This document shows, in pieces, positions 1 to 64,000 of a stretch of DNA of 64,000 bases. How positions within the stretch are numbered: position 1 is the stretch's first letter; each line of letters begins with the position of its first letter. The stretch covers positions 1-64,000 of the forward strand of contig BTWA01000007.1 in assembly GCA_045863295.1 (NCBI GenBank). Direction: 5' to 3'. The DNA is from Candidatus Hydrogenedentota bacterium (GTDB lineage Bacteria > Hydrogenedentota > Hydrogenedentia > Hydrogenedentales > SLHB01). The position numbers and the translations under genes are program-made. The notes beneath the pieces were generated by a model. That model did no database searches. It saw nothing but the letters and a program-made list of their open reading frames with translations, and was not told the DNA's origin.

Positions 1-100
1 GACGGTTGCCGCCTTCGCGGGGATTGGGCTGCGTCAAGGGTGAGCGAAGGCTGGCAGGGCGACGATCGTCATCGCGTTCACGCGGAAGAGGGCAGGACGA

Positions 101-1507
101 TTGGACGACAAAGATAGTTCGAATAGAGGTAGCGTGCGAAAACAGAATCCTTGGGATGCGGCTCAAGAGCAACTAAGACACACACTCGACGAACATAGCT
201 ACAAAAACTGGTTTTCCCAGACCCGGTTTGAATCCTGGGACAACGGCCGGCTGATTGTGGGCGCGCCAAGCCAGTTCTTTGCGGAATGGTTGCGTGACCA
301 TTTCAAGGACACGGTGTTGTCGTGTGTGCAAAGTGTCGAGCCCGGCGTCTCGCACATCCAGTTTGTGGTTTGCCCGGATCTGGCACAGGGAGGGCAGCCT
401 CCCGCTGAGAATGCGCCTGTAACTCGATCGGCGGGGGGAGTGATAGCCAGTACGGCACCGGAATCGATTAACCGACCGGAAGGCTTCAATCCGAGGTATG
501 TTTTCGATCGATTTGTCGTGGGAAGCGGCAATCGATTCGCCCATGCAGCGGCAAAGGCAGTCGCGGCGGCACCGGCACGCGCGTACAACCCGCTGTTTCT
601 TTACGGGGAAACCGGGTTGGGTAAGACCCACTTGATGCAGGCTCTGGGGCAAGACATCCTGATGCGAAAGCCAAACGCAACGGTAATGTTCATCTCATCC
701 GAGCAGTTCACCAATCAGCTCATCGAAAGCATTGCCAAGAAATCGACAAGCCGGTTTCGCTCCAAGTACCGCAAAGTGGATGTTCTGTTGATCGATGACA
801 TTCAGTTCATCTCGGGAAAGGAAGCCACTCAGGAAGAGTTTTTCCACACATTTAATGCGCTTTACGATAATCACAAGCAAATCGTGATTTCCAGCGATCG
901 CCAGCCCAAGGAAATCCAAGGACTGGAAAAACGATTGGTAACCCGCTTCGAGATGGGACTGGTAACCGATATCCAATCGCCGGATTTCGAAACCCGGGTC
1001 GCCATTCTGCAGAGCCGGGCCGCCGAAGAAAACCTGATCGTACCCACAGATGTGCTTGAGTACATTGCAACTCATGTAACCAGCAACATTCGTGAGTTGG
1101 AGGGAGCGCTGGTCACGGTGCTGGCGTACGCAAAGTTGACAGAACGGAAAATCAGCTTCAAATTGACAGAAGAGGTATTGCGCGACTTGATTGGACGCGC
1201 CCGGCTGCAAACCGTTACCTGCGAGGCAGTGCAGAAAGCGGCAGCGGAACATTTCGACCTGCGCTTGGCGGACATGAAGAGCAAGAGCCGGCAACGCCAA
1301 GTGGCTTTTCCGCGCCAAATTGCCATGTACTTGTGTAAAGAGGTCGTGCCAAACGTATCGCTGAGTGAGATCGGCGAAGCATTTGGCGGCAAGGACCACA
1401 CGACAGTGCTGTACGCGTGCCAGAAAATCAGCCAGCAAGTGAAGCGCGGTGGTGAAATCTCAAATCTTGTGAATCATTTACAAAGGATGATTCGCGATCA
1501 GATTTAA
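101..1507 (+). CDS. dnaA: Chromosomal replication initiator DnaA
   Basis: FDRFVVGSGNRFA, YNPLFLYGETGLGKTHL (Walker A), LLIDDIQF, NIRELEGAL, domain IV GGKDHTTVLYA; TTG start. Confidence 0.98.
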   Translation: MDDKDSSNRGSVRKQNPWDAAQEQLRHTLDEHSYKNWFSQTRFESWDNGRLIVGAPSQFFAEWLRDHFKDTVLSCVQSVEPGVSHIQFVVCPDLAQGGQPPAENAPVTRSAGGVIASTAPESINRPEGFNPRYVFDRFVVGSGNRFAHAAAKAVAAAPARAYNPLFLYGETGLGKTHLMQALGQDILMRKPNATVMFISSEQFTNQLIESIAKKSTSRFRSKYRKVDVLLIDDIQFISGKEATQEEFFHTFNALYDNHKQIVISSDRQPKEIQGLEKRLVTRFEMGLVTDIQSPDFETRVAILQSRAAEENLIVPTDVLEYIATHVTSNIRELEGALVTVLAYAKLTERKISFKLTEEVLRDLIGRARLQTVTCEAVQKAAAEHFDLRLADMKSKSRQRQVAFPRQIAMYLCKEVVPNVSLSEIGEAFGGKDHTTVLYACQKISQQVKRGGEISNLVNHLQRMIRDQI

Positions 1508-1534
1508 TAGTTTACGAATTTCACTACCAAAAGG

Positions 1535-1560
1535 ACGCCCCGCTACAAGGCGGGGCGTTT
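1535..1560 (+). terminator. Intrinsic terminator after dnaA
   Basis: ACGCCCCGC-tacaag-GCGGGGCGT followed by TTTGTATTT. Confidence 0.75.
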
Positions 1561-1649
1561 GTATTTGAAGACGCCTTGCGTAGTCTGGCCGGGTGGCGCA
1601 TACTGAACGCGGAAAAGTCGAACCCTGGAAAAACATGGAGGGTTGTGCC

Positions 1650-2375
1650 ATGAAATACCTTCAATCGCGCAAAGTGATTGGAGCGCTAATTCTCTCGGCG
1701 ATACTTTTTACTTTGCAGCATGGGCCATCCAATGCGGCGGAAGCACAGGCCGACGACCCATATGCCGGTACATCCAAGACCAAAGTGGGTGACCTTGCAC
1801 CAGCATTTGAAGTACCGGCCATCGACGGAAAGATCATTAAGTCCGAGGAATGGAAGGGAAAAGTGGGGGTCATTGTCTTTTTTGCGACATGGTGCGGCCC
1901 ATGCCGTGCAGAACTCCCCGCAGTGGAAAAAGAACTCTGGTTAAAACACAAGGACGCTCCGTTTGAGTTGGTTGTCATTGGCCGCGAGCACACCAACGAC
2001 GAACTCGCTTCATTCAAAACTGAGACCGGTTATACATTTCCACTGGCGGGAGACCCAGAGCGTGCCGTATACGGCAAGTATGCGACAAAATACATTCCTC
2101 GAACCTACGTGATCGGCGCTGACGGAAAGATTTTGTTTCAATCGATCGGATATGAAAAGCCGGAGTTTGAGGAGATGCAAAAAGTCGTGGAGACCGCGCT
2201 GGCAGGATTGGAACAGGCCAGTCTATCCCCCAGCCAGGGTCTGCAACCTGAATCGCCGGGTACGCAACGGGTCAGCGACTCCAAGGCCCCGGCTGTCTCC
2301 AACGGATCCGGGTTGAAAGGCATCGAAGTGGGCGGCGAAATACGTGTTCGAGCGAGCTACTACCACAAAGACTGA
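1650..2375 (+). CDS. Exported TlpA/ResA-family thioredoxin-fold redoxin with C-terminal extension
   Basis: Signal peptide, VGDLAPAF, FFATWCGPC (CxxC), IPRTYVIG; ATG at 1650 has GGAGG upstream. Confidence 0.88.
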   Translation: MKYLQSRKVIGALILSAILFTLQHGPSNAAEAQADDPYAGTSKTKVGDLAPAFEVPAIDGKIIKSEEWKGKVGVIVFFATWCGPCRAELPAVEKELWLKHKDAPFELVVIGREHTNDELASFKTETGYTFPLAGDPERAVYGKYATKYIPRTYVIGADGKILFQSIGYEKPEFEEMQKVVETALAGLEQASLSPSQGLQPESPGTQRVSDSKAPAVSNGSGLKGIEVGGEIRVRASYYHKD

Positions 2376-2466
2376 CTGATTCGGCTCTGCAAACACAATT
2401 AAAGCGAGTCGCACTCGCGGAAGGTCTCGACTCAATTCGACAAGGTCTGAGTCCGGTCGATGCCGC

Positions 2467-3207
2467 CTAGGACCCGAGAACGTAGTTCACCAACCTCGGC
2501 AGCATTTCTCCGGAGGGACCCCCAAGAAACGCGTCGGAAATGTCGTGCGTGAAGTCAGTCGGTTCTATATTGCATTCAATGATATAAGCGTTGCCCTGCT
2601 TCGCCTGATACGGCAACCCCGCGGCAGGAAACACCTGCGCGCTCGTTCCAATGACTAACATGACATCGCATTGCTGCGTTTGTGCGTGAGATTCGTATAG
2701 AGCATATTTCGATATTTCTTCGCCAAACATCACAACATCTGGTTTCATCAACCCGCCGCATTGAGCGCAGGACGGGGGGCCAGCATCAAAGGACTTCGTG
2801 TCGAAAGGTTCTCGCCGGTGGCACTTCAGACAAATCAGGCGGCCCATGGATCCGTGGAAATCTATGACATGACGGCTTCCCGCTGACTGGTGAAGATTGT
2901 CAATGTTCTGCGTAATAACCGCCTTCAGGCGATCCGCATTTTCTAGTCGAGCGAGGGCCGTGTGACCCGAATTCGGCTTCACATGCTGGAACTCATGGGC
3001 AAGGGTCTTCCAGAATTCCCATACACGCTGAGGGTTTTGCAGGTAGGCCTCAATCGTCGCGTACTCTTCCGGCGGGTATTTGGCCCAAATCCCATCCTTG
3101 CCCCGAAATGTCGGAATACCGCTCTCCGCGGACATACCCGCACCCGTCAGGGCCACGGCATGCCTTGAATCGCGCAATCGCATGGCGGCCTGATCCAAGG
3201 TGTCCAT
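2467..3207 (-). CDS. cobB: NAD-dependent protein deacylase (Sir2 family)
   Basis: LTGAGMSAESGIPTFRG, ITQNIDNLHQ, HGS, two CxxC, KPDVVMFGE, GTSAQVFPAA. Confidence 0.93.
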   Translation of the reverse strand: MDTLDQAAMRLRDSRHAVALTGAGMSAESGIPTFRGKDGIWAKYPPEEYATIEAYLQNPQRVWEFWKTLAHEFQHVKPNSGHTALARLENADRLKAVITQNIDNLHQSAGSRHVIDFHGSMGRLICLKCHRREPFDTKSFDAGPPSCAQCGGLMKPDVVMFGEEISKYALYESHAQTQQCDVMLVIGTSAQVFPAAGLPYQAKQGNAYIIECNIEPTDFTHDISDAFLGGPSGEMLPRLVNYVLGS

Positions 3208-3243
3208 CGCTCACTCCCGAACACCACCCGAACACTTCCGTGG

Positions 3244-4515
3244 TCAGGCCGGCGTGATGATCTCCTGGCCGTTCATATACCCGCGCAAGGCTTCGGGTAC
3301 AATAACCGATCCATCCGCCTGCTGGTAGTTTTCCAGAATCGCCACCAGCGTCCGTCCAACAGCCAACCCGGATCCATTCAATGTATGAACGTACTCGGGT
3401 TTCTTTTCCCGCCGGAACCGGATATTCGCGCGCCGAGCCTGAAAATCCGTACAGTTGGAACATGAACTAATTTCGCGATACGTGTTTTGACCCGGAAGCC
3501 ATACCTCGATATCGTAGGTCTTGGCGGCTCCGAACCCCATGTCGCCTGTGCACAACGTGATGACCCGATACGCCAATTTGAGCTTCTGCAGTATCTTTTC
3601 CGCGTCGCGCGTCAGCATTTCCAATTCGTCCCACGATTGCTCGGGTGTGGTGAATTTGTACAGCTCCACCTTATCGAACTGATGTTGGCGCAACATACCG
3701 CGGGTATCCTTGCCATACGAACCGGCTTCGCTACGGAACGAAGGGGAATATGCGCAATAGCGTAATGGTAAAACCGCCGCATCCAGTATCTCATCGCGAT
3801 GCATGTTCGTCAGAGGGACTTCGGCCGTCGGAATTAGCCACAGGTCATGGCCCTGAAGCGAGAATGCATCGTCGGCAAATTTGGGCAATTGGCCCGAACC
3901 TTCCAGGCTTGAACCAAGCACGAGGAATGGCGGAAGTATCTCCGTGTATCCGCTTTCCCGGGTATGTGTGTCCAGCATCAGGCTGATCAACGCACGTTCC
4001 AATTGAGCGCCCGCGCCTTTCAAGACGGTGAACCGTGTACCGGACATCTTGGACGCAGCCGCAAAATCCAGAATCCCGAGTTTCTCGCCGATATCGACAT
4101 GATCCCGGACTTCAAACGCGAATTCGGGCGGCGTGCCTACCGTTCGTTCCAATCGATTGCTCGATTCGTCGCGACCAACCGGTACGGATTCGTGAGGCAG
4201 GTTATGAATGCGCAGTAGCTGGTCCCGCAAGCGAGCGTCTGCGTCTTTGGCCCGGTCGTCCAACTCCTTCACTTTGTCGCTCACCTTTTTCATGGCGGTG
4301 ATGGCGCCGGTCGCATCCAATTTGTTCCGCTTCGCAAGCGCGATTTCTTCGTTCGCCTTGTTCTGCTCCGCCCGCAATTGCTCCATTTCGAAGTACAACG
4401 CTCTGCGATCTTTGTCCAAGTCGAGCAACGCGTTCACGTCGCAGTCCACGCCTCGGGATTCCATCGCTTTGCGAATGACTTCGGGCTGCTCGCGAATCAT
4501 CTTCATGTCAAGCAC
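3244..4515 (-). CDS. serS: Serine--tRNA ligase
   Basis: [54 protein letters not shown] start at 4515 gives the typical MLD.K.IRE N-terminus. Confidence 0.97.
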
Positions 4516-4572
4516 AGTTAGTTTCCTTAAATCAATATGAAGCCAAACGGGACGCCATGGATCCGCCAAGGG

Positions 4573-5463
4573 CTATCGGTTTTGCCGCAGCAAGTCCAAT
4601 ATTCGTTCCAGTTCGTCCAGTGTGAAATATTCGATTTCTATCTTGCCCCGCTGAGGATGGGCCTCATGGGTGCGGAGCGTTACACGAGTGCCCAGACGGG
4701 ATCGCAATTCATCTTCTATCGCGCTTACGTGCGGGCTCTTTGGCTTCGTCTGGGTTGTTGCGGGTTTCGCAGGTTCGGCCAGCTTTTCCACCTGCCGCAC
4801 GGAAAGGCCTTGCTCCATGATTTTCCGGCAGGCCGCAATCTGCTGATCGCGCGACGGCAGCGAGAGTAGCGCGCGCGCATGGCCCATGGAAATGGATCCG
4901 TCGCCTACCCGCTCCTGAACCGGTTTCGGAAGATTCAACAAACGAAGCGTATTCGTGATCGTCGCGCGCTTTTTGCCTACCTGCCGCGCCAGTTCATCCT
5001 GCGTCCATCCCAACTCGTCTATTAGTTGTTGATACGCCTTGGCCAATTCGATCGCGTTCAGATCCTCGCGTTGAATGTTCTCGATGATGCCAAGTTTCAA
5101 CATGTCCGCATCGGAAACATCGCGAACTATGGCTGGAACCGTCTCAAGGTCGGCCATGATACTGGCGCGCGTGCGGCGTTCGCCGCTGACAATCTCGTAT
5201 CCATCGCCCGACTTGCGCACTACGATGGGCTCAATCACCCCGTCCGCGCGAATTGAATCCGCCAGTTCTTGCAGGGTGTCTTCATCAAATCGTGTGCGCG
5301 GTTGTTTGGGATTCTGTCGCAATTCTCGGGGATCAAGCTGGAAGATGCGCTCTCCGGGAGGAATAACCGCGTAGGAAGCATCCTCGGGCAACACATCTTC
5401 TTTCTTGCCGGTGATGAGCGCACCCAGACCCCGACCGAGGCCACCCTTTTTGTCTTTACCCAC
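4573..5463 (-). CDS. parB: Chromosome partitioning protein ParB
   Basis: GLGRGLGALI, NPKQPR, GERR, IENIQREDLN, HTH; overlaps parA. Confidence 0.96.
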   Translation of the reverse strand: MGKDKKGGLGRGLGALITGKKEDVLPEDASYAVIPPGERIFQLDPRELRQNPKQPRTRFDEDTLQELADSIRADGVIEPIVVRKSGDGYEIVSGERRTRASIMADLETVPAIVRDVSDADMLKLGIIENIQREDLNAIELAKAYQQLIDELGWTQDELARQVGKKRATITNTLRLLNLPKPVQERVGDGSISMGHARALLSLPSRDQQIAACRKIMEQGLSVRQVEKLAEPAKPATTQTKPKSPHVSAIEDELRSRLGTRVTLRTHEAHPQRGKIEIEYFTLDELERILDLLRQNR

Positions 5464-6214
5464 GAGACACCACCTCGCGGGCCAGCGCCATATAGGCCCG
5501 GGCTCCCGGTGACTTCAAATCGTAGAAAATTACCGGCTTTCCAAAACTCGGCGATTCGCTCAGCGTCACATTTCTTGGTATAACCGTCTCGAACACTTTG
5601 TCTCCCAAATGACTCCGCACGTCATCCACCACCTGCTTCGAAAGATTCGTATGCTGATGCATGGTCAACAGCACGCCCTCAACCCGCAAGCGCTGGTTGA
5701 GGTTGTCCCGCACCAGCTTAATGGTCTGCAGCAATTCACTTAACCCCTCAAGCGCATAATACTCGCATTGGAGCGTTACCAAAACCGAATCCGCTGCGGC
5801 CAAACCGTTAACCGTCAGAAGACTCAGCGAGGGCGGACAATCAATAAACACATAATCATACAATTGCCTGTACGGCTCGAGGCATTTCCGGAGCCGGTAT
5901 TCCCGTTCGTCCAAGTGCACAAATTCGACTTCCGCGCCAACCAATTGCCGGTTGGAGGGAACAATATTCAATGTCTCCATGAGTGTGGGCAGAGTCGCTT
6001 CCTGTAGCGTCACCTTTTCGACGAGTACATCGTAAAGCGTATGAGCTACCGTGTTCTTGTCGATACCCAAGCCACTTGTGGCGTTGCCTTGCGGGTCCAG
6101 GTCAACCAGGAGCACTTTACGGGAAGCCGCCGCCATGCAGGCCGACAAATTGATGGCAGTGGTGGTTTTTCCAACCCCGCCCTTCTGGTTGGCTATGGCG
6201 ATTATCTTCCCCAC
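5456..6214 (-). CDS. parA: Chromosome partitioning ATPase ParA/Soj
   Basis: NQKGGVGKTTT, DLDPQGNATSGLG, IDCPPSL, QCEYYALEGL. Confidence 0.97.
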   Translation of the reverse strand: MGKIIAIANQKGGVGKTTTAINLSACMAAASRKVLLVDLDPQGNATSGLGIDKNTVAHTLYDVLVEKVTLQEATLPTLMETLNIVPSNRQLVGAEVEFVHLDEREYRLRKCLEPYRQLYDYVFIDCPPSLSLLTVNGLAAADSVLVTLQCEYYALEGLSELLQTIKLVRDNLNQRLRVEGVLLTMHQHTNLSKQVVDDVRSHLGDKVFETVIPRNVTLSESPSFGKPVIFYDLKSPGARAYMALAREVVSRG

Positions 6215-6564
6215 AAGACCCCTTGCCGGACCGGTTTACGCGGTGTATCGAGCCATGGAAAATGGACAAACCGGAAGGATTGCCACAATCCGAATATGAT
6301 ACGGCTCGACACGCTGCAAATCAATGTAGCAAAAGCGGTTGGACGCCCGTTCGGCGAATTCGCTCGCGATTACCCGAGTCCCGAATGCGCATGCAACCAG
6401 TAGGTGTGGTACGACAAAACCGAATAGTTTACTGGAAAAGCACGAAATTAGCATTTTTCGATGTGCAACAAGCCAAGCCTATAAGGTAGAATATTACTGA
6501 GTGCGTGCGGATGGACCGGAAGTGATGCGAAGTGCCGCACGGCGTCCACAGGAGGGTAAGTAGT

Positions 6565-7230
6565 ATGTCCCTCGTTTTTGCCAGGCGCAAGCCTTGCCAT
6601 GCGAAGCCGAACCCCCTTCGGCCGAAAGTCCCAGCCCAATGGCCCTGGATTGCGTCCGGCGGCATGCGCTCGGTGGTTTCCATAGTTTTGCTGGTAGTAT
6701 TGGCCCAATTCTTTGTTGTGCAGTGGGTATATGGGATGGCTTTTTATCTGGTGCCCACCGAGTCGATGCAGCCGACTCTGGAACCCAAGGACCGGCTTGT
6801 CACCCTGAGAAGTAGCCAGTACCGAAGGGGGGATGTGGTGGTCGCACGGGATCCGCTTGATCAGGATTCGTTTGTCGTGAAGCGAATTGTCGCCGTGGCC
6901 GGTGATACGGTGTCCGTCTCAAAAGGTCGGTTGCATGTCAATGGGCGACTTGTGCCCGAGCCTTATCTGATTGCCTCAATGTATTACGTATTCGGTCCAA
7001 TCACGATACGGCAGGGTGAAGTATTTCTCCTGGGCGACAACCGCAATGCGAGCGAGGATGGACACATCTGGCAACAGGGCGTTCCAATCGCAGACATCAT
7101 GGGAAAAGTGACCCACATCTACTACCCGTTTGGACGCAGCGGCAAATTGCCGTCCTTCGACTACGTCTACTCAGGCATCCGCAATGAAACCGACTTCAGC
7201 GAAAGACCCGCATTCTCCGTCGGTCCGTGA
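6565..7230 (+). CDS. lepB: Signal peptidase I
   Basis: VPTESMQPTL (Ser), VVKRIVA (Lys), FLLGDNRNASED; GGAGG before ATG 6565. Confidence 0.9.
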   Translation: MSLVFARRKPCHAKPNPLRPKVPAQWPWIASGGMRSVVSIVLLVVLAQFFVVQWVYGMAFYLVPTESMQPTLEPKDRLVTLRSSQYRRGDVVVARDPLDQDSFVVKRIVAVAGDTVSVSKGRLHVNGRLVPEPYLIASMYYVFGPITIRQGEVFLLGDNRNASEDGHIWQQGVPIADIMGKVTHIYYPFGRSGKLPSFDYVYSGIRNETDFSERPAFSVGP

Positions 7231-7422
7231 GGCGGTTGCCTCGTTGGTGGCCGGGATAAAAGGAGGCTCCACGGTTTCCGGGGTCAGCAATTGATCCAGC
7301 GCAAACCCGATGGAGAGCAACACGATGGCTGCTACAAATCCCAGCACTATCAGCACTGCAAACCATTTCAAGTTGCGGCGTTCTCTGGCTTCGTCGATGT
7401 TATACGGGTTGCTCGGTTCCAT
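7171..7422 (-). CDS. Small single-TM hypothetical protein
   Basis: ATG with GAGG upstream, one long hydrophobic helix; 3' end overlaps lepB. Confidence 0.55.
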   Translation of the reverse strand: MEPSNPYNIDEARERRNLKWFAVLIVLGFVAAIVLLSIGFALDQLLTPETVEPPFIPATNEATASRTDGECGSFAEVGFIADA

Positions 7423-7566
7423 TGCCTCGTCTCATCCTGAGTTTGCAATTCTGCCGGAAATTTGCTCCTGGCCGGCTAAAACGCTCTGATCGAACAGGCG
7501 CGAACACCCATAGGTTTTAGCATACATTGACGCATTGCCGCTAATTCACTCATATTAGTACAGTCA

Positions 7567-7605
7567 TGTCCAGTTTTTGAACAAACCGTGTCCAAAGTTT
7601 GTACT
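7567..7605. promoter_or_regulatory. Tandem putative enhancer (UAS) sites for a sigma54 activator
   Basis: TGTCCAgttttTGAACA (7567) and TGTCCAaagttTGTACT (7589): imperfect palindromes 22 bp apart, about 110-150 bp upstream of a sigma54 promoter. Confidence 0.55.
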
Positions 7606-7711
7606 TTCTCGCCATTCAAAGATGCATCTGCGATATTGCTATTTTATGCAATCTGCGCCTTTTTATGGAATTTAGACAAATATTGTGGTGCATTCGGTCG
7701 GAATGGTGGCG

Positions 7712-7727
7712 TGGCACAAAGATTGCT
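7712..7727 (+). promoter_or_regulatory. sigma54 (-24/-12) promoter
   Basis: TGGCACAAAGATTGCT matches TGGCAC-N5-TTGCW, 50 nt before ATG 7777. Confidence 0.8.
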
Positions 7728-7776
7728 CTTACATCAATTGTGTTTAGCGGTAAAAAGCCGGTCACGAAGGAATGGA

Positions 7777-7998
7777 ATGATGGACTTGGACCCAAAAGCA
7801 GGCGGTCATCACGATACCGAAGCAGTCTTCCGGCTCGTGCTGGAATCCTTCTCCGGAAACGTGCACCTCGCCGCGATCGCCCTCGGGGTTGAAGTGGAAT
7901 CGCTGCTTGTTTGGGTGGGGCCCGCATTCGAAATGGCGACACGGCAAACGGATCATCCTTATCAAGGTACGGTCCGCAGCGAAAAACACGCTGCATGA
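7777..7998 (+). CDS. Stand-alone degenerate Fis-type HTH microprotein (73 aa)
   Basis: VLESFSGNVHLAAIALGV resembles the Fis/HTH_8 pattern AL...GN...AA..LG[IV]; AAGGA upstream; sigma54 promoter upstream. Confidence 0.55.
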   Translation: MMDLDPKAGGHHDTEAVFRLVLESFSGNVHLAAIALGVEVESLLVWVGPAFEMATRQTDHPYQGTVRSEKHAA

Positions 7999-8122
7999 TG
8001 GCGTGATCCCAGAGGGATCACCGCGCATGCAACCAGCATTGCCCACGACGCACGTTGCGTCCGGCCGGTCCGGAACCGCTTCGGCGGATTCCGGCCGGCC
8101 CGGACGCGGCGGAAAGCATTCC

Positions 8123-8187
8123 GGTTTCATGGGGTTGTCCGAGGAAATGGCTCCTCTCCGGGCAAACCTGTGAAACCTTTTTCATTT
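8123..8187 (+). terminator. Long terminator hairpin ending the sigma54 transcript
   Basis: GGTTTCATGG...CTGTGAAACC stem (G-U pairs favour the + strand) then TTTTTCATTT. Confidence 0.6.
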
Positions 8188-8206
8188 GAATCCGTAATAC
8201 CGCCCC

Positions 8207-8384
8207 AAAAAGAAATGCGCCAGGCCGTGAGACCATAGCGCACTCTTCGGAGGCAAGACCTTTCCGGTCTGAACCGGAGGGCGATGGGATCTACCGCCCG
8301 GCTGCTCTTTCAAGCTGCCTCAGGTCTATATATTTTGACATCCGTGTCATTCGGGCCTCGACTTCCTTGTCTCGGCCATCCATG
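8207..8384 (-). ncRNA. Putative sigma28-dependent sRNA 1 (about 180 nt) with CsrA-type GGA hairpins
   Basis: Own promoter; hairpins GAC-AAGGAA-GTC and TGACA-CGGA-TGTCA plus 5' CATCATGGATG; terminator GTGCGC...GCGCAT-TTCTTTTT; paralogous to sRNA 2. Confidence 0.7.
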
Positions 8385-8389
8385 ATGTA

Positions 8390-8416
8390 CTATCGGCGGA
8401 AACGCAAAAAACTTGA
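8390..8416 (-). promoter_or_regulatory. sigma28/FliA promoter (sRNA 1)
   Basis: Minus strand TCAAGTTT-N11-GCCGATAG. Confidence 0.75.
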
Positions 8417-8468
8417 GTGAATTGAGCGCTTTCGGAAAACAGGAGATTCATTTGCCTAGTTGTGGCAT

Positions 8469-8697
8469 AAAAGTGAAATGCGCCGCAACGGGGATTGCAG
8501 CGCACTCAAGGAAGAAATACGTAGGGACTTGCGAGTCTCCGGACTGGCGGGATAGACCAACCGGCGACTGTGCCGCTTAGGAGATTGGATAGGTCTCCTT
8601 GGCGGGAGAATGCGGCGAGGGATGAGCACCGCATTCCGTTTTCAACTGTCCGACATCCGTGTCGAGTTGCCTTAGCATCCTTGCTTCGGCCTTGTAC
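8469..8697 (-). ncRNA. Putative sigma28-dependent sRNA 2 (about 230 nt) with CsrA-type GGA hairpins and AUCC loops
   Basis: Own promoter; hairpins AGCA-AGGA-TGCT and CGACA-CGGA-TGTCG; three further stem-loops; terminator GTGCGCTGCAA...TTGCGGCGCAT-TTCACTTTT. Confidence 0.72.
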
Positions 8698-8702
8698 TCT
8701 GT

Positions 8703-8729
8703 ATATCGGCCGGGTGGTTCAAAACTTTA
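8703..8729 (-). promoter_or_regulatory. sigma28/FliA promoter (sRNA 2)
   Basis: Minus strand TAAAGTTT-N11-GCCGATAT, one mismatch to the TAAAGTTT-N11-GCCGATAA consensus. Confidence 0.85.
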
Positions 8730-8882
8730 GCATTCCACAAGGGGTTGTGTGTTGATTCGGAAATGGTTTTATCCGTTGGGGCAAGCTGGTACAATCTTCC
8801 TGAGGGTCGGGTCGCGCGCACGAATGGCGGAAGTGCCCTGCGGCCCATGGGTGTCCTTTCCGGGGCAAGGGTAGGCGAACGC

Positions 8883-9731
8883 ATGAGCGTGGTTGTCTTT
8901 GGGGCCGGCGGTCAATTGGGCCGCGATCTCCTCCGTGTATTTTCCCGGACAGAGGACGTGTTTCCCTATGACCATCACGACGTGGATATCACCAATCGCG
9001 ATGCCGTGATGAAATGTATGCAGTCCGTTAATCCGGCTTGGGTCATTAATGCCGCCGCCTATACCGACGTGGAAAAGTCGGAAGACGATCGAGACGCCGC
9101 GTTTCGAGTCAATGAAACCGGTGCTCGTGTCGTGGCGCAATGCGCGCATGTTCAGAATGTGCCGGTCGTTTACTTCAGCACGGATTTTGTTTTCGATGGA
9201 ACGGCATACACTCCGTACGAACCCGAAGATGCCATTGAACCCCGAGGCGCGTATGCACAGTCAAAAGCCGCGGGCGAAGCCGCCGTGAGGTCGGTATCGC
9301 CCCGTCATTACATCGTGCGCACCGCGTGGTTGTACGGACCGGGAGGAAACAACTTTGTAGAGAAGATACTGAATGCCGCCTCCGTACGGCCTTCGTTGCG
9401 CGTGGTTACAGACGAAATAGGCTCTCCGACGCATACGCTCGACTTGGCGCGTGCAACCGCCGCGCTCGTATGCACCGGACAGTACGGTACGTACCATGCC
9501 GTAAACGAAGGGAGTTGTTCCCGGTTCGCATTTGCGGAGTCAATCGTGCGCGAGGCCGGGCTCGCCACTCAAATTGAACCGTGTTTGGCGTCGGACTATC
9601 CGTCCAAAGCGCCGCGTCCATCGTATTCAGTGATGTCGAATGCCAAGTTGAAGGCTGCGTGCGGAATAGAGATGCCGCAATGGCAGACCGCTCTGGCTGA
9701 GTATATGAAGAGAAGGGAGATCCAGGAATGA
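8883..9731 (+). CDS. rfbD: dTDP-4-dehydrorhamnose reductase
   Basis: GAGGQLG, INAAAYTDVE, STDFVFDG, YAQSK, IVRTAWLYG, APRPSYS; ATG at 8883. Confidence 0.95.
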   Translation: MSVVVFGAGGQLGRDLLRVFSRTEDVFPYDHHDVDITNRDAVMKCMQSVNPAWVINAAAYTDVEKSEDDRDAAFRVNETGARVVAQCAHVQNVPVVYFSTDFVFDGTAYTPYEPEDAIEPRGAYAQSKAAGEAAVRSVSPRHYIVRTAWLYGPGGNNFVEKILNAASVRPSLRVVTDEIGSPTHTLDLARATAALVCTGQYGTYHAVNEGSCSRFAFAESIVREAGLATQIEPCLASDYPSKAPRPSYSVMSNAKLKAACGIEMPQWQTALAEYMKRREIQE

Positions 9732-10726
9732 AGCGCGTCGTGGTGACAGGTGGGGCAGGTTTTATCGGGTCCAACTTTGTCCGTTACATGTTGGCCACGT
9801 ATCCGGAAGTGCACATTGTCAATGTGGACAAGCTTACGTATGCGGGCAATCTCGAAAACTTGAAGGGAATCGACGAGTCGCGCCACACCTTTGTGAAGGC
9901 GGATATCGCCGATCCGGAAGCCATGGATCGGGCGATGGAAGGCGCCGACGCTATCGCGAGCTTCGCGGCCGACAGCCACGTCGACCGAAGCATCATGGAG
10001 GCCGCCGACTTCATCGCGACCAACGTCAAAGGGGTCCACAACATTCTTGAATCCGCCAAGAAACACGGGACCAAGCGGATACTGCTGGTCTCCACCGACG
10101 AAGTGTACGGCAGCATCGCGCAAGGCTCTTTCAAGGAAACCGATCCCGTCAATCCTCGAAATCCCTATTCCGCCAGCAAGGCCGGCGGTGAATTGCTTGG
10201 CATGTCGTATTTCCACACGTTTGGATTGCCGGTAATCATTACCCGAGGTTCCAACACATACGGGCCGTATCAATACCCGGAGAAAGTATTACCTCTGTTT
10301 GTAACCAATGCCATCGACGGGGAGCCGCTTCCACTCTACGGCGACGGCAAAAATGTCCGGGACTGGCTATACGTCGAAGACCACTGCCGCGGCGTCGATC
10401 ACGCTCTGCGCCATGGCACACCCGGAAATGTCTACAACGTCGCCGGCGAAAACGAACGGGAAAACGTCACGCTTACCCATCGAATCCTCGAACTCACGGG
10501 CCGGGGACACGATCTGATCAAACCTGTTGCGGACAGACCGGGTCACGACCGCCGGTATTCGATTGATTCGACCAAGTTAAAGGCGCTCGGTTGGGAACCC
10601 AAAATGCCGTGGGACGACGGCGTCGCAAAGACCGTCGAGTGGTATCAACAGAACGAATGGTGGTGGAGGCCCATCAAATCCGGTGCGTTCCGCGATTACT
10701 ACCAGCGGCAATACGGAAACAGGTGA
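9728..10726 (+). CDS. rfbB: dTDP-glucose 4,6-dehydratase
   Basis: TGGAGFIGSNF, DKLTYAGNLENL, SHVDRSI, STDEVYGS, YSASK, DRPGHDRRY. Confidence 0.97.
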   Translation: MKRVVVTGGAGFIGSNFVRYMLATYPEVHIVNVDKLTYAGNLENLKGIDESRHTFVKADIADPEAMDRAMEGADAIASFAADSHVDRSIMEAADFIATNVKGVHNILESAKKHGTKRILLVSTDEVYGSIAQGSFKETDPVNPRNPYSASKAGGELLGMSYFHTFGLPVIITRGSNTYGPYQYPEKVLPLFVTNAIDGEPLPLYGDGKNVRDWLYVEDHCRGVDHALRHGTPGNVYNVAGENERENVTLTHRILELTGRGHDLIKPVADRPGHDRRYSIDSTKLKALGWEPKMPWDDGVAKTVEWYQQNEWWWRPIKSGAFRDYYQRQYGNR

Positions 10727-11146
10727 AACAGTGGCTTGCCGCGGGTTGAAACCAGGATGCTTGGCCAAAGGTCCAAGAAGCGGGCCTGAGGTAAATACCT
10801 TCAGGGAATTGGGTGTGGTTTGGATCGTGAATCAGAAGGGCAATCTACTGCGCCAGAGTATCGAACAGGCGGCCTGCCCAGACACTACTCAAGGCCGGGT
10901 TTCCCAAAGTAACCCTCGCGTATCGGGTTTTGACATGCCTGCCATGGTTTTGTCATACTCCCCCGACTTTATGCCTGACTGCGGTTTTGCTGGCCAAACT
11001 GGCCAGTGCAACCGGGGGGATGGCATTCTGAGACGGACGCGAATCCACGCAATTCCACGAGTTCTTATGGGATCGGGTTCGCGCCTTCTTTGGGGTGTGA
11101 ACCGCCCTGTCATATGCAGTCAATCGCATTCAAGAGAGGATCAAGC

Positions 11147-12328
11147 ATGAAGGGCAAGACCGTGCTATTGACCGGGGCCACTGGCATTATGGGCAGTTGG
11201 GTCCTCGGCGAAGCCTTGGCGAAGGGCGTGCGTCCGGTAGTCATCATGAGGGACGAAAACCCGCAACGCGCACAAGACCGAATCGACGCCGTGCTGCGCC
11301 TGATCGGCAAAGAGCAATACCGCGATCGTGTGCGCGTCGTCAAAGGTGATGCTTCGCGGCCAAATTTCGGGCTTGCGTCTGCGCTAGTCGATGAGTTTCG
11401 ATCCACCTTGGACGCGGTCCTGCACTGCGCGGCGTCAACAAGCTTCAATCCCAGCGACGATTCCGACATTTGGGCGACCAACGTCGAAGGTGTGTCCCAT
11501 GTATTGAACTTCGTGCGCGGCACCGACATCACCCTGTACCACGTTAGTACCGCCTATATCGCCGGAACCTATCCCGGACTGTCCCACGAAGACGTTCTTG
11601 ATCGGCAACAGGAGTTCAACAATACCTACGAACGCAGCAAGTTCGAATCCGAAGGCATGGTTCGGCGCGGCCTCAAGAACGGCGATTTCCAAGGGGCCAT
11701 TTTCCGTCCGGCCATCATCGTCGGGGCCACTGATACGGGCAAGATCTCCGATTTCATGAACTTCTACGGGTTCTTGCGTATGGCCGATTTGGCCTCAACC
11801 CGCAAGGGTACCGGCAATACGATAGTGCGGGTAGAGGCAAGCCCCGATGTGCGGGTGAATCTCGTTCCCGTGGATTGGACCGCCAAGGCGCTTTGGCACA
11901 TTATCGAGGCTGAAGGCGCCAGCGGCCACGCCTACCATCTCACAAATCCCAACGCGCACCCGGTCGGCGAATTGAAAGACTGGGTGAATACCTTGATTCA
12001 CGATCAAGGCCTGCGATTCGAGTTGGTGGACCGTTTGGATGACGCCACCACAACGTTGGAAAACATTGCGCACAACGCGTTCAGGCACTACCGGTGCTAC
12101 CTGAAACAGCAACCGGATTTCGACCGGACCAATACCGATCGCGCCCTAAATGGAACGCTTCCGTTTCCGGAAATTGGCCCTGACACCTACAGCGTACTCC
12201 TGGATTACGCGCGCTCACAGCGTTGGAAAGGCATCTTCGCCAATTCCAAAGTCTCGGCAAACGGACACACCGGCAGTGGTCGCCGCATCTCGACCGACTA
12301 CACCCCGGCCGCTGCTGTGGCAAATTAA
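11147..12328 (+). CDS. Extended SDR, fatty acyl-CoA reductase/thioester-reductase-like (NAD_binding_4)
   Basis: LLTGATGIMG, HCAAS, HVSTAY, YERSK, RPAIIVG, NLVPVD; GAGGA before ATG 11147. Confidence 0.8.
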   Translation: MKGKTVLLTGATGIMGSWVLGEALAKGVRPVVIMRDENPQRAQDRIDAVLRLIGKEQYRDRVRVVKGDASRPNFGLASALVDEFRSTLDAVLHCAASTSFNPSDDSDIWATNVEGVSHVLNFVRGTDITLYHVSTAYIAGTYPGLSHEDVLDRQQEFNNTYERSKFESEGMVRRGLKNGDFQGAIFRPAIIVGATDTGKISDFMNFYGFLRMADLASTRKGTGNTIVRVEASPDVRVNLVPVDWTAKALWHIIEAEGASGHAYHLTNPNAHPVGELKDWVNTLIHDQGLRFELVDRLDDATTTLENIAHNAFRHYRCYLKQQPDFDRTNTDRALNGTLPFPEIGPDTYSVLLDYARSQRWKGIFANSKVSANGHTGSGRRISTDYTPAAAVAN

Positions 12329-12357
12329 ACGCGTCAAAGTACAAGTCGGAATTCCTG

Positions 12358-12384
12358 AATGCTCCGGTCAAACCGGGGCATTTT
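12358..12384. terminator. Terminator between convergent genes
   Basis: AATGCTCCGGT-caa-ACCGGGGCATT-TT. Confidence 0.6.
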
Positions 12385-12388
12385 CTAT

Positions 12389-14029
12389 TCATGCGCGTGT
12401 GACCCGTATTCCTTCCGGAGCGGTAACTTCGCTCATGACGCTTCCATCCGCATGTCGCGTGTGCGATACCGTGATAAGTCCATGCGGGGTAGGCAGCGCC
12501 CCCTTGGCCCATTGCAGATCGCCCAGATTCGGCTTGACGAGCACGCTCTCAAATCCCGGCGCCAGCGGCTTGATACCTAATACATGTTCCGACATCCACG
12601 CTGTCGGCCCTGCCGCCCAGCCATGGCACAGGCTGTGGCGCAAGCCAACGTAACAATAGTCGCCGAAGTCAGCGTGGATATCCTTCTTGCCGTCCGGGGT
12701 GATGGCATCGATTGTCCCGCAGTTCCGGGTCCAATCAAGGTTGAAGTCTTCCCAGAATGTGGTCGCGCCGAGTTTTAGCATTGTGCCCCAATAATGGCGA
12801 ATCACATCCAGACAGCCCTGATAGTCGCCTGCTTCCGCCCGGGCCTGAAGAACGTAATAGCCGTAGAACGTCGAGATGCCCGAATACTGACCCGCCGCGA
12901 GGATATCGGCGTTAATTTCCTTTGTGTCGGCGACCCCGGCCAGCGCCATGAGCGCGCTGGCTTGTTTGCTTGCCGTTCGAGCAGGAGTATGCAATTGAAG
13001 CGAATTGGCCGCGGCGAGGCACTCGTTTTGCCCTTGCGGTTCTTCCAGTGCATAACACAGATCGGCCGCCGCACGAAACGCAATGATGAGCAAGGAGTGA
13101 AGACCCGCATGAATAGCGGCCGGATCTTCGCTGCTGGGCCAGTCGAGAAATCGATGGCCCTCCAGCTTCTCGCTGTGATCCGGCCCAATGCAGGCATGCA
13201 GTTGCTTGAGTAACCCCATCAGATATTCGCGCTGTTGCGCGAGATAGTCTTTGTCCGCATGATAGAAATACCAGCACTGCTGAATAATAATCCACCAAAG
13301 CGAATAGGAACTGATTCCATTCATCCAACCTGGAAGTGGCGTCTTGTCCCGCACCCAATCCAGGCTGTCAGGCACGACATCTACATGGCCAAACACCGTG
13401 TTGATGACCATTGTCTCCGGATGCATGTCGCCTATCCAGACGAGTCGGTCGCGCTTGATGCCGTCCCAAACATGCTCCTGCATGCAGAGGTGCACCGTAT
13501 AGGCGCCGGTATTCCAAATCGTATTCAGTAACGGATCACTGCACTCAAAGCGGCCCAAATAGGGCAAGTCGCGATACAAAAAGACGGCTTCGACCTTTAC
13601 AAGATCGAGCCGGCTCCCAGGTTCAACCAAATCTATACGTACAAATCGAAATCCCGTATTGCCGATCTCTGTGCTGCCGTACCATGGTATCTCGCAAAGG
13701 ATGTTGTGTATGGCGTGATCGTTGTTCGGCGTGCCCATGGCCTCGCTGACAGATTCGCCAAAACGCACGCGGACCTTTACCGGGGCCTGCACAGGCGTGA
13801 TGAAGTTGGTGATTTTGATGCCGCCATGCAGTTCGCGGCCAAAATCCAGCAGCATACCCGGTGCCTCGGCGCTCTTAAACTCCATTACGCAAGTGCCAAT
13901 ATTCGGATCCGGGCTCAGCAGGCGTTCCGTATTGTGCGGCCCGGATTCGTCGTTCGTCGACCACACAATTCGCGTGGGGAGGAGGTAGTCCCGAACACGG
14001 GGATCGCGGCGTCCGTTGTGTTGCAACAT
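12389..14029 (-). CDS. Alpha-L-rhamnosidase-like glycoside hydrolase (GH78-like)
   Basis: LLDFGRELHGG, GFRFVRI, WDGIKRDRLVWIGD, GATTFWE, SLCHGWA. Confidence 0.85.
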   Translation of the reverse strand: MLQHNGRRDPRVRDYLLPTRIVWSTNDESGPHNTERLLSPDPNIGTCVMEFKSAEAPGMLLDFGRELHGGIKITNFITPVQAPVKVRVRFGESVSEAMGTPNNDHAIHNILCEIPWYGSTEIGNTGFRFVRIDLVEPGSRLDLVKVEAVFLYRDLPYLGRFECSDPLLNTIWNTGAYTVHLCMQEHVWDGIKRDRLVWIGDMHPETMVINTVFGHVDVVPDSLDWVRDKTPLPGWMNGISSYSLWWIIIQQCWYFYHADKDYLAQQREYLMGLLKQLHACIGPDHSEKLEGHRFLDWPSSEDPAAIHAGLHSLLIIAFRAAADLCYALEEPQGQNECLAAANSLQLHTPARTASKQASALMALAGVADTKEINADILAAGQYSGISTFYGYYVLQARAEAGDYQGCLDVIRHYWGTMLKLGATTFWEDFNLDWTRNCGTIDAITPDGKKDIHADFGDYCYVGLRHSLCHGWAAGPTAWMSEHVLGIKPLAPGFESVLVKPNLGDLQWAKGALPTPHGLITVSHTRHADGSVMSEVTAPEGIRVTRA

Positions 14030-14034
14030 GGCGG

Positions 14035-14976
14035 TTACTTCTCCTTATGCGAGGCAACCCAAATCTTCGCTTGGCCCGGATGGTCCGTGAAGATACCATC
14101 CACGCCGAACGTGGCGAAAAACTGGCGTAGCTCGTCCTCAAAACTGCCCATGGTTTGCGGTACCTGGTCGGCACGAAGTGTGTAGGGATGAACCTTCAAA
14201 TTCGCCGCGTGCGCCCATTTCACGACCTCCGGATTTTTTACAATACGGCCCTTGTCCGGTCCAATGCCCTGCGCATACGCGGCTATCGCTTTCAATCCGT
14301 CCTGCGTCACCATGCCATCCTGAATCACTCCGCCCGAAATCAGTTGTATCATCTGCGCCTTGCATCCCATTTCGCCGCGAAGCCGTTTTAAGGCATCAGG
14401 TTCAAAGCACTGAACGAAAATCGGAGCGTCCAGCCGATCCAAATTGTGGGCCCGGATAATCTCCAGGAACGCCGCCTCCATGGGCAAACCCTGTTCCGCA
14501 TGCCAACTAGGCTCTTTCAGTTCGGGATACACACCCGCGTTCCTCCCCGCCGAAGTGTTCAGCGCCTCAACCGTTTTCAACATCTCTTCAAACGTAGGCA
14601 CTTCAAAATACAGCGCATCTTGAGGAAAGCGGTTTGCCAAACGCTCATGTACGCGAAGTGTCTTAATTTCAGCGAGCGTGAAATCCGCTGCATACCAGCG
14701 ACCGTCATCTCGCTTGCGATCGGGAAATACCTCCTCCACGTTCGTCGTAGCCTCAAGATGTATGTCGTGCAAACAGATGAACGTGCCATCCTTCGTCAGG
14801 ACAAGGTCCGGTTCGATGTAGTCTGCCCCCTGGGCATGCGCAACGGCATACGCGGCCAACGTATGTTCGGGCAAGTGTCCGCTCGCGCCACGGTGCGCGA
14901 TAATTATCGGGTCGGCGGAGGCTGCGATCCCCGCCAGAAGACCCGGAATACAGCATACAAGTACGGTCCGAATCAT
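14035..14976 (-). CDS. glpQ: Glycerophosphodiester phosphodiesterase
   Basis: IIAHRGASGHLPEHT, YIEPDLVLTKDG, HD, VHPYTLR, DGIFTD; signal peptide. Confidence 0.9.
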   Translation of the reverse strand: MIRTVLVCCIPGLLAGIAASADPIIIAHRGASGHLPEHTLAAYAVAHAQGADYIEPDLVLTKDGTFICLHDIHLEATTNVEEVFPDRKRDDGRWYAADFTLAEIKTLRVHERLANRFPQDALYFEVPTFEEMLKTVEALNTSAGRNAGVYPELKEPSWHAEQGLPMEAAFLEIIRAHNLDRLDAPIFVQCFEPDALKRLRGEMGCKAQMIQLISGGVIQDGMVTQDGLKAIAAYAQGIGPDKGRIVKNPEVVKWAHAANLKVHPYTLRADQVPQTMGSFEDELRQFFATFGVDGIFTDHPGQAKIWVASHKEK

Positions 14977-15168
14977 GAGTTGCGGCTCCAAGTGTTGACG
15001 CGAATTCAAAGTCGCTACTCTACACCATTAGGAAGAAGCCGCCAAAGTAACGAAGAGGTCAGCCGCGAATTCCACTTGCGTTTTGCGGCCCAACGTGATT
15101 TGATGGATTAAGTTTGCGCCGGCGGGATATGGGGGCATAGCCCGGCCAGGCGCCCGGGGGGTCCGGCC

Positions 15169-15963
15169 ATGCGCCCAGTTGCTCTGCTCCTTTGCGCCCT
15201 GCCCTTGTTGTCTGTGGCCTCATCCGATACGCCAGTCCGTGTACTCATCCTGTCCGGCCAGAACAATCATGACTGGAAAACCACGACGCCGTTCATGGAA
15301 CAAATGTTTGATGAAAGTGAACGATTCGCCGCCGACGTCATGGAAGATCCGTCGAAACTGACCGCGGAGTTTCTGGCCCCTTATGATGTGATCGTGAGCA
15401 ACTGGAGCGCATATCCCGCAATGACCGGCCGGCAATGGGGGCCTGTAGCCGAGCAAGCACTCATCGAGTTTGTACGGAATGGAAAGGGTTTCGTGCTGGT
15501 CCATGCCGCAACGGCATGCTTCTCCGATTGGCCCGAATTCCAGGAAATGGCGGGATGTACCTGGGGAGACGCGTCAGGACACGGCAAAGTGCATGCGTTT
15601 GCAGTGAACATCAAGGACGCGGAACATCCGATCGCAGTAGGGATGTCTGCGTTCATAACGCAACCCGACGAACTCTATCATCGGCTTACACCCCAGCCGT
15701 CGATGCACGTAGTGTGCGAAGCCTATTCCGATCCCGAAATGAAAGGCACGGGTCAGTATGAGCCGGTGGCCGTGGTCACAAATTATGGCAAAGGACGCTG
15801 TTTCTACAACATACTGGGTCACAACGTGGCGGCAATGGACGGCCCCGGCTGGCGCACATTGATGCTGCGGGGCACGGAATGGGCTGCCACCGATAATGTG
15901 ACAATTCCGATTCCGCAGCCCTGGCCGTCCGCGAAAGTAAATAATCCTCCAGCGACTGAATAG
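15169..15963 (+). CDS. ThuA-domain exported protein
   Basis: LILSGQNNHDW, GKGFVLVHAA, DELY, YGKGRCFYNILGH. Confidence 0.85.
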   Translation: MRPVALLLCALPLLSVASSDTPVRVLILSGQNNHDWKTTTPFMEQMFDESERFAADVMEDPSKLTAEFLAPYDVIVSNWSAYPAMTGRQWGPVAEQALIEFVRNGKGFVLVHAATACFSDWPEFQEMAGCTWGDASGHGKVHAFAVNIKDAEHPIAVGMSAFITQPDELYHRLTPQPSMHVVCEAYSDPEMKGTGQYEPVAVVTNYGKGRCFYNILGHNVAAMDGPGWRTLMLRGTEWAATDNVTIPIPQPWPSAKVNNPPATE

Positions 15964-16014
15964 TAGGCACGAACGCTGTCTCCCCCAGGACGGCCTTAAT
16001 CGGGAGACTTCGCC

Positions 16015-17319
16015 ATGAGAACCCATACTTTCCTTACCCGCCGTTGCTTCCTGGGGTCGGCAGCCGCTGGTGCGGCCCTGCTTGCGTTGCCCGCGCACGC
16101 GAAACCGAAGCCATCGGATCAAATCGGCGTGGGATTCATCGGCGTGGGGGATAGGGGAAGTTACATTCTGGGAAGCGCGCTTGAACTGCCCGAGGCACGG
16201 GTATTGGCCGTGGCTGATGTGAAGCGTGACCGACGTGAAAAGGCCGTGCAGACAATCAACGAACGCTACTCCAATTCCGACTGCAAAGCCTACAACGAAT
16301 TTGAAGAACTAATCGCGCGAGACGATATCGACGCGATTGTCGTTGCATCGTGCGATCACTGGCACGTGCTTCATGCTTTGGCTGCCGTGCGCGCGGGTAA
16401 AGACGTTTACGTGGAAAAGCCGCTCGGAGTCAGCATTGAACAAATCAAGGCGTTACGGAAAGCCGTGCGGCGCCGCAAACGCATCTTCCAATTCGGCACG
16501 CAACAGCGCTCCGACGAACGATTCCGGCTCGCCTGTGAACTCGTGCGCAACGGCCGCATAGGACAGTTGAAGTCAATCAAAGTTTGGTCTCCTTCAAGCG
16601 CCTCGGGCGGTCCCACAAACCATGTGCCCGTGCCGGAGACCCTTGACTACAATCGCTGGATTGGCCCCGCGCCTTTTACCCCCTACACCCAGGATCGCGA
16701 GACAAATCAATGGTGGTGGTTTATTTCGGATTATGCCCTCGGGTTCATCGCAGGCTGGGGAATTCATCCGATGGATATCGCGTTATGGGGGGCCGGCGAT
16801 TTGGCGGCATCGCCTGTCGTGGTTCAAGGTACCGGCGAGTTTCCCCGGGAGGGAGTGTGCAATACCGCCACGAAATGGGATATCACACATACATACGACA
16901 ACGGATTGACCATCCAGTTCGCTTCCATGCCGGCAAAAGAGGAATGGAAACTGCGATACGGTGAGGTGGCGGAACACGGAACCGCATTCGAGGGCTCCGA
17001 AGGTTGGATTATTGTGGACAGGCGTCACATCAAGACGTATCCCGAGTCGGTGGCAACCGCTCCCTTCAATGCGAATGACTATCGTCTGCCGGGCAGCAAT
17101 CACCATCTCCGCAATTTCCTGAATTCGGTGAAGTCGCGCCAAGACCCCGTGAGCCCAATTGAAGAGTCCGTACAAAGCGACATTGCCTGCCACGTCGCGG
17201 ACATCGCGATCCGCTTACAACGCCCGGTCCGTTGGGACAACGCAAAAGAGCGGTTTATCGATGATGCCGAAGCCAATGCGCGACTGACTCGCCCCATGCG
17301 CGAACCTTGGACCTTATAG
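16015..17319 (+). CDS. Tat-exported Gfo/Idh/MocA oxidoreductase
   Basis: TRRCFL Tat motif, GVGDRG, DHWH, GKDVYVEKP, GTQQRS. Confidence 0.9.
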   Translation: MRTHTFLTRRCFLGSAAAGAALLALPAHAKPKPSDQIGVGFIGVGDRGSYILGSALELPEARVLAVADVKRDRREKAVQTINERYSNSDCKAYNEFEELIARDDIDAIVVASCDHWHVLHALAAVRAGKDVYVEKPLGVSIEQIKALRKAVRRRKRIFQFGTQQRSDERFRLACELVRNGRIGQLKSIKVWSPSSASGGPTNHVPVPETLDYNRWIGPAPFTPYTQDRETNQWWWFISDYALGFIAGWGIHPMDIALWGAGDLAASPVVVQGTGEFPREGVCNTATKWDITHTYDNGLTIQFASMPAKEEWKLRYGEVAEHGTAFEGSEGWIIVDRRHIKTYPESVATAPFNANDYRLPGSNHHLRNFLNSVKSRQDPVSPIEESVQSDIACHVADIAIRLQRPVRWDNAKERFIDDAEANARLTRPMREPWTL

Positions 17320-17437
17320 GCCCAAGACGCGAAATCGGCCAGTCCCTGCTTTTGCATCCAACCCCGGCTGCATGCTACACTTCCATGATTTTTTGAAGCA
17401 TTTTATGCGCTTTTTTGCGCTCGAATAGGGGGTTGCC

Positions 17438-18193
17438 GTGAGAACGCCGCTGGTTGCTGGAAATTGGAAAATGAATCTGTTGGTCAAGGACGCCGTGGAC
17501 TTGGCGACGGCACTGAAAGGGTTGACCGCCGGGGTGTCCGGTGTGGAAGTCGTGGTATGCCCGACGTTTGTGTGCCTTAACGCCGTGGCGCAGGCCCTGA
17601 AGGGATCGAATGTCGCGCTCGGCGGCCAAAACTGCTATCTTAAGGAAAAGGGCGCCTTCACGGGCGAGATCTCGCCCCAAATGTTGAAGGACGTCGGCTG
17701 CACCTGGACCATTATCGGACATAGCGAACGGCGCCAGTATTTTGGCGAAACGGACCAAACGCTCAATGAAAAATTGAAGTTTGCTTTGGCCGCCGGGCTC
17801 AAGGTGATGTTCTGCATTGGCGAGACCTTGGAAGAACGTGAAGGCGGCAAGATGAACGCCGTGCTCACGCGCCAGGTAACCGAAGGGTTGAAGGGGCTGA
17901 GCGAAGCCGATTTCGCCTCTGTATCGGTGGCCTACGAGCCCGTCTGGGCAATCGGCACCGGTGTGACGGCATCGCCGGAGCAAGCGGAAGAAGCCCACGC
18001 GTTTGTGCGTGAGCTGGTGCGCAAGCAATTTGGTGGAACTGTGGCCGATGGGCTGCGGATTCAATACGGCGGCAGTGTAAAGGCCGATAATGCGGCTGAA
18101 CTAATGGCTAAGCCAAACGTTGACGGCGCCTTGGTGGGCGGTGCGGCGTTGCAGGCCGAGGGCTTTGCAGCCATTGTGAAGGCGGCGGTTTAA
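17438..18193 (+). CDS. tpiA: Triosephosphate isomerase
   Basis: AGNWKMN, IIGHSERR, AYEPVWAIGTG, QYGGSVK. Confidence 0.98.
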   Translation: MRTPLVAGNWKMNLLVKDAVDLATALKGLTAGVSGVEVVVCPTFVCLNAVAQALKGSNVALGGQNCYLKEKGAFTGEISPQMLKDVGCTWTIIGHSERRQYFGETDQTLNEKLKFALAAGLKVMFCIGETLEEREGGKMNAVLTRQVTEGLKGLSEADFASVSVAYEPVWAIGTGVTASPEQAEEAHAFVRELVRKQFGGTVADGLRIQYGGSVKADNAAELMAKPNVDGALVGGAALQAEGFAAIVKAAV

Positions 18194-18209
18194 GAAGGGC
18201 ACTATTTCG

Positions 18210-18746
18210 ATGAGCGCGATTTTGAGTTGGAATACATTGTGGTGGCTCATGCTCGTGATCTATGTTCCGGCATGTGTCTTTCTTATCATCATCGTGATGA
18301 TGCAAAAGGGCAAAGGCGGCGGATTCGCCGGCGCATTTGGCGTTGGACCAGGATCGGAAGCGGTGTTCGGCCCGCGCATGATGCGCAGCCTGCCCATTCG
18401 CTTGACCTTTATCTTGGCGTCCGTTTTCATGTTTCTCGCATTGACCATGTCGGTCGTGCAGGGCCGAGCCATTCGCGGTGCCGCACCGGACAAAGTGACG
18501 GACTCGGCCGTACTGTCCGGCACTGGTACCGTACCTGCGGACGATCCGCTCAGTGGATTGACAGGATTGGGAGGCGGCGCGCCCGCGGAAGCCCCGGATG
18601 GCGCCCCGGCAGAGGCCCCTGCGGAAACAAGTGCACCCGCCGATGCGTCAACAAGTACTGCTCCCGCGACGGATGCCGCCGCTCCCGCCGCCCCGGAAAC
18701 GCCTGCGGCCGAATCCGTGCCACAGCCGGCGGAAGGCGCCAACTAA
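18210..18746 (+). CDS. secG: Preprotein translocase subunit SecG with long Ala/Pro tail
   Basis: Two TM helices flanking QKGKGGGFAGAFG; classic position after tpiA. Confidence 0.88.
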   Translation: MSAILSWNTLWWLMLVIYVPACVFLIIIVMMQKGKGGGFAGAFGVGPGSEAVFGPRMMRSLPIRLTFILASVFMFLALTMSVVQGRAIRGAAPDKVTDSAVLSGTGTVPADDPLSGLTGLGGGAPAEAPDGAPAEAPAETSAPADASTSTAPATDAAAPAAPETPAAESVPQPAEGAN

Positions 18747-18767
18747 ACTTCATGAACGGGCAAACGG

Positions 18768-18808
18768 ACGGCCCCGAGCACAAGGCTGCTTTGGGCCGTT
18801 TTTCTTTT
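18768..18808 (+). terminator. Intrinsic terminator after secG
   Basis: ACGGCCC-GAGCA...TGCTT-GGGCCGT then TTTTCTTTT. Confidence 0.7.
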
Positions 18809-18880
18809 ACACGAAACTCTTGTCCGAGTGAAAGAGATTACACAAGCAAGATCTGTACAACGCGACCAAGGGGATAGAAC

Positions 18881-20134
18881 GTGGACAGGATTCTGATACG
18901 CGGAGGCAAGCCCCTTAAGGGCACGGTACAGGTGCGCGGCGCTAAGAATTCCGTGCTCCCGCTCATGGCCGCATCTATTCTGGCCGAAGAAGCGTGCACG
19001 TTGCACAACGTGCCATGTCTGCACGACGTCTTCACCATGGATAAACTGCTAACGTCATTCGGAATGAACGTCGAGTTCACCGGCCGCTACATGAAGCTGG
19101 ACGCATCGAATATCCAATCCAGCCTTGCCCACTACGATCTCGTGCGAAAGATGCGCGCCTCGTTCTTCGTATTAGGACCCTTGCTGGGCCGGTTTGGTAA
19201 GGCCAAGGTTTCACTGCCAGGCGGGTGTGCCATCGGTACACGCCCGGTGGATATTCATCTCAAAGGTCTCGAGGCGCTCGGTGCGGATATCACCATTGAA
19301 GAAGGCTACGTCATCGCCGAAGGGCGCCTTACCGGCGCGGACTATGCCCTCGAATTTCCCAGCGTGGGCGCCACCGAAAATCTGATGATGGCCGCATGCC
19401 GGGCCAGTGGCGTAAGCCGCATCAGCAACGTGGCCCGGGAGCCGGAAATCGTGGATCTCGCCCAGTTCCTGAACGCGATGGGTGCGCGTATCTCCGGCGC
19501 GGGCACGGACATGATCACCATCGTCGGCGTGGATTCACTCGGAGGAACGGAACACACAGCCATCCCCGATCGTATCGAAGCAGGCACATTCCTGATCGCC
19601 GCGGCCGCGACCGGCGGTGACGTGGTCGTACAAAACGCGAATGCCGATCACCTGCCCACGTTCCTTGGTAAACTGCGCGAAGCCGGGGCGGAAATGGAAA
19701 TCCACGGCAACCGGATTCGGGTTTCCTGTCCGAATGGATTGAAGGCAATAAACCTGACGACCCAGCCTTATCCCGGATTCCCGACCGATCTTCAGGCACA
19801 GATGATGTCAATGCTATGCATGGCCGAAGGCGCAAGTGTGTTAAAAGAAACCGTCTTCGAAAACCGTTTCATGCAGGTGGGAGAGTTGCTGCGCATGGGT
19901 GCGGTCATCGAATCCGACGGAAATACGGCCATCGTCCGAGGCGTATCCCAATTGAGCGGAGCGCCCGTGATGGCCTCGGATTTGCGAGCCAGCGCCGCCT
20001 TGGTCATTGCCGGACTGATGGCCGCGAAAGGCGAAACTTCCATCCAGCGGGTGTATCATATCGACCGGGGGTACGAACGCATTGAAGAGCGGCTCGCGGG
20101 GCTTGGCGCGGACATCGAGCGAGTCCGGGATTGA
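18881..20134 (+). CDS. murA: UDP-N-acetylglucosamine 1-carboxyvinyltransferase
   Basis: GAKNS, MRAS, LPGGCAIGTRP (Cys type), YPGFPTDLQAQ, DLRA. Confidence 0.98.
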   Translation: MDRILIRGGKPLKGTVQVRGAKNSVLPLMAASILAEEACTLHNVPCLHDVFTMDKLLTSFGMNVEFTGRYMKLDASNIQSSLAHYDLVRKMRASFFVLGPLLGRFGKAKVSLPGGCAIGTRPVDIHLKGLEALGADITIEEGYVIAEGRLTGADYALEFPSVGATENLMMAACRASGVSRISNVAREPEIVDLAQFLNAMGARISGAGTDMITIVGVDSLGGTEHTAIPDRIEAGTFLIAAAATGGDVVVQNANADHLPTFLGKLREAGAEMEIHGNRIRVSCPNGLKAINLTTQPYPGFPTDLQAQMMSMLCMAEGASVLKETVFENRFMQVGELLRMGAVIESDGNTAIVRGVSQLSGAPVMASDLRASAALVIAGLMAAKGETSIQRVYHIDRGYERIEERLAGLGADIERVRD

Positions 20135-20208
20135 TGTGCGCATGCACGCAAGTATAGAGGGCCGAAGGTCCGATAAGTCCGGTTGAAGCGGGGGCGGTAC
20201 GAAATCGC

Positions 20209-21513
20209 ATGAAGTATTTCGAAATCAAGGACAATGCATCGTTTGATCGAGCGGCAAAGCGGCTCGCCGCGCGCGCGGACGTCTCAAGCGATGAATCCGC
20301 GCTGAAGGACAAGTTGGAAGCCACACGCGCCATCGTCGACGACGTGCGCGACAGGGGCGATACGGCCGTGGCCGAATATACCGCGCGCTTCGACAAGGCA
20401 AACTTGTCGCCGGACCGGTTCGAGATCGCGAAGGCGGAAATTGATGCGGCCACGGATGCTCTCGATCCCGCCCTCGTCAAAGCGCTCGAAAAAGCCCACG
20501 CCAATATCACCGATTTCCATTCCCGCAATCTGCGCCAGTCCTGGCAGGAAGCCAAACCCGATGGATCGCTCGTAGGGCAACGATTGACGCCCATCGAAAG
20601 CGTCGGCGTATACGTCCCCGGCGGCACCGCGTTTTATCCCTCTTCCGTGCTTATGAACATCGTGCCCGCGCGTGTCGCGGGTGTGCGCGAGATTGCCATG
20701 GTTTCGCCGCCCAGTTACCACGGCACGCTGCACCCCCTCGTACTTGCGGGCGCGAAGATCGCCGGGGCCACGCGCGTATTCCGTGTTGGGGGGGCGCAGG
20801 CCGTCGCTGCGCTTGCCTATGGCACGAACGCCATACCGTCCGTACTGAAAATCACCGGTCCCGGAAACATCTACGTGACCTTGGCCAAGAGACTCATTTC
20901 ATCGGTATGCGATATCGACAAAGAAGCAGGACCTTCCGAAGTCGTCGTCATTGCCGATGCGAACGCAAACCCGGACTGGGCCGCAATTGAACTTATTGCC
21001 CAAGCGGAACACGGCGAAGATTCGCCCGTCTGGCTCGTGACTGATAGCACGGAAATGGCCAATCGTGTGAAGGTTTCGCTCGAAAAGCTCGTACCCACAC
21101 TCAGCCGAAGAACCATTATCGAAAAGGCGTTGGCGGATTGTGCCGAAACCTACGTGGTCCGTGATATGAATGAGGCTGCGCGGCTTGTGAACATCATCGC
21201 TCCCGAGCACCTCAGCATCCAGACGGCAAATCCTCAAGCCGTTTTGGACGAAATCCCCAACGTAGGCTGCGCCGTATTGGGCGGCGGCACGTCCGTCGCC
21301 TGCGGCGATTACATGGCCGGGCCGAATCACATTTTGCCGACCTCGCGGCGAGCTCGCTTCGCGTCTCCGTTGACAGCCGAAGATTTCCGGAAAGTGACCA
21401 GCATCATTTCGTATTCCCCCGATCGGATGCGGCAGGATGCGGATGACATAATCCGGCTGGCATCCGCTGAAAAACTGGATGCCCACGCCAGGGCGCTGGA
21501 ATTACGCAAATGA
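20209..21513 (+). CDS. hisD: Histidinol dehydrogenase
   Basis: GVYVPGG, GGAQAVAALAYGT, GPGNIYV, AGPSE, QAEH, APEHL, GPNHILPT. Confidence 0.96.
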   Translation: MKYFEIKDNASFDRAAKRLAARADVSSDESALKDKLEATRAIVDDVRDRGDTAVAEYTARFDKANLSPDRFEIAKAEIDAATDALDPALVKALEKAHANITDFHSRNLRQSWQEAKPDGSLVGQRLTPIESVGVYVPGGTAFYPSSVLMNIVPARVAGVREIAMVSPPSYHGTLHPLVLAGAKIAGATRVFRVGGAQAVAALAYGTNAIPSVLKITGPGNIYVTLAKRLISSVCDIDKEAGPSEVVVIADANANPDWAAIELIAQAEHGEDSPVWLVTDSTEMANRVKVSLEKLVPTLSRRTIIEKALADCAETYVVRDMNEAARLVNIIAPEHLSIQTANPQAVLDEIPNVGCAVLGGGTSVACGDYMAGPNHILPTSRRARFASPLTAEDFRKVTSIISYSPDRMRQDADDIIRLASAEKLDAHARALELRK

Positions 21514-22556
21514 AGTTTACACGCAAGATACTAAAAGGCGTGGAAGGATACGTGCCCGGTGAACAGCCCCAACGCACAGACGTAATCAAGCTGAACACAA
21601 ACGAGAATCCCTATCCGCCGTCGCCCAAGGTGATGGAAGCGCTTCGGAGTCTCTCTCAGGATGCACTGGTAAAATACCCGGATCCGGTGTCGGGCAAGTT
21701 CCGTCGTGAATGCGCCATGCAGTACGGGTATCCCGGCGAAGATTGGGTCATTGCAGGCAATGGCATGGACGAAGTCCTCGCCATGACCATACGCACGTTC
21801 GTGGATCCCGGCGACTCCATCTTGACAACAGACCCCACCTACACCCTGTACGAAACCCTTGCCGACCTGCACGGAGCAAAAACCGTGAAGGTCGAACTGG
21901 ACGCCGAGTTTCAACTGCCGGAGTCATTCTATACCGCGCCTGCGCGCGCTTGTTTTATCACCCGCCCCAACGCCCCATCCGGCGTGTGCGCGCCGCGCGC
22001 AGCCATGGAGCGCCTGTGCAAGAACTTCAATGGTATCGTCGTTATCGACGAAGCCTACGTCGATTTTGCGGACGACAACTGCATGGATTTCCCGGAACGA
22101 TTCGACAACGTCATCGTGGCGCGTACGTTTTCGAAGTCCTACAGCCTGGCGGGCATGCGCCTGGGCATCGGCGTCGCGCGCCCGGAAATCATCGCCGAAT
22201 ACATAAAGACCAAGGATTCGTACAACATGAACGCCGTGGCTCAGGCGGTGGGTATTGCGGCCATGGAAGACATGCCCCATATGCAAGCCAATGTGGAAAA
22301 AGTCCGCGCCACACGCTTGCGCACAATCCAGGAGTTAACCACGCTGGGCTTCCAAATCCCGCCTTCGCAGTCAAATTTCATCTTGGCCTGCTGGCAGGGC
22401 GCTCCAACGGCACGCGGCATCTTTGAACGTCTCCGCGATCGCGGCATCTACGTCCGGTATTTCGATACGCCCAGATTGAAGGATGCTCTTCGGATCACGA
22501 TAGGGACAGATAAACAGATGGAAGCGCTACTCAATGCGATCAGGGAAATAATCTGA
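21510..22556 (+). CDS. hisC: Histidinol-phosphate aminotransferase
   Basis: YVPGEQP, KLNTNENPYPPS, DEAYVDF, RTFSKSYSLAGMRLG. Confidence 0.95.
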   Translation: MKFTRKILKGVEGYVPGEQPQRTDVIKLNTNENPYPPSPKVMEALRSLSQDALVKYPDPVSGKFRRECAMQYGYPGEDWVIAGNGMDEVLAMTIRTFVDPGDSILTTDPTYTLYETLADLHGAKTVKVELDAEFQLPESFYTAPARACFITRPNAPSGVCAPRAAMERLCKNFNGIVVIDEAYVDFADDNCMDFPERFDNVIVARTFSKSYSLAGMRLGIGVARPEIIAEYIKTKDSYNMNAVAQAVGIAAMEDMPHMQANVEKVRATRLRTIQELTTLGFQIPPSQSNFILACWQGAPTARGIFERLRDRGIYVRYFDTPRLKDALRITIGTDKQMEALLNAIREII

Positions 22557-22560
22557 GCGG

Positions 22561-22968
22561 TTACGCACCAAACCACAAATCCGGCGTAGCCAATTCAAGT
22601 GAATTCCCGGCGGGATCGCGAAAATAAATGGATATCGCTCCGTTGGGCCAAGTCATTTCCTGCTCAATGTCGACCTTACTCGCGGCAAGATGTTTGCGCC
22701 AAGGATCCAATTCTTCATGACTCACCGCAAAGCACAAGTGACCTTGCCCTGGAACGCCGCCATGCAGGGGCACCGAAATCCCTTCCATGGGTTTAGCTGT
22801 GGCACCGGGATTGAACAGCAACACCATGCCGTCCCCACAACGGAAGAAGACATGGCGCCCTTCAACCCGGGCGTGAAAGGTCAGCCCTAAGACATCGCGG
22901 TAAAACGCCTCGGCGGCCTCCAAATCGTCCACATACAACGCGCTTTCCAGAACACGCTTTGCTTGCAT
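22561..22968 (-). CDS. VOC/glyoxalase family protein
   Basis: ESALYVDDLEAAEAFYRDVLGL, HLCF, SIYFRDPAGNSLEL. Confidence 0.9.
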   Translation of the reverse strand: MQAKRVLESALYVDDLEAAEAFYRDVLGLTFHARVEGRHVFFRCGDGMVLLFNPGATAKPMEGISVPLHGGVPGQGHLCFAVSHEELDPWRKHLAASKVDIEQEMTWPNGAISIYFRDPAGNSLELATPDLWFGA

Positions 22969-23014
22969 CGCGACGCCTCCGGAGCTTACGAGTGCTCAAT
23001 GTGTCACGGAATCA

Positions 23015-23845
23015 TCATGGAAACAAATAGGCGATTAAAGCGTCCCGTTCGCCGAAGTCCGGAATCAAGATATCCGCGCCGGCGTCCGCCAGTCGCTGGC
23101 GTTTGACCTCGTCCCAGCCGCACCCTTCCAACTCATTCGAACACACCCCAATGGACACGCAGCCTTCCTGCTTTGCCACCTTGATTTCCACCGGGCCGTC
23201 TCCAACGATTAAGACTTCAGATCCATGCAAATGATGATCTTCGATCGCCTTTCGCAGAACCTTTTCTTTGTTCGACTCGGCATATGTCTTCCGTGCACCA
23301 TACACTTCGGTGAAGTAGGACCGCACGCCAACTAACCCCGCCTCATGTTCAACGTCTTCGTGATCCGTGCCGCTGAAGATGCACATGTACAAACCGCGCT
23401 CGTGCATCGCTTTCACAAACGCCACAGATCCCCGCACGGTGGTCTCTTCCGGGCTCAGCTTGCCCTCCGCCATCTGCTGAATGCGTTCGCTCACCCTGAC
23501 CATCAGCCGGTCATTGTAAATCTTCTTGTATCCGTGCGCATCCAGCATCTTGTCCTCAGGCACAAAGCCCTTCTTGCGCACCATGTCCACAAGGCCTTCC
23601 ATCTGAAGAATGGTATTGATCCCCGTGGTTTCGTGGATAAACTCCATCACCTCGTGCTCAATTTCAGGCGTGCAGAGATGCTCGCCGCAAATGCATTCGA
23701 TCATCACCGGCTTCATCACTTGCTGCCAGCCCTCGCGCAGCAGGCTCACCGTGCCATCGAAATCAAATAGGGCATGCTTGAACTTGCCGCGAGGAACTTC
23801 GCGAACAACCTGTATTTGGGTTCCAGGAAGATAATTGATCGTCAT
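23015..23845 (-). CDS. HAD-superfamily hydrolase (probable sugar-phosphate phosphatase)
   Basis: FDFDGT motif I, SGT motif II, VGDGPVE motif IV. Confidence 0.85.
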   Translation of the reverse strand: MTINYLPGTQIQVVREVPRGKFKHALFDFDGTVSLLREGWQQVMKPVMIECICGEHLCTPEIEHEVMEFIHETTGINTILQMEGLVDMVRKKGFVPEDKMLDAHGYKKIYNDRLMVRVSERIQQMAEGKLSPEETTVRGSVAFVKAMHERGLYMCIFSGTDHEDVEHEAGLVGVRSYFTEVYGARKTYAESNKEKVLRKAIEDHHLHGSEVLIVGDGPVEIKVAKQEGCVSIGVCSNELEGCGWDEVKRQRLADAGADILIPDFGERDALIAYLFP

Positions 23846-23854
23846 GATGTCCAA

Positions 23855-24376
23855 TCACTCCACCATGAACTCAATCATGGTATTCACAGGATATCGCGCC
23901 AGTTTCTCGCGCCCCTTCAACGGCGGCAGCTCAATCACAAACGCAAGTTCATCGATCGTCGCACCCAGGCGCTCCACCAGCTTGCACACCGCGTCCACCG
24001 TGCCCCCGGTAGCAAGTAAATCGTCGATCACAACCACCTTGTCGCCGGGTTTTAATGCGTCGACATGCATGTGCAGTTCGTTGACGCCGTATTCCAGTGC
24101 ATACGACTCCGAGATAGTCTTGTAAGGCAGCTTCCCCGGCTTCCGGGCGGGCACGAATCCAAGCCCCATTGCATACGCCAGCGCCCCGCCAAACACGAAC
24201 CCGCGCGCTTCCACACCGACAATCGCGGTCAAGCCGCGCCCGGAATACCGTGCCTTCCACGTATCAATGATATGCCGGAGTGCATCGCCATCTTCCAGCA
24301 CCGTCGTAATGTCCTTGAATTGGATGCCAGGCACCGGAAAGTCCGGCACATTGCGCACCAATGCCGCCAAATCCAT
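23855..24376 (-). CDS. apt: Adenine phosphoribosyltransferase
   Basis: PDFPVPGIQFKDIT, EARGF, RKPGKLP, VVIDDLLATGGT. Confidence 0.97.
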   Translation of the reverse strand: MDLAALVRNVPDFPVPGIQFKDITTVLEDGDALRHIIDTWKARYSGRGLTAIVGVEARGFVFGGALAYAMGLGFVPARKPGKLPYKTISESYALEYGVNELHMHVDALKPGDKVVVIDDLLATGGTVDAVCKLVERLGATIDELAFVIELPPLKGREKLARYPVNTMIEFMVE

Positions 24377-24504
24377 ATGAAAACTCCTCGATCAATTGGA
24401 TTTTCCCCATCAGGATGCCGCGGATCGCGGTCAGGGGAGATCATACCGGTTGGAACTGGGGGATGTCGAACAGAACGAGCGGGCGCGATACCGCCCTTAC
24501 CCCG

Positions 24505-25332
24505 TCAGGGCATGAAGTCGTCCGCGCGTTCACGCACGAACAAGCGAAGCCGCTTCATCACGTCATTCTCGATTTGCCGGATACGTTCCCGCGTGAGGCT
24601 GAATTTCCGGCCCGTCTCCTCAAGCGTATGCGCCTTGCCGTCCATCAGGCCGTACCGGTAGCGGACTATCTTCTGCTCCCGCTCATTAAGCTGCTTCATG
24701 ATCTCTTCGAGTTGCTGATCCAGCTCGATTTGTTCGATGGCCTGATCGACCCGCCGAGGTTCCACACTCTCCGGAATCCCCCGGCCGTCTTCGTCGTTCA
24801 TGCTGTCCAGATTGTCCAGTGGCGAAACATCGTCCACAAACGACTGCAGCTTCCGCGCCTCGGAGGCCTTGATTCCCATCGCCTCGGCAATTTCTTCGGG
24901 ATCGGGTCGCCGGCCCGTCTTGATGTACAACTCCTCCGACGTCTTCTTATAGCGGGCAATATTGTCGGTCACGTACACCGGAATCCGGACCGTCCGGCCG
25001 TAGTTGGAAAGAGCCCGTGTAATCGCCTGCCGAATCCACCACGTGGCATACGTCGAAAATTTGCACCCTCGGCCCGGGTCAAACCGGTCCACTGCCTTCA
25101 TGAGTCCCAGGTTGCCTTCCTCAATAAGATCCTGCAAAGGCAATCCAAAGTAGAGATATTTCTTGGCAATACTCACAACCAGCCGTAGATTGGACACAAT
25201 GAGTTTGCGCCTCGCCTCGCCCTCGCCTTTCAGCGCCAGCTCCGCAAGCCGTATCTCCTCTTTGGGACTAAGCAGGGGAATGCGCGAGATCTCCGCAAGA
25301 TACGTGCTCAATCCGCTTTCGCGCATGTCCAT
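24505..25332 (-). CDS. RpoD/RpoS-like (group 2-type) sigma70 factor lacking region 1.1
   Basis: [55 protein letters not shown]. Confidence 0.92.
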
Positions 25333-25591
25333 TCAGGCGGGTCCTTTACAGCCGAATTCCGTGCGGCAGTGTAAACAATAAACGCGGTCCAAGCCCGGCA
25401 GCCCTGTTCGACGGGTCGTTACACAACCTGTGCAGCGGCAAGGGCATTCTACTGAAGCACCGAAAATTCATTCAAGACCGCGATGGAACCATGTCCTGTC
25501 GTAGTATTCTCACCGGTTTGTCCAATATCATGTATCGGACCGGCCCCGATCAAACTTGAACCCGGACCCACTACCAAGCAAAATCTGCCCC

Positions 25592-26077
25592 ATGGTCGAT
25601 GAACATACATGGTACATGCAATACGCACTGCGGGAAGCCAACCATGCCAAGGAAAAAGGCGAGGTGCCCGTGGGCTGTGTCATTGTGTGGGACGGACAGA
25701 TCATCGGCAAGGCCCACAACCAGCGGGAAACCCTCCAGGACCCCACGGCCCACGCGGAAGTGCTGGCCATTACCCAGGCCGCGGACTACCTGAAAAGCTG
25801 GCGTCTCGAAGGCGCGACGATGTACGTCACCCTCGAACCCTGCCCCATGTGCGCCGGAGCCATCATTCTGTCCAGAATCTCCGAAGTGCACTTTGGAGCC
25901 TCCGATCCAAAGGCCGGCTGTTGCGGCTCGCTTATGGACCTGCTGGCCGACTCACGATTCAACCACAACCCCAACGTCCATTCCGGGTTGCTCGCCGCCG
26001 AGTGCGGGGCGATTCTGACCGAGTTCTTCCAACAAATCCGCCGGAATCGGTCCGATCGGCGTCAAGAATCAGAGTAG
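25592..26077 (+). CDS. tadA: tRNA adenosine(34) deaminase
   Basis: GEVPVG, DPTAHAE, YVTLEPCPMCAGA, DPKAG. Confidence 0.95.
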   Translation: MVDEHTWYMQYALREANHAKEKGEVPVGCVIVWDGQIIGKAHNQRETLQDPTAHAEVLAITQAADYLKSWRLEGATMYVTLEPCPMCAGAIILSRISEVHFGASDPKAGCCGSLMDLLADSRFNHNPNVHSGLLAAECGAILTEFFQQIRRNRSDRRQESE

Positions 26078-26186
26078 CTCCAGATCGCGCTACTGCCCTG
26101 ACTTGATTCCTTTGCTCCCCTTTCCCTCCGGTTGGTATACTCTCCGCGTTTGTTTCTCAACCCAATATCTAGAAAGCGATTGCACC

Positions 26187-26960
26187 ATGAGTGAAGTATT
26201 GCGGCCACTGGTGGAGATGTCCCGGTACCTCGGGGATCCCTCAAAAGGATACGCCATGCTGGGGGAGGGGAATACGTCCGCCCAGTCTGGCCCCGACTCG
26301 TTTTACGTGAAGGCGTCCGGCACGACGATGGCCACCATCGATGAAACCGGGTTCGTCCATTGTTCCATTTCCAGAATCACGGCCATCCTGGAAGACCCGA
26401 AAGCGGGGGATGAGGACGTGACCAAGGTGTTTCAGGATTCGCTGCTCACACCAGGCGAAAAACGCCGACCGAGCGTCGAGGCCATGCTCCACGCGATTTT
26501 GCTGCAGGTGCCGGAGTACAAGTTCATCGGCCATACGCATCCGGTTTTCACCAATGCGATTCTGTGCTCGGTCAATGCCCGCGAAGCGGCCGCCGGCCGG
26601 ATTTTCCCTGATCATATCGTCTCCATGAAGCACAAGTCCGTTTTCGTGCCGTATGTCGATCCGGGATTGGAATTGGCGCGTACCGTAAAGCGGGAGTTCG
26701 ACGCATTCGTGGACAAAGAAGGCGTGTTGCCGTCCGCAATTCTCATGGAGAACCACGGCCTGATCACCATGGGCGATTCACCCAAAGCGGTAACGAGTTG
26801 CACGGACATGTGTGAGAAGGCGTCGCAGATCATCGTGCACACCTACGCCCTGGGTGGACCGCGGTGGATGACGCCGGAACACGTGTCCCGCATTTTCACA
26901 CGCCCGGACGAGCACTACCGCCTGAAAAGCATCGCCGACACAAAGCACGCTGGGAATTAG
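26187..26960 (+). CDS. Class II aldolase/adducin family protein
   Basis: GEGNTS, VKASG, RPSVE, HTH, LMENHGL. Confidence 0.88.
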   Translation: MSEVLRPLVEMSRYLGDPSKGYAMLGEGNTSAQSGPDSFYVKASGTTMATIDETGFVHCSISRITAILEDPKAGDEDVTKVFQDSLLTPGEKRRPSVEAMLHAILLQVPEYKFIGHTHPVFTNAILCSVNAREAAAGRIFPDHIVSMKHKSVFVPYVDPGLELARTVKREFDAFVDKEGVLPSAILMENHGLITMGDSPKAVTSCTDMCEKASQIIVHTYALGGPRWMTPEHVSRIFTRPDEHYRLKSIADTKHAGN

Positions 26961-27029
26961 ACCCTCGTTAAGATTGGAACTTCTTTAGCACCGCTGCGTG
27001 AAGAAGGACGCGTACCAAAGGAGCAAGTC

Positions 27030-28631
27030 GTGAGTACGTTGGATCAATATCGCAAAGCCGACGCGCCTCTGCCGGACCAATACAATGCATGGCAGGTGTT
27101 TGGCGCGGGTATCGAAAATGTGGGACGCGATGGCAAGCCGGTCACGGTCGCGTTGCGCGAACCGGCCGCAAATGAAGTCATGTTGCGCGTGGATGCGCTC
27201 GGGCTCTGCTTATCCGATATGAAGATCATCAAAATGGGTGGCGATCACCCGCGCTTAAGGGGCCGCGACCTGTCGAAAGATCCAACCGTGTTGGGACACG
27301 AGTGTGCCGCAACCGTGGTAAAGGTCGGGGAACAATGGAAGAACCAGTTTAAGGTCGGTCAACGGTATATCGTTCAAGCGGACATTTACTACAAGGGAAT
27401 TGGATACGCCTTCGGGTACCTCATTCCCGGTGGGTTGGCGCAATATTGCTATCTCGACGAACGGGCGCTTGCCGGCGATGAAGGCTGTTATCTGTTGCCG
27501 GTGAAATCAGAGACAGGCTACAGCCAATCCGCACTCTCCGAACCTTGGGCCTGTGTCGAGATGTCCTACAACCTGCAGGACCGCTTTACCGTGGGAGAAG
27601 GCCCCGTGTTGGTTGTCAGCGACGAAGACCTGACGACCGTCTATGAGGGCGCAACCCACATTCCCTCGTCCCTGGAAGGTCTACTTGACGAAAAGTTCGA
27701 CACCATCATCGTATTCAAGCCCACGCCGGTAATCGTCGAAACCCTCGCCAACAACATGAGTAAAGACGGAATCATGTTTCTGGTGGGCTCTCCCGCGGAG
27801 GACGGTGTCGCCTCTCTTGACATCGGCAGGATTCACTACGAAGGCCTTCGCTTCTACGGCGGCGGAGAAAACGAGGCCGAGATAGAGAAGGTCAACAGCC
27901 GACAGGATTTACTTCCAGGCGGCAGGGCGCTGTTCATCGGCGCCGGCGGCCCCATGGGGCAGATGCACGTACAGCGCTCTATCGAAATTGCGAACGGTCC
28001 GAAATGCGTAGTCGTGACCGATCTGGATCGCGGACGTCTCGATCACATTGTCCGGCGTTTCGGCAGCTTGGCCAAAGATCGAGGGGTTGAACTGATTACA
28101 TATTCTCCCACCGAATTCGAGTCACCCGAGGCCATGGATCGACAACTGGCCAGCCATGCCGTCGACGGTTACGACGACATTGTCATTCTCGCGCCGCTGG
28201 CGCGCCTCGTGCCCCAATACCTGAACATGGCTGCGGACGGTTGTCTCGTGAACGTATTCGCCGGTGTGGGGATTGGCAGCATGGCGCCCATCAAGATTGA
28301 AGACCTCTGCCGAGGCATCAAGATCATTGGTTCTAGTGGCTCCCGTATCAGCGATTTGCGCAAAGTATTGCAGATGGTCGAAGGCGGCGAATTGAACACC
28401 AACCTGAGCATCGCCGCCATCGGCGGACTCAATGCGGCGCGCGAAGGACTTGAGGCCGTGCGTGATGCGAAATTCCCTGGAAAGACGGTCATCTATCCGC
28501 AAATTCCCGATTTGCCCCTCACACCCTTGGAAAAAGTCGCCGAAGTCGTTCCCGAACTGAAAGAAAAATTAGGCGCTGACAGCGCGTGGACCATTGAAGC
28601 GGAAGAAACCCTGCTGGAGAAGTACGTCTAA
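27030..28631 (+). CDS. Zn-dependent MDR dehydrogenase, L-sorbose-1-phosphate reductase (SorE)-like, extended
   Basis: GLCLSDMK, LGHE, GYLIPGGLAQY, SEPWACV, IGAGGPMG, GSSGS. Confidence 0.75.
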   Translation: MSTLDQYRKADAPLPDQYNAWQVFGAGIENVGRDGKPVTVALREPAANEVMLRVDALGLCLSDMKIIKMGGDHPRLRGRDLSKDPTVLGHECAATVVKVGEQWKNQFKVGQRYIVQADIYYKGIGYAFGYLIPGGLAQYCYLDERALAGDEGCYLLPVKSETGYSQSALSEPWACVEMSYNLQDRFTVGEGPVLVVSDEDLTTVYEGATHIPSSLEGLLDEKFDTIIVFKPTPVIVETLANNMSKDGIMFLVGSPAEDGVASLDIGRIHYEGLRFYGGGENEAEIEKVNSRQDLLPGGRALFIGAGGPMGQMHVQRSIEIANGPKCVVVTDLDRGRLDHIVRRFGSLAKDRGVELITYSPTEFESPEAMDRQLASHAVDGYDDIVILAPLARLVPQYLNMAADGCLVNVFAGVGIGSMAPIKIEDLCRGIKIIGSSGSRISDLRKVLQMVEGGELNTNLSIAAIGGLNAAREGLEAVRDAKFPGKTVIYPQIPDLPLTPLEKVAEVVPELKEKLGADSAWTIEAEETLLEKYV

Positions 28632-29423
28632 ATGGCTCGATTGGAAGGAAAAAAAGCGATTGTTACGGGCGCGGCGCAGGGACTCGGCGCGGCTATCGTG
28701 GAGCGGCTCGCCCAGGAAGGCTGTGATGTCGCCATCTGGGACGTGAACGGCGAAGGCGCGCAAGTAACCGCAAATCGGATCGCCACTGAAACCGGTCGAA
28801 ATCTCGTCGCAGCCCAAGTGGACATTACCAATGCCGATGCCGTGCGCCAAGGCGTGGACGCGGCGGCCGCGCAACTGGGCGGGCTGGACGTGTTCGTCTC
28901 AAACGCCGGAATTCTCATTTCCGGAGAAAGTATCGATTTCGATGCCGCGAAGTGGCGTAAAGTCATTGACGTGAATTTAACCGGCTATTTCCTGTGCGCG
29001 CGCGAAGCAGCCCGCCTCATGCTGGCGAACGGCGCAAAAGGCTCTATCATCCAGATCAATTCCAAGTCCGGCAAGAAAGGCAGCTTTCGCAACAGCGCAT
29101 ACGCCGCGTCCAAGTTTGGCGGAATCGGCGTTACTCAGAGCCTCGCACTCGAGTTTGCCGAACAGGGCATTCGCGTGAATTCCATATGCCCGGGCAATCT
29201 GCTGGATTCGCCCTTGTGGACCGGCAGCCTGTTCAAACAGTACGCCGCCAACCAGGGCATCAGCGAGGACGAAGTGCGCAAAAAGTACATCGACCAAGTC
29301 CCCATGAAACGGCCTTGCACGTATCAAGACGTGACCAATGTGGTCGTGTTCATGGCCTCGGATGATTCGAACTACATGACCGGTCAGGCGATCAACGTGA
29401 CCGGCGGCCAGGAAATGCGATAG
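28632..29423 (+). CDS. srlD: Sorbitol-6-phosphate 2-dehydrogenase
   Basis: IIQINSKSGKKGS..NSAYAASKFGGIG, GNLLDSPLW, YMTGQAINVTGGQEM. Confidence 0.85.
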   Translation: MARLEGKKAIVTGAAQGLGAAIVERLAQEGCDVAIWDVNGEGAQVTANRIATETGRNLVAAQVDITNADAVRQGVDAAAAQLGGLDVFVSNAGILISGESIDFDAAKWRKVIDVNLTGYFLCAREAARLMLANGAKGSIIQINSKSGKKGSFRNSAYAASKFGGIGVTQSLALEFAEQGIRVNSICPGNLLDSPLWTGSLFKQYAANQGISEDEVRKKYIDQVPMKRPCTYQDVTNVVVFMASDDSNYMTGQAINVTGGQEMR

Positions 29424-29479
29424 GCGTTCCCAACGACTTCGATGGACAAGGGCATAACCCAAACCAAGAGGGATACTGT

Positions 29480-30760
29480 ATGCGATTCAAAGGTTTTCTC
29501 GTTACAGCCATTGCCGCGTGCGCGGCGCTTGGCGTGGCGCAGCCGGCAGCACATGCCGCGCTGCAGGTAGGCGCGTCGTCTGTCAATGTCACTCCCGATC
29601 CCCTCATTCCCGTCTCGGGCGGGATGGGAATCCCGCGCAAAACGGAAAAGCAACAGGGCAACCTCGAAGTCCGCACGATTGTCATAGACAAAGACGGCGA
29701 ACGCGTTGCATTCGTCAGTGTGCCATTTATTGGATATCCGCGCGTGCTGGGCGACAAAGTCCGTGCCTTGGTCAAGGACATTCCCGGCGATCACATCCTC
29801 ATCGGCTCGACCCATACCCACAGCGCGCCCGACATGTATGCGTTTCCATTGCCCGACGGCGGACATACCGGCGAATTGGCCTACATGGAAAAGGTCGTGA
29901 CCCAGGTGGCCGAGGGTATCAACGCGGCCGTAAAGGCTCTGCAACCCGCATCCATTAAAATTGCCAGTGGCGACGCGGCGGAAAAGATCGCCTACAATTA
30001 CTACGCGCCTCAACTCTACGACCGCCGCTGCCATGTAATTCAGGCAGTTGGTAAAGATGGCAAGGCCATCGCCACTGTCGTTAACTATGCGATTCACCCG
30101 GAAGTCATCGGACCCGGCCAGGGTATCTGCAGCCCCGACATGGTCGGCCCGCTATACGACCGTGTCGCCGAACTCGGTGGCGGCACGTGCGTGTTTATGA
30201 ACGGCGCCCAGGGCGGCATGGTAACCGCCGATTGCCGCGGTGAAGACGGCGAAGATGTGCAAACATGGGACGAGTGCATCCGTATCGGCAACCTGTTGGC
30301 GGACGAGGCCATGCGCATCGTGAAAGACGCGCCCGTGCAGGAGAATCCCGATCTCTGGGTCGGCGCGAAGGAAGTCAAGTTTCACGTGGATTCCGATCTC
30401 TTGTGGGCCGTTGTCGAAGGATCCCCCCTCGGCTATCCAACCAACGACGATCGCACGGTGACCACACTGATGAACCTAATCAACGTCGGCAATGCACAGA
30501 TCCTGACGATTCCCGGCGAAGCCCTGCCGAACATCGGTTTCTATCTCAAGCGTCACATGAACGGAGAAGGAGACAATAACTTCCTGTTCGGCCTTACCAA
30601 CGATGCCTTTGGATACATCCTCACCAAGGAAGACTTCAACAGCTTCAAGCGCTACGACTACGTATCCGAGACAAGTCTCGGCGAACGCACCGGCACCACC
30701 CTTATTGAAGAAGGTCTGAAGTTCGTGAGCGAAGCACCAAAGCCAAAACCCGTAGGCTGA
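29480..30760 (+). CDS. Exported neutral/alkaline ceramidase-like hydrolase
   Basis: Signal peptide, GSTHTHSAPD, NYAIHPE, NGAQG, IPGE. Confidence 0.7.
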   Translation: MRFKGFLVTAIAACAALGVAQPAAHAALQVGASSVNVTPDPLIPVSGGMGIPRKTEKQQGNLEVRTIVIDKDGERVAFVSVPFIGYPRVLGDKVRALVKDIPGDHILIGSTHTHSAPDMYAFPLPDGGHTGELAYMEKVVTQVAEGINAAVKALQPASIKIASGDAAEKIAYNYYAPQLYDRRCHVIQAVGKDGKAIATVVNYAIHPEVIGPGQGICSPDMVGPLYDRVAELGGGTCVFMNGAQGGMVTADCRGEDGEDVQTWDECIRIGNLLADEAMRIVKDAPVQENPDLWVGAKEVKFHVDSDLLWAVVEGSPLGYPTNDDRTVTTLMNLINVGNAQILTIPGEALPNIGFYLKRHMNGEGDNNFLFGLTNDAFGYILTKEDFNSFKRYDYVSETSLGERTGTTLIEEGLKFVSEAPKPKPVG

Positions 30761-30781
30761 TAACACATAAAGATTGCGATC

Positions 30782-30815
30782 AAGCGCGACAGGTAATCCT
30801 GCCTGTCGCGCTTTT
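30782..30815 (+). terminator. Intrinsic terminator
   Basis: AAGCGCGACAGG-N8-CCTGTCGCGCTT-TT. Confidence 0.75.
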
Positions 30816-30882
30816 ATGTACACTGCCCATGCTCAGCAACGAAAAGAAGATCCAAATCTCCATTTCACATACAGGGCCGGAA

Positions 30883-30906
30883 GTAGAAGCGACATCCTGT
30901 CGCTTC
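30883..30906 (+). repeat. GTAG-type REP-like palindrome
   Basis: GTAG followed by AAGCGACA-tcc-TGTCGCTT. Confidence 0.55.
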
Positions 30907-31043
30907 CGTGCCGCCTGAACAAGATTATGCAATCTCTGAGCTTATCAAAGAGACATTATTAGCATCGGCGATTGCGCCCCGCGCCCGGTGATTCCGGACG
31001 CGGGGCACATAGTGTCGCGTGGCGGCACGCACGAATGCCTGTC

Positions 31044-33677
31044 TTATTGGCCTTTGATGTTCTTCGCCGCAACGACCAGACTCAGGAACTCGGATCGGCG
31101 GCCATTGATGTCGTAGCCATTGGCCCCTTCGGCAATTTGCTGCACAAGGCTCAACGTCGTGTTTCCTTTGTATTGCGAGTTGCGCAACTCCATACCAAAC
31201 GCCGCGACGGCCGCCGCCCAACGGAATTCGCGGCTGGATTGATCGTATCCTTGACCATGGTCGGTAACCGGTACCTCAATCAACTTGCTGGTCGTGCCCT
31301 CTGGTTCCTTGTAGCGAAGGCGCAGGAACAGCATCTCAGCACTTTCCTTCAACTCGACCGGAGGCGGAGTGACAGCCTCCGGCTGGCCGCTGTACCGCAA
31401 AGGATCGACGCCGCCGGTGGAAGGCATGGGCACGCCGGCAGGCACGATTTCATACAGAGCCGTCACTGTGTGGCCCGCTCCGATTTCACCCGCATCTTTG
31501 CGGTCGTCATTGAAATCCTGCGCGGCCAACGCGCGGTTTTCATACCCAATCAGGCGATACGCTTGTACCTTGCCGGGATTGAACTCGATCTGAATTTTCA
31601 CATCCTTCGCAATGGTCACCAGCGTGCCTGCCATGTCTTCGACCAGCACGCGCTGGGCCTCGCCAAAATTGTCGATGTAGTAATAGGCTCCGTTGCCTTT
31701 GTTCGACAACTGCTCCAGGCGATCATCCTTGATGTTGTCCATGCCGAATCCGAGGATGCTGAGGAAGATGCCGTTACCGGCTTTTTCACGCACCATCTGC
31801 ACAAGTTGATCCGTGTCCGTCACGCCAACATTGAAATCGCCGTCGGTGCACAGGATGACGCGATTCACGCCACCCGGCAGGTAATACCGTTGCGCCATGT
31901 CATACGCCAGACGAATGCCGCCTTCGCCGTTCGTCGATCCGCCCGCGCTCAAGCCCTGAACGGCGGAGAGGATGGTCTCACGACTGTCCACCGACGTGCT
32001 TTCCAACGCGATGCCCGCCGCGCCCGCATACGTCACGATGCCTACGCGATCCTGCGGCGACAGCCTGCGCGCCAGCAACAACATGGCCTCTTTCAACAGC
32101 GGCAGCTTGTTCGCAGGTTCCATCGATCCCGACACGTCGATCAGAAACACCAGGTTCGCCGGAGCACGGTCGTCCATGGGAACGTCCTTGCCCTTGATGC
32201 CCACACGCACCAGCCGGTGCTCCGGTTTCCACGGCGCGGGCGCCACTTCCACATGAGCCGCGAACGGGTGTCCGTCCGTGGGGCCCGCGTATTCATAGTC
32301 AAAATAATTGACCAACTCCTCAATTCGTACCGCATCCGGAGGAGGCAACTGGCCCTGATTGAGAAACCGCCGCGTGTTGGAGTACGAAGCCGTATCCACA
32401 TCGATGGAAAAAGTCGACAAGGGATTCTGCATCGGCGTCAGGAAAGGGTTTTCCACGATCGGCGCATACGCCTCGCTGTTCGAATAAAAGTTCAGGCCGA
32501 AGGATAGTTGACGCGATTCAGACTGACTCAGAGGGTCTACCTGTTTGCCCAATTCTGTAATCAACGGAAGGACTTTGCCCTCCGCAAGACGCTCACTGGA
32601 ACCGGAACGTGCCTTGGCCTTGCTTTCGATCCGGCCGGGCATTCCATTCGCTGATTCGATATACGCTTGATAGACGTCAACGTCGTCGTGCAAGGCCGGG
32701 CGGTTTTCCAATGTCCCCAACGTATCAACACTAATGCCACCGCCGCCGAAACCACCACTGCCACCTTGGCCAGCGTCAACGCCTTGTTGCCCGGGTTGTC
32801 CACCAAAGCCGCCTCCGCCGAATTCACGCGCCTTGCTGTGAAACTGCACAGCGCTGGGCGTAGCTCCATTCACATTGGCTTCGACAGGGGGCGTCGGAAG
32901 AAGGGCCAGGGGAGTACTAGAGGAAGGCGTAGACGCTTGGCCATCACCGTTAACATCGGCGAAATAGCCTCTGCTGCTGCCATCGACTTCCAACTCGCGA
33001 ACACGACCTTCGCCGCTTGCCGATAGGTTCCAATTGGTTTCGGCCCCCTGAGCGGAGGTTGCTGCGGGCGACGACTCAGCCGAAGAGTCGGCAACCGTAA
33101 GTCCCTCCTGCAGAATAAATAAATCACCAACGGGTGCGTCCTGCGGCGGCGCCGTCGCCGGTTCCGCAAGCCGGTTTTGTTCTATTCTATGGACCAGGTT
33201 CGAATCGTCAGGTCCCGTGAAGGACGTCGACACGTTCTCCTTGTCCATCCTCGCCAAGTTCACCCGATCCTGGTAACGCAACGCCAAATCGTCACTGGCA
33301 ACAGGGACTTCGCGGGCGTTAAACGTTCGCGGCAACACATAATAGCCAGCGAATACCAATACCGCTGCCGCCGCGCCCCATCGAAGCATGACCGCCGGGC
33401 GGAACCATCGGATTCGCAATCGTGGTGCATCCTCATCACCCACACGGCCAATGATTTCCTGCCGCTGGGCCGATTCCAACTCGGGTGCGTCAAACCCCGC
33501 AAGCGAAACTTCCACCAGCTTCGCCGCGGCCTGAATCTCTTTCACGGCTTTTTGCGCGTCTGGGTCATCCGCAATCAGTTCTTCCAAGGCCACCCGGTCG
33601 TCCTCCGGCAATTCGCCAAGGGCGTATTCAGTCAATCGGATATCGTCTCTCTCGATGGGCATTGTCCTATTCCTCAT
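31044..33677 (-). CDS. Membrane-anchored anti-sigma/YfbK-like vWA-domain protein
   Basis: N-terminal LTEYALGEL anti-sigma-like helix bundle, one TM, STFSIDVDTASY, MIDAS DVSGSM, TDGDFNVG, YRLIGYENR. Confidence 0.88.
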   Translation of the reverse strand: MRNRTMPIERDDIRLTEYALGELPEDDRVALEELIADDPDAQKAVKEIQAAAKLVEVSLAGFDAPELESAQRQEIIGRVGDEDAPRLRIRWFRPAVMLRWGAAAAVLVFAGYYVLPRTFNAREVPVASDDLALRYQDRVNLARMDKENVSTSFTGPDDSNLVHRIEQNRLAEPATAPPQDAPVGDLFILQEGLTVADSSAESSPAATSAQGAETNWNLSASGEGRVRELEVDGSSRGYFADVNGDGQASTPSSSTPLALLPTPPVEANVNGATPSAVQFHSKAREFGGGGFGGQPGQQGVDAGQGGSGGFGGGGISVDTLGTLENRPALHDDVDVYQAYIESANGMPGRIESKAKARSGSSERLAEGKVLPLITELGKQVDPLSQSESRQLSFGLNFYSNSEAYAPIVENPFLTPMQNPLSTFSIDVDTASYSNTRRFLNQGQLPPPDAVRIEELVNYFDYEYAGPTDGHPFAAHVEVAPAPWKPEHRLVRVGIKGKDVPMDDRAPANLVFLIDVSGSMEPANKLPLLKEAMLLLARRLSPQDRVGIVTYAGAAGIALESTSVDSRETILSAVQGLSAGGSTNGEGGIRLAYDMAQRYYLPGGVNRVILCTDGDFNVGVTDTDQLVQMVREKAGNGIFLSILGFGMDNIKDDRLEQLSNKGNGAYYYIDNFGEAQRVLVEDMAGTLVTIAKDVKIQIEFNPGKVQAYRLIGYENRALAAQDFNDDRKDAGEIGAGHTVTALYEIVPAGVPMPSTGGVDPLRYSGQPEAVTPPPVELKESAEMLFLRLRYKEPEGTTSKLIEVPVTDHGQGYDQSSREFRWAAAVAAFGMELRNSQYKGNTTLSLVQQIAEGANGYDINGRRSEFLSLVVAAKNIKGQ

Positions 33678-34207
33678 GCATCCGGCGCCGAGGCATGCTG
33701 GGCGCGGAGTTGTTCGCGTATGGTGTTCAGCGCGGTGTGAATCGTATGGCTGACCGTCGCCAGCGGCATTCCCACGACATCGCTAATCTCGCGGTAGGTG
33801 AGGCCGTCATGAAACTTCAGCATGAACACTTCCTGTTGCCGTTTGGGCAACGTAGTCACGACGGTCCGTATCATGTGTTGTGTCTCGTTCGCCTCCGCCG
33901 CCGCGCCGGGGCTCAGCCCTCGTGCGGGCAACGAATGCATCACGCTATCCTGCAAGGACTCCATCCGTCCCTCCTTCTTGAGAACGTCCAGGGCCCGGTT
34001 CCGGCACACCGTGTACAACCACGGGCCGAGATGGCCGTCGATCGCCGCGTGGTCCGCCGTGCACAGCTTCAGGAAGGTGTCCTGCACCACATCGCGTGCC
34101 GTCTCCAAATCGCCCGTCAGCCGCAGGGCATACCCCACCAACCGCCGTTCATAGTCGGCCAAAGCCTGCCGAATCCAAGCCCCTTGCGGGGTTCCGTTGT
34201 CGCTCAT
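33674..34207 (-). CDS. ECF sigma factor
   Basis: ARDVVQDTFLKL, WLYTVCRNRALD, LPKRQQEVF...GLTYREIS; stop overlaps vWA start (ATGA). Confidence 0.93.
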   Translation of the reverse strand: MSDNGTPQGAWIRQALADYERRLVGYALRLTGDLETARDVVQDTFLKLCTADHAAIDGHLGPWLYTVCRNRALDVLKKEGRMESLQDSVMHSLPARGLSPGAAAEANETQHMIRTVVTTLPKRQQEVFMLKFHDGLTYREISDVVGMPLATVSHTIHTALNTIREQLRAQHASAPDA

Positions 34208-34247
34208 GAAGGACTCCCGGGATGTCGCGTCATGGTCTGCAATTCTA

Positions 34248-34272
34248 TAACGATTGGAACCCGTTGCTGTTC
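34248..34272 (-). promoter_or_regulatory. Putative autoregulatory ECF promoter
   Basis: Minus strand GAAC-N16-CGTTA about 40 nt upstream of the ECF ATG. Confidence 0.5.
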
Positions 34273-34481
34273 GAAAGTTCAAAAGGCAGATCGACATCGT
34301 GTCGTTTCCACGCCATCTCCGCGTGTAGCCATTCCCTTAACCCGGATATTTCACGACTTTGTCCAACTAACTGTGTAACAACAATTCAACCGGGCCGTTA
34401 CCAAAACTGGCGTACTTACAGTGTGCACGTGAAGTATCCTCAGCGTTTCAAGCTTAAGGAATTCTGTGTGAGCAATTTGCA

Positions 34482-34582
34482 CCACGGAGACTGTACTTCA
34501 GTCCTCCACGGAGACTGTACTTCAGTCTTCCACGGAGACTGTACTTCAGTCTTCCACGGAGACTGTACTTCAGTCTTCCACG
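34482..34582. repeat. 24-bp palindromic tandem repeat, 4.2 copies
   Basis: CCACGGAGACTGTACTTCAGTC(C/T)T x4 plus CCACG; internal GACTG-tactt-CAGTC hairpin; no spacers. Confidence 0.97.
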
Positions 34583-34757
34583 CACGCTTTTAGCGTGGTG
34601 CAATATGCGGGTTAAGTGTTTCTGCAAACGTTCAACCCCCAATAGGCCCGATCATCCCATTGAACGGCTCTCCCATTTCTGGCCAAATTGTTGCATCAAG
34701 TCCTTATAGGCAAATCGGTTGGGACACCGATTGACACAGAAATGGGGTCCGGAAGGC

Positions 34758-35645
34758 ATGTCCAAGACGAGACGACTGATTCGTGTGGCAGCAGCCATAG
34801 TTCTATTGTGTGGCGTAATACAGGCCGCAGGCCAGGAATTCAGGCCACTCGAAAGGACCGTGTCTTTTCGCGGCATAAAGCGCTCGTATTTCGTCGCGCT
34901 GCCCGATCGGTACGATCCCCAAAAGTCCTATTGGCCGCTGGTGTTTATTCATGGCGGCGCCGGAAACGTACAAACGAATTCGAAGGCAATAGCCATGCGT
35001 GAAATAGCCGACAAAGAGGGACTTCCAGCCATTTTGATATTGCCGGAGTTCGTCACCAAGGACAAGCAGGTGAGCCGGTTTCCGGAATTGGGCGAAGCCG
35101 ATTTTCTGCTGGAAGTGATGAATGAAGCGCACAAGGAATTTCGGCTGCACGACAAGTTGTTGCTCGCGGGCTACTCCATGGGTGGCCAGTGTGCGCACCG
35201 GTTTGCGCTGGCGCACCCGGATCAAGTGATGGCCTGTGCACCCTCCGCCGCTGGTACGTGGACAACACCAGACGGCCGATTCCTTGTGGAAGACTACGGC
35301 GAAGTGAAAGACCCCGCCAAGTTTCTGACCGACAATTCCAATAAATCGGCCATCCCGGATCGGTTACACGATCTGTTTGATCCACGGGTCGCCGCCGTCG
35401 CGGGCACTCCAGCGGCAAAAGGTGCGAAGTCTGTACCGTTCTTAATCATGTGCGGCACACTCGATTCTCGCTACTCCATTGCCGTCGAGTTCGCAGCGTC
35501 TTTGCAAGCCCGGGGATTTACCGTTGAGACCGAGTGGCCAGTCACGCCGCATGGGTCGAATTCCAGCCAGTACAAAGCGGAATTCCGGAAATACTCAGAG
35601 CGCGCTGTTCAGTTTTTCAACCGGATAGTAAATGCAAAAGAATAG
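34758..35645 (+). CDS. Exported alpha/beta hydrolase (esterase-like)
   Basis: Signal peptide, PLVFIHGG, GYSMGG nucleophile elbow. Confidence 0.8.
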   Translation: MSKTRRLIRVAAAIVLLCGVIQAAGQEFRPLERTVSFRGIKRSYFVALPDRYDPQKSYWPLVFIHGGAGNVQTNSKAIAMREIADKEGLPAILILPEFVTKDKQVSRFPELGEADFLLEVMNEAHKEFRLHDKLLLAGYSMGGQCAHRFALAHPDQVMACAPSAAGTWTTPDGRFLVEDYGEVKDPAKFLTDNSNKSAIPDRLHDLFDPRVAAVAGTPAAKGAKSVPFLIMCGTLDSRYSIAVEFAASLQARGFTVETEWPVTPHGSNSSQYKAEFRKYSERAVQFFNRIVNAKE

Positions 35646-35764
35646 TCGGGATACCCCGAAACGATGAATCTGGACTCTGAATGACCGTCGAATAAGGAAT
35701 CGACGTCCTCGTTGGGTGTATACTCCCCAGGTTCGAAAACCTTGGAAAGTATATTCCTTCGCCT

Positions 35765-37102
35765 ATGTTCAGAAATCCGCTTAAAAGCAATCTTTACACC
35801 GAGTTAACCGATTTCTTCGGCACGGATCCCAGCACACTTGCTATTGACAGCATTCGGTTTATGGCCGTCGATTTGCCGAATGTTCAGGCGGCGATGGAAC
35901 GAATCTGCGAATCGGAACGGGCGGCCCATCGCGTCCTGGGAATCTCAAGCGTTGATCTGCTGAACAATTCCCTCGGCAATTTGCTGGTGCAGAAAGCGCC
36001 CTTGGGTCCTGTGTCGTATACCAATGTCCGTGTAGCACAGGAAGCGTTCCTGCGATGCGCGGTGAATAGTGTGCATTTCGTCGAATGGCCAGGCGCGAAA
36101 GTGGCCGTACATGTGCGCAAGGAAGACCACGCCGTCGATTACGCATTGGAGATCATGGCCGGAACCGAAGAATTGAGCCGCGAGTTTATGAAGCGGCTGT
36201 GGCAGTCCGTGGACAGCGAGAATGTGTACCGCGGCCGGATCATCGCCCTCGAATCGGACGACTACACCGCGATCGATCCCGAGAACTATACAATTGCGTT
36301 TCGTACGATCCAGATGGTGCGCCAAGAAGACATCGTTTTGCCAGACGGCGTGATGGAGGTCATTCAGCGCAACACATCGGGATTTTTCGAACATGCATCC
36401 GCCCTTCGCAGGAGCGGGCGTTCCGTGAAGCGGGGCCTGTTGTTGCACGGCGCACCGGGCACAGGAAAATCATATACCGCAAAATGGGTGGCGCAATCGG
36501 TGGAAGGACTGACGGTCATCCTCGTCGCGGGAAATCAGTTGTGGATGATCAAACAAATCTGCCGGTTGGCCGCCGCACTGTCGCCGAGTCTGGTGATTCT
36601 GGAAGACGTCGACCTCGTGGCATCGCGCCGTGACGGTGTGAGGCATCCTGCCTACGAATTGACCCTGCACGACCTCTTGAACGAAGTGGACGGCATGGCG
36701 CCCGATGCCGAAGTGTTGTTCCTGCTCACCACCAACAAGCCCGAGGTCATTGAACCCGCGATCGCATCGAGGCCAGGCCGGATTGATCAGGCCATCGAAT
36801 TCCCATTACCGGATTCCCGGTGCCGTAAAAGGTTGTTCGACTTGTACAGCTACGGGTTGGATGTGCGCCTCGAACGGCTGGACGAGTTCGTCGCACGGAC
36901 GGAAGGGGCCAGCCCGGCCTTCATTCAGGAGTTGTTTCGCAAAGCAGCCATGTTTGCGGCGGAGGATACAGCCCACTCTATCGGTCTTTTGCGCGTAACC
37001 GACGAACACTGCGAGTTAGCGCTTCGTGAACTGCTTTTCGGCGGTGGCGACCTGACTCGCAATCTCCTGGGGTTTCGTTCCTCGCAACTGAATCTCCTCT
37101 GA
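35765..37102 (+). CDS. AAA+ family ATPase
   Basis: RGLLLHGAPGTGKS, VILEDVD, LLNEVDG, TTN, RPGRID. Confidence 0.9.
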   Translation: MFRNPLKSNLYTELTDFFGTDPSTLAIDSIRFMAVDLPNVQAAMERICESERAAHRVLGISSVDLLNNSLGNLLVQKAPLGPVSYTNVRVAQEAFLRCAVNSVHFVEWPGAKVAVHVRKEDHAVDYALEIMAGTEELSREFMKRLWQSVDSENVYRGRIIALESDDYTAIDPENYTIAFRTIQMVRQEDIVLPDGVMEVIQRNTSGFFEHASALRRSGRSVKRGLLLHGAPGTGKSYTAKWVAQSVEGLTVILVAGNQLWMIKQICRLAAALSPSLVILEDVDLVASRRDGVRHPAYELTLHDLLNEVDGMAPDAEVLFLLTTNKPEVIEPAIASRPGRIDQAIEFPLPDSRCRKRLFDLYSYGLDVRLERLDEFVARTEGASPAFIQELFRKAAMFAAEDTAHSIGLLRVTDEHCELALRELLFGGGDLTRNLLGFRSSQLNLL

Positions 37103-37152
37103 ATCTATAACGCCATTGTTTTCAAGGCTTTAAGGAAAGCGGTCGAAATATC

Positions 37153-37180
37153 TAAAGTCAGATTCTGCCGATGCCGATAT
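37153..37180 (+). promoter_or_regulatory. sigma28/FliA promoter
   Basis: TAAAG...GCCGATAT (TAAA-N16-GCCGATAT) upstream of a YjfB-like gene. Confidence 0.7.
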
Positions 37181-37236
37181 ACTTAGTACCAAGGGCGAAC
37201 CCCAAAAAGGGGTCCAACCAATAGGAGGAAGGGCAT

Positions 37237-37431
37237 ATGGCAAGCATAGACGGCATCGCGGCCACCGCGACAGCACTGAAATCTGCCGAGTTCTCTGCCT
37301 CCTACCAAATCGCCGCCCTCAAGAAGCAAATCGAAACTGTCGACAAAGCTGGCGCGGCAGCATTGAAGCTTATCCAGACCGCCATGAGCCTTGATCCGCA
37401 GGTGGGCCAGAACATCAATGCCCTCGTTTGA
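37237..37431 (+). CDS. YjfB-family putative motility protein
   Basis: 64 aa, IAALKKQIE...AAALKLIQ...PQVGQNIN pattern; strong AGGAGG RBS; own promoter and terminator. Confidence 0.75.
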   Translation: MASIDGIAATATALKSAEFSASYQIAALKKQIETVDKAGAAALKLIQTAMSLDPQVGQNINALV

Positions 37432-37450
37432 TTCAGATCGCGTATAATAC

Positions 37451-37483
37451 AGCGCCCTCGACGGTTGAGGGCGCTTTTTATTT
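37451..37483 (+). terminator. Intrinsic terminator
   Basis: AGCGCCCTCGAC-g-GTTGAGGGCGCT-TTTTATTT. Confidence 0.85.
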
Positions 37484-37515
37484 GATTGCGCGTTCGTGGG
37501 AGCACCCGAAGAGCC

Positions 37516-37875
37516 ATGCCTAAATTTGGAGTCACTGTACAGAAAGAAGCCGAGTTATTCTTACGCATGGAAAAACTCGGCCTGCGTGAAGAGGATCTGA
37601 ACGAACAGTTCGTACGGTCGAGCGGATCGGGCGGCCAGCACGTGAACAAGACCGCCACTTGCGTCCAACTGGTGCACGAACCTTCCGGCTTGGATGTGAA
37701 GATGCAGCAAGCCCGCTCGCAAAGCCTGAACCGCTATTACGCGCGCAAACGCATGTGCGAATTGATGGAAGCGCGCGTGTTGGGAGATGAAAGCCCGGAA
37801 GCAAAAAAGGTGGACAAAATCCGAAAACAGAAGGCGCGCCGCCAGCGCCGAAGCCGGTCCGCCATTGCCGACTAG
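37516..37875 (+). CDS. Peptide chain release factor-like peptidyl-tRNA hydrolase (RF-1 domain, ArfB-like)
   Basis: RSSGSGGQHVNKT (GGQ), RSQSLNR, basic C-terminal tail. Confidence 0.85.
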   Translation: MPKFGVTVQKEAELFLRMEKLGLREEDLNEQFVRSSGSGGQHVNKTATCVQLVHEPSGLDVKMQQARSQSLNRYYARKRMCELMEARVLGDESPEAKKVDKIRKQKARRQRRSRSAIAD

Positions 37876-37971
37876 GCCCAACCTCAAGCCTGCCGCTTAG
37901 CCAGACAGTCCCATCCCAACGGTAGTGGCAACCCCAGGAACCAACTCAAGTTGAACCCTTTTTGAAAATTA

Positions 37972-38001
37972 ACTTTACAATACAAAGGACTTTGTTATAG
38001 T
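37972..38001 (+). promoter_or_regulatory. creD promoter with overlapping palindromic operator
   Basis: ACTTT-ACAATAC-AAAGG palindrome over TTTACA, with TATAGT at 37996. Confidence 0.45.
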
Positions 38002-38059
38002 ATTGGCCAAGTGGCCGGGGATACCCAAGCCGAGGCAAAATACGACCGGAGGTGCGCAT

Positions 38060-39412
38060 ATGTCCGCAAATTGGTTCGTCGGAGTCATCGATTCAATTCG
38101 AAACGCACCCCTGTTGCGCGTGCTCCTGGTCGGATTCCTCGTGCTGCTGCTCTTGATCCCGGCACGCATGATCGAGGCGGCCATCTACGAACGTCAGAGC
38201 ACCCGAACCGAAGCCGTGGAAGAGGTTACTGGCAAATGGGGGAGGGCACAGAAACTGGTGGGTCCGTCGCTGGTCATCCCCTACACAAAACGATGGACCG
38301 AAACACTGGAAGACGGCGAAGTGCGGACGCGCAGCGAGGTGCAACATGCCACGTTCCTGCCGGAACTCCTCGAGGCGAACGGAACAATTACGAGCGAATC
38401 ACGCCACCGGGGAATCTTCGAAGTGCCAGTATACAACGCGTCTCTCGCGCTGGCTGGCCGTTTCATCAAACCGAGTTTTGCGGAATGGGGTATCCCGGAA
38501 GACGACATCCAGTGGGAGAGGGCTTACGTGGCCATGGGCATTTCGGACGCCCGTGGTATTTCGAAAGAGGCAACACTGAACTGGAATGGATCGCCGCAGG
38601 ATTTTCTACCGGGCATGGGCAAATGGGGGGCAGGGGCATCCGGGATTCACTCGCCGATCGTGGGAAGCCTGACCGGCGAACTCTTCGAATTCTCCTTCGC
38701 TCTCGAGTTAAAGGGCAGCGAAGATTTGTTCTTCGCGCCATTTGGCAAGAAGACAGTCGTATCGCTGGAGTCCGATTGGCCCGATCCGAGCTTCCAAGGC
38801 AACTGGCTTCCCGGTGCCCGCGATGTCGATGCGCACGGATTCAAGGCGACCTGGGACATCCCATTCCTGGGACGCAACTATCCCCAGGCGTGGCTGTCCG
38901 AGTCGGGAACGGAAGCGCAGATCGACGCCTCCACGTTTGGCGTAAGACTGGTGTCGCCCGTGGATGCCTACCGTATGGCGGAACGGAGCGTGAAGTATGC
39001 GTTCTTGTTCATGGCGCTTACGTTCGGCGTGCTGTGGCTCTTCGAAGTGCTCGGAAAGCGGCGGGTTCATCCGCTTCAATACCTCTTGATTGGGGCGGCG
39101 ATGTGCGTGTTTTATCTGCTCGAATTGTCGCTCGCGGAGCATATCGGGTTCATCGCGGCGTACGTGCTGGCGAGCTTGGCGGTCATCGTGCTGATCAGTG
39201 CGTACAGCGTGGCCGTGTTGAAAAGTCTGCGCCGCTCGGCCGTCGTGGGCACGGCGCTGGCCGTGTTGTACGGGTATCTCTACGTCTTGTTGAACAACCA
39301 GGACTATGCCCTGCTCATTGGCTCGGTGGGCCTGTTCTGCGTGATTGCCGGCACCATGTACCTGACGCGCAAATTGGATTGGTATTCGCTGCAGACCGGA
39401 AATGGGCAGTAG
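38060..39412 (+). CDS. creD: Cell envelope integrity protein CreD
   Basis: RGIFEVPVY, SDWPDPSFQGNWLP, ERSVKYA, HPLQYLLIG, LSLAEHIGF, MYLTRKLDWY. Confidence 0.93.
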   Translation: MSANWFVGVIDSIRNAPLLRVLLVGFLVLLLLIPARMIEAAIYERQSTRTEAVEEVTGKWGRAQKLVGPSLVIPYTKRWTETLEDGEVRTRSEVQHATFLPELLEANGTITSESRHRGIFEVPVYNASLALAGRFIKPSFAEWGIPEDDIQWERAYVAMGISDARGISKEATLNWNGSPQDFLPGMGKWGAGASGIHSPIVGSLTGELFEFSFALELKGSEDLFFAPFGKKTVVSLESDWPDPSFQGNWLPGARDVDAHGFKATWDIPFLGRNYPQAWLSESGTEAQIDASTFGVRLVSPVDAYRMAERSVKYAFLFMALTFGVLWLFEVLGKRRVHPLQYLLIGAAMCVFYLLELSLAEHIGFIAAYVLASLAVIVLISAYSVAVLKSLRRSAVVGTALAVLYGYLYVLLNNQDYALLIGSVGLFCVIAGTMYLTRKLDWYSLQTGNGQ

Positions 39413-39464
39413 CGCGAAACCACTCCGCAATTGGCTCGGTCCGGAGATGATGTGCTCGGATCAT

Positions 39465-39503
39465 AAAAAGCGCGCCCCGGATCGTTCTGCAATCCGGGGC
39501 GCG
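39465..39503. terminator. Terminator between convergent genes
   Basis: AAAAA-gCGCGCCCCGGAT...ATCCGGGGCGCG. Confidence 0.7.
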
Positions 39504-39517
39504 ACGTGTTGCTTCGC

Positions 39518-40801
39518 TCAGGCCAATTGCGGCACTTCAAATCCGGGCCGGTAGGCGCGGCTCAACATGGAATTGGCCTCGTCGTCGTTCTTGAACCGCT
39601 CCGTCTCCGGATCGAACTCGAGGGACCGGCCAAGCCGATACGAGATGTTTGCAAGGTGGCAATGCACGCAGGAGATGTGCCCCTGTTCGGGCGTTCCGTG
39701 GACCATGCTCTTGTCTCGCGCATGTACCGCCGCAAGGAAATTGCCAAAGGCGCCTTTGGTCTCCACGTCCGCCATGGGCACCTGCATGGGTTTGTCTTCC
39801 TTGTCGAAAAAGCCCTTTTCTTCGGTGAGATATCCATCTGAACCATAAAAGAGATTGCCGACTTTTACGCCGCCTTCATCGTTGGTGAAGCGGCTGCGCA
39901 CTTCGAAAACAAACATGGTGCCGTCGGCATACTTGAAGGTGGCCACGTGCGTGTTCGGCGTCTGTCCCTGATCCTTGTAAGTAAAGCGTCCGCCTTCGCT
40001 GAACACCTTGACCGGCAGCCCCTTGTTCATACCCCAGGCGCCGATGTCCATCTGGTGTACGCCCTGATTGCCGATTTCCCCGTTGCCGTAGTTCCAGAAC
40101 CAGTGCCACGTATACGGGTGGTATTTCTCATTGTAGGGCTGTTCTTCGGCCGGGCCCTGCCACATTTCCCAATTCAGATAGTCGGGTGCCGCGGCATTGT
40201 CGGCAAAGCCAATCGATCCGCGGTTCCCGTTCTTGTAGCACAGGCCGCGCGCCATGTAGACCTCGCCGATACAGCCGCTCTGCAGCGCTTGCATGTACTG
40301 CATCCATTTGGCCGAGGATCGGCTTTGCGTTCCGTGTTGCACGATGCGGTCGGATTTTGCGGCCGCCGCGGCCAGTTGACGGCCTTCGAAAATGTTGTGC
40401 GACAGGGGCTTCTCGACGTAGACATCCTTGCCGTTTTGCACGGCCCAGATCGCCAGCAGCGAGTGCCAATGATTCGGCGTCGCAATCGAAACTACGTCTA
40501 CAGACGGATCCGAAACAATCTCGCGCGCGTCGGAAGTCAATCGCGCGTCCTTGCCCGTGGCGTCTTTCAATGTCTTTGCCCGGGCTTCCAGCGTGCGCTG
40601 GTCGGTATCGCACAACGCGACCACCTCAGAAAGCTCGCTGGTGGAAAACTCCTTCACATGATCCTTGCCGCGTCCACCAATGCCGCAGCAGGCCACCCGC
40701 ACCTTGCTGTTCGCGCCAAACACCTTGCCCTTGGCCATCGTACCCGCCACAATAACCGCAGCCGCCGACGATCCGATGAACTTTCTCCGTGAGATTGCCA
40801 T
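39518..40801 (-). CDS. Tat-exported Gfo/Idh/MocA oxidoreductase (paralog A)
   Basis: SRRKFI, ATPNHWH, GKDVYVEKP, NQGVHQMD. Confidence 0.92.
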   Translation of the reverse strand: MAISRRKFIGSSAAAVIVAGTMAKGKVFGANSKVRVACCGIGGRGKDHVKEFSTSELSEVVALCDTDQRTLEARAKTLKDATGKDARLTSDAREIVSDPSVDVVSIATPNHWHSLLAIWAVQNGKDVYVEKPLSHNIFEGRQLAAAAAKSDRIVQHGTQSRSSAKWMQYMQALQSGCIGEVYMARGLCYKNGNRGSIGFADNAAAPDYLNWEMWQGPAEEQPYNEKYHPYTWHWFWNYGNGEIGNQGVHQMDIGAWGMNKGLPVKVFSEGGRFTYKDQGQTPNTHVATFKYADGTMFVFEVRSRFTNDEGGVKVGNLFYGSDGYLTEEKGFFDKEDKPMQVPMADVETKGAFGNFLAAVHARDKSMVHGTPEQGHISCVHCHLANISYRLGRSLEFDPETERFKNDDEANSMLSRAYRPGFEVPQLA

Positions 40802-41001
40802 TGCCGTTCCCCTTTTGCCTGGTTTCAGCAGGGTTCTTGCCCTCGAAGTTCAATTCGCCCCGGAAATTTCGCCATGGCCCGATGGGACGGGACGAACGAT
40901 ATACGAACCCTAACGGTACCGTTTTTTACCCTCGGTGTCCACCCGATCGCATAAAAAAAGCCCCTCGCCCATCGTGGGAAAGGGGCATGGGTTCTATGGC
41001 C

Positions 41002-42285
41002 TCAGGCCAACTGCGGCACTTCGAATCCCGCGCGGTATTCGCGGGAAAGCATGGCATTGGCCTCGTCGTCGTTCTTGAAGCGTTCCGTTTCGGGATCGAA
41101 CTCCAGCGACCGTCCCAAGCGATACGAAATGTTGGCCAAGTGGCAATGCACGCACGAAATGTGGCCTTGCAGCGCGTTGCCATGGACCAGACTCTTGTCG
41201 CGCGCATGAACGGCCGTTAGAAAGTTGCCGAAAGCACCTTCGGACGTCATCTCCGGCATGGGAACGTCCATCTTCTTGTCTTCTTTGTCGAAGAAGCCCA
41301 AGTTTTCGGACAAGTAGCCGTCTGACCCGTAAAAGAGGTTGCCGACTTTGACACCACCTTCATCATTGGTAAAACGGCTACGTACTTCAAAGACGAACAT
41401 GGTGCCATCGGCATACTTGAACGTGGCCACGTGAGTATTCGGCGTCTGACCTTGATCCTTGTAGGTGAAGCGTCCGCCTTCGCTGAATACTTTCACCGGC
41501 AGGCCCTTGTTCATGCCCCAGGTACCGATGTCCATCTGATGTACGCCTTGATTGCCGATTTCGCCGTTGCCGTAATGCCAGAACCAGTGCCACGTGTAGG
41601 GGTGATACTTTTCGTTGTAGGCCTGCTCGGCCGCGGGACCCTGCCACATGTTCCAGTCCAGGTATTCAGGCGGCGTCGCGTCCTCCGCAAACCCGATAGA
41701 ACCGCGATTCCCGTTCTTGTAGCAAAGGCCGCGGGCCATGTAGACCTCGCCGATACAACCGCTCTGCAGTGCCTGAATGTATTGCATCCATCGCACATCG
41801 GACCGGCTCTGCGTGCCATGCTGTACGATGCGATCCGACTTCTCCATCGCGGCGACCAACTGCCGTCCTTCGTATATGTTGTGGGAAAGGGGCTTCTCGA
41901 CATACACGTCTTTGCCAGCCTGAATGCCCCAAATGGCCATCAGCGTGTGCCAATGATTGGGAGTCGCAATGGAGATAATGTCAATGGAATCGTCGGCCAG
42001 CACGTCACGCACGTCTGTGAACGTCTTGGGCTCCATCCCGGTGGCCTCCTTGAGGGCCTTCGCGCGACTTTCGAGTACGTTCTTATCAGGGTCGCATAGT
42101 ACAGCTACTTCGGATCGAGGATCGCTCGAAAACGCGTTGATGTGTGATCCGCCACGGCCATTGATGCCGCAACAGGCCACCCGCGCCTTTGCGTTGGCCC
42201 CAAATACCTTGCCCTTGGCCACCGTACCCGCCGCAATTACCGCGGCCGCCGATGCGCCGATGAACTTCCTGCGTGAAACATTCAT
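41002..42285 (-). CDS. Tat-exported Gfo/Idh/MocA oxidoreductase (paralog B)
   Basis: Same motifs; ATG at 42285 gives the same length as paralog A (1284 nt). Confidence 0.92.
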   Translation of the reverse strand: MNVSRRKFIGASAAAVIAAGTVAKGKVFGANAKARVACCGINGRGGSHINAFSSDPRSEVAVLCDPDKNVLESRAKALKEATGMEPKTFTDVRDVLADDSIDIISIATPNHWHTLMAIWGIQAGKDVYVEKPLSHNIYEGRQLVAAMEKSDRIVQHGTQSRSDVRWMQYIQALQSGCIGEVYMARGLCYKNGNRGSIGFAEDATPPEYLDWNMWQGPAAEQAYNEKYHPYTWHWFWHYGNGEIGNQGVHQMDIGTWGMNKGLPVKVFSEGGRFTYKDQGQTPNTHVATFKYADGTMFVFEVRSRFTNDEGGVKVGNLFYGSDGYLSENLGFFDKEDKKMDVPMPEMTSEGAFGNFLTAVHARDKSLVHGNALQGHISCVHCHLANISYRLGRSLEFDPETERFKNDDEANAMLSREYRAGFEVPQLA

Positions 42286-42737
42286 GGTACAAACCCCTTG
42301 TACGTGATTGAGAGTTCCCGACCCATGCCAAGCAGCCCGTAAACACGGATTTCGAAACATAATGGCGAAAAAAGAACCGTAACACAACCCGAAAAACGCC
42401 CCGGCTGGCCGTAATTGACGCATCACTCCAAGGCGAAGGACAAACCCGCATGCAACACGCTCGCGTAAGACAGATAGGGAGTGTTTTCATGGTGCCAAGA
42501 GCTCACCCGGAATCGTCGCCCCAACGGAAGCGAACATGTCACGCGCAACAGTGCGTACGAACGGGGTGTCGCTCCAATCGCGACCGAAAAACAACGACTT
42601 ACGAAGATTTCGCCTTACCCCCCCCTTGAATCGTCAAAAAATGAGTAGGAACACCCCCTGTATGCGAACCATGCAACAGGTTCCCCAAATATGTAGGTGC
42701 CGTTCGGTTCCGGCTCGTGCCAGCTTGCCCGGGGCGG

Positions 42738-44039
42738 TCACGTAATTTCAGGAACGGTGAAGTCCGGGTGGTAGTGTCGTGTGAGCATGGCGTTGGCCTC
42801 GTCGTCGTTGACGAACCTTTCTGTGGCCGGGTCGAAGTCCAAAGCGCGGCCCAAGCGGTAGGAGATGTTGGCCAAATGACCGTGTGCAGAAGCGATGAAT
42901 CCTTCGGATGCAGGAGCGAAGTTGTCTTCTTCCTTACCGGAGAGTACCGCAGTAACAAAGTTCTGCCAGCACCCCTCGGTCTTTACCCCGGGGTCTTTGA
43001 CCGAGAGGGTCTTGTCGTTGTTGCCTACGAATCGATATTGATTGTCTTCTTTCGCTTCGTCGCCGTCGATGAAGTAACCCTCGGATCCGTAAAAGAGGTT
43101 GCCGATGCGCGTATCGGCTTCGAAGTTGGTGGCGCGACCGCGCACTTCGAAGGCCAACGTGGCTCCGTCGGCGTAGGTAAATGTGGCGAGTTCAGTGTTT
43201 GGGGTCTCTGCTTGATCTTTATAGCCGTACCGCCCGCCAGCGGCATAGACCCTTGTAGGCAGTCCTTTGTTCAGGCCCCAAATCGCGACGTCCATCTGGT
43301 GGACGCCCTGGTTGCCGATATCCCCATTGCCGTAGGCCCAGAACCAGTGCCAGTTGTAATGCACATAGTTCTTGCAGAATTCCGCGCGTTCGGCCGGGCC
43401 TTGCCAAATATCCCAGTGAAGTTCTTTGGGCGGCGCCTCGAACGGCGCAAAGCCGATGGAGTCGCGACGCTTGTAGCAAAGTGCACGAGCCATGTAAATA
43501 TCGCCGATGACACCATCACGCAGATGTCGGATTGTCTGAAGCCATTTTGTCTCCGATCGGGCCTGGGTGCCGTGTTGCACAATCTTGCCCGACTTCTTCG
43601 CGAGATTGACGAGTTGGCGGCCTTCCCACACGTTGTGGCAGAGCGGCTTTTCGACATACACGTGCTTGCCGGCCTGTAACGCCCAGATGGCCGCGAGCGT
43701 GTGCCAGTGGTTCGGCGTGGCAATGGTGATAGCGTCGATGGAGGGTTCCTCAAACATGACCCGCATATCGGTGAAGGGTTTGATGTCGCCGCCGGTCTTG
43801 ATGCGGAGTTGGTTGACACGGTCACTCAGCACACGCTCATCGACATCGCAGAGGGCTGTGATTTGTGCGCCTTGGGTGTCGCAGAGCGCGCCCATATGCT
43901 CCTGGCCCCGGCTATTTAGTCCGATGCACCCGATATTGACGCGGCCGTTCGCACCAAAGACCTTGCCCTTCGCCATCGTGCCCGCAACGATCACTGCGGC
44001 CGCGGACGATCCGATAAATTTCCGTCTGCTGATGTTCAT
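42738..44039 (-). CDS. Tat-exported Gfo/Idh/MocA oxidoreductase (paralog C)
   Basis: SRRKFI, ATPNHWH, GKHVYVEKP, NQGVHQMD. Confidence 0.92.
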   Translation of the reverse strand: MNISRRKFIGSSAAAVIVAGTMAKGKVFGANGRVNIGCIGLNSRGQEHMGALCDTQGAQITALCDVDERVLSDRVNQLRIKTGGDIKPFTDMRVMFEEPSIDAITIATPNHWHTLAAIWALQAGKHVYVEKPLCHNVWEGRQLVNLAKKSGKIVQHGTQARSETKWLQTIRHLRDGVIGDIYMARALCYKRRDSIGFAPFEAPPKELHWDIWQGPAERAEFCKNYVHYNWHWFWAYGNGDIGNQGVHQMDVAIWGLNKGLPTRVYAAGGRYGYKDQAETPNTELATFTYADGATLAFEVRGRATNFEADTRIGNLFYGSEGYFIDGDEAKEDNQYRFVGNNDKTLSVKDPGVKTEGCWQNFVTAVLSGKEEDNFAPASEGFIASAHGHLANISYRLGRALDFDPATERFVNDDEANAMLTRHYHPDFTVPEIT

Positions 44040-44152
44040 GGCATGCGCCCTCGCAAGTTCAAGCCGCCGAATGCATCACGTCAAATGACGTACTGAAGCA
44101 GTCATTATAGGAGACAAAACAGAAAGGCGCAAAAGGAGTGTCGCGCGGATGG

Positions 44153-44947
44153 TCACATGCCGGGACTCGTTTTTCGGCATGCCTCGAGGCGGGTTTCCTC
44201 GGCCGGCCCGGACTGAGACACATGAACGAAGACAAGTACGCCATGAATGGTGACTAACAATACCCCTGCAATCGCTGGCAACGTCATGGACTGCATTAAC
44301 GCTATGGCGAAGAAGAACAGGATAATCGTAAGGCCCGGCAACGAAGATCGTAGGGGTATGGGATGGTTGGGAGATTTTGCAATCGCTGTTGTGAAAAGAA
44401 ACAGACCGGTAAGGAACCACCCAAGGAAGTTGGACGCGGGAATTCCGTAGTACGTACCGTGCGAGTGCCAGGTCCAGAGGGCCATGGGGCCCACGGCCAC
44501 GGGATCTACAAGCAAGTCGGCTATCACCAACAACAACGATCCGCAGACAATTTTCTGCCATGAGGCAAAGCTTCCTTGACTGATCAGCACGTGGGCATAA
44601 GCAAAAATGGTAATCCACGCGGCAATCATCGTGATGGGCGCACCGAAAAAGCTTGGCCCCAATGCGTCCGTGTAATGGTACGCGCCGAAAGGATATCCGG
44701 TCTGGACACCAATCACTTCGATGGCCCATCCCGCCATGCCAGCTCCAACACTGCGCATGCGATGAACTGGCGGTAAACGTTTGAGGGTCAACGCGGCGGC
44801 AAACCAAAGGAAGAACGGACCGGCCCATGCGGCCTCGGGCCGGGGAGTAGAACCAGGCATGTACCCGAGCAGGCCAAAGATCCAAAAGAGGCCATACACG
44901 ATCCACATGCAATGGCTAAGCGACTTCATGAAAAGTGCTGTGTTCAT
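44153..44947 (-). CDS. cruF: Carotenoid biosynthesis membrane protein, CruF-like (1',2'-hydratase)
   Basis: EVIGVQTGYPFGAYHY, DLLVDPVA, YYGIPASNFLGW; multi-TM; crt cluster context. Confidence 0.8.
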   Translation of the reverse strand: MNTALFMKSLSHCMWIVYGLFWIFGLLGYMPGSTPRPEAAWAGPFFLWFAAALTLKRLPPVHRMRSVGAGMAGWAIEVIGVQTGYPFGAYHYTDALGPSFFGAPITMIAAWITIFAYAHVLISQGSFASWQKIVCGSLLLVIADLLVDPVAVGPMALWTWHSHGTYYGIPASNFLGWFLTGLFLFTTAIAKSPNHPIPLRSSLPGLTIILFFFAIALMQSMTLPAIAGVLLVTIHGVLVFVHVSQSGPAEETRLEACRKTSPGM

Positions 44948-46454
44948 GGCGTTCGATGAGATCCACGGTTATCTTGGATGATAGCACGACGTTGGGAGTG
45001 CCACCGCCCGGGTGCCCGCTGCCTCCAACTCGGTAGAGGCCGGCATAGCCGCGCACCCTGGCGGCAGGGCGGAGAAACGCGTTTCGTATACCATGCGATG
45101 CCGCACCGTAAATGGCCCCACCCGGCATCAGATAGGATTCGTGCAGGTGAGCCGGGGTCAAAATCTTTTCGACGTGGATGTCGCACTCTGCAATGGTCAA
45201 TCCACTTGCGGCAAGGCGGGCTAGTACCCGGCGGCGCGCCTCTTCGCGCATGGCAAACGTCCAAACCGAAGGATCCGATGCCGGCGCATTGGCCATGATG
45301 AAAAGGGACTCGCCGTTTGGCGGCGCCGCGCTGGCGTCCGTCTTGCTCGCGACGCAGACATACACAGTCGGGTCTTTGGGAAAGACGCGCAGTTCGAACA
45401 ACTGGGAGAATTCCTTCTGATAGTCTCGGGTAAAGAAGACATTATGATGAAGCAAGTCCGGCAATTTGCGTTTGATGCCCAACATCATCACGAAACCGGA
45501 GAGGGAGAGATGCCGTGGCGTTCCCTGGCCTTCCGAATCACCCAGCAGACCCGGGAGGCAAGAAGCATCGCCGTTCATTACGACAACCTCCGCGGGCAAG
45601 TGAGTGGGGCCGTCGAGTGTAACGCCGGTGACTTTGCCTGCCTCGGTGTCAATGCATTGAACTGTCGCGTTGGTCTTGATTTCGACCCCAAGTCTCTCTC
45701 CAATTGTCACGAGGCTCTGGATCAAGGTGTAGAGCCCGCCCCGTATATGCCAACCGCCGAACGCATGTTCGATGTAAGGGATAACCGCGAACATGGCGGG
45801 GCACTGGTACGGAGACGAGCCGACGTATGTCGGATAACGGTTCATCACCATGCGCAGATGTGGACTCCGGAAGTACATATTCACGAGGTGGGTGTATCGC
45901 AGGCTGAAGTGCCGCCAAGGCGTATTCAGGAAAGTGCCAATGTTCGCCCAAGGCGGAACATGGCCCACCGGATGCTCCAGAAAAGTCTTCTTCGACAGTT
46001 CGTACAAGCGTTTTCCCAGCGCCACGAAATTCGGCCATTGGGCCGCGTCGCCCGGATTCAACGCGTGCAGCGTTTCCAACAAGCGGGACGTGTCTGTATG
46101 CCAGTCGAATCGGACTCCGTCCGCAAACACATACCGCGCGAGGGGGGTCAACGGAAGCAAGTCGAGGTGTTCATCCAATCGCTCTCCGATGTCTTCATAC
46201 AATTCTCTGAAGACCCAAGGCATGGTGATGAGCGATGGGCCGGTATCAAATTGGAATCCGCCTTCTGTCCACCGGTTCATCTTCCCGCCCGGCGATTCGC
46301 TGCGTTCGCACACGGTAACGCGCCAACCACGCCGGGCCAGACGAACCGCTGTGCACAAACCTCCAAGCCCCGCTCCGACTACAATTGCGCGCCGGACGTT
46401 GCGGCCGGCTTGGACTGCCGCGGCTCGCGCGGCCGGTACATGCGACCTTTCCAT
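44916..46454 (-). CDS. CrtI-family carotenoid desaturase (CrtD-like)
   Basis: VVGAGLGGL, FQFDTGPSLITMP, RYPTYVGSSPY, GGAIYG, HPGGGTP; GAAGGAG before ATG 46454. Confidence 0.82.
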   Translation of the reverse strand: MERSHVPAARAAAVQAGRNVRRAIVVGAGLGGLCTAVRLARRGWRVTVCERSESPGGKMNRWTEGGFQFDTGPSLITMPWVFRELYEDIGERLDEHLDLLPLTPLARYVFADGVRFDWHTDTSRLLETLHALNPGDAAQWPNFVALGKRLYELSKKTFLEHPVGHVPPWANIGTFLNTPWRHFSLRYTHLVNMYFRSPHLRMVMNRYPTYVGSSPYQCPAMFAVIPYIEHAFGGWHIRGGLYTLIQSLVTIGERLGVEIKTNATVQCIDTEAGKVTGVTLDGPTHLPAEVVVMNGDASCLPGLLGDSEGQGTPRHLSLSGFVMMLGIKRKLPDLLHHNVFFTRDYQKEFSQLFELRVFPKDPTVYVCVASKTDASAAPPNGESLFIMANAPASDPSVWTFAMREEARRRVLARLAASGLTIAECDIHVEKILTPAHLHESYLMPGGAIYGAASHGIRNAFLRPAARVRGYAGLYRVGGSGHPGGGTPNVVLSSKITVDLIERHEHSTFHEVA

Positions 46455-47542
46455 GAAACTCCTTCTCCGTGCAAATAGCGATGCCTTGATGAAAAACACA
46501 AGGCTACAAACAGACATTCAACCACCGGATGCAGTACGACCGTGATCCACCCTTGGCAAAACCGGACAGCCAGCGCCGATCGCGCGGCGAGTGTGACCAA
46601 AGCCGCCGTCCAAATCGGCCACTCTAGTCGATCGGTGAAGAGATCGATCGGAATGTAGATAAATGGACCCAGGAATACGGCTGCGTGCAGCAATGTGAAG
46701 ATCCAGAATGAACTATCTCGCCTGAATGCCGGGTACACTACTTTCTGGAAACCACTCCAAATAGATGCGAATGAGTTATACATACGGACGTGAACAACAT
46801 CTTGTCCGTCCAGACACACGCCAAATTCACCGTGTTCGCGCCATCTACGGGCAAGCACCGTATCTTCAAAAACTTCACTGCGGACCATGGCGTGTCCACC
46901 AATGCGGTGGTAAGTTTCACGGTGGGCCAGAATGCACGCACCGTGCGCAATTCCCAGCGAAGGTTCCTTTCGTTTCAGTGACAGGGGCGCGGGAAAGACG
47001 GAGAACACGCAGAAGTTGAGAAAGGGCATCAGAGCCCATTCCCAAGCACTGCCCATTTTCAGTCGCGGCCATGCGGAAACCATGGATGCATTTCGCGCAC
47101 ACGCTTCCGACACGAGCGCATCCACGGCGCCGGGCTGAAGCCGCGCGTCGGCGTCAATGAACAACAGCCAGTCGCCTTTCGCGGCGGCTGCAAGTTGATG
47201 ACAGGCGAACGGTTTTCCGCACCAATCCGAAGGCAAATCCGCAGTTGCGATTAGCCGGATGCGCGTGTCAAATTCGCCCGCTTCTCGGACGAGCTTAGCC
47301 GTATCGTCGTTGGAGTGATCGTCGTAGACGAGAACTTCCAACACGCCTTGTCCCAAATACCGCGTGTGCTCGAGACAGGACCCTATGTTGGCGGATTCGT
47401 TTCTGGCAGGTATGAGTATGGACACGGATTGAAATGTGGCGTGCGCGCCCAAAGGGATGCGCGCCCACGCAAATACATTCCATAGGCACACCGCGGAAAA
47501 TCCGGTTACCACCGCCAATAGAATTGCCTCGACCCATATCAT
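46379..47542 (-). CDS. GT2 carotenoid glycosyltransferase (CruC/CruG/CrtQ-like)
   Basis: SILIPARNE, DDHSND, WCGKPFAC, LFIDAD, ED, RMY, C-terminal SWKGR. Confidence 0.85.
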   Translation of the reverse strand: MIWVEAILLAVVTGFSAVCLWNVFAWARIPLGAHATFQSVSILIPARNESANIGSCLEHTRYLGQGVLEVLVYDDHSNDDTAKLVREAGEFDTRIRLIATADLPSDWCGKPFACHQLAAAAKGDWLLFIDADARLQPGAVDALVSEACARNASMVSAWPRLKMGSAWEWALMPFLNFCVFSVFPAPLSLKRKEPSLGIAHGACILAHRETYHRIGGHAMVRSEVFEDTVLARRWREHGEFGVCLDGQDVVHVRMYNSFASIWSGFQKVVYPAFRRDSSFWIFTLLHAAVFLGPFIYIPIDLFTDRLEWPIWTAALVTLAARSALAVRFCQGWITVVLHPVVECLFVALCFSSRHRYLHGEGVSWKGRMYRPREPRQSKPAATSGAQL

Positions 47543-48354
47543 ATGCCGTCTTTCGCCCGCTGGAATCGACTATGAAAGAGTATGTCTGCAAGTAACTCGG
47601 GGGATTCCTTGATGGGTGCGTGTCCCGTTTCCGAGAGTTCGACGAATGTGGCGCGGGGAAACGCTCCGGCATACATGGGGAGTGAGTTCTTGACCGCTCC
47701 GAGCGTCGATTTGGAGTGAACGATGGTAATGGGGCAATGCACCCCGGCGAATCTGGACAGGTTTTTCATACTCGCCATGACCTTCAGTTGGGCGATCGCG
47801 TCGGACGCAGGGAGGGCATCAAATCCCTTGGTCAAATCCGTGTCCTTTTGTCGTGCACGCCGAAGCGATCCATTTACCAGGAAACGTCCGAACTGGGTCT
47901 TGAATGCGGACCAATACGCGATACGCCCGGGCAATCCCCAGGTGAAGATCGCGAAGCAGAGCGGCAAATACGCGAATGGGTCAATTAACACCAGATCCTT
48001 GATTGTGCTAGGCCGAAGGCGAGCCAATTCCAACGCGTAGAGTGCGCCGCCGCAGTAACCAATCGCTGTGAGTGTTTTCGATTGCGATGCGTCTACCGCG
48101 GTTAACACGGGCATCATCATGTCGACCACCGTCCATGTCTTGGGCCGTGGGGCCTCGCCATGACCAGGCAAATCGGGAGCGAGCAATTGAACGTCGTCTG
48201 GTACATGGGGAAGCAATGGCGAAAATGTGCGATGGCTGCCGGCCCATCCATGCAAGGCAATGTACACTCGGCGGCAATCTTTCGCCGCATGTAACCGGAT
48301 CTGATTGCGCCCGGTAGGCACAAGACCAGGGGTATTCGGGACGGACGCACTCAC
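47539..48354 (-). CDS. Alpha/beta-fold hydrolase with Cys nucleophile elbow
   Basis: LHGWAG, PDLPGHG, GYCGG, TGH. Confidence 0.8.
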
Positions 48355-49991
48355 CTTTTCATTTCCGAAGGTGTTCCCCGCTTCCTTCCGTTTCTCTTCT
48401 TCGGCGAAGGCCTGAATAGACCCGCCCAGTCAAACGACAGGTCACGTAAGACGGCCGACGCCGTGTTTCGGCCCGCGGCGCCCATAATGCCGCCACCCGG
48501 ATGGGTGCTGGCGCCGGTCAGGTAGAGGCCACGAACCGGGCCACGGTACCGGCTGAGGTCAATGGTGGGCCGGAGGGCAAACATCTGATCAATGGACATT
48601 TCCAGATGCATTACGTTGCCCCGAAGCAACCCAAGGGTTCGCTCCAGATAAAGCGGTGTTTCGATCAGGCGATCCACGACCGCACCGCGCACGTTGGGGG
48701 CATATTCGGCAAGTTTATCCAACATCCGATCCGCTTCCCGGTTGGCTATGTCGTCCCAGTTTTCGCGGCTGGCCAGTTCGTAAGGATAATACTGGCCCCA
48801 CAGGAAGAGCACGTGTTTTCCCGGTGGGGCCAGTGTGGGATCCGCGGCGGAAAAGGTCATGGCGATCAATGCCGGATCGCGAGATACTTCTCCGCGCAGG
48901 TAATCCGCATAGGCGCGATCCAGATAGTCCATGTCTGGGCAAAGAAACTGCAGGGCCTGATGATGGGGCGCGCCGGCAACCGTATCGGCGCACGGCGCGG
49001 CGGTGTAGTTCGGCAACTCGTGCATGGCATGCCGTACGATCATCCCGAAGCCGTTTCCAATGCGGCTGTTTGCCATACGATCACGCACCCCTTGCCGGAA
49101 TGTCGCATGCTCCAGGAGTCTCAAAGTCGTATGCAGATGTGCGCCACTGACCACCTTTCGTCCCGTATACTTGTCTCCGTTTTCGGTCTCCGCGCCGACG
49201 ACCCGGTTGTTTTCCACAAGAAAGCGCTTGACTGGAGCGTTTGTGACAATGGTCCCGCCGTTGTCCTCGATCATGCGTGCGAGGGCCTGTGTCAACATTC
49301 CGGATCCGCCCTTCGGACGCCTGATGCCGCTAACGTGATACATGGGATGCCACAACGCAAAAGGAGCAGACAAAGGTTCCATGGGCGGCGGACCGGACTG
49401 GGCTGCCATCCATCCAATCATGGCCTGCACGCGCTTATCCTGAAACGTCTGCTTCAAAAACTGCCCGTAGCCGCCACATATTTTGGGGAGGAGATCCCGG
49501 ATGTTCCGGTTCGTGCGAAACATGTTCAGACCTAGGAATCGAGCGAGGTTTGGAAGCGTAGGCGGGTGGAGAAATGCTTCGACCATCTGTGCCGCGATAG
49601 GTTGCCACGTCTTAATGAAACTGCGATAGGCCTCTGCATCGTGCTGGGAGACTGCGGCGATGCTTTCGCAAGTGCGATCCAGGTCGCGCCACATGGTAAT
49701 GGACGAGCCATCAGGAAATGGCGCGAAGAACAGCGGATCAAGGTCAATGTACTCTAATCCGTATTTCTCCAGTTCGAGGTCTTTTACAATGGGAGTATGG
49801 TTGATTAGGATGTGAGCGCTTCCCCCTAGATCGAACTTGAAGCCCGGTACAATCTCCTCTGTGACGACAGCACCTCCCACGACGCCCCGCCGCTCCAGGA
49901 CTTGTGTCTTCATTCCCGCTTGCGCAAGATATCCCGCACACACGAGGGCATTGTGACCCGCACCTACAACCAGTACATCGCAATCAGGCAC
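48351..49991 (-). CDS. crtO: CrtO-type carotenoid ketolase
   Basis: [57 protein letters not shown]: as recalled for Deinococcus-type CrtO. Confidence 0.75.
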
Positions 49992-50060
49992 GGCGGTTCA
50001 CTCCCCGTGTGAAGCGGTAGACCTTGGCTAAATCGCACAATCTCCCTTTCTTGTTGCGTT

Positions 50061-51056
50061 TCATAGAATCGACTCCAGCGGCATTCCGGCCAAGCTGCCG
50101 GCGACACACGCGCGAACGGGAAGGATGTCCAAGGGAAATGAAAATACCCTTGTGATGGTGGCAGGTCTGAAGCGATGGACGGTTCTAATCGGGAATTCGA
50201 GCACGGACATGGAGACCGCCTTGGTCGCCAACGCCAATTTGCCAGCCTTGGATACGTGGGCACGCCCACTTTGGATGTCCCACCGACTGCGAGCGATCTG
50301 CGTGCCTATGGACGAGTAAACCATGCGGGCTGTGCGAACACCAAGCGCGGATCGCCAGGAGAGATACCGAAGACCCTCGTCGGCGGATGCATAGTATTTA
50401 TCCGCTTCCTCCAGTAAGTCCCGCACACAGCGGCCAAGGGCCAACGCATGGCCGTCAGTCATGGGTCTTCCAGCGCCGCGGGAAATGCCTCCAGCGCCGT
50501 GCCTTTCCAGCAGCGTCTCGGGAACGTACAGGCGCCCGCGATTCCAATCCTCCAGAATATCTCTGCAGATGTTTGTGATTTGCATGGCAATTCCGAGGTG
50601 GGCGGCGCGTGGCAAGGCGTGCGGATGCGTGACGCCCAGCACATGACACATCATGAGTCCGACCGTTCCGGCCACCCGAAAGCTGTACAGCAACAGATCA
50701 TCCATCGTGCGGTATTGCCACCCATCTGCGTCCATCTCCATGCCAGCCAACAGTTCGTTTGGATAGTCAAAAGGTACGTTGTACTTTCTCACGACCGATT
50801 GGAACTCGGCCAGGATGGGGTCGGTGAACTGTTCACCGGCATAGATGGCTCGGAGTTCAGCTTTCAGATCGTTGACCACGCGCCAATGATCCTTTTGGGG
50901 GGCAAGATCGATGGCATCGTCGGCCCTCCTGCACCACGCGTATACGACGGCCACTTCGTCACGATGGTTTTTGTGCAGGAGAGCCGACGCCAAGGAGAAA
51001 CTCTTGCTATGGTGGGCAATGATCGCTCTGCTCTCTAGGATGGCCGGTTTGATCAT
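50061..51056 (-). CDS. crtB: Phytoene synthase
   Basis: HSKSFSLAS, YAWCRRADDAID, GMEMD, VAGTVGLMM, MQITNICRDILED; ATG 51056 overlaps the crtI stop. Confidence 0.93.
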   Translation of the reverse strand: MIKPAILESRAIIAHHSKSFSLASALLHKNHRDEVAVVYAWCRRADDAIDLAPQKDHWRVVNDLKAELRAIYAGEQFTDPILAEFQSVVRKYNVPFDYPNELLAGMEMDADGWQYRTMDDLLLYSFRVAGTVGLMMCHVLGVTHPHALPRAAHLGIAMQITNICRDILEDWNRGRLYVPETLLERHGAGGISRGAGRPMTDGHALALGRCVRDLLEEADKYYASADEGLRYLSWRSALGVRTARMVYSSIGTQIARSRWDIQSGRAHVSKAGKLALATKAVSMSVLEFPIRTVHRFRPATITRVFSFPLDILPVRACVAGSLAGMPLESIL

Positions 51057-51337
51057 GCGAATTGTCCTGCCGCGATATCCGAGGCTATAACGCTCATGGT
51101 CGCCTTGGCGGAGTTGATCACGCCTGGCAGCCCCGCGCCTGGATGTGTGCCCGCGCCGACGATATAGAGGCCCGGAATCTTTGGATCTTTGTTGTGCGGC
51201 CGGAACCACGCGCTCTGGCGCAGCGTGGGGGCGACAGAGAATGCGGAACCTTGGTAGGCGTTCAGGGTTGATTGGAAATCTTTCGGGGTAAACCAACGCT
51301 TTACAACGACGTGTTTACGCAGGCCGGGCATGTGTTT
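51053..51337 (-). pseudogene. crtI: 3' remnant (about 95 codons) of phytoene desaturase
   Basis: FTPKDF...LNAYQGSAFS..PTL.QSAWFRPHN, LYIVGAGTHPGAGLPGV..SAKAT is the CrtI C-terminus; the upstream frame is unrelated. Confidence 0.88.
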
Positions 51338-51369
51338 GACACAATCGGGATTTGCCTCGACACAAACCG

Positions 51370-51404
51370 GGGGCGGGTCCCGCCCCGTGGGCGGGACCGG
51401 CCCC
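51370..51404. repeat. GC-rich REP-like palindrome next to the crtI breakpoint
   Basis: GGGGC-GGGTCCCGCCC-cgt-GGGCGGGACCG-GCCCC. Confidence 0.6.
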
Positions 51405-51477
51405 GCGTATTTCGTTTGGAAGGATCGGCCCCTGCTGCTATCGTACTTCCATCGTTCGAAGAAATGGAGTATCTGTC

Positions 51478-52386
51478 ATGCAATGGGTTCCCCGAATTGG
51501 CTGTATTTCCGCCGTGATGGCGGGCTCTCTCCTCGCGTCCTGGTTTGCCGGGGCCAGCGCGGATGAGTTGCAGCGTCCCGATCCAGGAAAGAGAGTCAAG
51601 GTGTTTATATTCGCCGGCCAATCCAATATGGAAGGCCGGGCCGATGGAGAAAGGCTGAGCCCTGGCGACCGGGCCCGCATCGAGCGTGCGCAGCGGCAGG
51701 TGCAACTTGCTTACAACTACGAGCCCGTTGAGCCCCTTGATGTGGTCGCGCCTTCGGATCGGATCAAGGAAACGTACAAAATTGATCGCATGTTCGGCCC
51801 CGAGTTGTTTTTTGGCGTGGCCCTGTCGGAGGCATGGCCCGAGGAGAAATTCCTGTTCATCAAACGTACCGAGGGGGGCACATCGTTACACGGGTGCTGG
51901 AATCCGGATTGGGATGAGAAGAAAGCAGCCGTCATGGGCGAGGAAAAGGAACCCAGGCTGTACGGCGAAATGGCGTCGTATGTAAAGGATGTGTTGTCGG
52001 GCTATGCGCGGGACGAGTACGAGATCTGTGCGTTCTTGTGGGTGCAAGGCGAGGCCGACGATGGCACGGAAGAATCCGAAGCAGCATACGGCGCCAATCT
52101 GCGCAGGCTTGTCGAACAAGTGAGGAAAGACACAGGAAAAGCCGAATTGCCATTTCTATTTTTTGATGTGGGCAAGGGAAAAGTGGAGGAGGGCATGAAA
52201 TCAGTCGCGGATACCGTGCCTGGCGTATTCATGATGCCGCAGAGCCCCGATCCGGATTCGCCTGATTTCTACACGAAGATTCCGAACGGCCACTACGATC
52301 ACGAAGGTCTCAAAAAGCTCGGCGAACGGTTTGCGACGCTGTACTTGAATACAGTCGAGGTCAGGGCGGCAAATTCCGGTAAATGA
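51478..52386 (+). CDS. Exported SGNH carbohydrate esterase (sialate O-acetylesterase/SASA-like)
   Basis: FIFAGQSNMEG, FGPE, GGTSL, WVQGEAD, GHY. Confidence 0.85.
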   Translation: MQWVPRIGCISAVMAGSLLASWFAGASADELQRPDPGKRVKVFIFAGQSNMEGRADGERLSPGDRARIERAQRQVQLAYNYEPVEPLDVVAPSDRIKETYKIDRMFGPELFFGVALSEAWPEEKFLFIKRTEGGTSLHGCWNPDWDEKKAAVMGEEKEPRLYGEMASYVKDVLSGYARDEYEICAFLWVQGEADDGTEESEAAYGANLRRLVEQVRKDTGKAELPFLFFDVGKGKVEEGMKSVADTVPGVFMMPQSPDPDSPDFYTKIPNGHYDHEGLKKLGERFATLYLNTVEVRAANSGK

Positions 52387-52436
52387 TGCACTTTATCTGA
52401 ATTGCTTTTGTGTCCGCGCTCCCCTACGATCCCTGC

Positions 52437-53753
52437 ATGAGTGAAAACCTGTTTGAACACGCCGCAGCCGCGCAACTGCGCAAGGAAGCACCGTTGGCGC
52501 GGCGAATCGCGCCACGCACGCTGGACGAGCACATCGGCCAGGAACACATTCTGGGTCCGGGCAAGATCCTGCGCAGGGCTATCGAGGCGGATCGCATTAC
52601 TTCACTTGTTCTCTACGGTCCCCCGGGATGCGGCAAGACCGCGCTTGCCCGGCTGATTGCCATGCGCACAAAGTCGTCGTTCGAGCACCTCAATGCCGTG
52701 ACTTCCGGCGTGAAGGACGTCCGTGAACTCATCGCCATGGCCAAGCAGCGGCGTATTCAGGACGCACGCAAGACCATCGTATTCATCGACGAAATTCACC
52801 GGTTTAATCGCACTCAGCAAGACGCGCTATTGCCGGATGTGGAAAACGGGACCATCACGTTAATCGGGGCGACGACCGAGAATCCGTTTTTTTCAATCGT
52901 CGCGCCGCTGCTGTCGCGTTCTCAGGTGTTTGAACTCCATCCATTGACCGAGGAACATCTGCTGACGCTACTGCGCCGCGCATTGGTCCATCCCGAGAAC
53001 GGCTGGAAGGAACTGGCCATTGAGACGGACGAGGATGCGTTGCGTCACATGGTTACCTACGCCGAAGGAGATGCCCGGCGCGCGCTGAACGCGTTGGAGA
53101 TTGCCGTGCTTACCACGCCTGCCGGCGATACTGGCGTTATTCATATCACGATCGATGTTGCGCAGGAATCGATTCAGCGGAAGATGCTGCATTACGATGG
53201 AACCGGCGACGAACATTACGACGCGGTGTCCGCGTTTATCAAGTCGATGCGCGGCACCGATCCCGACTCCGCGTTGTACTGGATGGCGCGGATGCTTGAA
53301 GCGGGGGAGGACCCGCGTTTCATTGCGCGGCGCATTTGCATCGCGGCGGCGGAAGACGTGGGCAACGCGGATCCGATGGCCCTTGTGGTGGCGACCAATG
53401 CGTGGCAGGCCTGCGAATTCATTGGCATGCCCGAGGCGCAGATTATCCTGGCGCAAGCGGCTACCTATGTGGCCTGCGCCGCGAAATCGAATGCCGCCTA
53501 CATGGGCATCAACCTCGCCCGGCAGGACGTGCGCGAAAAGACAACCATCCCGGTGCCCAAACACTTGCAAGACGCCCACTACAAAGGCGCGGCGCGCCTC
53601 GGCCGGGGCGAGGGATATCAGTATCCGCATGACGCGCCGGAAGGGTATGTGGAACAGAATTATGGCGTGCCAAGGGGAAGCTTTTATCATCCCGTCGATC
53701 GCGGAAAGGAAATGGAGTTTAAAGAGCGGTTGGAAGGGTTGAGCGAGGACTAA
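52437..53753 (+). CDS. rarA: Replication-associated recombination protein A
   Basis: PLARRIAP, GPPGCGKT, FIDEIHRFN, GATTENP, SAFIKSMRGTDPD, EDVGNADP, YQYPHD. Confidence 0.96.
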   Translation: MSENLFEHAAAAQLRKEAPLARRIAPRTLDEHIGQEHILGPGKILRRAIEADRITSLVLYGPPGCGKTALARLIAMRTKSSFEHLNAVTSGVKDVRELIAMAKQRRIQDARKTIVFIDEIHRFNRTQQDALLPDVENGTITLIGATTENPFFSIVAPLLSRSQVFELHPLTEEHLLTLLRRALVHPENGWKELAIETDEDALRHMVTYAEGDARRALNALEIAVLTTPAGDTGVIHITIDVAQESIQRKMLHYDGTGDEHYDAVSAFIKSMRGTDPDSALYWMARMLEAGEDPRFIARRICIAAAEDVGNADPMALVVATNAWQACEFIGMPEAQIILAQAATYVACAAKSNAAYMGINLARQDVREKTTIPVPKHLQDAHYKGAARLGRGEGYQYPHDAPEGYVEQNYGVPRGSFYHPVDRGKEMEFKERLEGLSED

Positions 53754-53775
53754 TTCTTCCAGGCACAATGACCAT

Positions 53776-53804
53776 TTGACGTATAACGTTATGCGTTATA
53801 AACT
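53776..53804 (+). promoter_or_regulatory. higBA sigma70 promoter with palindromic operator
   Basis: TTGACG-N17-TAAACT with TATAACG-N5-CGTTATA between and over the boxes. Confidence 0.75.
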
Positions 53805-53812
53805 GAGTGGCA

Positions 53813-54094
53813 ATGATTCAATCATTTGCGTGCAAAGAGACAGCCAAGATCTTTCGGCGCGAGTATTCGGGTCGCTTTCCAGCAGCGATTCAACAAGCCG
53901 TGCTGCGGAAGTTGCGCATGCTCCATCGCGCGACCTCATTGGACGACCTTCGCGTTCCCCCGGGCAATCGGCTTGAGAAACTGAGTGGCGACTGGCAGGG
54001 CTTCTTTAGCATACGCGTCAATGTCCAGTGGAGGCTTTGTTTCGAGTGGCGAAGTGGAGATGCGTTCAATGTGTCGTTGGTCGATTACCACTAG
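53813..54094 (+). CDS. higB: HigB (RelE/ParE-family) toxin
   Basis: MIQSFACKET, DLRVPPGNRLEKLSG, SIRVNVQWRLCFEW, VDYH. Confidence 0.93.
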   Translation: MIQSFACKETAKIFRREYSGRFPAAIQQAVLRKLRMLHRATSLDDLRVPPGNRLEKLSGDWQGFFSIRVNVQWRLCFEWRSGDAFNVSLVDYH

Positions 54095-54106
54095 GAGAAT
54101 CCGACA

Positions 54107-54403
54107 ATGCCCACTAAGTTGAAGCCGGTGCATCCCGGTGAAGTGCTTTACTGTGAGTTTTTGGAGCCACTTGGCCTTAGCCAGAACAGGCTTGCGGGCG
54201 AGCTCGGCGTTCCTCCTCGACGCATCAACGAAATCGTGCTGGGGCAACGCCGCGTAACGGCCGACACCGCGCTGCGTCTCGCCCGCTATTTCGGCAACTC
54301 CGCGCAGTTTTGGTTGGGTCTTCAAATGGACTACGACTTGGACGTGGCGGAAGACACTTCAGGCCGTCAAATCGCAAAGGAAGTACGGGTGCGGGCGCTT
54401 TGA
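54107..54403 (+). CDS. higA: HigA antitoxin
   Basis: HPGEVL..EFLEPLGLSQ, RRINEIV, ADTALRLARYFG, FWLGLQMDYDL. Confidence 0.95.
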   Translation: MPTKLKPVHPGEVLYCEFLEPLGLSQNRLAGELGVPPRRINEIVLGQRRVTADTALRLARYFGNSAQFWLGLQMDYDLDVAEDTSGRQIAKEVRVRAL

Positions 54404-54628
54404 TGATGAATGAAGTCAGGTGGGGCGCTTTCGCCAAATGCGCTTGCCCACTAAGCAGCCACCTCGCCCACATCCAGGAACAGCAACGCCGTCGCCAGCT
54501 ACTTATTTGGACTGTGGCGGCCGCGTCGCCGCTTTCGCGTCGCCATGTAGCTGCTTCCACATCGGCCCAATCCAACTCGAACCGACTTCATAGGCGAAGG
54601 ACACGTGGAAAGGAGCAACTCGGAAATC

Positions 54629-54883
54629 ATGATAAACAGCAAAGACCATCCCGTCGAATGGGCTATGTTGCTCTACGAGTTGGACGACGCGCGGGACCAC
54701 TTGGAGTCGCTCCTAAAGGAAATGGTGGCGTCCGGTTCGATTGAGGACGAGGGTTTTCACATTCAACTGCGACATATTTACGAGCATCTCAACCGGGCTT
54801 GGCATAGCCGAAACTTCGTTGGAGAAATGCCCAATGAACGGTATGAGGAATTCTCCCGGCTTCCCAATGACCTTAAATTATGA
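54629..54883 (+). CDS. Small acidic helical hypothetical protein
   Basis: AAGGAG upstream; protein-like composition (HIYEHLNRAWH). Confidence 0.6.
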   Translation: MINSKDHPVEWAMLLYELDDARDHLESLLKEMVASGSIEDEGFHIQLRHIYEHLNRAWHSRNFVGEMPNERYEEFSRLPNDLKL

Positions 54884-54932
54884 TGAGGCACCGGAAACAA
54901 CGTCGATGAATCTGTGGATGAAGAAGAGTATA

Positions 54933-55016
54933 GAACCACAGATGGACACGGATGCACACAGATGTGAGAAGAATCAGCCCGAATTATCCGTGTCAATCCG
55001 AGTTCATCCGTGTTTC
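54933..55016. repeat. Inverted repeat built from 10-nt CAC(A/G)GAT units
   Basis: Left arm GAACCACAGATGGACACGGATGCACACAGAT; right arm ATCCGTGTCAATCCGAGTTCATCCGTGTTTC. Confidence 0.8.
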
Positions 55017-55088
55017 AATTCCGATCGGCTGCGCCCCTTGGGTTGGTGGGCTGTCGGCGCGCTAGCGATTTAGCGGCGGGAGTGGGTC

Positions 55089-55229
55089 GCATTAAGGATT
55101 GTCACGAAATTCCGGCAATACGGCGGAGTTTGGCTCAGCCTGCAGATGGATTATGACTTGGCGATTGACATAGCCAAGAGCGAAAGGCACATTTCGCGAG
55201 AACTGCAACGACGGCCTGACCGTGGTTGA
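55089..55229 (+). pseudogene. higA: Degraded 3' fragment of a second higA
   Basis: Correcting one extra and one missing base gives ALRLSRNSGNTAEFWLSLQMDYDLA vs HigA ALRLARYFGNSAQFWLGLQMDYDLD. Confidence 0.75.
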
Positions 55230-55302
55230 CAATTAATATGGATGCCACTCTCTGGACCGAGTATCGAGTGTTACTGGCACTACCCTTGAATTGTTAACAA
55301 TG

Positions 55303-56487
55303 CTATTGATCTGTCTCCCCCGTCTTTATCCACGCTTCATCGAACCGCACGTGCTTGATCGCTTCGTTGGGCGAAGGCGAATACGTGTACACGCAGTGGA
55401 TTGAGCCGTCCTTTGCCTGAATGACCGAGGGATAGGACGCAGCGCATTCTTCGCCGTGTTTTTCGAGGTGGCGCTTCCATTTCCAGGTCTGGCCTTCGTC
55501 GTCGCTGAGCAGTGCGGCCAACTGGTTGCGACCGCCTCGCGCGCCGCCTTCGGTGTCATTGCACACCATGACCCAGTTTCCGCTTTTCAAGACGATGCAA
55601 TCGACGCTGGAATCGGGATTGGGTAAGTCGGTCATTTCCGTATGAGACCACGTCAGGCCGGCGTCGTTGGATACCGCCTGCGGGACCCGTCGGGCCGCGC
55701 CCCTATCGCGCATGTAGGCCACAATGCTGCCGTCTTTCCTGGGCACAAAACAGGCCTGCACATTGATGTTGAGCACGGGCTCGCTAAACGTCCACGTCTT
55801 GCCCCAGTCTTCTGTGAACGCGGCAAGCGAGCAGGCAAACCGGTCGGAGTAAAGCGGCAGCATGATGCGGTTGCCGCTGGTCATGATGGGATGAATACGT
55901 GTCATCCAGCCCATTCGTTGGTTCAACTTGTCCGTCACCGCTGCCTTGGCATCTTCAATCCATGTCGGATACTTCGGGTGCGTCGCGAGGTAATCCGCGT
56001 ATTGTTGCGGGTAGTTCTCGAAATCCTCGAGCAGCCGCGTGTCCAGGTTGGTGGGGCGGACATGCATGATGTCCTGCCAATCCCATACCGGCGCAGCGTC
56101 ACCGTCGGGATTCTTCGACGTAAGGTATTTCACCAAGTAGGAATTGTAGGTGTTGTCCTGGCTGGTGATGAAAAACAGCCACAGAGTCCCGCGCGGATCG
56201 ACAAACAACACCGGATTCTGGTCGGGAAGATCTTGTGAATCCGCCATCAGAAACGGTTCGGACCATTTTCCCGCGCCGGCTTTCTTTCGAGATCCCTGGA
56301 TAATAAGCGTGTCGTCGCTTTTCTCGCCTTTGCCGTAGAACCACGCCGCGATCAGATCTCCATTGGGCAGTTCTGCAATGGACGCGCCGTGCGTGTGCAT
56401 CGGTACCGGGTCAAAAATGGCTTGCGCTTCATGAACCGGCGCTTGCGAGATTGCCAAAAACAGAATCGTGGCCGCCGTGACAAACAT
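55303..56487 (-). CDS. Exported BNR/Asp-box sialidase-family protein
   Basis: ELPNGDLIAAWF, NPVLF, Asp boxes TEDWGKTW, SNDAGLTW, SDDEGQTW, SYPSVIQ. Confidence 0.85.
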   Translation of the reverse strand: MFVTAATILFLAISQAPVHEAQAIFDPVPMHTHGASIAELPNGDLIAAWFYGKGEKSDDTLIIQGSRKKAGAGKWSEPFLMADSQDLPDQNPVLFVDPRGTLWLFFITSQDNTYNSYLVKYLTSKNPDGDAAPVWDWQDIMHVRPTNLDTRLLEDFENYPQQYADYLATHPKYPTWIEDAKAAVTDKLNQRMGWMTRIHPIMTSGNRIMLPLYSDRFACSLAAFTEDWGKTWTFSEPVLNINVQACFVPRKDGSIVAYMRDRGAARRVPQAVSNDAGLTWSHTEMTDLPNPDSSVDCIVLKSGNWVMVCNDTEGGARGGRNQLAALLSDDEGQTWKWKRHLEKHGEECAASYPSVIQAKDGSIHCVYTYSPSPNEAIKHVRFDEAWIKTGETDQ

Positions 56488-56535
56488 GGTCGTATCCCCC
56501 CGTATGATTCGCCCGGATCGAAGAGTCTACCAGAA

Positions 56536-57336
56536 TCAGCCGGTACCGTATTCAACCGTTACCAGGGCCAGTCCGTGCGGCGGTGCGGAATGCCCATGGT
56601 AGGGTCCGGGCGACTGGAGCAATTCCTCGATCCGTCTTTCCGGCACATGGCCTCTAGACACGTCCACCAGAGTACCGGTGATATTTCGCACCATTTTGTA
56701 GAGAAACCCGTTACCGTGGAAATCCAGCCGCCATTGCTCCTCGTCCGCGCACGGAGTCAAAATTCCGCCCTGGCTCAACGTAATACTGTGAATGGTCCGC
56801 ACCGTGGAGGCCTTTGGCGACGCATTCCCTCCTTGAAAACCGGCGAAGTCATGGGTCCCCGTCAGTCGGGGCAACAGTGCCCGCAGCCGGTCCATGTCGA
56901 CGCCCTTGCGGATACGCCAGGCGAACTTGCCCGCCCACGGGTCGGGCTCGCCGGCGGTCGTAATGGCATAGGCGTAGCGTTTGCCCGTGGCTGAGAACTG
57001 GGCGTTGAATTCCGGCGACGCGGGTTCCAGCGAGTCGATTCGAATTTCCGGTTTCAGGATGCCTGACATGGCACGGCGAAGCAGCTCAAAATCCTCGTCT
57101 TCCCACCATAGGAACGACATGACCTGCCCCAATGCGTGCACTCCCGCGTCGGTGCGGCCCGAACCCTGAACGGTTACGGGCTGTCGGGCCAACATGGCCA
57201 GCGCGTCCTGAATGACTCCTTGCACCGTCCTCAAGCCGGGCTGAAACTGCCAGCCGTGGAAGCCTTCGCCGTTATACCGCAAGACGGCTTTGATGTTTTG
57301 GGTGCGCGGGAAATCATTTTTGTGAATTGTTGACAC
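56536..57336 (-). CDS. truA: tRNA pseudouridine(38-40) synthase
   Basis: YNGEGFHGWQ, GSGRTDAGVHALGQ, GTHDF, GNGFLYKMVR, APPHGL. Confidence 0.96.
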   Translation of the reverse strand: MSTIHKNDFPRTQNIKAVLRYNGEGFHGWQFQPGLRTVQGVIQDALAMLARQPVTVQGSGRTDAGVHALGQVMSFLWWEDEDFELLRRAMSGILKPEIRIDSLEPASPEFNAQFSATGKRYAYAITTAGEPDPWAGKFAWRIRKGVDMDRLRALLPRLTGTHDFAGFQGGNASPKASTVRTIHSITLSQGGILTPCADEEQWRLDFHGNGFLYKMVRNITGTLVDVSRGHVPERRIEELLQSPGPYHGHSAPPHGLALVTVEYGTG

Positions 57337-57392
57337 TTTGAACGGCCCTAGATTACGCTTGTCCCCGGCAACGAGAGCGGAGATTACTCGAA

Positions 57393-57833
57393 ATGAAGCA
57401 TTTTGCCTTTTTGTTGGCAGGCCTTATGGTGGCATCCTTTGGTTCCGGGTGCAACACGTTGGGCCGTCAGCCTCAAATGTCCGAGGCGGCCATTGTCCCG
57501 GCGGCGTTGAAACCCGGCGAAAGTGCAGTGATTAGCGCGAAGATCACGGACAAACAGCGCATCGTCGATCGTGTCGTCGCCATTGTCAAAGAAGACACGC
57601 GCATGAAGCTGATGTTGAAAGACGATGGTCTGGCGCCAGACGCCAAGGCGGGCGACGGGGTTTGGACGGTGGAAGTCGAAGTGCCTTTTATGGCGGCCCC
57701 AGGCAAGTATACGCTTGAAATCACGGCGTTCAACCGTGAAGGCGGCGTGATCAACGTAAAGCAGGCGGACAAATCCGAAGGTCCTTTGGTGGCCGTGACG
57801 GAGTTGGTCATCAATTATCCGCCTGAGCAATAA
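57393..57833 (+). CDS. Lipoprotein with DDG..D..AGDG.W (choice-of-anchor X-like) motif
   Basis: Lipobox-like GSGC; LKDDGLAPDAKAGDGVWT. Confidence 0.7.
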   Translation: MKHFAFLLAGLMVASFGSGCNTLGRQPQMSEAAIVPAALKPGESAVISAKITDKQRIVDRVVAIVKEDTRMKLMLKDDGLAPDAKAGDGVWTVEVEVPFMAAPGKYTLEITAFNREGGVINVKQADKSEGPLVAVTELVINYPPEQ

Positions 57834-57876
57834 GCTGCAAATAGGCGTGCAGGCGCCTGACCCGAAATTGACAATC

Positions 57877-57910
57877 CGATCCCCTCTCGCTGCAGAGGGG
57901 ATCGTTGTTT
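57877..57910 (+). terminator. Intrinsic terminator
   Basis: CGATCCCCTCT...AGAGGGGATCG-TTGTTT. Confidence 0.7.
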
Positions 57911-57948
57911 ATGGCCAACGTGATGTCAGACAGCAGAGGTAGAGTTGC

Positions 57949-59211
57949 ATGTTGCCCATTCTCTTCGTAATTGCCGCCGCGTCGCCGAATGTGGTCGTGG
58001 TTTCCGTCGATACGCTACGGGCGGATCGTCTCGGTTGCTACGGGTACGAACATCCGACCTCGCCCGTTATTGACGAGTTTGCCTCCCAAGGGCTTTTGTT
58101 TGAAGACTGCGTGACCGAAGTTCCGCTTACGGCCCCTTCGTTCGGCGCCATGATGTCTTCGCGCTATCCCCGCATGAACGGATCCACCCGCAATGGTTTG
58201 CGCATGCCGTCCAATGTGCCGTTGGTCGCCGAGCAGTTTCAAAAAGCGGGGTACGAGACGGTTTGCGTAACCAGCAATTGGACCCTGAAAGCCGGCTTGT
58301 CCGGTTTGGACCGTGGCTTCGATGTGTATGACGACGGATTCCGGAAGAAGCGGTGGGGGTTTCTAAAGTCCGAACGGGATGGCGACGAAGTTACCAAGCG
58401 GTCACTCGACTTGTTGAAAAAGCGGGACACATCCAAACCTTTGTTTGCCTGGTTCCACTATTCCGATCCGCATGCGCCGTATCTGTTTCACAAGCGATTC
58501 AATCCACGGAATGTGCCGGTGCGGAAGTTGGACAAAGAGGAAAGCGTCCAGGCGCGATACGATTCCGAGGTGGCCTTCACCGATCACGAAATCAGCAAGC
58601 TGCTTCGCGCATTACCTTCCGAGAACACATTTGTCGTCTTCGTCGCGGATCACGGCGAAAGTCTCTACGAGCACGACTACCTGGGCCACGGCCGTCGCAT
58701 TCACCAGACGGGCCTACACATTCCCCTAATTCTGAAAGGGCCGGGCATCGAACCCGGGCGCAGCGCGTTTCCGGCCCGTGGCATCGATATTGGACCCACC
58801 TTGCTTGCCATGGCCGGACTATCCGCACCGGAGACCATGCTTGGCCTCAATCTGCTTGCTCCTCCCACGGAAGCAGCGCGTGCGCGCGTTATTGAAACCT
58901 ATGGCGGGGCTGTGCCGGGCCTGCCGGGAGCGGAAGCCATGATGGCGGATGCCCCACCCATGTGGCAGGGGGTGATCCGCAGTCCTTGGAAGCTGATTCG
59001 CAACGAGGACGAGGACGACACCGAGTTGTACAACCTCGTCGACGATCCCCGCGAACTGATCAATATTGCGGAAGATCATCCGGAAGTGGTGGGGGAGTTG
59101 TCGGAACTTATTGCTGCCTGGAGCGAACAGACCGACCGATCCAGCGAAGAATCGGCCGATCTAACGAAGGAGGATGTTCAGGCGCTAAAAAGTCTCGGCT
59201 ACGTGGATTGA
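57949..59211 (+). CDS. Sulfatase-like alkaline phosphatase superfamily protein (Thr at the nucleophile position)
   Basis: PNVVVVSVDTLRADRLG, PLTAPSF, DPHAPY, ADHGESL, ELYNLVDDPRE, LKSLGY. Confidence 0.85.
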   Translation: MLPILFVIAAASPNVVVVSVDTLRADRLGCYGYEHPTSPVIDEFASQGLLFEDCVTEVPLTAPSFGAMMSSRYPRMNGSTRNGLRMPSNVPLVAEQFQKAGYETVCVTSNWTLKAGLSGLDRGFDVYDDGFRKKRWGFLKSERDGDEVTKRSLDLLKKRDTSKPLFAWFHYSDPHAPYLFHKRFNPRNVPVRKLDKEESVQARYDSEVAFTDHEISKLLRALPSENTFVVFVADHGESLYEHDYLGHGRRIHQTGLHIPLILKGPGIEPGRSAFPARGIDIGPTLLAMAGLSAPETMLGLNLLAPPTEAARARVIETYGGAVPGLPGAEAMMADAPPMWQGVIRSPWKLIRNEDEDDTELYNLVDDPRELINIAEDHPEVVGELSELIAAWSEQTDRSSEESADLTKEDVQALKSLGYVD

Positions 59212-60393
59212 GTCTTGTCCGCCGGACAGGTACGGGGTGGGGTCCACGGCTTTGCCGTTCTTGCGCACTTCAAAGTGCAGGTGAGGGCCGGTGGAACGGC
59301 CCGTGGAACCGACTTCGCCAATCGGCGTTTCCGCAGTCACGACCTGACCCGCGGTCACCAGATTCTTCGAATTGTGGCCGTAAACGGTTTCCAAGCCGTT
59401 CTCATGCTCAACAATCACGACTTTCCCATGCCCCGGATTCCATCCACTGAATTTGACGGTCCCAGCCTGGTAGGGATAGATGGAGGTGCCCGCCTTGGCG
59501 GCGATGTCGACGCCTTCATGCATCTCGGGTCGGCCGTTAAATGGGTCTTTCCTCATGCCAAATCCCGACGTCAGCCGTCCCGATCCGTCCAGAATCTTTG
59601 TCCAAGGGCTCTGTTCCACGACCTCGGGCTCCGGGGCGGCTGCGTGTTTGGGCCCAAGGATGGACTGAATCAGCGCAGTCACGTCAAATGCGCGCGTGTG
59701 TTCGACCCGAGGGGCTTCTCCACCCACGCCGGTGTACTGGTTCGCGGCATCTCTCGGCACCAGCGGAGGGGGGGTGTTGCCGTAGATCGAACCAATCGCG
59801 TTCGCGGCCGGATCGGTTGCCGGCGGCATAGGCGCCATTTCATCCGGCTCGGGAGTCAGTGGAATCTCGCCCATTGCCGGAAAGTCGAGTGACGGTGCCG
59901 TCACGGGGTTAAAGATCGAGAGGGAATCATCCGCAGGGGGAACGGCGATGGCAGCCGTTACAGGCTCCGGCGTATCGAGTTCGGGCAATTCGGCCGGGAC
60001 GGCCTCCGCCTGTACGGCAGGCGGCGCGACGGCTGCCGGGAGCAACGTTTCGGCTTGTGTCTCGACCGGCGTGAGCGCGCTCAGGTCCAGGGATTGCCCG
60101 ACCCGTATCAAGTCAGGATTGCCCAGCGCATTTGCCTTTGCCACGGCTTGCACGGCGTTGTACACCGATGGCCCAGATGCTTCGAGTCCTGAGGCAGTAA
60201 GGCGATCCCGGCAAATGCTCCAGAGAGTATCGCCTTTCATTACCGTGTGATCGGAAGAGGCCAGTGTCGACGGAGCGGACTCAACCGCCCGTTGGAGTGC
60301 GTCTTGAAAGCCCGTTTCCGCCGTCTTGGCATATAGAATAGTCGGCTTGCCGGCCACGATTTCGGGCCGTTCCTGAACCGGCGCAATCCACAT
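59185..60393 (-). CDS. LysM + M23 metallopeptidase
   Basis: HTVMKGDTLWSI...NPDLIRVGQSL (LysM); HEGVD, YGHN, GSTGRSTGPHLHFEVR; GGGAGG before ATG 60393. Confidence 0.9.
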   Translation of the reverse strand: MWIAPVQERPEIVAGKPTILYAKTAETGFQDALQRAVESAPSTLASSDHTVMKGDTLWSICRDRLTASGLEASGPSVYNAVQAVAKANALGNPDLIRVGQSLDLSALTPVETQAETLLPAAVAPPAVQAEAVPAELPELDTPEPVTAAIAVPPADDSLSIFNPVTAPSLDFPAMGEIPLTPEPDEMAPMPPATDPAANAIGSIYGNTPPPLVPRDAANQYTGVGGEAPRVEHTRAFDVTALIQSILGPKHAAAPEPEVVEQSPWTKILDGSGRLTSGFGMRKDPFNGRPEMHEGVDIAAKAGTSIYPYQAGTVKFSGWNPGHGKVVIVEHENGLETVYGHNSKNLVTAGQVVTAETPIGEVGSTGRSTGPHLHFEVRKNGKAVDPTPYLSGGQDSIHVAETF

Positions 60394-60436
60394 TCGACAC
60401 CCCTCCCAATGAGCCATATTCACCCACCGGTTTTTA

Positions 60437-60452
60437 AGCAACTGCTGTGCCG
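60437..60452 (-). promoter_or_regulatory. sigma54 promoter of the LysM-M23 gene
   Basis: Minus strand CGGCACAGCAGTTGCT (GG-N10-GC), 44 nt before the ATG. Confidence 0.65.
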
Positions 60453-60558
60453 GTTGATATTATTGCATGTAAAGCACTATCATAAAACAACTTGTAAACT
60501 CTTGGCCTTCAGTGTGGCCACCACGAGGGCAGGAAAGTTTTTCCGCTTTCGGCACGAA

Positions 60559-61335
60559 ATGTCCACCATCGAAACGCGGATGCAGGAATTGGCAAACGTG
60601 ACCTCAACTCGAACCAGCCCATCAGAATCGCCACCATCGCGCCAGGATGCGTGGCGTATGTTCGATCGGATAGCCCACCGGTATGACCTGCTGAACCGGA
60701 TGCTCTCCATGCGCCAAGATGTTGCCTGGCGCAACCGGCTCGCCCGGTGCTTGAACGACACGCCGGGCCAGCGCGTTTTGGATCTCGCCACTGGCACCGG
60801 CGATGTCTTACTCACCCTGTGCCGCCGCAATTCGAACGTGTCCTCGGGAGTGGGAGTCGACATGTCGGGCCGGATGTTGGGCTACGGGCATGAAAAAGCC
60901 GCCGCGGCCGGTCTGGGGAGTCGTCTGCGCTTCGTACGGGGGGATGCCACCCGCATTCCCGTGCCCGAAGGTTTCTTCGATGCCGTCACGATTTCCTTTG
61001 GTATCCGGAACGTCATCGACGTGCCAACTGCGCTACGTGAAATGCGCCGGGTGCTGAAACCGGGCGGTCGCGTTTTGATACTGGAATTCTCTCTGCCCGG
61101 CAATCCCCTGTTTCGCTCATTGTACTTGTGGTATTTCCGGAAGGTGCTGCCGCGCATCGGAGGCGTGATTTCCGGCGACCACCATGCCTACCGGTATCTG
61201 AATCAGACTGTCGAGACATTTCCCTACGGTGACGCGTTCTGCCAATTGATGGAAGACGCTGGTTTTCGGGATCTGAAAGCCATTCCCTTGACGTTTGGAA
61301 TTGCCACGATTTACCAGGGCGACAAGCAGGCGTAG
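60559..61335 (+). CDS. menG: Demethylmenaquinone methyltransferase (UbiE/MenG)
   Basis: MFDRIAHRYDLLNRMLS, LDLATGTGD, ISFGIRNV, RVLKPGG, AYRYL; start codon uncertain. Confidence 0.92.
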   Translation: MSTIETRMQELANVTSTRTSPSESPPSRQDAWRMFDRIAHRYDLLNRMLSMRQDVAWRNRLARCLNDTPGQRVLDLATGTGDVLLTLCRRNSNVSSGVGVDMSGRMLGYGHEKAAAAGLGSRLRFVRGDATRIPVPEGFFDAVTISFGIRNVIDVPTALREMRRVLKPGGRVLILEFSLPGNPLFRSLYLWYFRKVLPRIGGVISGDHHAYRYLNQTVETFPYGDAFCQLMEDAGFRDLKAIPLTFGIATIYQGDKQA

Positions 61336-61485
61336 TGCCGCTAATCCCTTTTTGTCCAAACACGGGACTATTCCGGCGACTCACGGGCTCTTCAAACGGG
61401 CCTGCCTCGAATACCGTGTCCTATGAGCGGAATACTGGCGGTTTCCGTGCAATCAGGGCCGTATGTCGCGTAAAATGGCAGAAGT

Positions 61486-62895
61486 ATGACGAAGCTGTAT
61501 TCCCATTCCGAAACCATAGAGCCGCGCCTTGCGAAAGACGCGTTGGCGTCCGTTGTGCAGCAGGTTTTGGAGTCGGTCGTGCCGGGGGAACGTGAGTTTC
61601 CGCGCGCCCTCCGGGTCGAATTCCCCATCGAACATGTCGATGCCCTTTCGTGGCTGCACGCACAGAGGACCTCGCCGCGCATGTATTGGGCCGATCGGGA
61701 GAGTGAATTTGACGTGGCGGGCGTGGGTGCGGCGGACGTCATTGCGGCGGATACCGACACGGATTTTGAGCCCTTGATTGCACAATTACGGGCTACTGTA
61801 TCCTCCACCCATCCTGATCTCCGGTACTACGGGGGGGCGCGTTTCAGTCAGGGCACGGCCAAATCCGATCCGTGGCGGCCGTTCGGGGCGTGCAGTTTCG
61901 TCTTGCCGCGCTTCGAGTTGTTGAACCGGGGCACACAGTCGTATTTGGTGTGTAATGCGCTATTGCACGACGCCGGTGGTGTCGAGGCGGAACTACGGGA
62001 GATATTCGAGGCGATCGAGTTGTTGCGATTTCCCGATGCGGCGTCCTTGTTGCCGTTGCCACGCATTGTGAAACGCGTCGACCGGCCCGATGCAACGGGC
62101 TGGGCTCAAATGGTGACCGAGGTGTTGCGGTCGATAACCGGCGGATCGGTGCAGAAGGTGGTTCTGGCAAGGGAAACCACGTTTACGTTCGACGCGGCGC
62201 TCGATCCCATTTCCATCTTAACGCGGTTGGTGCCCCGGTCTCCGGAATCCTACCGGTTCTTTTTCGAGCCGGAGCCGGGCGTAGCCTTTATCGGGGCAAC
62301 GCCGGAGCGATTGGTCAAGCGGGACCGGCGCTATGTGCAAAGCGAAGCGGTGGCGGGCACCCGGCCGCGCGGATCGAACCCGCAGGACGACGATCGTCTG
62401 GGTTCGGAATTGATGAACAGCGACAAGGATCGGCGCGAACACAAAGTGGTATTGGATACGATTCAGAGTGTATTCAATGACTTGTGCCATGCCGTGCACG
62501 TCGCGCCCGAAGTTTCGCTCCTGAAATTGCGGCGCTGCCAACATTTGTTCTGCCCGGTGGAAGGCATCCTATCGGATAACGCGTCAGGGTCGAAGATTTT
62601 GCGGGCACTACATCCCACGCCCGCCGTGGGAGGATATCCCACGGCACGGGCACTGGACGTCATCGAAAGTCTAGAGCCCTTTGATCGCGGTTGGTATGCA
62701 GGTCCAATAGGCTGGGTAGGCAACAAGGCTTCAGAATTTGCGGTGGCCATCCGGTCGGGTCTCGTGCACGGCAATACGCTGTCGCTGTATTCGGGCGCTG
62801 GCATTGTGGAGGGTTCCACGCCTGCCGACGAGTGGGCTGAGATTGAGAACAAGATGAGCAATTTCTTGAGCGTGTTGACCGGCGATGTCGACTGA
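61486..62895 (+). CDS. menF: Isochorismate synthase
   Basis: KVVLARE, FIGATPERL, EAVAGT, KDRREH, LHPTPAVGG, RGWYAGPIGW, GAGIV. Confidence 0.92.
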   Translation: MTKLYSHSETIEPRLAKDALASVVQQVLESVVPGEREFPRALRVEFPIEHVDALSWLHAQRTSPRMYWADRESEFDVAGVGAADVIAADTDTDFEPLIAQLRATVSSTHPDLRYYGGARFSQGTAKSDPWRPFGACSFVLPRFELLNRGTQSYLVCNALLHDAGGVEAELREIFEAIELLRFPDAASLLPLPRIVKRVDRPDATGWAQMVTEVLRSITGGSVQKVVLARETTFTFDAALDPISILTRLVPRSPESYRFFFEPEPGVAFIGATPERLVKRDRRYVQSEAVAGTRPRGSNPQDDDRLGSELMNSDKDRREHKVVLDTIQSVFNDLCHAVHVAPEVSLLKLRRCQHLFCPVEGILSDNASGSKILRALHPTPAVGGYPTARALDVIESLEPFDRGWYAGPIGWVGNKASEFAVAIRSGLVHGNTLSLYSGAGIVEGSTPADEWAEIENKMSNFLSVLTGDVD

Positions 62896-64000
62896 TCGGC
62901 CGACTTTCAATATCAATCAGGTATACGCGTACCTGATTGTCGAAGAATTAGTCCGGTGCGGCGTCGAATTGTTTTGCATTGCACCGGGATCGCGATCGAC
63001 CCCGTTAACCCTCGCCGCGGCCATGAATCCAAAAGCCAGAACCGTTGTCCATTACGACGAGCGTGGATTGGCTTACTTCGCGCTGGGATATGCGCGAGGC
63101 GCCGGAAAGCCCGCGGCAGTCATTACGACATCCGGTACTGCCGCCGCGAATTTGCATCCCGCCCTGATTGAGGCTTCCAAGAGCAACGTTCCACTGATTC
63201 TACTTACCGCCGATCGGCCACCGGAAGCCAGGGATTCCGGCGCCAATCAGACCATCGATCAGGTGAAACTGTTTGGCAATGCGGTGCGCTGGTGGCACGA
63301 GTTTGCATGTCCGCACTTGGGTCTCGAAATTCCGGCTCAAGCCATTTTGTCTGCCGTCGACTACGCGTTACAGCGTGCGCGCGAACAGGGCGGTGGCCCG
63401 GTCCACTTGAATTGCCCTTACCGGGAACCCTTGGGCAGCGCTGCCCCCGAGCCTGGTATCGTCCGTTTACTCAACCTGTTTCCAGGCGCATCCGAATGGC
63501 ACACCAGCCAACAACCGAATTCACGGTCATTGCCGGGCAAAATTCAACCAAGCGAAGAAGCGCAGCGGGAGTTGATCGACATCGTTGCTGCGGCGAGACA
63601 ACCGCTTCTCGTCGTGGGTCAACTTAATCGCGTAGAAGATGCTCGAATGGTCGAGCGGTTTCTGGAATCTGCTCGGTGGCCCGTGTTTGCCGACATTTGT
63701 TCGGGTATTCGCCTTGGAACTCATGGCGGATACTCCGATCTTTTACTTGGTACCAATCCATTCAACTCTTTCATTGCAACGGATTTGATTGTGTATGCCG
63801 GCGGCGCGGTCACTTCGAAAACAACGCTTCAGTTCTTGGAAAATGCACGCCCCAAACACTTCGTGCGCGCGCTCGATCATCCATTTCGCCACGATGCGAC
63901 GTTTCGATCCACGCTGCGCGTTGAAACGGCCTTTGCACCTTTCTTCCAGTGGATGGAGGAAGTCACGCCCAAGGTTGATAACTCCGATTGGCAGAATGGT
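62885..64000 (+). CDS. menD: SEPHCHC synthase MenD (runs off the window end; absent from the ORF track)
   Basis: From ATG 62885: LIVEELVRCGV, IAPGSRSTPL, HYDERG, TTSGTAAANLHPA, LTADRPPE, GANQTIDQ, GPVHLNCPYREPL. Confidence 0.95.
   Translation, partial: MSTDRPTFNINQVYAYLIVEELVRCGVELFCIAPGSRSTPLTLAAAMNPKARTVVHYDERGLAYFALGYARGAGKPAAVITTSGTAAANLHPALIEASKSNVPLILLTADRPPEARDSGANQTIDQVKLFGNAVRWWHEFACPHLGLEIPAQAILSAVDYALQRAREQGGGPVHLNCPYREPLGSAAPEPGIVRLLNLFPGASEWHTSQQPNSRSLPGKIQPSEEAQRELIDIVAAARQPLLVVGQLNRVEDARMVERFLESARWPVFADICSGIRLGTHGGYSDLLLGTNPFNSFIATDLIVYAGGAVTSKTTLQFLENARPKHFVRALDHPFRHDATFRSTLRVETAFAPFFQWMEEVTPKVDNSDWQNG

Follow-up and report, generated by a model that had tools for sequence, protein, structure and literature searches.

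The CsrB/CsrC and RsmX/Y/Z sponges of Gammaproteobacteria, which are GacA/UvrY-controlled, and the E. coli sRNAs McaS and GadY, which depend on Hfq, are among the described CsrA-associated RNAs closest to the locus analysed here. McaS and GadY are reported to be base-pairing sRNAs that bind CsrA also, and FliW to be anti-correlated with BarA-UvrY (PMC7652899). In the CsrA-FliW-flagellin circuit, to which the flaA leader of Campylobacter jejuni and the hag leader of Bacillus subtilis belong, the flaA leader is described as carrying twin CANGGANG hexaloops, as repressed by CsrA and as titrating it (PMC4894983). B. subtilis, another FliW-type organism, also possesses SR1, and CsrA is reported to bind both this RNA and its target (ahrC) and to promote SR1 pairing (PMC6546359). 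Late-flagellar sRNAs feeding back on flagellin or the filament have been described in E. coli (FliX, MotR and UhpU) and C. jejuni (CJnc170/FlmR). Those of E. coli originate from UTRs and have their pairing sites within the coding part of fliC, with FliX lowering fliC mRNA (PMC10578931, whose main text does not contain the word 'CsrA'), and overexpression of CJnc170 shortens flagella (PMC11187230). For FliW-type organisms, dedicated antagonist sRNAs are not reported, as far as these sources go, and flagellin mRNA is the only RNA known to titrate CsrA (PMC4894983, PMC7652899, PMC6546359).

Within the window, i.e. the whole 64,000-nucleotide stretch that was analysed, two minus-strand units, A and B, share a common layout (Table 1). 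An earlier note on this DNA had described them as paralogous non-coding RNAs, and all the promoters, hairpins and terminators that it listed are present in the sequence where it placed them. The predicted folds of both units are better than those of 200 of 200 shuffles (MFE of -86.5 kcal/mol and z = -4.13 for unit A, -74.4 kcal/mol and z = -3.96 for unit B). Model R1, a covariance model that does not include the promoter, gives 61.7 bits for unit A (8639-8699) and 71.7 bits for unit B (8324-8385), the next-best site in the 6.3-Mb genome scoring 15.4 bits, and blastn found no third copy of the units in this genome. Short ORFs overlap both units; as had been observed before, the minus-strand ORFs differ in register and none is common to A and B, and in alignment A3 the spacer between the two hairpins differs among homologs by non-multiples of three. 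Downstream lie unnamed minus-strand ORFs (7616-8130) for which no Pfam family was found. The promoters had been correctly recognised as sigma28-type: the same motif (TAAAGTTT-like -35, 11-nt spacer, GCCGATAA-like -10) is found upstream of the flagellin gene C4:150873 and also precedes flgM (C20:66707-66853), an FlgM-like ORF and flgN in the host genome. From the promoters seen in the sequence, we infer that units A and B are independent sRNA genes transcribed by FliA (sigma28). Of seventeen sequencing runs covering part of the stretch, one is recorded as an RNA library, and the sole contig of that run on 7700-9300, of 152 nt, lies at 8529-8680 inside unit A; this is at most a weak hint of expression and we do not count it as evidence, the library possibly containing DNA and contigs giving neither strand nor ends.

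Table 1. Predicted features of units A and B, with positions in the window.
Feature	Position	Strand	Sequence or structure	Basis or remark
Unit A, predicted sRNA	8469..8697	-	~229 nt	5' end by promoter geometry, 3' end by T run
Unit A, sigma28-type promoter	8703..8729	-	TAAAGTTT-N11-GCCGATAT	sequence and exact match, genome-wide motif scan
Unit A, hairpin 1	8669..8690	-	GCC-GA-AGC-AAGGAT-GCT-AA-GGC	outer GCC/GGC, 2x2 purine internal loop, inner AGC/GCU, loop AAGGAU
Unit A, hairpin 2	8651..8664	-	(C)GAC / GUC(G) stem, loop ACGGAU	
Unit A, central hairpin	8607..8637	-	AUCCC in loop	MFE fold
Unit A, second AUCCC-loop hairpin	~8535-8568	-		MFE fold
Unit A, pre-terminator tract	8508..8522	-	ACGUAUUUCUUCCUU	complement of SD-to-AUG, two C21 flagellin mRNAs
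Unit A, intrinsic terminator	8469..8507	-	GAGTGCGC...GCGCATTTC + T run	stem 8507-8476; terminator scan and fold
Unit B, predicted sRNA	8207..8384	-	~178 nt	
Unit B, sigma28-type promoter	8390..8416	-	TCAAGTTT-N11-GCCGATAG	sequence and exact match, genome-wide motif scan
Unit B, hairpin 1	8355..8376	-	GCC-GA-GAC-AAGGAA-GUC-GA-GGC	
Unit B, hairpin 2	8336..8349	-	(U)GAC / GUC(A) stem, loop ACGGAU	
Unit B, central hairpin	8279..8299	-	GGGCGG-UAGAUCCCA-UCGCCC, AUCCC loop	fold
Unit B, pre-terminator tract	8246..8260	-	GGUCUUGCCUCCGAA	anti-SD-like
Unit B, intrinsic terminator	8207..8245	-	GAGUGCGCUAUGG...GGCGCAUUUC then UUUUU	sequence and fold

Units A and B belong to a previously undescribed RNA family found across Candidatus Hydrogenedentota, a lineage rightly said to be poorly studied. 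The search of related genomes that the earlier note had proposed, run here with model R1, returned strong matches in 98 of the 134 other genomes of the phylum. A sigma28-type promoter ends 1-9 nt upstream of 48 of 49 R1 matches, a count in which 25 of the underlying sequences had been chosen via the promoter, and a terminator follows within 420-430 nt in 45/49 matches of one set and 74/81 of another, the median RNA length in the family being 178 nt. The structure was analysed on 81 sequences from 59 genomes. In hairpin 1 the outer stem pairs in 99.6% and the inner stem in 99.2% of cases. Double changes were seen in 7 of 10 pairs, a level matched by none of 500 shuffles, and shifting the pair partners makes pairing fall from 95.0% to 11.5-50.7%. 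This covariation bears out the idea of paralogous non-coding RNAs with conserved GGA-loop hairpins. The compensatory closing pair that had been attributed to hairpin 2 does exist, but as the outermost of four, and just 44 of the 81 members form it. Tandem copies occur, two to three per locus, and the neighbourhood varies: the RNA is divergent from rmlD in 22 of 53 rmlD loci, and others lie near flagellin clusters or elsewhere. The novelty of the family stands after the Rfam comparison that had been called for, as Rfam 15 gave no match at the gathering score in the whole window, and at E <= 10 the sole match between 7900 and 9000 was nhaA-II (8044-8126, E = 6.7), which is of no relevance here; no description of this RNA family was found in the literature that was searched. 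Outside the phylum, R1 reached no more than 25.6 bits in 121 sampled genomes from the phylum to which a Planctomycetota-labelled MAG belongs, and inspection of the five highest-scoring matches revealed neither promoter nor twin GGA loops; five single genomes from other lineages did not yield the family either.

The two hairpins of the 5' module are both best read as a 3-bp stem of the GAC/GUC type closing a six-base loop, A-N-GGA-N. Most of the 81 members present C-A-N-GGA-N-G in both hairpins, the six-base loop being closed by C-G (CANGGANG), and nearly all rows of alignment A3 keep the loop A and the GGA, the second loop base being any of the four. According to the reported SELEX consensus, CsrA recognises a GGA within a six-base loop that AC/GU pairs close, and one dimer can bridge two sites lying 10-63 nt from each other, with an optimum above 18 (PMC7652899). 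The loops of the family fit this consensus, and they also agree with the twin hexaloops of the C. jejuni flaA leader (PMC4894983); the distance between the GGA triplets (22 nt in unit A, 23 nt in unit B) falls within this range. Because two high-affinity sites bridged by one CsrA dimer show this layout, as do the flagellin leaders, the 5' module probably binds CsrA. The GGA bases are predicted to be unpaired (0.71). Each RNA has just two conserved GGA sites. Counted in all, GGA occurs six times in unit A and four times in unit B, for which base composition predicts about 3.9 and 3.0, and among 45 RNAs the count ranges from 2 to 8, near the base-composition expectation; GGA numbers well above chance, as in the Csr/Rsm sponges, are not a feature of the family. 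Of the sponge proposed in the earlier note, the CsrA-type loops are thus retained, the GGA hairpins being conserved, but a multi-site sponge like CsrB or RsmZ is not, with two conserved GGA sites. A genome scan for clusters of GGA-loop hairpins that could reveal a CsrB-like sponge elsewhere did not discriminate (background of 1.9 per kb, many windows with 5-7), under a 4-bp rule that hairpin 1 itself escapes.

All three genes whose presence the earlier note had suggested checking, fliA (253.8 bits), csrA and fliW, are encoded in the host genome. CsrA has 73 amino acids, residues 1-58 aligning with E. coli CsrA (E = 1.6e-16); neither Hfq nor ProQ was found in the 96%-complete assembly. That an RNA would act in place of FliW does not hold: fliW lies directly before csrA, adjacent to it, and FliW was found in 105 of the 135 genomes of the phylum. 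Across the 134 other genomes, and counting strong matches to the RNA, the RNA and csrA occur together in 92, the RNA without csrA in 6, csrA without the RNA in 11 and neither in 25; for the RNA and flagellin, the corresponding numbers are 97 with both, 1 with the RNA only, 7 with flagellin only and 29 with neither. Four genomes of a single genus have kept csrA and fliW and have neither flagellin nor the RNA, so that the RNA is tied no less closely to the flagellum than to CsrA.

The earlier layout of the units comprised the 5' hairpins that we also see, but missed a conserved 3' half, in which a C/U-rich tract directly before the terminator is preceded by hairpins, one to three in number, whose loops carry (A/G)UCCC. 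In 54 of 74 RNAs, for 7.2 expected, the central part contains ATCCC, and UCCC falls inside an MFE hairpin loop in 56 of the 74; stems of at least 5 bp flank 60% of the sites, versus 15% with shuffled flanks. The pre-terminator tract is conserved between families and resembles the anti-Shine-Dalgarno tail of 16S rRNA: in several members it contains ACCUCCUU, which two relatives also have in their 16S 3' tails; these relatives were used for the comparison, the host 16S gene being broken at a contig end. The mean unpaired probability of the tract is 0.46, versus 0.40 for the whole RNA, and it is above the latter in 44 of 74 RNAs. The 5' half of the terminator stem is also conserved in sequence throughout the phylum, and part of the flagellin complementarity described below falls there. 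Sibling sigma28 units that have these 3' features and lack the twin hairpins were seen as well (judged by eye).

Complementarity to particular flagellin mRNAs extends the anti-SD-like tract on either side, reaching from a conserved CACUCA box across the SD up to the AUG, where the second putative CsrA site of those leaders also lies. For the tract of unit A, the flagellin start regions C21:61869 and C21:63143 rank 7th and 18th of 15,801 candidates, with predicted energies of -27.5 and -28.1 kcal/mol for these two flagellins that only 0.003 of the controls equal. No enrichment was found for the tract of unit B among host flagellin start regions (ranks 1280-5587, best control fraction 0.107); its single strongest partner (-49.3 kcal/mol) is not a start region but an internal stretch of a zinc-ribbon/TPR-like ORF on contig C11. 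Flagellin leaders of the phylum were considered as well, 60 being inspected among 64 fetched (4 from the host, 20, and 36 of 40). The SD lies in (C/U/A)GGAGG in 60/60, and most leaders show, by eye, an upstream GGA-loop hairpin. In a first set, 10 of 37 sRNA-flagellin pairs, from 7 of 8 genomes, beat 98% of the GGAGG-containing control start regions, one duplex having about 22 bp and -37.7 kcal/mol. In a second set (49 pairs), the 98% level was reached in 5 of 18 genomes and the 5% level in 7 of 18; in many of the 11 others, one sRNA and one flagellin of several were compared. Both sets together, the best within-genome pair beats 98% of the controls, which all come from one genome, in 12 of 26 genomes. 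Different sRNA paralogs fit different flagellin paralogs in genomes G109 and G110. When all pairs across genomes are considered, the effect is small, with means of -19.97 vs -18.13 kcal/mol and flagellin favoured by 56 of 74 tracts. As anti-SD-like tracts pair with any strong SD, part of this complementarity signal is generic. The 3' module points to base pairing with flagellin mRNA, beside or in place of CsrA titration.

The reading that we favour, with a probability of roughly 0.55, is that of a dual-module sRNA, in which a CsrA-binding 5' decoy would be joined to an antisense tail for flagellin start regions. The family would then operate inside the flagellin-FliW-CsrA circuit. When FliA is active, the sRNAs would be made alongside flagellin mRNA; the tail would pair with the flagellin ribosome-binding region, limiting or tuning translation, and the twin hairpins would act on CsrA, by titration or by recruiting it as a matchmaker for pairing in a genome where neither Hfq nor ProQ was found. 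The computations establish promoters, terminators and hairpins with their covariation, the distribution and co-occurrence of the RNA, and its complementarity; what we infer from them is transcription by FliA, binding of CsrA, in vivo pairing and the sign of the effect on flagellin. That sign may go either way: CsrA binding by the sRNA would relieve repression and blocking of the SD would repress, two effects that oppose each other. A more elaborate scheme, which we hold only tentatively, makes the RNA an adaptor. Its 5' hexaloops would imitate the flagellin leader towards CsrA, and its AUCCC loops and tract would imitate CsrA towards the leader, the sRNA being complementary to both CsrA sites of the leader, the GGGAU loop and the SD. 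In a phylum assumed to have neither Hfq nor ProQ, a CsrA dimer might then connect the sRNA with the hairpin of the leader and pass the ribosome-binding site from protein to RNA, with paralogous sRNAs tuned to different flagellin paralogs.

That the RNA is nothing but a decoy, whose two GGA hairpins titrate CsrA and boost flagellin translation while the 3' half serves stability and termination, seems to us unlikely. Several points speak for it: conservation in the RNA is highest at the twin CANGGANG hexaloops, which agree with published high-affinity sites, csrA is present in 92 of the 98 genomes having the RNA, tandem copies would raise the dose, and titration by a leader RNA is described for flaA in C. 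jejuni, itself a FliW organism (PMC4894983). Such a decoy would nevertheless offer just two conserved sites per RNA in organisms where FliW is already present as an antagonist, and it leaves unexplained both the phylum-wide conservation of the AUCCC loops, tract and 5' half of the terminator, and the complementarity specific for flagellin and its paralogs; the sibling units without twin hairpins do not fit it either. One may also drop CsrA altogether and regard the family as ordinary base-pairing late-flagellar sRNAs of the FliX or CJnc170 kind, whose C-rich tail represses flagellin or other genes and whose GGA loops, not being CsrA sites, may pair with their own UCCC loops and tract, folding the RNA or masking the seed. 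The tract is indeed complementary to flagellin start regions, sigma28 sRNAs acting on flagellin have been reported (PMC10578931, PMC11187230), the UCCC/CCUCC elements could pair internally with the GGA loops, to which they are complementary, and the tract is only partly open in the predicted ensembles. We nonetheless rate this as improbable, more so than the decoy, since the GAC/GUC stems, the loop A and the GGA are kept in sequence, and not merely as pairing, in nearly all members, which is the expectation for recognition by a sequence-specific protein; moreover, the hairpins fit the CsrA consensus position by position and the GGA bases are predicted to be free.

It is very improbable that the units are cis leaders or attenuators of downstream minus-strand genes with CsrA-dependent termination, or short-peptide genes. 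Short ORFs do overlap both units, and the unnamed ORFs at 7616-8130 follow on the same strand; against this, unit A is followed at once by the promoter of unit B and a strong terminator ends each unit, the downstream ORFs are without Pfam family, the genomic neighbourhood varies between copies, and the units have no common frame and spacers of out-of-frame length.

The family shares several traits with CsrB/CsrC and RsmX/Y/Z: its members are non-coding, occur as paralogous copies, start at a promoter and stop at a terminator of their own, expose GGA in hairpins with short loops, and presumably bind CsrA. It differs from them by its two conserved GGA sites where those RNAs have many, by a sigma28 promoter in place of GacA/UvrY-dependent transcription, by having no Rfam match, by its putative antisense 3' module and by a host that has FliW, reported to be anti-correlated with BarA-UvrY (PMC7652899). 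McaS and GadY likewise combine base pairing and CsrA engagement, the latter through a few GGA sites, in a single RNA, but they are not flagellar sigma28 genes and have no sequence or Rfam kinship to the family, whose host has no detected Hfq and whose predicted base-pairing target is flagellin mRNA. The flagellin leaders of the phylum have a hairpin site and an SD site, like flaA; the difference from flaA and hag is that the twin hexaloops are here on a separate, terminated non-coding RNA, which also carries the complement of the SD site of the leader. FliX, MotR, UhpU and CJnc170 are without homology to the family, and pairing is here predicted at the SD and start region and not inside the coding sequence as reported for the three E. 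coli RNAs (PMC10578931). SR1, neither flagellar nor related in sequence, is a precedent for the matchmaker role in a FliW-type organism.

The covariance model and the sigma28 motif, the latter checked against late flagellar genes of the host, can be used to annotate Hydrogenedentota genomes. If our preferred reading is true, a decoy for CsrA sites and an antisense tail against the CsrA site of flagellin, two known ideas, would be united in one molecule, and an RNA layer would be added to the CsrA-FliW-flagellin circuit, in a candidate phylum whose molecular biology has hardly been explored. If the adaptor scheme is true, an RNA partner switch would come on top of the FliW-CsrA-flagellin protein partner switch, and the family would be the first dedicated class of CsrA-associated sRNAs in a FliW-type lineage.

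The region 8207-8729 carries two units arranged head to tail on the minus strand, and the layout described in the earlier note (a promoter, two hairpins and a terminator in each unit, and no shared open reading frame) was borne out by the sequence. The predicted RNAs measure about 229 nt (unit A) and 178 nt (unit B), and both fold better than 200 of 200 shuffled sequences (z = -4.13 and -3.96, respectively), with GGA triplets lying within hairpin loops in the predicted folds. According to blastn, the resemblance of the two units is confined to the promoter, the two hairpins and the terminator, and their short minus-strand ORFs have none in common. The Rfam check suggested at that stage was also run: Rfam 15 gave no match at the gathering score across the whole window, and a permissive search of 7900-9000 returned a single one at chance level (nhaA-II, 8044-8126, E = 6.7); the family is not among the Rfam 15 models. 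The nhaA-II match, on the minus strand in a G+C-rich stretch downstream of unit B, scored 17.8 bits (gathering score, 70.4) and was taken as chance. An RNA-library run contains one contig at 8529-8680, inside unit A, which does not by itself show transcription, and 7700-9300 is otherwise without contig cover. The roughly 1 kb downstream of unit B (7230-8207) holds only overlapping ORFs on both strands, and no Pfam family was found for those at 7588-7998 (+), 7616-7996 (-) and 7762-8130 (-).

Elements of the two predicted sRNA units in the window
Feature	Position	Strand	Remarks
Unit A promoter	8729-8703	minus	TAAAGTTT-N11-GCCGATAT
Unit A hairpin 1	8690-8669	minus	
Unit A hairpin 2	8664-8651	minus	
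Unit A middle part		minus	long, structured
Unit A terminator	8507-8476	minus	stem, then T run; sequence and terminator scan
Unit B promoter	8416-8390	minus	TCAAGTTT-N11-GCCGATAG
Unit B hairpin 1	8376-8355	minus	
Unit B hairpin 2	8349-8336	minus	
Unit B terminator	8245-8207	minus	

A DNA search of 60 relatives showed the promoter and the hairpin pair to be widespread, often as two or three tandem units. A covariance model (R1) was built from 25 aligned copies, each beginning 4 nt past the -10 element, and the promoter is therefore outside the model. In the window's own genome R1 matched only the two units (71.7 and 61.7 bits; next best place, 15.4 bits), and it matched 98 of 134 other genomes of the phylum with E < 1e-8, a cut of our own placed above the noise seen in that genome. 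The loci first fetched gave 49 matches, of which 25 are promoter-selected seeds and the remainder were identified by R1 without promoter information. A sigma28-type promoter whose end lies 1-9 nt upstream accompanies 48 of these matches, and 45 are followed by a terminator within 420 nt. The wider set comprises 81 matches from 59 genomes, 74 of them with a terminator, for a median RNA length of 178 nt (range 114-405). The best R1 score in 121 sampled genomes of a Planctomycetota-labelled phylum was 25.6 bits, and the top five matches there were judged spurious. The literature searched gave no description of the family.

In the alignment of the 81 sequences, pairing in hairpin 1 reaches 99.6% of cells for the outer stem and 99.2% for the inner one, and both partners have changed at seven of the 10 modelled pairs (one pair, for instance, is A-U in 73 sequences and G-C in seven, and in none is it unpaired). 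The pairing and covariation values were matched by none of 500 shuffles, to be read with the caution that the sequences were aligned to the model and that related sequences may beat shuffles even where there is no structure; weight is therefore carried by the double changes and by a slide control, in which moving the 3' partners by 1-3 columns lowered pairing from 95.0% to 11.5-50.7%. The GAC/GUC core of hairpin 2 is nearly invariant and therefore uninformative on pairing, and its outermost pair forms in 44 of the 81 members. Both hairpins present an A-N-GGA-N loop, whose A and GGA are kept in nearly every row while all four bases occur at N. The RNA family is both conserved and well defined, and its phylum is uncultured.

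The assembly (6.3 Mb, 56.6% G+C, 88 contigs, the window being on contig C7) encodes FliA (253.8 bits, exceeding the NCBIfam cut-off), several flagellins, and CsrA and FliW on contig C46 (91.7 and 114.2 bits), csrA being immediately 3' of fliW; all three regulators that the earlier note had left to be looked for in the genome are present. The 73-amino-acid CsrA can be aligned to its E. coli counterpart across residues 1-58 (E = 1.6e-16). Neither Hfq nor ProQ was found in this genome. A genome-wide scan gave six exact matches to the sigma28 motif: two are those of units A and B, and of the remaining four, three stand before flgM, a weaker FlgM-like ORF and flgN. A flagellin gene is preceded by a one-mismatch motif. 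As far as sequence can tell, the motif is therefore the late flagellar promoter of the organism. A 275-amino-acid sigma-70-family ORF at 24544-25559 (minus), with a partial FliA/WhiG model match below cut-off (103.4 bits), is preceded by a near-consensus sigma28-type motif at 25533-25559 and may encode a second sigma factor under late flagellar control.

The earlier note had proposed a FliA-controlled CsrA sponge. Most SELEX ligands of CsrA are described as having a six-base loop closed by flanking AC and GU, and one dimer as bridging two sites 10-63 nt apart, with an optimum above 18 nt (PMC7652899). Both hairpins carry CANGGANG in a hexaloop, with GGA-to-GGA distances of 22 nt (A) and 23 nt (B), and by this published consensus and spacing the twin hairpins resemble a CsrA site pair, as predicted sites. 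Sequence features expected of a sigma28 promoter and of a trans-acting sRNA were likewise found. The part of the proposal that did not stand is a sponge of the Csr/Rsm kind: whereas those sponges have many sites and Rfam models, the family has only two conserved GGA sites per RNA and no Rfam model, its promoter is flagellar and FliW is present, FliW being reported as anti-correlated with BarA-UvrY, the driver of Csr sRNAs (PMC7652899). Total GGA triplets number six in unit A and four in unit B (2-8 across members), with about 3.9 and 3.0 expected from base composition alone. A generic scan of the genome for GGA-hairpin clusters, which did not discriminate, gave no CsrB-like locus. The family is not a classical sponge. 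It would work like the sigma28 sRNAs, the flaA leader, and McaS and GadY, cited as base-pairing sRNAs that also bind CsrA (PMC7652899), without being a member of any of these groups.

Conservation extends to the 3' two-thirds of the RNAs, a part absent from the earlier note. In 54 of 74 RNAs the middle part contains ATCCC (7.2 expected), UCCC falls within a predicted hairpin loop in 56 of 74, and of 115 UCCC sites 60% have flanks that form stems of at least 5 bp, compared with 15% when the flanks are shuffled. Directly before the terminator lies a C/U-rich tract, in forms such as GUCUUACCCUCU, UCUUACCUCCUU and UUUCCCUCCAU, followed by a terminator 5' half, GAGUGCGCC, that is conserved in sequence. 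ACCUCCUU is found both in several members and in the 3' tails of 16S from two relatives, used because the 16S gene of the window's genome is cut by a contig end. In the predicted ensemble the tract is only slightly more open than the RNA average (0.46 vs 0.40). Beside family members, three sigma28-promoted tandem units (L013 ~1690-1799, minus; L022 ~1697-1810, plus; L024 ~1170-1276, minus) appear by eye to retain the AUCCC-type loop, the C/U-rich tract and the GAGUGCGCC-type terminator without the twin GGA hairpins; the 3' module may thus exist without the 5' module.

The tract is the complement of the flagellin Shine-Dalgarno (SD) region. Inspection covered 60 of 64 fetched flagellin leaders: four belong to the window's genome, 20 to seven genomes, and 36 (of 40) to a further nineteen. 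In every one of the 60, the leader ends with an SD lying within (C/U/A)GGAGG. Most were also seen, by eye, to have a hairpin upstream whose loop is of the A(A/G/U)GGAU type, and a CACUCA box preceding the SD, the same hairpin-plus-SD layout as in CsrA-repressed leaders. Against 15,801 candidate start regions of the genome, the unit A tract ranked flagellins C21:61869 and C21:63143 (contig C21) 7th and 18th; the unit B tract gave no enrichment for the flagellin start regions of this genome (ranks 1280-5587). With 300 GGAGG-containing start regions, all from the window's genome, as controls for the within-genome comparisons, 10 of 37 sRNA-flagellin pairs in a first set were better than 98% of controls, in seven of eight genomes (by our arithmetic, fewer than one of 37 expected under the null). 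These ten include a duplex of about 22 bp in G029 (-37.7 kcal/mol); in both G109 and G110, one flagellin paralog is matched by one sRNA paralog and another by a second. A second set, of 49 pairs from 18 genomes, was less complete, genomes often being represented by a single flagellin and a single sRNA out of several: the best pair was better than 98% of controls in five of 18 genomes, about one being expected, and passed the 5% level in seven. Strong pairs come from nine genera and four families, close relatives not being independent. All against all across genomes, 56 of 74 tracts favour flagellin, a small effect (mean -19.97 vs -18.13 kcal/mol).

Two further observations concern contigs outside the window. 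The region of unit B before its terminator is predicted to form a duplex of about 30 bp with contig C11 ~96470-96510 (+) (-49.3 kcal/mol; next candidate -37.3); the site, which falls within a zinc-ribbon, transmembrane, TPR-like coding sequence, may be chance or a real target. Flagellin C21:62715 has a second sigma28-type promoter some 550 nt upstream (region C21 ~63131-63709, minus; locus L033). Its long leader, which has several GGA-loop hairpins by eye and a weak R1 match (C21:63565-63627, 14.9 bits), may bind CsrA at multiple sites or may be a degenerate sRNA unit reading through into flagellin.

Among the 134 other genomes, a strong RNA match was accompanied by csrA in 92 and lacked it in six (G030, G056, G079, G091, G114 and G121; completeness 60-95%), while 11 with a weak or no match had csrA and 25 had neither; the corresponding counts for flagellin were 97, one, seven and 29. 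FliW occurs in 105 of 135 genomes of the phylum. Joint losses affect most of family f11, G007, and G097 and G099. From this co-occurrence and these losses, the RNA is thus part of the flagellar gene set; a CsrA partner and any further late flagellar gene would give the same co-occurrence. Four genomes of one genus in the same family (G028, G126, G127 and G128) have csrA and fliW; a flagellin search up to E = 1e-20 found none in them, and R1 gave no strong match. They may keep the CsrA-FliW pair without a filament, or their genes may be divergent or unassembled. The RNA is divergent from rmlD, as in the window, in 22 of 53 rmlD loci of relatives, and other copies adjoin flagellin clusters; relatives of this rmlD neighbour are almost all from MAGs labelled Candidatus Hydrogenedentota or Hydrogenedentales. 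The rmlD-rmlB genes (dTDP-rhamnose pathway; 8745-10726, plus, in the window, and loci L038-L076) make a link to flagellin glycosylation conceivable.

We propose, with a probability of about 0.55, a dual-module sRNA, in which 5' hexaloops bind CsrA and the tail pairs with the flagellin ribosome-binding region. We infer every functional step of it: FliA would transcribe the sRNA together with flagellin mRNA, the twin hexaloops would bind one CsrA dimer, and the tail would pair with the ribosome-binding region of cognate flagellin mRNAs, perhaps assisted by the AUCCC loops, to which GGGAU loops in many flagellin leaders are complementary. For CsrA this would mean either titration or a matchmaker role. 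Pairing over the SD normally represses, so the net role would most likely be to limit or tune flagellin translation. Such limiting would resemble FliX of E. coli as presented in PMC10578931; CsrA is described as a matchmaker for SR1 in B. subtilis (PMC6546359), and overexpression of the FliA-dependent CJnc170 of C. jejuni as shortening flagella (PMC11187230).

That the RNA is a pure CsrA decoy seems unlikely: the GGA hexaloops fit the consensus, and set against this are the small number of conserved sites and the complementarity of the tract to flagellin start regions. A plain base-pairing sRNA, with GGA loops that are not CsrA sites, would account for that complementarity and leave aside the resemblance of the loops to CsrA ligands; we consider it less probable still. 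Least of all do we expect a leader or a peptide gene, given a terminator in most members, ORFs that differ between the two units, and a genomic neighbourhood that varies from copy to copy. Under the dual-module reading, the family would place an RNA in a FliW-type CsrA circuit, an idea testable with three purified components.
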